Source: an uncultured virus (IMG/VR IMGVR_UViG_3300020020_000004) (Duplodnaviria > Heunggongvirae > Uroviricota > Caudoviricetes). From it: DNA of 20,000 nt. Under the pieces are notes generated by a model, which was given only the letters and a program-made list of their open reading frames with translations, was not told where the DNA came from and searched no databases. Location of the stretch: the IMG/VR virus record IMGVR_UViG_3300020020_000004. One strand, written 5' to 3'. This document shows, in pieces, positions 1 to 20,000 of this stretch (positions are counted from its first letter, which is position 1; each line of letters begins with the position of its first letter). Made by a program: the position numbers and the translations under genes.

Positions 1-60
1 CCTTGCTGGAGTTTCGCATGGCTTCGGACTTGAGCGATATTACGATAGGTGGCTCAGGCT

Positions 61-258
61 TCACTTCAATCCCCACAGATCAATCTGCTGCTCCTGAAGT
101 GTCTTCCACTGTGTGGCTCCACCGTCGTGAAAGGACTCCATGTGGCGATCGTACGCGGCCTCTGCTGCATTTTCGGTACACGACTTGCAGATAAGTTCCC
201 CGTAGTCGTTCGGAGGAAGATTACAGGGGCAGGCACACTTTTCGCAGGGAGGGGTCAT
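61..258 (-). CDS. Small hypothetical protein, Cys-rich N-terminus (possible Zn-binding)
   Basis: 65 aa with CEKCACPC...CKSC; TAATG overlap with the stop of the upstream MazG-like gene at 258. Confidence 0.6.
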   Translation of the reverse strand: MTPPCEKCACPCNLPPNDYGELICKSCTENAAEAAYDRHMESFHDGGATQWKTLQEQQIDLWGLK

Positions 259-620
259 TAGTCGGTTCCTTCTGGTTTCAATTTCGTGGTGTAGCCAATC
301 TCGGTTGACTTGCTATCGAACACCTCAGCTATAGCTTCACCAAGTTGGAAGCCGAGCGACTGTGCTATCAAGTCAAGATAGACACCAGTATCGCCAATCT
401 CCTTGCGCAACTTCGCACGAAGTACATCGTCGGCTTCCTTGTTTCCAGGAATGCCATCGCGTGAGCGATTGAGTTTCTTAGCGATGTTGGCCGCTTCGCC
501 AAGTTCCCCCATGATTGCAACAAACCAGTCGCTAGTTGACCAACCAGATAATGGATGATTGAAACCATCCTGCGATTCACAACGCGCGCGATTGGCCTTG
601 CTGAATTCTTCGAACGTCAT
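258..620 (-). CDS. MazG-like nucleotide pyrophosphohydrolase
   Basis: GELGEAANIAKKL...KEIGD..VYL matches the MazG-superfamily ExxE/ExxD motifs. Start moved to ATG 620 (MTFEEF), preceded by GGGAG. Confidence 0.8.
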   Translation of the reverse strand: MTFEEFSKANRARCESQDGFNHPLSGWSTSDWFVAIMGELGEAANIAKKLNRSRDGIPGNKEADDVLRAKLRKEIGDTGVYLDLIAQSLGFQLGEAIAEVFDSKSTEIGYTTKLKPEGTD

Positions 621-625
621 CTTGT

Positions 626-970
626 TTATCTCCCGTCGATGTCTGAAGGTTCTGAAGCACGAAGTTTGCTGATTTCGTCTTCCCATTGTTGCCCCGCCTT
701 CGGATGCCTATTTGGCATTGACGCGGAACTCTGTAGATCCTTGAACAACTCCGTGGTCTTCCCACAGAACGTCACATAGGCGCTGATCGTATCTGTGACC
801 TCAAGTGTGCGCTCGCCAATGTCGCGCTCGAACTTGAGGCCCAGCTGGCGGATGTTCTCTGCCATTGCGAGCGCCTGCTCAACTACAGCTTTGATATCCG
901 TGACCATGCGATCGGCGGACGTCCGCACAGCGTCGGTAGTCAGGTTAGCGATTTTTTCGTTATCTGTCAT
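626..970 (-). CDS. Hypothetical helical/coiled-coil protein
   Basis: 114 aa; TAATG overlap at 970; amphipathic helical pattern. Confidence 0.65.
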   Translation of the reverse strand: MTDNEKIANLTTDAVRTSADRMVTDIKAVVEQALAMAENIRQLGLKFERDIGERTLEVTDTISAYVTFCGKTTELFKDLQSSASMPNRHPKAGQQWEDEISKLRASEPSDIDGR

Positions 971-1194
971 TACGATCTCCGGGTTGCCTTGTCATAGAGG
1001 TGAGGTATGCAGTATTTGACTAAATCTAATGTCGCCGTTACGGATAGAGTTGTCTCGCAGATGATTGTTCCATCCGCGCGATATGAAAAGATGTGCAGAC
1101 CAACTGCCGGATCGTCACAGAATGTGACGTCATAGTGATCGGCCTTCTCGACCTCGGGACCAGAAGGTCGGTAGTCGAATTCCATTTTTGTCAC
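970..1194 (-). CDS. Hypothetical protein
   Basis: 74 aa (GTG start, or a nearby in-frame ATG) packed between neighbours. Confidence 0.55.
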   Translation of the reverse strand: MTKMEFDYRPSGPEVEKADHYDVTFCDDPAVGLHIFSYRADGTIICETTLSVTATLDLVKYCIPHLYDKATRRS

Positions 1195-1198
1195 CGGC

Positions 1199-1381
1199 TT
1201 ATACTTTATGATAATAGTCGAGTACCATTTCTATGCTGCACGATTGTCTGATACCTTTATCTCCCATCTTAACAAGATGAGTGACACCATGACCCATCAA
1301 CATGCGTAGAACCGTTGCACCGTTTGATGTAGTTTGCAGTTCTTTACCCAGATTGATCCATTTAACTTCGATATCAGTCAT
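1199..1381 (-). CDS. Hypothetical protein
   Basis: Start placed at ATG 1381 (MTDIEVK), which forms an ATGA overlap with the upstream stop. Confidence 0.55.
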   Translation of the reverse strand: MTDIEVKWINLGKELQTTSNGATVLRMLMGHGVTHLVKMGDKGIRQSCSIEMVLDYYHKV

Positions 1382-1797
1382 CTGCAACTCGTCTTGACGA
1401 CGCTCCCTGAACGATAACTACGACATTGCGAATAGAAATCCTTGCCGGAGCAACTTGTGATGCTTACTGAACCGCTACGGCGCGTAGTGCAGCTGGCTGC
1501 CTCACTAGGGTTCGGCAGCAGAAATGCTGTGAGCAATATTAACGTTGCTGCAATTCTTTTCATCTTTAACTTCGGGCGCTTTCTAGGCAATACTGTACAA
1601 ACTCGTCCTACGAATTGACTGAATCCCGCCTCGGAATTAGCAAGACGAGTAATGTTATCTCGATCGACTGCAATGAACATTCGAGATATAATCACCCCCC
1701 GCTGAATCTTATCTGCCACATTCTGGGCGGCATATTGCGCAGCTATCTTGTTGGCGAAGAATCGTTTCTCCCCTGCGTCTAGATAGTAGAGGTTCAT
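1378..1797 (-). CDS. Hypothetical protein with an internal signal-peptide/TM segment and a C-terminal 4-Cys repeat peptide
   Basis: GGGAG RBS and a strong promoter upstream. Internal MKRIAATLILLTAFLLPNPSEAA (ATG 1563) is followed by two C-x4-SGSV-x2-TSC repeats. Confidence 0.65.
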   Translation of the reverse strand: MNLYYLDAGEKRFFANKIAAQYAAQNVADKIQRGVIISRMFIAVDRDNITRLANSEAGFSQFVGRVCTVLPRKRPKLKMKRIAATLILLTAFLLPNPSEAASCTTRRSGSVSITSCSGKDFYSQCRSYRSGSVVKTSCR

Positions 1798-1828
1798 TGC
1801 TTACTCCCGTTTAGCTTGACGGTAACAC

Positions 1829-1857
1829 ATTATTGCACGTTACACAGCAGATGTCAA
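1829..1857 (-). promoter_or_regulatory. Sigma70-type promoter P1
   Basis: TTGACA (1857-1852), 17 bp spacer, TGc-extended AATAAT (1834-1829), upstream of ATG 1797. Confidence 0.8.
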
Positions 1858-2084
1858 GGGCGAGCTTTCCTCGGCCGAATAATGATATCCACCTCAGTTC
1901 CCGGTTCAAGATCCTTTGGTTTCTCACTCCCAACAAAGAGAGATTCGTAACTGCCCTCGAAATTCACGAACCATCCTATCTTTTGAGATGTAAGTATCGC
2001 AGTACCTGTTGCGTCTTTCTTACCGTGAGTGATGATTTGTTTCTCTTCGAGCTTCACTACACGGGTAGGGATTCGAATAGTCAT
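1854..2084 (-). CDS. Hypothetical beta-rich protein
   Basis: 76 aa; ATGA overlap at 2081-2084. Confidence 0.6.
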   Translation of the reverse strand: MTIRIPTRVVKLEEKQIITHGKKDATGTAILTSQKIGWFVNFEGSYESLFVGSEKPKDLEPGTEVDIIIRPRKARP

Positions 2085-2236
2085 ACTTCCCCACTCCAGA
2101 TCTTATCTAAATGTTCATAATCTTTTTCGATGTGAGTAGGCAACGAGCCCAGTTTCATCCACATCTCATAATGTTTGTTGACTTGGTAAAGTAGATAAAA
2201 ATATCGAATATGTCTTATGATTATCCAGCGTTTCAT
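2081..2236 (-). CDS. Small hypothetical protein, 51 aa (absent from the ORF track)
   Basis: Translated by hand: MKRWIIIRHIRYFYLLYQVNKHYEMWMKLGSLPTHIEKDYEHLDKIWSGEV; ATGA overlaps at both ends fill the gap exactly. Confidence 0.65.
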   Translation of the reverse strand: MKRWIIIRHIRYFYLLYQVNKHYEMWMKLGSLPTHIEKDYEHLDKIWSGEV

Positions 2237-2493
2237 TTTCTGAATCCCTTACAGGCTAACTTCACCGAGCGGGGATCATCTGCGCGACCTGCGGTACTAA
2301 TACCAACACGCAGATCGCATTTCGGACATTCAATGATATAATACCCAATCCGTTTTGCAGGATAGGGTAACATGACAAGGCACATTTCTTTTTGGCCCCT
2401 AGACATATCAAGATCAATGCCAAGAGGATATTTCGGATCGGGTTTACCCTTAGGATCCGCTTTACTGTCGACCCATTGAATTCTGTGATTCAT
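2233..2493 (-). CDS. Hypothetical protein with Cys residues (C...CPKC...C)
   Basis: Start placed at ATG 2493 (MNHRIQW), ATGA overlap with the upstream stop. Confidence 0.6.
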   Translation of the reverse strand: MNHRIQWVDSKADPKGKPDPKYPLGIDLDMSRGQKEMCLVMLPYPAKRIGYYIIECPKCDLRVGISTAGRADDPRSVKLACKGFRK

Positions 2494-2684
2494 TGGCGTG
2501 GTTCCAATGAGTCGCTCTCTTCTAAGCAGAGCTTGCCACAAGTGACAAGACCCACTACTGTGGCATTGAAATCCTTTCCATCAATCTTAGCCATTTCAAT
2601 GATTTCATTGAACAGCTTAGGTGGAAAACGAACAGCGATTTGTTTCTTACCGTCGCCTCTGATTATTCCAACTGGGTATTTCAT
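2490..2684 (-). CDS. Arc/ribbon-helix-helix-like DNA-binding protein
   Basis: KQIAVRFPPKLFNEIIEMAKIDGKDFNATVVGLV fits the Arc-type strand-helix-G-helix pattern; ATGA overlap at 2681-2684. Confidence 0.55.
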   Translation of the reverse strand: MKYPVGIIRGDGKKQIAVRFPPKLFNEIIEMAKIDGKDFNATVVGLVTCGKLCLEESDSLEPRQ

Positions 2685-3049
2685 CTTCTGCATCTCCATT
2701 TATATCTTCCTACATAGACTTTACGCATACCATGGGCACTACAAACTCCAGATCGAGTTTGTCTGTATCTGGTTCTTCTGTGGGGCCTCGCGACGTCTTG
2801 TATCGGAGGCTCAATTTCTTGTGGCGGGAGTGCAACCTCTTTAACCGCCACTGGTTCTCGAGTAATTGGAATAGTTCTTACAATAGTTATTTTCGGTGGA
2901 GAGTCAATGACGCTACTCGGCGTATTGCCCCATCTCTCTTGGAGTGTGGCATATGCTTTTCGCGGTGGTTCCTTCCTGACGAAAGTTATACCCCAGGAGA
3001 TAAGAGCGGCAATGAATACCGCAACAATGGGGTAGATAAGTTTTGTCAA
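2681..3049 (-). CDS. Membrane-anchored protein with Pro-rich linker and basic 2-Cys C-terminal motif
   Basis: N-terminal TM LIYPIVAVFIAALISWGITFV; C-terminal CSAHGMRKVYVGRYKWRCRR; TTG start overlaps the upstream TGA. Confidence 0.6.
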   Translation of the reverse strand: MTKLIYPIVAVFIAALISWGITFVRKEPPRKAYATLQERWGNTPSSVIDSPPKITIVRTIPITREPVAVKEVALPPQEIEPPIQDVARPHRRTRYRQTRSGVCSAHGMRKVYVGRYKWRCRR

Positions 3050-3213
3050 TGTACCCGACCTGACCCACTCTGTCGAATCTGGTGACGAATTTCTGTTGCA
3101 GCCTTATCGTCGGCATCTTCTTTGGACATGCCGGCAGCTATCATTTCTCGTTTGCGTTTCTCGAACTCTGCAAACCAGACTTCGAGTTCGGACATCGATT
3201 TTAGTTTGTTCAT
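3046..3213 (-). CDS. Small hypothetical protein, 55 aa (absent from the ORF track)
   Basis: Translated by hand: MNKLKSMSELEVWFAEFEKRKREMIAAGMSKEDADDKAATEIRHQIRQSGSGRVH; AACGGAG RBS; 4-bp overlaps at both ends. Confidence 0.65.
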   Translation of the reverse strand: MNKLKSMSELEVWFAEFEKRKREMIAAGMSKEDADDKAATEIRHQIRQSGSGRVH

Positions 3214-3437
3214 GTTTTCTCTCCGTTACTGTTCCCAATCAATTGGAATAACATCTTGCGAGCATAAGCGGATGTAAAAGCAGATTCCTGTTGAAATAGA
3301 ATGGAATCTTCAAAGTTTCTATCTGCAAGATGCGTTGCTGCCCATCGTGAATAACTGGCTGCTACTTCTTGAAGATGGATAAGTAGATTGCAGCTATCTT
3401 CCTCGCTCATTTCTTTTCCAACTCTTGGATTGCTCAT
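3210..3437 (-). CDS. Hypothetical protein
   Basis: 75 aa; ATGA overlaps at both ends. Confidence 0.6.
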   Translation of the reverse strand: MSNPRVGKEMSEEDSCNLLIHLQEVAASYSRWAATHLADRNFEDSILFQQESAFTSAYARKMLFQLIGNSNGEKT

Positions 3438-3553
3438 TCGATGTCGCCAAGTGTTATCTCTTGACGACCGTTAAGTTTTGCTCGATGTTGGATTAATCGC
3501 AACGCACGGAGTACAGCGAGGATCTCTGAAGATAGATTAATTTGATGGCTCAT
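3434..3553 (-). CDS. Small hypothetical protein, 39 aa (absent from the ORF track)
   Basis: Translated by hand: MSHQINLSSEILAVLRALRLIQHRAKLNGRQEITLGDIE; fills the gap, with an ATGA overlap at 3434-3437. Confidence 0.5.
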   Translation of the reverse strand: MSHQINLSSEILAVLRALRLIQHRAKLNGRQEITLGDIE

Positions 3554-3560
3554 GATCCGG

Positions 3561-4037
3561 TCATTTCTCAGGATCGATTGTGTACTCGCTTTTGTCACTC
3601 ACGTTGACGTAGTTCCTGTCTGCGTCGTCGAGACCACAATTACCTCGCTCTCTGTGTTTCTCGCAGAAACATCTGATCTTGATCATCTGCGACTCGGACT
3701 TGTGGCCAGCATTGCAGTAGTTGGCTAGCTTGCGATAAGTGATTGTTGCCTTCTCGGAGCATCCCTCTTGGTCACAGATGTCTCCTTCACCTGCAAATGA
3801 CGCCTTTCCGTTGTCGGTGGCGTCGTAATAGACCGCAGATGCATAAGCACATGCCATCTCAACATTGCGGAATGATCTTGTAACAATGACTCTCCCGTTA
3901 CGGAGAAGCTCGATGACTGCGGAGATGCGCCACTCGTCACCGCTCAGCTCGCTCTCCTTCCAACGGGGGATGGTCCTGATCTTCACCTCGTCAAAGGCTT
4001 GGGCATTCGGTTTGATATCTCGCCACGGCTTTGTCAT
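3561..4037 (-). CDS. Hypothetical protein with Cys/His-rich C-terminal region
   Basis: 158 aa with CDQEGC, CNAGH and CFCEKH...C clusters. Confidence 0.7.
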   Translation of the reverse strand: MTKPWRDIKPNAQAFDEVKIRTIPRWKESELSGDEWRISAVIELLRNGRVIVTRSFRNVEMACAYASAVYYDATDNGKASFAGEGDICDQEGCSEKATITYRKLANYCNAGHKSESQMIKIRCFCEKHRERGNCGLDDADRNYVNVSDKSEYTIDPEK

Positions 4038-4051
4038 TGATCTCTCTTTCG

Positions 4052-4288
4052 TTACATTGAAGTGGGAAGCGCACCGACCGTGTGCGCCCGCGCGAGTATT
4101 GCGTGAGGGTGATCATCCTTTGCCCACTCGTCTCCCCACATAATCATCCGTTCGCGGGCGGCATCAAGCTCACGAAACTTTGCAGCAATTTCCATGACTT
4201 GAGCTTTAGTGGCCCCAATCTTTTTCAACGCAGCGGTCACTTCGCGTTTTAGACGAGCGATCTTCTGGCTGCGACGTGTCTCTTTCAT
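4052..4288 (-). CDS. Basic hypothetical protein
   Basis: 78 aa; GAGG RBS; ATGA overlap at 4285-4288. Confidence 0.6.
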   Translation of the reverse strand: MKETRRSQKIARLKREVTAALKKIGATKAQVMEIAAKFRELDAARERMIMWGDEWAKDDHPHAILARAHTVGALPTSM

Positions 4289-4734
4289 TTCACAACCTCT
4301 TCCACTAGCTCGTAGACCTGGAAAGTATAGACCGTATCAATTGCTGGCTCATCGAAGATGTATTCGCACGTCGGGTTTTGGTTTCCAATATATGGACCCC
4401 ATTTGTGCCAGCGCCATCCACCCTTATGAGATTGTTGTTTCTTATCGATCCTGACACAGACGAGAACAAGTTTCTCTGATCTCTCATTGAGAGCATAGGT
4501 GCTCACAACTTGACTAGGAGTATCGCAAACTCCATAATCGGGAAACGGAAGTTCCTCTACGTCGTCTTCTTTCCACCGCTCACGGAACTTGACACCGAGT
4601 TGATCGACCGACCAGTGTGTGGTCAAGTATATACCCTGCGCGATACGCTCTGGAATAAGATTCGGTCCACCTATGATGGAAAGAATCATGCCAATGTGAG
4701 ACGGAGGTTGACGAAATTCTACATCGACAAGCAT
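4285..4734 (-). CDS. Conserved phage hypothetical protein (GWRWHKWGPYIG motif)
   Basis: YGVCD and GGWRWHKWGPYIG motifs, which I recall from other phage hypothetical proteins. Confidence 0.7.
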   Translation of the reverse strand: MLVDVEFRQPPSHIGMILSIIGGPNLIPERIAQGIYLTTHWSVDQLGVKFRERWKEDDVEELPFPDYGVCDTPSQVVSTYALNERSEKLVLVCVRIDKKQQSHKGGWRWHKWGPYIGNQNPTCEYIFDEPAIDTVYTFQVYELVEEVVK

Positions 4735-4735
4735 C

Positions 4736-4939
4736 TTAACGCCCCGTTCTTCTTGCCATTAAAAGTCCCTCGAGAAAGAGGGCAGCTTTGATCACATTTC
4801 TCGCATCACCCGCTTTAAGAGCGATTGCAATGTACTCGTCATTGTTTCGTCTCTCATCAACTGTACTTGCTATCACATCCACGGCCGGGCGAATAAGAAC
4901 AAGTAGTTCTGTAATTGTATCGACGTCCATAACTGTCAT
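4736..4939 (-). CDS. Hypothetical protein
   Basis: 67 aa; ATGA overlap at 4936-4939. Confidence 0.55.
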   Translation of the reverse strand: MTVMDVDTITELLVLIRPAVDVIASTVDERRNNDEYIAIALKAGDARNVIKAALFLEGLLMARRTGR

Positions 4940-5124
4940 TTGATTTTCTCATAAATGAATGGAAACAAGATGGCGTCTGGCGAGTTACAGTTCACCGACA
5001 TACCGCACGATCTACATTCGAATCGTTCAGACTTGTCCATGTAGGTTCCGGAAACCCCATGCGCTTCGTCAATCATATGACGATACTCAGCAACTCCGCA
5101 ACCTTGGCATTTTGGATAGGTCAC
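4936..5124 (-). CDS. Zn-ribbon-like small protein
   Basis: CQGC...CRSC pair; GTG start abuts the upstream stop. Confidence 0.6.
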   Translation of the reverse strand: MTYPKCQGCGVAEYRHMIDEAHGVSGTYMDKSERFECRSCGMSVNCNSPDAILFPFIYEKIK

Positions 5125-5397
5125 TTAAGTGATCCTGTATTCGTCATTCTGGGGCGGCGGAACTACAGTTTTTCCATTGAACATCATAGCTAGTGCTGTT
5201 CGATTTTTCGTTCCGGTCTTAGTATAGGTCGTGTGTAATAACATCTTAACAGTTCCTTCGGCAACACTCATCAATTTTGCTATCTCTTTATTAGACAGCC
5301 CTTTGATGAGATGCTCGACAACTTCGCGCTGACGCGGTGTCAACTGTCCAATATTCGTAAGGGGACAGTCACGACACGGCCTCTCTATTGAGCCCAT
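5125..5397 (-). CDS. Stand-alone LuxR/GerE-family HTH transcriptional regulator
   Basis: LTPRQREVVEHLIKGLSNKEIAKLMSVAEGTVK...KNRTAL is the LuxR HTH signature; GGGAGG RBS. Confidence 0.9.
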   Translation of the reverse strand: MGSIERPCRDCPLTNIGQLTPRQREVVEHLIKGLSNKEIAKLMSVAEGTVKMLLHTTYTKTGTKNRTALAMMFNGKTVVPPPQNDEYRIT

Positions 5398-5426
5398 AAC
5401 AAACCTCCCAACTTATGTTGATCATA

Positions 5427-5858
5427 TTAAGTCCCCTTTCGATGTATTCGACGTCCAAGTCTACGTGACTCTTCGTGAGACAAACCTTTTATCCCAACCT
5501 GGTTAGCTGGCGGCATGCGCGGATGCGGAAAGTGAGTATCTTTCCATAGGTGGAGCACATAAGGGTGATTGTTGATGTGGTCTTCTTTAGGCACATGATA
5601 TTGAATAACTAATTCATTCTCTTCCCAGAATAGATCTTTAATGAAACACATTTCTTCCCAATTCGGACATCTTCTTTCGGTGCTCACACTAACATGTTCC
5701 CAACCGTGTGCATCCGGATGTTCAGCACCATTAGATATGATTCGTAATGACGTGCCGCAGGGACCCATCAATTGAAATGCGCCTGCCAGCTCCGATTTAG
5801 GATAACCGTAGCCCTCGAGACGTGCTGTCTTAAGTTTCGTCGGAACTACCCTACGCAT
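5427..5858 (-). CDS. Conserved phage protein (GWEHVSVS...PxWEEM...HPYxLHLW family)
   Basis: Motifs GWEHVSVS, RCPNWEEMCFIKDLFW and NNHPYVLHLW. Start placed at ATG 5858 (MRRVV) to minimise overlap with the Lar-like gene. Confidence 0.7.
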   Translation of the reverse strand: MRRVVPTKLKTARLEGYGYPKSELAGAFQLMGPCGTSLRIISNGAEHPDAHGWEHVSVSTERRCPNWEEMCFIKDLFWEENELVIQYHVPKEDHINNHPYVLHLWKDTHFPHPRMPPANQVGIKGLSHEESRRLGRRIHRKGT

Positions 5859-6075
5859 GGCGTTTATTCCAATTCGCTGCTGCTTCAACTCGACGCGCGT
5901 AGCCAATTGAGTTTGTGTATCCGACTGGACATTCATCCTTGACATCTCGGCAATAAACGTACCAGGACGCAAGATCTCCACTCATGTCATGTTCGAATGA
6001 ACATGGTGAACCACAGAATGGGCATGGTAATAGTTCGCCGGGTTCGGCTTCGATGATCACCCGTTCTGCGGCCAT
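5851..6075 (-). CDS. Lar-family restriction-alleviation-like Zn-binding protein
   Basis: LLPCPFCG...YVYC...C...EAAANWNKR matches the Lar family pattern. ATG 6075 has an AACGGAG RBS and its own promoter. Confidence 0.75.
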   Translation of the reverse strand: MAAERVIIEAEPGELLPCPFCGSPCSFEHDMSGDLASWYVYCRDVKDECPVGYTNSIGYARRVEAAANWNKRHA

Positions 6076-6099
6076 AGGCTTGTGCTCCGTTAGCCGCAC

Positions 6100-6128
6100 A
6101 GTATATGTAGATCTGCCTGTTGATGCAA
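6100..6128 (-). promoter_or_regulatory. Sigma70-type promoter P2
   Basis: cTTGCAT (6128-6123), 17 bp spacer, TATACT (6105-6100), in the gap upstream of ATG 6075. Confidence 0.75.
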
Positions 6129-6131
6129 GCT

Positions 6132-6572
6132 TTATTTTTGGAGGGTGGCTTTTACCCACCCGGTAAACCAAATCCGAAAAGTATCCCAATCGATTTCTGC
6201 AATAGCCTGCATCTGGTGACCCTCGGGAAGGGGCATTGAGATGTAGGTTCTAACTCGCCACGGTTTCTTGTTCTGTCTATAAATAAGAACAGGAATTGCA
6301 TTGTCTCGTTTTGCAGACGTCTCACATTGCTTCCACCAAGTATTGACACTAAGTGTCTCTTGCCGTTTAACTTCGACTGAGAGACCATAACAACCAATAA
6401 GATCAGAACCCCCAATAGCTGTCTGTATCTGATTCCTCTGGATGGTCGACATACCCTGAAGACACTCTTCTCTCGTATAACCTAATTCCGTCATTGCGAG
6501 GTAGATACAATAGTTCATTGCATCTGCAACCTCGCGCTCTCCCGTCTTCCCCTTGTTGACAATGTGAATCAT
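6132..6572 (-). CDS. Holliday junction resolvase-like PD-(D/E)xK nuclease (Hjc / T5 D14-like)
   Basis: KGKTGERE, GSDL, VEVKRQE and WWKQ motifs; located downstream of the polymerase. Confidence 0.75.
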   Translation of the reverse strand: MIHIVNKGKTGEREVADAMNYCIYLAMTELGYTREECLQGMSTIQRNQIQTAIGGSDLIGCYGLSVEVKRQETLSVNTWWKQCETSAKRDNAIPVLIYRQNKKPWRVRTYISMPLPEGHQMQAIAEIDWDTFRIWFTGWVKATLQK

Positions 6573-6617
6573 TTGCGGGGTCCCCTATGCTGTAGCTTGT
6601 GTTTTTGATAGCCCCTT

Positions 6618-6638
6618 GGGGCGGCTGCGGGGCGGCTG
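6618..6638. repeat. Tandem direct repeat GGGGCGGCTG x2 in the pol-resolvase intergenic region
   Basis: 6618-6627 and 6629-6638 are identical. Confidence 0.7.
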
Positions 6639-6703
6639 TAGCGAGTTCAAATAGCTTGCCGCCGCCAGTGTATCGGGGGCTTTCTCAGTGGCTGTACAGC
6701 CAT

Positions 6704-8785
6704 TTAAATTGGTTTCCCTTTAACCGTCAGCTGGTGACCTTTATTAAATTCGAATTCTTTTATAACTACATTTGGTTCTGTCAACTTAAGATATGTCTCC
6801 CAACTTATTGCTCCAATATCCCATAGAATACGTTGTGCCTCCTTAATATACCATTCATAGTTTATGTCGGTAGGGAGAGAGTCTGGAAGTACCATTAGTT
6901 CCCGAGCTCCGTCAGAACGAGGTACTTTGTTACCTGAAATAACATAGACTAATTCCCCCTCGACTCCCGTTGCATAATACCATCTAATAGCGCGACCGAT
7001 ATATTCGTTCCCTGCGGGCTGAACCCTCGCAGCGCCCCCGCGTACATTGCGGACACTGACAAACTTCGTTATATCTACACAAGCCCGGATTGTGGTTTCC
7101 AATGGAATTCCCTTAATGAGATAATCAATCACCGCATCTAAACAGACAGTTGCCGTCGGATTCTTATGCAGTTTCTGTTCAGGTTGTTCGGGTTTCGCAT
7201 AAGCTCCCTTAGATTTGGTTTTTCCATCCATTTTGATTGCGATGTAGTTATTAACGTCTCTGGAATAGAGAGCTTTGAACTCAGATCCCTCAGTTTCAAA
7301 ACGAGTATCAAATTCCCAGGTCTTAACGATCTCATTCATTTTGGCTTGAAGAGGGCGAGGACACTTAATCACAATACCATCTGTGTTGGCGCTGACAACA
7401 CGAATCCCCGCAAGCTCCAGACGTTCGATCAGAAGTAGAAGACTTAACTGGCCTGTAAGTGTAACCTGGAATAACAAATCAGGCGAATAGATAATAGAGT
7501 GCATGTTACCCAGCTTGCCGAACGTTCCATTGACTACGATCTTCAAAGACTCAGCGACAGCTTTATTTCCTGCTCGCTTTGCCTCAAGTCGTTTGTTGAC
7601 AATGGATCGATATACAGTAAGAAACGCATCGCCCATATGTTGTGGTGTCAGTCCAAGATTCAGAATGATGAATGGATAATAAGATGTCACATCTTTATCT
7701 AACAGTATAAAATCATTATCGCTCACGTGAGCAGCAGTCTGTTCGGAGCTGTGTAGACCTCCAATTCCCATACGATACACGGAACCATTCATTTCTATTG
7801 GAAGTTCTTTAATCTCTTTCGGCATTGCGATCGAGCCGGTATAGTCGACAATGAACTCGGCGTTTGCAACAACATTCAAAGCATATTTCATTAAGTCCGA
7901 TTGGAAGTTAAGATAATAAGGAACCTTATATTTATAGATTGTACCGACTTCAACTTTAGGTCTGGTTGGGAAGCGCCCTGTAATTCTTTTGAGTTCTTTA
8001 TTGATGACAGCTTCTGCAATTTGTGCGTCAGATTTCGAACGCAGATCTACGTTGAACTCATTGCTCAATTCGTAACGTAGTTCGATCTGTTCCTTCAGGC
8101 ATTCACGAAGGAGTTGGGTGTTGAGAGTATCGTTTACGCAATACCAACGAACAATGATAATCTGATCTTCGCTTAGAACAGTATCCGGATGGAATGGAAG
8201 ATCTTGCATCTTTTTTGCATGGAGTCTTCCAGCATATGTTTTCAGACTTGCGAACAGCGGAGCAACTTCGATTAAGTCGATATGATTAACACCGAACTTC
8301 TTAATCCTATATCTATGATGAATCTCATAAGGACTTACATTAAGTTTGATTAGAGCATCCGAGATCTCTTTTACGAATTCGGTCGATAAGCCTTCACAGA
8401 CACAATAACAGATTGTCAGATCGTACGAGATAGAATTGAATCCGATCGTAAGACAATTCGCCATGATCCAACGCAACCCGTGTTTATATTCGGATTGCGT
8501 AGAATCTAGATAGAATACTTTACCCGAAACCACATGGGTAAACACTGCGAGGAAATAGTTCGAGAATACTTCTACGTCGACTATAAGTTCTTCTTGCTTT
8601 ACAGAGATGTCAAGCAGTTCTTCATAGGTCAATAGCTGGACGGGAAATGCTCGGGCTTCTTCAAGTCCGGGCAAATGATCGAGCCAAGTTTGTTCAGGAG
8701 GAGTACGCTTCTCCCGTTGGATCTTTTCCTTCGGGGGCGGTGGCGTGTCATCCCAAAAGAGACCCTCGACGGGATTGCGCGGCAT
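6704..8785 (-). CDS. Family B DNA polymerase with 3'-5' exonuclease domain
   Basis: ExoI DVEVF, ExoII GFNSISYD, ExoIII YCVND; motif A DKDVTSYYP, motif B KIVVNGTFGK, motif C NTDG. Confidence 0.92.
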   Translation of the reverse strand: MPRNPVEGLFWDDTPPPPKEKIQREKRTPPEQTWLDHLPGLEEARAFPVQLLTYEELLDISVKQEELIVDVEVFSNYFLAVFTHVVSGKVFYLDSTQSEYKHGLRWIMANCLTIGFNSISYDLTICYCVCEGLSTEFVKEISDALIKLNVSPYEIHHRYRIKKFGVNHIDLIEVAPLFASLKTYAGRLHAKKMQDLPFHPDTVLSEDQIIIVRWYCVNDTLNTQLLRECLKEQIELRYELSNEFNVDLRSKSDAQIAEAVINKELKRITGRFPTRPKVEVGTIYKYKVPYYLNFQSDLMKYALNVVANAEFIVDYTGSIAMPKEIKELPIEMNGSVYRMGIGGLHSSEQTAAHVSDNDFILLDKDVTSYYPFIILNLGLTPQHMGDAFLTVYRSIVNKRLEAKRAGNKAVAESLKIVVNGTFGKLGNMHSIIYSPDLLFQVTLTGQLSLLLLIERLELAGIRVVSANTDGIVIKCPRPLQAKMNEIVKTWEFDTRFETEGSEFKALYSRDVNNYIAIKMDGKTKSKGAYAKPEQPEQKLHKNPTATVCLDAVIDYLIKGIPLETTIRACVDITKFVSVRNVRGGAARVQPAGNEYIGRAIRWYYATGVEGELVYVISGNKVPRSDGARELMVLPDSLPTDINYEWYIKEAQRILWDIGAISWETYLKLTEPNVVIKEFEFNKGHQLTVKGKPI

Positions 8786-8786
8786 C

Positions 8787-8972
8787 TTAGCCCAGTACTG
8801 TCCGGGTTGCGTCCTTCAGCTCTTGAACTGCTTTCGAGTATTCTTCTTTGGACATATCGTATGCTTGATGTGCCCGTTCCAAGGCTCGTTCATCCGCAGC
8901 AAATTTCTTTCGAGCTGCAATTAGATTGTCCTGGATAGTTCCGAGATCAACTGACTTGGTCTTGAGTGCCAT
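8787..8972 (-). CDS. Small coiled-coil protein between clamp and polymerase
   Basis: ATG 8972 (MALKTK) with AACGGAGG RBS (alternative start 9038); heptad-like sequence. Confidence 0.65.
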   Translation of the reverse strand: MALKTKSVDLGTIQDNLIAARKKFAADERALERAHQAYDMSKEEYSKAVQELKDATRTVLG

Positions 8973-9037
8973 TGCATCCTCCGTTTGGTTGATAAGTGAC
9001 TCTATGTACCCACAGTTACATATTTTCTTATTTGTCA

Positions 9038-9991
9038 TTATCCACGCATACCAACAATCGCACCACGCAGATTATCTCCAAAGAATAGAATGGGTTGTGG
9101 ATAACGTGTGAAATCTGCTGTCTCCGCAACTCCCTCGAGCAGACGAAGCATTTTAATCTGATAGATTCCACCAATGCCTAGACCGTTCACTTCGTAACTG
9201 GCACCAGTCTCGTCATCTATATGTGTTCTGAGAACCCCGTCTTTAATATGGATGCGAGTTAGATCATCTGAGAAAGCAGTTAGATTATCTAGAGCTGGAA
9301 ATAACCGAGGATCAACCGGAACTGGATCACATCTATGATCTAACACCTTACTGATGTCGGGCCACTCTGTGACGTAGAGTTGAGTACGAATCCATCTACC
9401 ACCCGGGTAATGAAAAGTGACAGAGTTATTATCAAGTTGGAGATGAGATGGGGGTTCCCCAACTCGGATCACTTCTTTAACTGCCGACCCTGGAATGTTA
9501 ACCACAAATGGGATGTCGATCGCAAGCCAATATTCAATCACGCAGACGTTATTCGTTGCGAAAGCAGATTGACCACGCAATAGAATACCATTAGTCCAAG
9601 GACGGGATGCATCGTTGCCAACGAACGTACTGATCTTATCGAATGCTCTAAATAGTGCTGCGCCATCAATCTGAACAATCTCGCCCGACGGCTCAGGATG
9701 TGTTGCATCCGTATCCACGGTTTCGATAAAGGCTTTGAAGTTACCACTCTGTACACGAAGACGTTTCTTCTCAGTCAGAGTGAGAACAACTTCCTCTTCA
9801 CAGTTGGAGATTGCACGGACCAATGTCTCAGCCTTTGGTACGCATTCCAAGTCCAATGCAATGGGACTGCAGATGGCTAGGTTACCATTGAATGATCGAA
9901 CAGTTCCTTTTTCAATACGGAAGTGAGTCATTGCGGGAACAAAATCTTTCTTCGCAACGGCACCTTGTACGAAGCGAAGTTCCTTTAACAT
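9038..9991 (-). CDS. DNA polymerase III beta-type sliding clamp (DnaN-like)
   Basis: VAKKDFVPAMTHF, SRPWTNGILL, AFATN and WPDISKVL parallel the beta-clamp conserved segments; adjacent to the polymerase. Confidence 0.8.
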   Translation of the reverse strand: MLKELRFVQGAVAKKDFVPAMTHFRIEKGTVRSFNGNLAICSPIALDLECVPKAETLVRAISNCEEEVVLTLTEKKRLRVQSGNFKAFIETVDTDATHPEPSGEIVQIDGAALFRAFDKISTFVGNDASRPWTNGILLRGQSAFATNNVCVIEYWLAIDIPFVVNIPGSAVKEVIRVGEPPSHLQLDNNSVTFHYPGGRWIRTQLYVTEWPDISKVLDHRCDPVPVDPRLFPALDNLTAFSDDLTRIHIKDGVLRTHIDDETGASYEVNGLGIGGIYQIKMLRLLEGVAETADFTRYPQPILFFGDNLRGAIVGMRG

Positions 9992-10918
9992 CTAAAATAG
10001 CTCCCTTACTCTACCTTTGTAGATGCCGCCGTTAACTGCGTCGACCATAGCGTTTATAACACCATACGACCACAGATTGTAAGCTGCGCGAGACTCATAA
10101 ACGGTGGACAACCGTTCGTAGGTGAAACCCATATCCTCAAGGTGCTTGAAGATAACATCTTGCTCGATCGGAGACAGTGTAGTGGCGTGCTGACCAGCGT
10201 CGTGTCGTTGTGGACTCTTTGATGAGACGTTGACTGGACCCCATTGTGGTGTCTGGATACCACCGAACGCAGCAGTCTGCACCCAGGAGGATGAGTCGCA
10301 ACTATACCAAGGATATGCTTCCATAATTGGAATGGAGGTGATTCCGAATCCGTGTACTTTGAGGCGTGGACGACCACTGCCATCGACTAGATATCTATCC
10401 CAAATTCTGTCGAGCCATTTCATAAGCTGCGTCGAAGAGCTTCCGACCATACCACCTAGAGTGATGTAGTCGTAGTTCTGAACGTAGTGTTCGAGGTAAC
10501 GTTCATCTTCGCCCGCGTGGAAGCAAGGCAACGGACGGACGCCTCTAGCTTCCATTTCGCACTGGTTACGATATGTCTGAAGTGGGTCACCAATGCCGTC
10601 AAGTACGGATGCCATTACGATTCCGTCTTCGACACGTATGATATCTAGATTGCGTTTGATGTACTCGCAATATTCGGCAACCGAAAGATCTACCTTGAGC
10701 GTATAGGCAGAGAACGCTCCTGAGTCAAGAAACACCCGTACCTTATCTTCGCGCATGGCGTCGACAAACTTTTGCTTCCCGACGTAATGATATGATTCCA
10801 GAATGTGCGGGACGGCATCAACTAACCGTTTCTCATTGTCAGTCAAATTCTGATAGCGACCGGAGTTACCTCCAGCACGATATCCGTTGGTGTAAATGGC
10901 GGCTAAATAAATATGCAT
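9992..10918 (-). CDS. dpdA: DpdA-like DNA 7-deazaguanine transglycosylase (TGT fold)
   Basis: FLDSGAFS, LGGMV, KVHGFG and YSCDSSSW are TGT-type motifs; no C-terminal Zn site; lies in an operon with folE/queD/queC/queE. Confidence 0.85.
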   Translation of the reverse strand: MHIYLAAIYTNGYRAGGNSGRYQNLTDNEKRLVDAVPHILESYHYVGKQKFVDAMREDKVRVFLDSGAFSAYTLKVDLSVAEYCEYIKRNLDIIRVEDGIVMASVLDGIGDPLQTYRNQCEMEARGVRPLPCFHAGEDERYLEHYVQNYDYITLGGMVGSSSTQLMKWLDRIWDRYLVDGSGRPRLKVHGFGITSIPIMEAYPWYSCDSSSWVQTAAFGGIQTPQWGPVNVSSKSPQRHDAGQHATTLSPIEQDVIFKHLEDMGFTYERLSTVYESRAAYNLWSYGVINAMVDAVNGGIYKGRVRELF

Positions 10919-11166
10919 CAGATCTGCTTCGGAGGTTCCTTACTTACAGACAATGCAACCACAGGGTGAAGACGTCCTGAGATATGTAAAAGAATAGGAC
11001 AGCCCTCACTGATGAGTTTGATTTCAGCAGACGTTGGCTGCCACGCAGAGATCATATACCCATCGCGATCCCAAACTTCAATAGTATGACACAGCCCCTC
11101 GGCATGATTCCAATCCACCGGAGCGCCTATACGACGATCTGGATTTTCCAACGGAATAGGGATCAT
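10918..11166 (-). CDS. Hypothetical protein within the deazaguanine cluster
   Basis: 82 aa with GAPVDWN...C...W.PT..E...HPVV; 1 bp from the folE stop and TGATG overlap with dpdA. Confidence 0.7.
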   Translation of the reverse strand: MIPIPLENPDRRIGAPVDWNHAEGLCHTIEVWDRDGYMISAWQPTSAEIKLISEGCPILLHISGRLHPVVALSVSKEPPKQI

Positions 11167-11167
11167 G

Positions 11168-11722
11168 TTATTTCATCCCAAGGAATTCGGAACGAGCAGC
11201 TTCTTCTGTTTTAAAGACACCTCGTAAAGCACTAGTGACAGTGTAGTGTCCCTGTTGACAAATACCTCGCGACTCCATGCACAGATGGCGGGCCCGCACT
11301 ATAACGCCACAACCCAGAGGGTTCAGTGCTACGCTAATGGCGTCGGCAATCTGACACGTTAGACGTTCCTGTACTTGTAGGCGGCGTGAGAAAATCTGCA
11401 GCAACCGCCCGAGCTTACTCAGACCAACGATACGTTGATGAGGTAGATATCCAATCGTCGCAGTGCCGAAGAACGGAGCAAGATGGTGCTCACAATGGGA
11501 ATAGAAAGGCAGGTCTTTGACGACGACCATCTCATCCACCCCTTCGGCACCATCAACAAAGGTCTTGAGCACATCGATAGGATCGATACCATAACCAGAA
11601 GTCCAGAACTCCCAGGCGCGAGTTACACGATCCGGTGTTTCTATTAGACCTTCTCTATTTGCATCCTCACCTGGGATATTTCTAAGAACAGCTCTGAACG
11701 CAGTGCGTAGAGTTTCGGTCAT
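11168..11722 (-). CDS. folE: GTP cyclohydrolase I
   Basis: REGLIETPDRV, SHCEHHL, GLSKL, RRLQVQERLT and HLCMESRG; start ATG 11722 with AACGGAG RBS. Confidence 0.95.
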   Translation of the reverse strand: MTETLRTAFRAVLRNIPGEDANREGLIETPDRVTRAWEFWTSGYGIDPIDVLKTFVDGAEGVDEMVVVKDLPFYSHCEHHLAPFFGTATIGYLPHQRIVGLSKLGRLLQIFSRRLQVQERLTCQIADAISVALNPLGCGVIVRARHLCMESRGICQQGHYTVTSALRGVFKTEEAARSEFLGMK

Positions 11723-11741
11723 GCCCCGCTCCGTTGTGGTA

Positions 11742-11770
11742 ACTATATATTGGATCTTAGGCTTTTGCAA
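11742..11770 (-). promoter_or_regulatory. Sigma70-type promoter P3 (internal, upstream of folE)
   Basis: cTTGCAA (11770-11765), 17 bp spacer, TATAGT (11747-11742). Confidence 0.7.
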
Positions 11771-12155
11771 GTAGATTTCGTAGGAATACTTTAATGTCTG
11801 CAAACTCTGATAAGATAACAGTGGAATGAAATTGAAGCCAAGGCCCGACAGGTTTATTGTTAGGACTCCAGATAATGACTGGGATCCTCAACTGATAGGC
11901 AAAGAGTATCTCCATTCCCGTGCCCCATGACGCTATGTTGACTAGGGCGAGAACTGCATCACACTTTCTGATGGCGTTGAAATCATTTGTAACGATTCGG
12001 CGTGCAGCTTCTTCGTTGTCTTCTTCGCCAACAAATAGTTCGATCTGGGTCGGGTCGACTACCTCCCAACCTTCAGGCATCTTTGATGTAAGACTGCGCC
12101 GCCATGTAATTGGGTCAGATGCATTCTGTATTGCACCAGCGAGATAAAGTTTCAT
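11757..12155 (-). CDS. Nucleoside 2-deoxyribosyltransferase / DNPH1-like nucleotide N-glycosidase
   Basis: YLAG, NDFNAIRKCDAVLA and SWGTGMEI..AYQLRIPVI motifs of the NDT superfamily, with the catalytic Glu retained. Confidence 0.8.
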   Translation of the reverse strand: MKLYLAGAIQNASDPITWRRSLTSKMPEGWEVVDPTQIELFVGEEDNEEAARRIVTNDFNAIRKCDAVLALVNIASWGTGMEILFAYQLRIPVIIWSPNNKPVGPWLQFHSTVILSEFADIKVFLRNLLAKA

Positions 12156-12340
12156 GGTTGTTCGACCTTAACGAGTCTCCATTCGGCGACCCATTGTTCT
12201 TTCAGATCACCATTATTCCACCACGATACTTGAATCGTTACATCGTGAGGGTAGAAAGCAAAGCCTATCACAAAGGCGTTGACGCTACCTCCATCGATAC
12301 GTACTACATCTCCAAACGTGAACTTGCTTTCGAGTTTCAT
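12152..12340 (-). CDS. Small SH3/KOW-like hypothetical protein (YodC/DUF2158-like pattern)
   Basis: KFTFGDVVRI...VSWWNNGDLKEQWV; ATGA overlaps at both ends. Confidence 0.55.
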   Translation of the reverse strand: MKLESKFTFGDVVRIDGGSVNAFVIGFAFYPHDVTIQVSWWNNGDLKEQWVAEWRLVKVEQP

Positions 12341-12789
12341 AACTCCTCCATAAAGATTGCAGAGTTGGCACCATGCTCACACACTTCAACAGACCGCATG
12401 CGTACACGCGGATAGTAACCGTTGTCTACTAACCAGACAACACCACACTCGTAGATCATGGACGCAAACGCTTCGCATCCTGTGGCAGGAACAATTGTTA
12501 TCTGGGCTAGCCCTAGGCCTGCCATAATTTCCAAAGCGGAACGATGTGGATCATCTTCGGCAATCAATAGACGGTGATCGAATGTCTTTTCTAACCAACC
12601 TTTGAAACCTTTAAGGCTGCCGAAGTCTACAACCCAATTGCGATCGTCGAGTTCTTCTGCTTCAAATTCAATACGAACAGAGAGAGCATAGCCGTGGAGA
12701 AAGCGACAGTGGCTCTGTGCTTTCCATTGTCGGAAACAAGAGGAGAGACCTATGTCGTGACCATACGTCTTTGTTGAAATGTAGGTCAT
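12337..12789 (-). CDS. queD: 6-carboxy-5,6,7,8-tetrahydropterin synthase
   Basis: HCRFLHGY, VVDFGSLK, FDH and a C-terminal V.E...NSA motif. Confidence 0.92.
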   Translation of the reverse strand: MTYISTKTYGHDIGLSSCFRQWKAQSHCRFLHGYALSVRIEFEAEELDDRNWVVDFGSLKGFKGWLEKTFDHRLLIAEDDPHRSALEIMAGLGLAQITIVPATGCEAFASMIYECGVVWLVDNGYYPRVRMRSVEVCEHGANSAIFMEEL

Positions 12790-14181
12790 TTATTTCTCCT
12801 CTGAGTTCGCGTACTGAATGACCTCAGGTATCTTATTAATTTCGAATGCGATTCGCCGCATGTGACAGGGTCCACAAGTGCCACAGTGGATTGGGCCCGC
12901 ACGATAGCAACTCCATGTGAGGTGAAGTGGGGCGCCGATTCTATGGCCAAGCTCGACGATCTCATGTTTCATAAGATTGCCTACTGGCATGATAGCTCTG
13001 ACTCGCTTTCCATCTGCTACTGCGAAAGGAAGCATGTCGTTAAATCGATTAATGAATTCAGGTTCGTTATCGGGATAAGCACCTGCTTCTTCTAAGTTGT
13101 TACCGAGTACGATTGTATTGATTCCTCGAGCTTCGGCAAACGCAGTTGCGAGAGCAAGCATCACAAGGTTACGTGCCGGGACCCATTCATGTGCAAATTC
13201 AGCTCCCGCTTCACCGCCTGCAATCTTACTGTCTGCTTGAAGTAATGGAGAGTCTTCTTTTCGATAGATTCCTATCGGGATGAAATGCAACGGTACGCCA
13301 AGATAGTTTGCAACATCTTGAACTGCATTTACTTCTGATAATTCTGCCCGCGATCCATAAAGGAAATGAACTAATTCAATTTCATAGCCTTGAGCTTTGG
13401 CCTCTGTTGCAGCAACGACACTATCCATTCCGCCGCTACAAATGACAAGAGCTTTCTTACCCCAAAGGCGCATTATATATAGACGCTCATTATCATTAGG
13501 CCCAAATGCCCAGGCTGAATAAGGTTCAAGCATTTCAGGAACTAGGCCTCTTATAAAATAATCTCGCGAGCTTGCAAAGAAGATCCCATATTCTCGTCTA
13601 GCAATCCAGATGGGTCTATAGTTGCAGGCAGCTAATATCAAATCTGGAAAGTCATCATGTGTTGCTAAGATTGCGTAGCTCCCTTTGAGTTTGCCAATGA
13701 TAAATTGAAATACATATTTTGCGAGTTCGCGATTCTGGATATCGCCTGCGGCAGCAAGTTGCTCAACGATCGCAACGCTGTCGATTCCCGTTGTGGCACC
13801 TTCATCCGTTCGCAATTCTTTATCGTTTGCGATAGTTCCGTTGTGGACGATATTCCACTTGTTGAGTGAATAGGGTTGTTGATCGTATTCGCGTTTGTGG
13901 CGTACGAACTCCGTCGTTGGCTCAGCACGAAAATTACCAATCATATTCTTAGTTGGACTAAAGATATTAAGACTAAAAAATTCGTGATATGTTTCCCAAC
14001 CTGTTGATCTTATAATCGATTTATTTTTATGACCTACAGTAAGACCGTCTCTAACATAATATCCCCATCCATCGCGGCCACGTGCAAAACTTTCATTTCC
14101 AATATAATTTAGAATACGATTGGCATCAAGACGTTGGTATGAAGTTGCATTCCAGATGAGGGCTCCTATGATCGCGCACAT
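12790..14181 (-). CDS. queC: Glutamine amidotransferase class II-QueC fusion (Gat-QueC)
   Basis: N-terminal nucleophile Cys2 (MCAIIG), RGRDG, HNGTIAN and IDS; QueC part has SGGMDS, VPARN, YPD and SCY...CGTCGPC. Confidence 0.93.
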   Translation of the reverse strand: MCAIIGALIWNATSYQRLDANRILNYIGNESFARGRDGWGYYVRDGLTVGHKNKSIIRSTGWETYHEFFSLNIFSPTKNMIGNFRAEPTTEFVRHKREYDQQPYSLNKWNIVHNGTIANDKELRTDEGATTGIDSVAIVEQLAAAGDIQNRELAKYVFQFIIGKLKGSYAILATHDDFPDLILAACNYRPIWIARREYGIFFASSRDYFIRGLVPEMLEPYSAWAFGPNDNERLYIMRLWGKKALVICSGGMDSVVAATEAKAQGYEIELVHFLYGSRAELSEVNAVQDVANYLGVPLHFIPIGIYRKEDSPLLQADSKIAGGEAGAEFAHEWVPARNLVMLALATAFAEARGINTIVLGNNLEEAGAYPDNEPEFINRFNDMLPFAVADGKRVRAIMPVGNLMKHEIVELGHRIGAPLHLTWSCYRAGPIHCGTCGPCHMRRIAFEINKIPEVIQYANSEEK

Positions 14182-14182
14182 C

Positions 14183-14899
14183 TTATTCTACCCCAAGATA
14201 TTTGTGGATTTGCAATTGTAGCTTATAGCCGAACTTCATACAAGACTCAGTTACGGCTTTGATATTCCGTTCGTTGTGCGCAGGATCCTTTGTATCCATC
14301 GGTTGAAGATAGATTGGCTTATCCCAGTCAACAGGAGGTCGTGCAAGTTGCGGATGAGCAGTGTGGCCGAGGGCGCGAATCGGAAGGCCGTCTTCCGGAT
14401 TCATACTGTCCGCATCGAGAACGTATTTAAGGCAGAGTGCCTTATCCAAAAGTATTGGATTGATACGTCCAGTCTTTGGGCTGCAGACGATATGAACTCC
14501 ATGAAAATGATCGATCCGAGTATATATCGAATACTCGTAATCGCTCGGAGGGAGAGTTCCATTACTCTCAACCTGAACGAGATGTCCAAGTGCTATAAGA
14601 TGTTCAAACAGATTAGTTAGATTTTGCCTGAACGGTTCCCCGCCCGTAATAACTACGAGACCCTTCGGTAGGCTCAGCGAGTTCACATACTTCGCAACAA
14701 CCGATGGGTGCGCAAGGCGTCGCCCCTGGGTATATTCGGTATCACATCCTGGACACTGGAGATTGCATCCAGCGAGTCGAATAAAAACGGCGGGGAACCC
14801 ACTGAAAGGTCCCTCGCCCTGGATGGTGTAGAAGATGCTGTGGATGTCGAGCAACCCCTCAGAGTGGTCGACCGACTTCTCGATTGCTTGTAGATTCAT
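14183..14899 (-). CDS. queE: 7-carboxy-7-deazaguanine synthase (radical SAM)
   Basis: IFYTIQGEG, FIRLAGCNLQCPGCDT (CxxxCxxC), ITGGEP, ESNGT and QIHK. Confidence 0.95.
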   Translation of the reverse strand: MNLQAIEKSVDHSEGLLDIHSIFYTIQGEGPFSGFPAVFIRLAGCNLQCPGCDTEYTQGRRLAHPSVVAKYVNSLSLPKGLVVITGGEPFRQNLTNLFEHLIALGHLVQVESNGTLPPSDYEYSIYTRIDHFHGVHIVCSPKTGRINPILLDKALCLKYVLDADSMNPEDGLPIRALGHTAHPQLARPPVDWDKPIYLQPMDTKDPAHNERNIKAVTESCMKFGYKLQLQIHKYLGVE

Positions 14900-14917
14900 G
14901 TCTCTCTCCGGGAGGTA

Positions 14918-14943
14918 GCCCCGGAGGCGAATTCCTCCGGGGC
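14918..14943. other. Perfect 10-bp GC-rich stem-loop upstream of queE
   Basis: GCCCCGGAGG-cgaatt-CCTCCGGGGC; no U-tract follows on the minus strand. Confidence 0.75.
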
Positions 14944-14964
14944 AGGTTTCGGCGAGACGTTAGA

Positions 14965-15546
14965 TCAAGCAGCCGGCTGAGTGGGCGGAGACGCCGTCTG
15001 CGGTGCCGCAGGAGCGGTCGGGGCCGGAGTCGGAGGGATCATCCCGGACAGACCGTGGAACTTCTTCCAACGGGGGTATTCCGCCTTGATGTTGCCCTCG
15101 TTCAGATGCGAATAGCGGGGAAGCGCAGCACGAATCTCCGCAGCGGCAACAGGAGCGCCCTTCTGCTGAGACAGGTGATCGAACATCGCCCACGCCTTGC
15201 CGCACTCGCCTTCCGCCTTCGGCCGACGGATTCCGTTCTGCTCCGGCTGCTTCGCCTGCTCCTTCTGAGCCTGCTTGGCGGCCTTCGCTTCGTTCTTGGC
15301 GAGCACCGCAGCGGCCTTGGCATCTTCCTTGGCCTTCTTCTCGGCCTGCTTCGCTGCCTTGGCAGCTTCCTTCGCCTCGGCGGCAGCATTCTTCTGCGCG
15401 TCCTTGGCAGCCTTGGCAGCTTCCTTCTCTGCCTTCTTCGCTGCGGCTTCCTGAGCCTTCACGTCAGGCGCACCAGCTGCGGGAGCGGCTGTGGGAGCGT
15501 CTGCTGACGGAGGGGTAGCCCACGCGGGATCGGTCTGTTGGTTCAT
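14965..15546 (-). CDS. Ala/Lys-rich putative DNA-binding protein with globular C-terminal domain
   Basis: Repeated EAAKAAK-type units, then EQNGIRRPK...CGKAWAMFD...YPRWKKFHG; AAGGAG RBS; strongly G/C-ending codons. Confidence 0.8.
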   Translation of the reverse strand: MNQQTDPAWATPPSADAPTAAPAAGAPDVKAQEAAAKKAEKEAAKAAKDAQKNAAAEAKEAAKAAKQAEKKAKEDAKAAAVLAKNEAKAAKQAQKEQAKQPEQNGIRRPKAEGECGKAWAMFDHLSQQKGAPVAAAEIRAALPRYSHLNEGNIKAEYPRWKKFHGLSGMIPPTPAPTAPAAPQTASPPTQPAA

Positions 15547-15580
15547 GTTGGATCTCCTTACTCTGTGTTACAATAGAACA

Positions 15581-15609
15581 TACATATTACAATACGCCGC
15601 AGATTGCAA
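15581..15609 (-). promoter_or_regulatory. Possible sigma70-type promoter P4
   Basis: cTTGCAA (15609-15604) followed by AT-rich TAATATGTATG (-10 register ambiguous); spacer ATCTGCGGCGTA resembles the P1 spacer ATCTGCTGTGTA. Confidence 0.45.
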
Positions 15610-15635
15610 GGACGATTTTAGCTCTATTTTTGTCG

Positions 15636-15676
15636 AAATAAAAAGACAGAGCGGAGAGCGATCCCCGCACTGTCTT
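15636..15676 (-). terminator. Rho-independent terminator after the DUF932 gene
   Basis: Minus strand: AAGACAGtGCGGGGA-tcgc-TCTCCGCtCTGTCTT stem running into TTTTTATTT. Confidence 0.8.
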
Positions 15677-15688
15677 GTGTTGTATCAG

Positions 15689-16648
15689 TTAGGAGACCAT
15701 CTCCATCAATTTCCCTTTGACCTTGTCCTTCATCTTGCCGGCTTCACCCAGCCAGCTATTGAACAAGCGGGAGTCTTTGGAGTTGCCTGCCATATGATCG
15801 GCCCAGAACGTGACACCGTTCAGAACGCCCCAGCCATTGCCTGGAGTTGCACCAGGCGCCTTTTCAGTTGCCCAAAGAACTTTCTGAAGCCGTGCGGAGC
15901 GTGCGTCCGGCTCGTTGATCAGTTCTTCGATATTGTGCTCGGTGTTATTCGGAAGCGCAGGTTGAAAGAACTCCGCCAGAACGCGCAATGTATCGTACTG
16001 ACTCATCTTCAACTGCTGCAGAGCCAGGGAATCCAGTTCCATCTTGGCAACTTCTTCCTTCACGAGTTGCACAGATGCCTTGGCGGCAGAGGTATCGAAG
16101 TTATAGATGTGGCTCTGACGATACTCTGCGTTCTTGCCCTGAACCCCGCCGGCCATCGCTAATGTATTAGCGCACACGACGCGAACCGTTGTGGTTCGAA
16201 CAGTGCTTGCCTTTCCAACTTCGTGCGGCGACACCAGAAGGATATAAGCCTTCACAGCGTCGCGCCCAGGAAGTATAAAGCCAGCAGAGACGCGCGCCAA
16301 CGCCCAGATGATCCTTCCACCGCGTAACGAGCCGGCTGTCTCAAGTGTACAGCCTCCGACGCTAGTCCATTCCCGGAAGAACTCCATCGCATCCTTGTTT
16401 TGGAAAGGACGCCAATTCATACCGGTGACAGTCAGAACTCTCTTATCCGTACTGCGTACCAGCGCCTTGCGCTCCACAGGCACCTGTTTGCCATCGACGT
16501 TGATGAAACAGGGAATCTCTTCCACTGTCCAATTGAGGCCAGCGGCGACTAACATCTCATCGCAGGTGATATTTCCTTCGACGCGATTGCCGAGACCGTG
16601 CCATGGAACTTCGTGTGCCCAGGCCATTGTTTCTACTTCGTGGGACAT
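15689..16648 (-). CDS. DUF932/DUF945-family phage/plasmid protein (TIGR03299-like)
   Basis: MSHEVETMA...PWHGLG, AGLNW, QN..AMEF, ETAGSLRGG, VRVVCANTL and WGVLNGVT motifs. Confidence 0.88.
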   Translation of the reverse strand: MSHEVETMAWAHEVPWHGLGNRVEGNITCDEMLVAAGLNWTVEEIPCFINVDGKQVPVERKALVRSTDKRVLTVTGMNWRPFQNKDAMEFFREWTSVGGCTLETAGSLRGGRIIWALARVSAGFILPGRDAVKAYILLVSPHEVGKASTVRTTTVRVVCANTLAMAGGVQGKNAEYRQSHIYNFDTSAAKASVQLVKEEVAKMELDSLALQQLKMSQYDTLRVLAEFFQPALPNNTEHNIEELINEPDARSARLQKVLWATEKAPGATPGNGWGVLNGVTFWADHMAGNSKDSRLFNSWLGEAGKMKDKVKGKLMEMVS

Positions 16649-16700
16649 TTTCTAACTCCGTTGTTGGTGTAGCGTTGATAGGAACTGCTACTGCCCCACT

Positions 16701-16730
16701 ATTAATGCACGTATCTTCGCCTCAATGCAA
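16701..16730 (-). promoter_or_regulatory. Sigma70-type promoter P5
   Basis: cTTGCAT (16730-16725), 18 bp spacer, TGc-extended ATTAAT (16706-16701); shares ACGTGCAwTAAT with P1. Confidence 0.65.
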
Positions 16731-16738
16731 GCACTATT

Positions 16739-16807
16739 TTACCTCAAGAAAAGCCAACGCGCAATCAAGAGAAATATAATAAGAAGAATGAGCCAGAGGA
16801 GAAACAT
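16739..16807 (-). CDS. 22-aa single-transmembrane mini-protein (absent from the ORF track)
   Basis: MFLLWLILLIIFLLIARWLFLR; TAATG overlap with the upstream stop at 16807. Confidence 0.5.
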   Translation of the reverse strand: MFLLWLILLIIFLLIARWLFLR

Positions 16808-17070
16808 TATTTTTTCTCGAGCATTGACCACGCCGCACGAAGTTCTCTCGCTGCTGGATTTGATCCAACCTCAATGAGCTCGTCGATGGTTGGTTTACGC
16901 ATCTGACAATCGGCAGTCAATATGTTCCACTCACCGCAACCGATACACAACATGTAATCGCCTGCCTTAGGTACGCTATGTTGTGTTTTTGATGTAGCAG
17001 TAGCAAGATCAAATATCTTACCACATGTCGTACATACACCAGGTAGTTCGACACTATGTAAATCTTCCAT
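16807..17070 (-). CDS. Zn-finger-like hypothetical protein
   Basis: CTTC...CIGC pair; start ATG 17070 (TAATG overlap). Confidence 0.65.
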   Translation of the reverse strand: MEDLHSVELPGVCTTCGKIFDLATATSKTQHSVPKAGDYMLCIGCGEWNILTADCQMRKPTIDELIEVGSNPAARELRAAWSMLEKK

Positions 17071-17342
17071 TATGAGTTTCCTGATCGTTCTGATTCTGGT
17101 GCAGGTCCGATGTCCCAAGTGTCGGGACGATCTCCAGTGACGTCTTCGATGGCGTTAGCCAACACTTTTTGCATTAGAGCTTGGAATTCTTCTCTCATCT
17201 TAGGATCTTGTTTGACTGCACCAATTGAGATGGAACCGATCAACTTTGCGCGATCCATGGTATCAGGAAGTGCCAGATAGGCATTCCAGAATACACCTTC
17301 CTCGCGCATGGCAAGGCGTATCTTCATCTTCTTTGTGCTCAT
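17070..17342 (-). CDS. Hypothetical protein
   Basis: 90 aa with RLAMREEG.FWNAY and PAPESERSG; tight packing. Confidence 0.7.
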   Translation of the reverse strand: MSTKKMKIRLAMREEGVFWNAYLALPDTMDRAKLIGSISIGAVKQDPKMREEFQALMQKVLANAIEDVTGDRPDTWDIGPAPESERSGNS

Positions 17343-17343
17343 C

Positions 17344-17565
17344 TTATTTTCCTACGTCATTTGTTATCGTCACTGCACCGTGGAACGGAACGTAATTGTC
17401 CGGTCTTTGCATCTGCCACGGTCTACCGATATCATCGTGGTTTCCAACGACCCATCCCATATTACTCGAATAGAATAGAAGGAGCGCCCCAGTTGTGGTA
17501 TGTTTCATAATCATCGGGTATGAAACACACTCAGGGTGAACAACGATATGCGATTTAACAGCCAT
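17344..17565 (-). CDS. Hypothetical protein
   Basis: Start ATG 17565 (MAVKSH), 1 bp after the thyX stop, with GGGAG RBS. Confidence 0.6.
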   Translation of the reverse strand: MAVKSHIVVHPECVSYPMIMKHTTTGALLLFYSSNMGWVVGNHDDIGRPWQMQRPDNYVPFHGAVTITNDVGK

Positions 17566-17566
17566 T

Positions 17567-18229
17567 TCACTTCTCCCATGCTTTGATACAGACTGGTACA
17601 ATCGAACGTGCCAACTCACGCATTACGTCAGCATAGACACGTATTTCATACTGCGCATGTTGATCACAACGCAGTGTTAGAAATCTCATCAAATTCAACA
17701 GATCGACCGTTGCGAACATGTGGCTGTAGGTTGCCACAGGAAGGACGGAACGTGCCAGCTCTCGGGGAACTCCATCTTCAAGTAGCATACGATAGGCACG
17801 AAATGCGTGCTCGCAAGTTGCTTTGATGTGGGCAGCGGCAACTGGGTCGGGTTCTCCCTGAGCTCGTGCCTGCTTGGTGTCCTTTGACTGTGTGCCAATG
17901 TGTTCGGGTCTCGGAACATAGAACTCTTCAGGGAGCGGCTTGTAGCGTGCCGACAATTCGTTGTAGCTCCAGGTTCGATGTCGATGCCATTGACGTAGTA
18001 CGAAGATAGGCGCCTTCACTTCGAAGGTAAAGACCACAGCTTCGAATGGGGTTGTGTGGTGATTGCGCCAGAGATAATTGATCAGCTTCTCGTCGCCACT
18101 TTGATCCTCACCCGCACGCCAAGCAGCGTCATATGACACCCGAGCGGCGCGAACCACGGAGAGATCATTACCCATACTGTCGACCAGGCGAACGAAACCA
18201 TGATCGAGAACGTCAATCTTTTCTACCAT
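17567..18229 (-). CDS. thyX: Flavin-dependent thymidylate synthase
   Basis: VVRAARVSY, HTTPFE, RQWHRHRTWSYNELSARY (RHRx7S), ELARSVLP and HAQYEIR; start ATG 18229. Confidence 0.95.
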   Translation of the reverse strand: MVEKIDVLDHGFVRLVDSMGNDLSVVRAARVSYDAAWRAGEDQSGDEKLINYLWRNHHTTPFEAVVFTFEVKAPIFVLRQWHRHRTWSYNELSARYKPLPEEFYVPRPEHIGTQSKDTKQARAQGEPDPVAAAHIKATCEHAFRAYRMLLEDGVPRELARSVLPVATYSHMFATVDLLNLMRFLTLRCDQHAQYEIRVYADVMRELARSIVPVCIKAWEK

Positions 18230-18678
18230 TGGAGTCTTTCCAGTTTCCAGTAACCATAGACGCAACGTCTGCCACCTCGGGATGGGTCGTGGGTATCGTG
18301 AATGACCCCGTCGATCACTGCGGTAAGATGCTTGCTGACGGACACTACCAGTCCCCCGGACGGTAGTTCGTTTGCCCGCAAATGAACTCTACAACCAGAC
18401 CCGATAAACATGGTCGGAGTCCAGATGAAGTTAAGACTCTCCATGTAGCGTTTGAACAGAACACTCTGGGTATAGATACCATAGAATGCGCTGTGAAGAC
18501 CTGCTGTTCGACGACCCCTAGTCTTGGGCATCGTAGCATTAATCCATGCCATATCACTATAGACTTTAGAATACGGTATGTTCGTGACAATAGCAATCGA
18601 ACGGGTGACACAATCGCCTGCCTTACCTGTATATCCGTAGGCGGCGCGACCTCCATCGTTTCTGATCCAATGCGTCAT
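18223..18678 (-). CDS. Conserved phage protein with candidate Cys-His-Asp triad (papain/C39-like)
   Basis: NDGGR, GDCVTRSIAI, SKHLTAVIDGVIHDT and CVYGYW; start ATG 18678. Confidence 0.7.
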   Translation of the reverse strand: MTHWIRNDGGRAAYGYTGKAGDCVTRSIAIVTNIPYSKVYSDMAWINATMPKTRGRRTAGLHSAFYGIYTQSVLFKRYMESLNFIWTPTMFIGSGCRVHLRANELPSGGLVVSVSKHLTAVIDGVIHDTHDPSRGGRRCVYGYWKLERLQW

Positions 18679-18718
18679 GCTTGTGGTGTTCCGTTGTATG
18701 CGATAACACCACAAGCAT
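18677..18718. repeat. Perfect 14-bp inverted repeat spanning the P6 -10 box and the start codon
   Basis: ATGCTTGTGGTGTT (18677-18690), 14 bp loop, AACACCACAAGCAT (18705-18718). Confidence 0.85.
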
Positions 18719-18742
18719 AGCAGCTTCTTAATGGTGGTGCAA
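18714..18742 (-). promoter_or_regulatory. Sigma70-type promoter P6
   Basis: cTTGCAC (18742-18737), 17 bp spacer, TGc-extended TATGCT (18719-18714). Confidence 0.7.
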
Positions 18743-18748
18743 GCCGAT

Positions 18749-19138
18749 TTATGGCTCGTTGGCCAGATCGATCTCTGAATGATTTTCGAACTCTATTTCA
18801 AGCTCGGCTGGGAATTCGATAGTTACTTCTTCGAGTTCAGCACTCTCCCAGGAGCTAAGCCAAGCATCGACACCAGACCCAGTATCTCCTTCTTTCCAGT
18901 CGTCAGACTTGTCTTCAAAGTCTGCACGTTTTTCTTCAGCAACCGTTTCGACGAATGAACGCAACTCACCTAGATATTTATTGTATTCTTGTAACGCCTC
19001 TTGAAGCGATTCCACAATATCGTTCATCTCCTCGTTATAGGTGTTGATAGCTGTCGTGAGTTCGACGTGTTTCGCAGTGAGAGCGGTCTTTAGGCGTGCG
19101 AATTGGTCTTCCTCGTTCTTTGTCAGTTTGAAGGCCAT
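18749..19138 (-). CDS. Acidic coiled-coil hypothetical protein
   Basis: Start ATG 19138 (MAFKLTK) with AACGGAG RBS; helical N-terminal half and very Glu/Asp-rich C-terminal half (KSDDWKEGDTG motif). Confidence 0.75.
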   Translation of the reverse strand: MAFKLTKNEEDQFARLKTALTAKHVELTTAINTYNEEMNDIVESLQEALQEYNKYLGELRSFVETVAEEKRADFEDKSDDWKEGDTGSGVDAWLSSWESAELEEVTIEFPAELEIEFENHSEIDLANEP

Positions 19139-19151
19139 TATCTTTTCTCCG

Positions 19152-20000
19152 TTAGAATGGGATCTCTGCGTCCAGTTCGGTCTTCTGTAGTGTAGCCAGA
19201 GAGGTAGCGATCGTTGGAACCTCGTCTGACATCTCCTCCATTCCAAAGGCAGTGCCATCGAAACAGATAGCCATGATTTCTGGATATGGATTCTTGTTAA
19301 CCCAGACACGGATGTGCGTTGGGTGATTGATTTCTTCGAGGCGAGTGAGTCCCTCGTTAACTGTGGTTGGAACAGGATTGTTTAACGTATCGTTCCATTT
19401 TGATTTCATTCTCACCTTCCACCAAGCTCGCGCACGACGCTGGGCGAAGGCATTACTGTTCTCGAATGTTACGAATTCGGTGTACATCTTTAGGCCACAG
19501 TAGTATGAGACGCGCATCGACACAGAACCTCCGCCGTGCTTTTCATGCCGTGCTGCGCTGATGTGGTCCACCTTGAAAACTTTCGTTATAGGCAGCTCTC
19601 CCTTCAACGGGCTGATCGAGCTTGCTGTCTGCACGATATTGAGCTGGAATTTGAATTCGTTGCCACAATGTGGGCAGATGCGAACGCTGGCGTGAACGTA
19701 GGTCTGGCAGACATCGCAGAGTTTGACCGGTGCGTCCCGCGTTCCTTTCGACTTAGGAGGCTCGGGAATTACGGGGTCATTGATTGGCCCCAAGCGGCGC
19801 GTGTTACCAGCGTAGTCTAGAACTAAACAGTCGAGCTTGCCACTGGCTTTAATCGCAGCCATGCGCTGTTCTAGCGTCTCGCTGTTATGTCCAGGAGGAT
19901 AGACAGGTCGTGTGCCTCGCCCTAACATCTGGACCCACAACACTGTGGACATAGTTGGACGCAGGACAATAATCATATCCACTGTCGGATCGTCATAGCC
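19152..20000 (-). CDS. Superfamily 2 helicase (RadD/YejH-like), C-terminal part; truncated by the window edge
   Basis: Frame is open to 20000: GYDDPTVD (motif V), QMLGRGTR (motif VI), VLDYAGN..RLG and a CDVC...CPHC Zn finger. Confidence 0.9.
   Translation of the reverse strand, partial: GYDDPTVDMIIVLRPTMSTVLWVQMLGRGTRPVYPPGHNSETLEQRMAAIKASGKLDCLVLDYAGNTRRLGPINDPVIPEPPKSKGTRDAPVKLCDVCQTYVHASVRICPHCGNEFKFQLNIVQTASSISPLKGELPITKVFKVDHISAARHEKHGGGSVSMRVSYYCGLKMYTEFVTFENSNAFAQRRARAWWKVRMKSKWNDTLNNPVPTTVNEGLTRLEEINHPTHIRVWVNKNPYPEIMAICFDGTAFGMEEMSDEVPTIATSLATLQKTELDAEIPF

Follow-up and report, generated by a model that had tools for sequence, protein, structure and literature searches.

The window, that is, the whole stretch of 20,000 nucleotides from an uncultured virus of the class Caudoviricetes (IMG/VR record IMGVR_UViG_3300020020_000004), carries on its minus strand the gene dpdA of a DNA guanine transglycosylase, followed by the genes of a sliding clamp, a small protein and a DNA polymerase; genes for deazaguanine synthesis are located upstream of dpdA (Table 1). 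As the earlier note had read from the sequence, dpdA abuts the clamp gene: the TAG stop codon at 9992–9994 is directly followed by the ATG of the clamp gene at 9989–9991. The translations also bear out the two protein termini on which that note had built its proposal. DpdA ends with ...NGGIYKGRVRELF, the last residues being GRVRELF, and the family B polymerase starts with MPRNPVEGLFWDD (in a fuller stretch MPRNPVEGLFWDDTPPPPKEKIQREKRTPPE) and thus has the sequence VEGLFW within a Pro-rich arm.

Table 1. Genes and sequence features of the dpdA region (positions refer to the window)
Feature	Position	Strand	Basis or remark
dpdA, DNA guanine transglycosylase (TGT superfamily), 308 aa	9992–10918	−	phrog_887, AF2, Foldseek
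Beta-type (DnaN-like, three-domain) sliding clamp, 317 aa	9038–9991	−	phrog_947, AF2, Foldseek
Small ORF between clamp and polymerase, 83 aa	8787–9038	−	no family matches
Divergent family-B DNA polymerase, 693 aa	6704–8785	−	phrog_1252, PDB matches
DpdA C-terminal tail, residues 297–308, GGIYKGRVRELF	9995–10030	−	proposed clamp-binding motif
AGGGAG, codons R305–E306, Shine-Dalgarno sequence for clamp gene	10001–10006	−	sequence
Polymerase N-terminal motif, residues 4–12, NPVEGLFWD	8750–8776	−	proposed second clamp-binding peptide
GLFW inside polymerase N-terminal motif	8753–8764	−	
Polymerase Pro/Lys-rich linker, residues 13–31, after N-terminal motif	8693–8749	−	sequence
Upstream deazaguanine synthesis genes (context)	11168–14899	−	PHROG matches
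FolE	11168–11803	−	PHROG match
QueD	12337–12789	−	PHROG match
Gat-QueC	12790–14181	−	PHROG match
QueE	14183–14899	−	PHROG match

The fold, the family signature and the setting within a preQ0/G+ synthesis cluster all place DpdA in the TGT superfamily. The protein belongs to phrog_887 (E 6.7e-90), and its AF2 model (pLDDT 94.6 overall) matches in Foldseek the folds of TGT, ArcTGT and DpdA, including 7ui4. It is 65–69% identical to the DpdAs of Seuratvirus and Nonagvirus and 65–73% identical to those of named Queuovirinae-like phages. Insertion of preQ0 into DNA has been demonstrated for the DpdA of 9g and CAjan (Hutinet et al., PMC6884629), and by homology we infer the same activity for the enzyme of the window. 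By analogy, the presence of Gat-QueC predicts a 9g-like pathway leading to dG+.

The clamp belongs to phrog_947 (E 9.1e-77). Its AF2 model (pLDDT 91.2) has the three-domain fold of the E. coli beta clamp, with about 357 aligned columns against 7azc, 4tsz and 2pol, and Foldseek matches it to the E. coli and P. aeruginosa beta clamps with E 1e-19, a TM score of 0.82 and an identity of about 17%. The clamp profile A2 finds PDB beta clamps (5w7z) with E 2.1e-6. The Pfam DNA_pol3_beta domains gave no match to the window clamp at E 0.01 or better; its sequence is too divergent for these models and the assignment as DnaN-type clamp therefore rests on the fold. A homologous clamp from a more distant lineage is recognized by PF02767 (4.9e-8) and PF02768 (3.4e-5). 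The polymerase belongs to phrog_1252 (E 1.7e-202) and matches the family-B structures of Sulfolobus (1s5j, 5.6e-5) and of E. coli Pol II (1.1e-4), the similarity to Pol II and the family-B palm region spanning residues 394–534. As the Pfam search returned no match, we regard it as a divergent member of family B. The small ORF of 83 amino acids has neither a Pfam nor a PHROG match, and its homologues are found only in the closest relatives (loci L024, L025, L027 and L028). No clamp loader was seen within the window. In distant lineages a clamp loader (PF13177) is encoded near the locus.

The earlier note had named a non-conserved terminal xxLF as the outcome that would speak against its proposal; the opposite was found. 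LF-COOH forms the end of DpdA in 120 of 121 close homologues, with QELF as ending in 100 and RELF in 15 of these 121 proteins. The entropy is 0–0.07 bits at positions −3 to −1 and 1.95–2.96 bits at positions −14 to −10, −8 and −7, where the residues vary freely, so that the motif is conserved in the orthologues while its flanks are not. Across the 40 DpdAs of alignment A1, which are 29–71% identical, F308 is conserved to at least 90% and the consensus tail is FxxxQxxLF. The wider DpdA family has Q at the canonical position, with tails such as QMELF, QLGLF, QIGLF and QETLF, and tails with one to three residues beyond the motif (LFD, LFDE, LFS) still keep LF. The pair [LMFIV]F lies zero to three residues from the C-terminus in 75 of 150 DpdA cluster representatives versus 14 of 1156 other ORFs (80 amino acids or longer) from the same loci, and the tail pattern of DpdA thus exceeds chance. 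In a 99%-complete relative (69.6 kb) terminal motifs of the DpdA and polymerase type are present only on DpdA and the polymerase among the ORFs longer than 150 amino acids. In the AF2 model the tail is a coil following the helix 274–296, and the last eight residues have a mean pLDDT of 64 compared with 94.6 for the whole protein. The model thus predicts a flexible tail with the motif in a disordered terminus.

Bacterial clamp-binding motifs follow the consensus Qφx[L/M][F/L] or Qφx[L/M]x[F/L]; binding to the clamp is possible with LF alone, which serves as the anchor, and the Gln is dispensable (PMC11139829). They are found in the C-terminal tails of Pol II and Pol IV and in the disordered N-terminus of Hda (PMC11139829). 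The tail of the window, VRELF, fits the consensus at positions 4 and 5 but not at positions 1 and 2, where the Gln and the aliphatic residue, respectively, are missing. The tails of the relatives, from QMELF to QETLF, fit the consensus in full. The statement of the earlier note that the canonical Gln is missing is correct for the window but does not extend to the family, and the absence of Gln is particular to the lineage of the window.

A second candidate peptide is found at the N-terminus of the polymerase. The pattern G[LMFIVW][FWY]W is present near the start of all 70 polymerase ORFs that follow the clamp gene in related loci, and a variable Pro/Lys-rich stretch is found at the equivalent place in the polymerases of the relatives. 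The polymerases beside the clamps are of family B or family A and both have an N-terminal GΦFW or GFF peptide: all ten family-A polymerases tested carry GΦFW or M-x-GFF at their N-terminus, as does the split UDG-exo/PolA enzyme beside the clamp. Considering the first long ORF after the clamp, 133 of 170 have G[LMFIV]F within their first 60 residues. The tail type of DpdA tracks the type of the polymerase, with LF tails in 89 of 98 loci with a GxFW polymerase and GF tails in 22 of 42 loci with an M..FF polymerase.

The pairing of dpdA with the clamp gene is near-universal. Of the 188 distinct IMG/VR DpdA loci that could be evaluated, 183 have a beta-clamp-like ORF downstream of dpdA and on its strand; since gene pairing and tail type both track phylogeny, such counts do not represent independent events. 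The gap between both genes has a median of 179 nt and is at most 10 nt in 64 loci, and in one of the five exceptions the clamp gene lies just beyond the edge of the locus. On GTDB contigs a clamp is present in 26 of 39 DpdA loci; if only the 25 loci are considered in which DpdA is complete and 2.5 kb or more follows downstream, the number is 23.

Binding was modelled by co-folding two copies of the clamp with residues 272–308 of DpdA, along with three controls. The score was 0.51, the best of the three controls reached 0.03, and with an unrelated protein in place of the clamp the score was 0.00. At least 48% of the contacts are shared between the runs, and the pLDDT of the partner is at least 43. 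Among solved complexes 116 of 157 reach the pass mark, among mismatched pairs 2 of 215, and passes scoring 0.60 or less include only 18 of the 157 solved complexes but both passing mismatches; these benchmark counts hold only roughly here, because our own alignments and three chains were used. In addition, clamp–peptide complexes have already been solved, and the pass may therefore reflect structures on which the predictor was trained. The co-fold, a kind of check that the earlier note had proposed, gives weak support for docking of the DpdA tail on the clamp dimer.

We lean towards the view that the DpdA of the window is a client of the beta-type sliding clamp and a new entry in the list of such clients. 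The conserved tail resembling a clamp motif together with the adjoining clamp gene suggests that the modification is probably hooked to DNA replication. The globular TGT-fold body ends at about residue 296, and the flexible 12-residue tail presents a terminal Leu-Phe-COOH. With this end DpdA would dock on the clamp of the adjoining gene, in its hydrophobic cleft, and possibly also in that of the host beta clamp. The GLFW peptide of the polymerase, on its Pro/Lys-rich linker, may use the same cleft. A clamp dimer has two clefts and could hold polymerase and DpdA at once; the clamp might either carry both together or leave to DpdA the clamps remaining on the new DNA. Guanines would then be swapped for preQ0, later dG+, on freshly replicated phage DNA, perhaps right behind the fork. 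The suggestion of the earlier note that the phage clamp recruits both enzymes is partly borne out, and more so than the note itself had expected, by the conservation of the tail, the motif of the polymerases and the gene pairing, whereas the binding itself is a prediction of the co-fold, with the weak support given above. More tentatively, terminal GΦF and LF might form a docking code private to phage beta-clamp modules, which unrelated polymerases carry at the N-terminus and DpdA at the C-terminus, with the clamp as a tool-belt making insertion co-replicative. In that case 7-deazaguanine insertion would be a step of the replisome and not a free-diffusing “post-replication” reaction, and a phage DNA hypermodification enzyme would have been tied to a sliding clamp on solid grounds for the first time.

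Several observations count against a role of the clamp. In E. coli, where the phage clamp was absent, the DpdA of 9g together with Gat-QueC modified 9–18% of the G in a plasmid (PMC6884629). In mycobacteriophage Rosebush about 28% of G is reported to be modified (PMC6884629), and the DpdA of phage Tres, which belongs to the same species, lacks an LF tail and is not encoded next to a clamp gene; high levels of modification thus do not require a tail. In Cellulophaga phage phi38:2 a beta-clamp gene lies close to the Que cluster, yet the DpdA of this phage is without an LF-type tail.

Three other explanations of the tail were weighed. It could be a by-product of the gene junction, shaped by the ribosome-binding site and the stop/start overlap, with the adjacency of the genes being inherited module order. 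Stop/start abutment is indeed commonplace in phage operons, and AGGGAG, 9 nt upstream of the clamp ATG, lies within the codons of R305 and E306 and is thus dual coding. R, Q and K at position −4 all preserve an AGGAG-like hexamer (AGGGAG, CAGGAG, AAGGAG), GAG makes up 39 of 51 Glu codons at position −3 (44% in gene bodies) and CAG 31 of 37 Gln codons at position −4 (56% in gene bodies). The Q/R/K-E dipeptide thus doubles, at least partly, as the Shine-Dalgarno sequence of the clamp gene, so that in this lineage selection on the residue itself is clear for L and F only. The LF pair, however, sits in the spacer, where the ribosome-binding site imposes no sequence. In 91 distinct LF-ending genes all six Leu codons are used at position −2 (TTA 24, CTG 14, CTC 14, TTG 14, CTT 14, CTA 11) and both Phe codons at position −1 (TTC 59, TTT 32), which argues for selection on the protein. 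Gln at position −5 has no CAG bias (CAA 23, CAG 11), and the longer tails mentioned above retain LF. A mere junction effect is in our opinion highly improbable.

The tail could also dock elsewhere, on the polymerase, an SSB-like or helicase component or, for channelling, Gat-QueC, or it could mediate self-association of DpdA. Flexible tails with a hydrophobic end and a free carboxylate are docking devices of a general kind, TGT enzymes work as dimers, and channelling of preQ0 to DpdA has been suggested (Hutinet et al., PMC6884629). The misfit of the window tail at positions 1 and 2 and the weak co-fold would suit such a partner too. We nevertheless think it unlikely, as the tail of the wider family fits Qφx[L/M][F/L], as the clamp gene is the one kept beside dpdA whereas the neighbouring polymerase family changes and the position of the Que genes varies, and as the co-fold score vanishes once the clamp is replaced by an unrelated protein. 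Finally, the tail might bind a clamp, but that of the host, DnaN, with the phage clamp serving the phage polymerase only. The high activity of the 9g enzyme in E. coli would agree with this, and many tails of the family are textbook bacterial motifs (QLGLF, QMELF); contig L286 (357 kb) encodes a DpdA with the tail QETLFT, and the phage-type clamp is absent throughout its genome bin. On the other hand, the phage clamp is paired with dpdA almost everywhere, the tail type shifts together with the clamp and polymerase lineage, and the low identity of the phage clamp to E. coli beta makes a private specificity plausible. Binding to host DnaN instead of the phage clamp therefore seems to us a rather improbable reading.

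A tether between DpdA and the phage clamp would explain in concrete and testable terms how newly made phage DNA is targeted. How phage DpdA finds and modifies up to a third of all guanines of a genome within an infection cycle is not explained in the literature consulted. The tether would add a base-exchange enzyme to the clamp clients and would also indicate that polymerases of two unrelated families have in common an N-terminal peptide for clamp docking that can be exchanged. As the cultivable relatives 9g, CAjan, MiCath and iggy and an E. coli expression assay exist, the proposal is directly testable.

We found no published link between the DpdA tail and a sliding clamp. The deazaguanine module of the Queuovirinae (9g, CAjan, iggy) has, as far as described in the available text, the same gene set and order, FolE-QueD-QueE-(Gat-)QueC-DpdA, beside polymerase genes. 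Insertion is called “post-replication” and the position next to polymerase genes is noted in PMC6884629, PMC10484667 and PMC10516641; in the available text of these papers the word “clamp” occurs 0 times in each, “C-terminal” occurs 0, 0 and 1 time, the single use referring to QueF, and neither the tail motif nor a clamp link is described. The same idea, a phage DNA-modifying enzyme riding the clamp during replication, is known from an older in vitro claim for T4 alpha-glucosyltransferase and the gp45 clamp. According to the accessible part of a 2025 preprint (bioRxiv 10.64898/2025.12.06.692756) this interaction is absent in vitro and in vivo, and thus there is no solid precedent for a phage modifying enzyme on a clamp. 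The T4 system also differs in its trimeric clamp, its enzyme and its chemistry.

No base-exchange enzyme is among the clamp partners named in the available part of PMC11139829. Nevertheless, the bacterial beta clients Pol II, Pol IV and Hda resemble the DpdA tail in having a short linear motif with a Leu-Phe end in a disordered terminus, and their clamp has the same three-domain DnaN fold. The placement of the motifs, C-terminal on DpdA and N-terminal on the phage polymerase, is as in Pol II and Hda. Unlike the clamp of the bacterial clients the window clamp is phage-encoded, with an identity of about 17% to E. coli beta, VRELF lacks the canonical Gln, and the phage polymerases carry GΦFW at the N-terminus in place of a C-terminal or internal motif. 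In eukaryotes, DNMT1 and UNG2 are tethered to PCNA via PIP boxes. Although clamp family and motif are different and these enzymes serve maintenance methylation or repair and not anti-restriction hypermodification, the likeness to the reading proposed for DpdA is that a DNA-modifying or base-excising enzyme is linked to the replication clamp through a short peptide.

The genes of dpdA, the sliding clamp and the polymerase are found close together, and the minus strand carries every gene of the dpdA region. The TAG stop codon of dpdA (9994-9992) directly abuts the ATG of the clamp gene (9991-9989), and the genes upstream of dpdA, coding for FolE, QueD, Gat-QueC and QueE, constitute the gene set of a 9g-type dG+ pathway. 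This junction, the DpdA tail and the start of the polymerase had been described in the earlier note, and the description is right in all details.

Features of the dpdA region and further open reading frames of the window
Feature	Position	Strand	Remarks
dpdA	10918-9992	minus	308 aa, C-terminal end ...NGGIYKGRVRELF
clamp ORF	9991-9038	minus	317 aa
ORF between clamp and polymerase	9038-8787	minus	83 aa, no family; homologues only in closest relatives
polymerase ORF	8785-6704	minus	693 aa, N-terminal start MPRNPVEGLFWDDTPPPPKEKIQREKRTPPE
small sigma-factor-like protein	5125-5397	minus	phrog_3282
RusA-like resolvase	6132-6572	minus	
thymidylate synthase	17567-18265	minus	
helicase fragment	19152-20000	minus	

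A PHROG search assigned DpdA to phrog_887 (E 6.7e-90), the 317-aa protein to phrog_947, "processivity factor" (E 9.1e-77), and the 693-aa protein to phrog_1252 (E 1.7e-202); about half of the remaining window ORFs are devoid of a PHROG match. Neither DpdA nor the clamp nor the 83-aa ORF was assigned to a Pfam family, and a sub-threshold match of the polymerase to CoV_NSP15_N (17.8 bits, cut-off 27) was taken as chance. When compared to the PDB, the polymerase matched family-B enzymes at E 5.6e-5 and 1.1e-4. The AF2 model of DpdA (pLDDT 94.6) shows a TGT fold and resembles 7ui4, the solved structure of a bacterial DpdA. The clamp model (pLDDT 91.2) superposes on the beta clamps of E. coli and P. 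aeruginosa (Foldseek E 1e-19, TM 0.82, ~17% identity), and a profile built from 31 phage clamps reaches the beta clamps of the PDB at E 2.1e-6. Model and profile together identify the protein as a divergent three-domain clamp of the DnaN type. Its residues 308-317, LRGAIVGMRG, are among the most conserved parts of the clamp, with R309 and G310 invariant and G314 conserved in at least 90%; compared by sequence alone, the M-R-x end resembles M362-P363-M364-R365, which line the cleft where E. coli beta binds peptides, according to the accessible text of PMC11139829.

As a megablast search of 6704-10918 against the phage collection gave no match, relatives were sought at the protein level. The nearest named phage by DpdA is Pseudomonas phage MiCath (73% identity), followed by phages of Pantoea, Escherichia (Seuratvirus, Nonagvirus), Sphingomonas, Alteromonas and Vibrio. 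Seven named phages, infecting six host genera, share the arrangement DpdA, (small ORF), clamp and polymerase, and each of their DpdAs ends in LF. In MiCath, slur01, BA3, S0112 and RHEph04 an unrelated small ORF of 68-97 aa lies between dpdA and clamp instead of the 83-aa ORF.

The earlier note had proposed that the xxLF tail binds the clamp and had named lack of conservation of this tail as an argument against the proposal. The terminal LF is, however, conserved: in a set of the window DpdA and its 120 closest cluster representatives (identity at least 71%), 120 of the 121 proteins end in LF, mostly as QELF (100) or RELF (15), and the residues just upstream vary freely. Forty more distant DpdAs (29-71% identity) have the consensus ending FxxxQxxLF, whose final Phe is as conserved as the core residues. 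Among 150 DpdA representatives clustered at 50% identity, [LMFIV]F is found at 0-3 residues from the end in 75, compared to 14 of 1156 other ORFs of the same loci. In the AF2 model the last helix extends to residue 296, and the 12 residues beyond it form a coil modelled at a pLDDT of ~64. Tails of the family include QMELF, QMGLF, QLGLF, QIGLF, QETLF and QPTLF. According to the accessible text of PMC11139829, canonical beta-clamp-binding motifs have the form Qφx[L/M][F/L] or Qφx[L/M]x[F/L] and are carried by the C-terminal tail, as in Pol II and Pol IV, or by a disordered N-terminus, as in Hda; LF, the anchor in subsite I, binds even alone, and the Gln boosts affinity without being essential. 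Of this motif the window tail VRELF retains the LF anchor alone.

Six of the 150 representatives (P0127, P0131, P0146, P0157, P0161, P0171) are oversized, with 535-637 aa. Fusion of DpdA (308 aa) with the clamp (317 aa) is ruled out for the forms of 596-637 aa, which carry an insertion of ~310 aa after YPW[YH] instead. The insertion splits the conserved YPW[YH]-S[VI]DS, starts with Cys, ends with ...GN and is followed by Ser; it thus looks like an intein in the active-site region. P0127 gave no match to Pfam.

A conserved gene end which abuts the next gene could also be conserved on account of the ribosome-binding site of that gene. In the window the codons of R305-E306 read AGGGAG, 9 nt upstream of the clamp ATG. 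In 91 distinct dpdA genes with a terminal LF, the Glu at -3 (counting the last residue as -1) is encoded by GAG in 39 of 51 cases, compared to 44% in gene bodies, and Gln at -4 by CAG in 31 of 37, compared to 56%; one close relative has the tail KELF, encoded with AAGGAG. Thus, the Q/R/K-E pair in the lineage of the window doubles as the Shine-Dalgarno sequence of the clamp gene. The canonical Gln is indeed absent from the window tail, as the earlier note had remarked, but given this overlap its absence carries little weight for or against clamp binding. The same explanation fails for the two terminal residues: Leu at -2 uses all six codons (24, 14, 14, 14, 14 and 11 times), Phe at -1 uses both (59 and 32), and Gln at the canonical position -5 is without CAG bias (CAA 23, CAG 11). 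This free codon choice indicates that the LF ending and, in the wider family, the Gln at -5 are selected as amino acids. The ribosome-binding site therefore accounts in part for Q/R-E and not for the whole motif.

Several observations argue against clamp docking of the tail. The DpdA of phage 9g together with Gat-QueC yields dG+ at 9-18% of plasmid G in E. coli (Hutinet et al. 2019, in the accessible text of PMC6884629), so that the phage clamp is dispensable there; host DnaN could act as a stand-in. The same text reports dPreQ0 at ~28% of G in mycobacteriophage Rosebush; Tres is a phage of that species, and its DpdA lacks an LF tail and is neighboured by ParB-like and terminase genes, not by a clamp gene. 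The LF tail is absent from all five distant-clade DpdAs inspected (Bipper, Tres, BCD7, phi38:2, Sonali), of which Cellulophaga phi38:2 alone has a beta-clamp gene nearby although its DpdA is tail-less. These results together show that a tether is not a general requirement for heavy modification.

The pairing of dpdA with a clamp gene extends far beyond the close relatives. Three scans of IMG/VR, each started from another DpdA subgroup, yielded 238 loci with 195 distinct DpdA ORFs; 4 cut by the locus end and 3 with too little downstream DNA were left out. A beta-clamp-like ORF is located downstream on the same strand in 183 of the 188 evaluable loci, at a median gap of 179 nt and with 64 gaps of at most 10 nt. 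The five exceptions include L149, whose clamp lies just beyond the locus, and L158, whose clamp gene is fragmented. In this contig (L158/L190, ~4731-5735) it is in three pieces (107, 63 and 79 aa), so that either the gene is broken or the assembly is wrong. The profile of the phage clamp alignment had missed the clamps of L220, L241, L249, L254 and L258; a profile rebuilt from the first matches recovered them. The tails of the 188 loci are of the type [LMFIV][FY] in 129 and G[FL]x[LIFVM] in 33 cases; many of the 26 which match neither pattern still finish in similar hydrophobic pairs. On GTDB contigs a clamp is found in 26 of 39 loci, and in 23 of the 25 with full DpdA and at least 2.5 kb downstream; one of the two exceptions has its clamp just outside the locus, and for the other (L286) the whole genome bin is devoid of a phage-type clamp. 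As nearly all IMG/VR loci have a clamp, the presence of tail and clamp can be contrasted only against the distant DpdA clades. One DpdA lineage has a QueE-like gene of the radical-SAM type between the clamp and the family-A polymerase (8196-8888 in L104, where it matches PF04055; likewise in L108, L109, L121 and L141), so that genes for deazaguanine synthesis and replication are interleaved there, beyond mere adjacency.

The second peptide proposed in the earlier note, VEGLFW at the N-terminus of the polymerase, is conserved as well. In the first 80 loci the clamp is followed by 70 polymerase ORFs, and every one of them has G[LMFIVW][FWY]W ~7-9 residues past its probable start. The motif takes the form R-x-D-x-x-G-Φ-F-W-x-D and precedes a variable Pro/Lys-rich stretch; the C-termini of these ORFs show no conservation. 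Three relatives with a polymerase of the window type have no Pfam match and are family-B-like, and the same peptide is found on family-A polymerases (10 of 10 tested match PF00476, E 1e-37 to 1e-68). The peptide is thus common to two unrelated polymerase families. G[LMFIV]F occurs in the first 60 residues of 133 of 170 first long ORFs past the clamp, whereas only 142 of the 443 distinct ORFs that reach 350 aa or more in the same loci have it. In the most distant DpdA lineage, where tails read for example QGFGL or KGFF, the gene after the clamp encodes a UDG-plus-exonuclease protein starting with M-K-G-F-F; beyond it lie the genes of a protein with a family-A polymerase domain and of a clamp loader. 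The type of the DpdA tail tracks the type of polymerase: an LF-ending DpdA is present in 89 of 98 loci with a GxFW polymerase, and GF in the last 8 residues of DpdA in 22 of 42 loci with an M..FF polymerase; common descent confounds both counts. Of the ORFs >150 aa in a relative of 69.6 kb (G011, 99% complete), only DpdA and polymerase carry the terminal motifs.

A gene of L133 (8358-11915) codes for a phage polymerase of the DnaE type, which has PHP, Pol III alpha and finger domains and, at its C-terminus, a UDG-superfamily domain (PF03167, residues 984-1117). Sister lineages have a split family-A polymerase, and there it is the exonuclease subunit that bears the UDG domain (L189). Near the clamp the distant lineages have a clamp-loader-like AAA+ protein of ~304 aa (L189, 6504-7415, PF13177, E 3e-25), with similar ORFs in L124, L151, L195, L208, L238 and L247. 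No clamp loader was recognised within the 20-kb window.

Co-folding of two clamp copies with DpdA residues 272-308, using the phage clamp and DpdA alignments, gave weak support for binding: the score was 0.51 (runs 0.51, 0.50 and 0.57), compared to 0.03 for the best of three controls, with a contact agreement between runs of at least 48% and a partner pLDDT of at least 43. Of 157 solved complexes 116 attain the pass mark, as do 2 of 215 mismatched pairs, yet only 18 of the 157, along with both passing mismatches, pass at scores of at most 0.60. The alignments and the three chains used here depart from the calibration, and these counts therefore apply only approximately. Because clamp-peptide complexes have already been solved, the pass may reflect memory.

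Taken together, we suggest that the DpdA tail is a putative clamp-docking peptide which would direct base exchange to phage DNA during or just after its replication, and we regard this as the likeliest reading and a reasonably probable one. The tail would dock DpdA on the clamp, and guanines would be exchanged where the phage DNA is being or has just been replicated. Among the publications listed, judged in part by title and abstract, none links DpdA or deazaguanine to sliding clamp, processivity, replisome, clamp-binding or DnaN, and none joins Queuovirinae genus or subfamily names with clamp terms. The accessible texts of PMC6884629, PMC10484667 and PMC10516641, supplements apart, do not contain the word "clamp"; they term the insertion "post-replication", and one remarks on adjoining polymerase genes. 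An older proposal placed the T4 alpha-glucosyltransferase on gp45, which was not reproduced according to the available part of a 2025 preprint (bioRxiv 10.64898/2025.12.06.692756). Clamp docking of DpdA is thus absent from the searchable literature and is directly testable in the existing phage and E. coli systems. DpdA would resemble the known clamp clients in using a short motif, but would differ from them in that the client is a DNA hypermodification enzyme.
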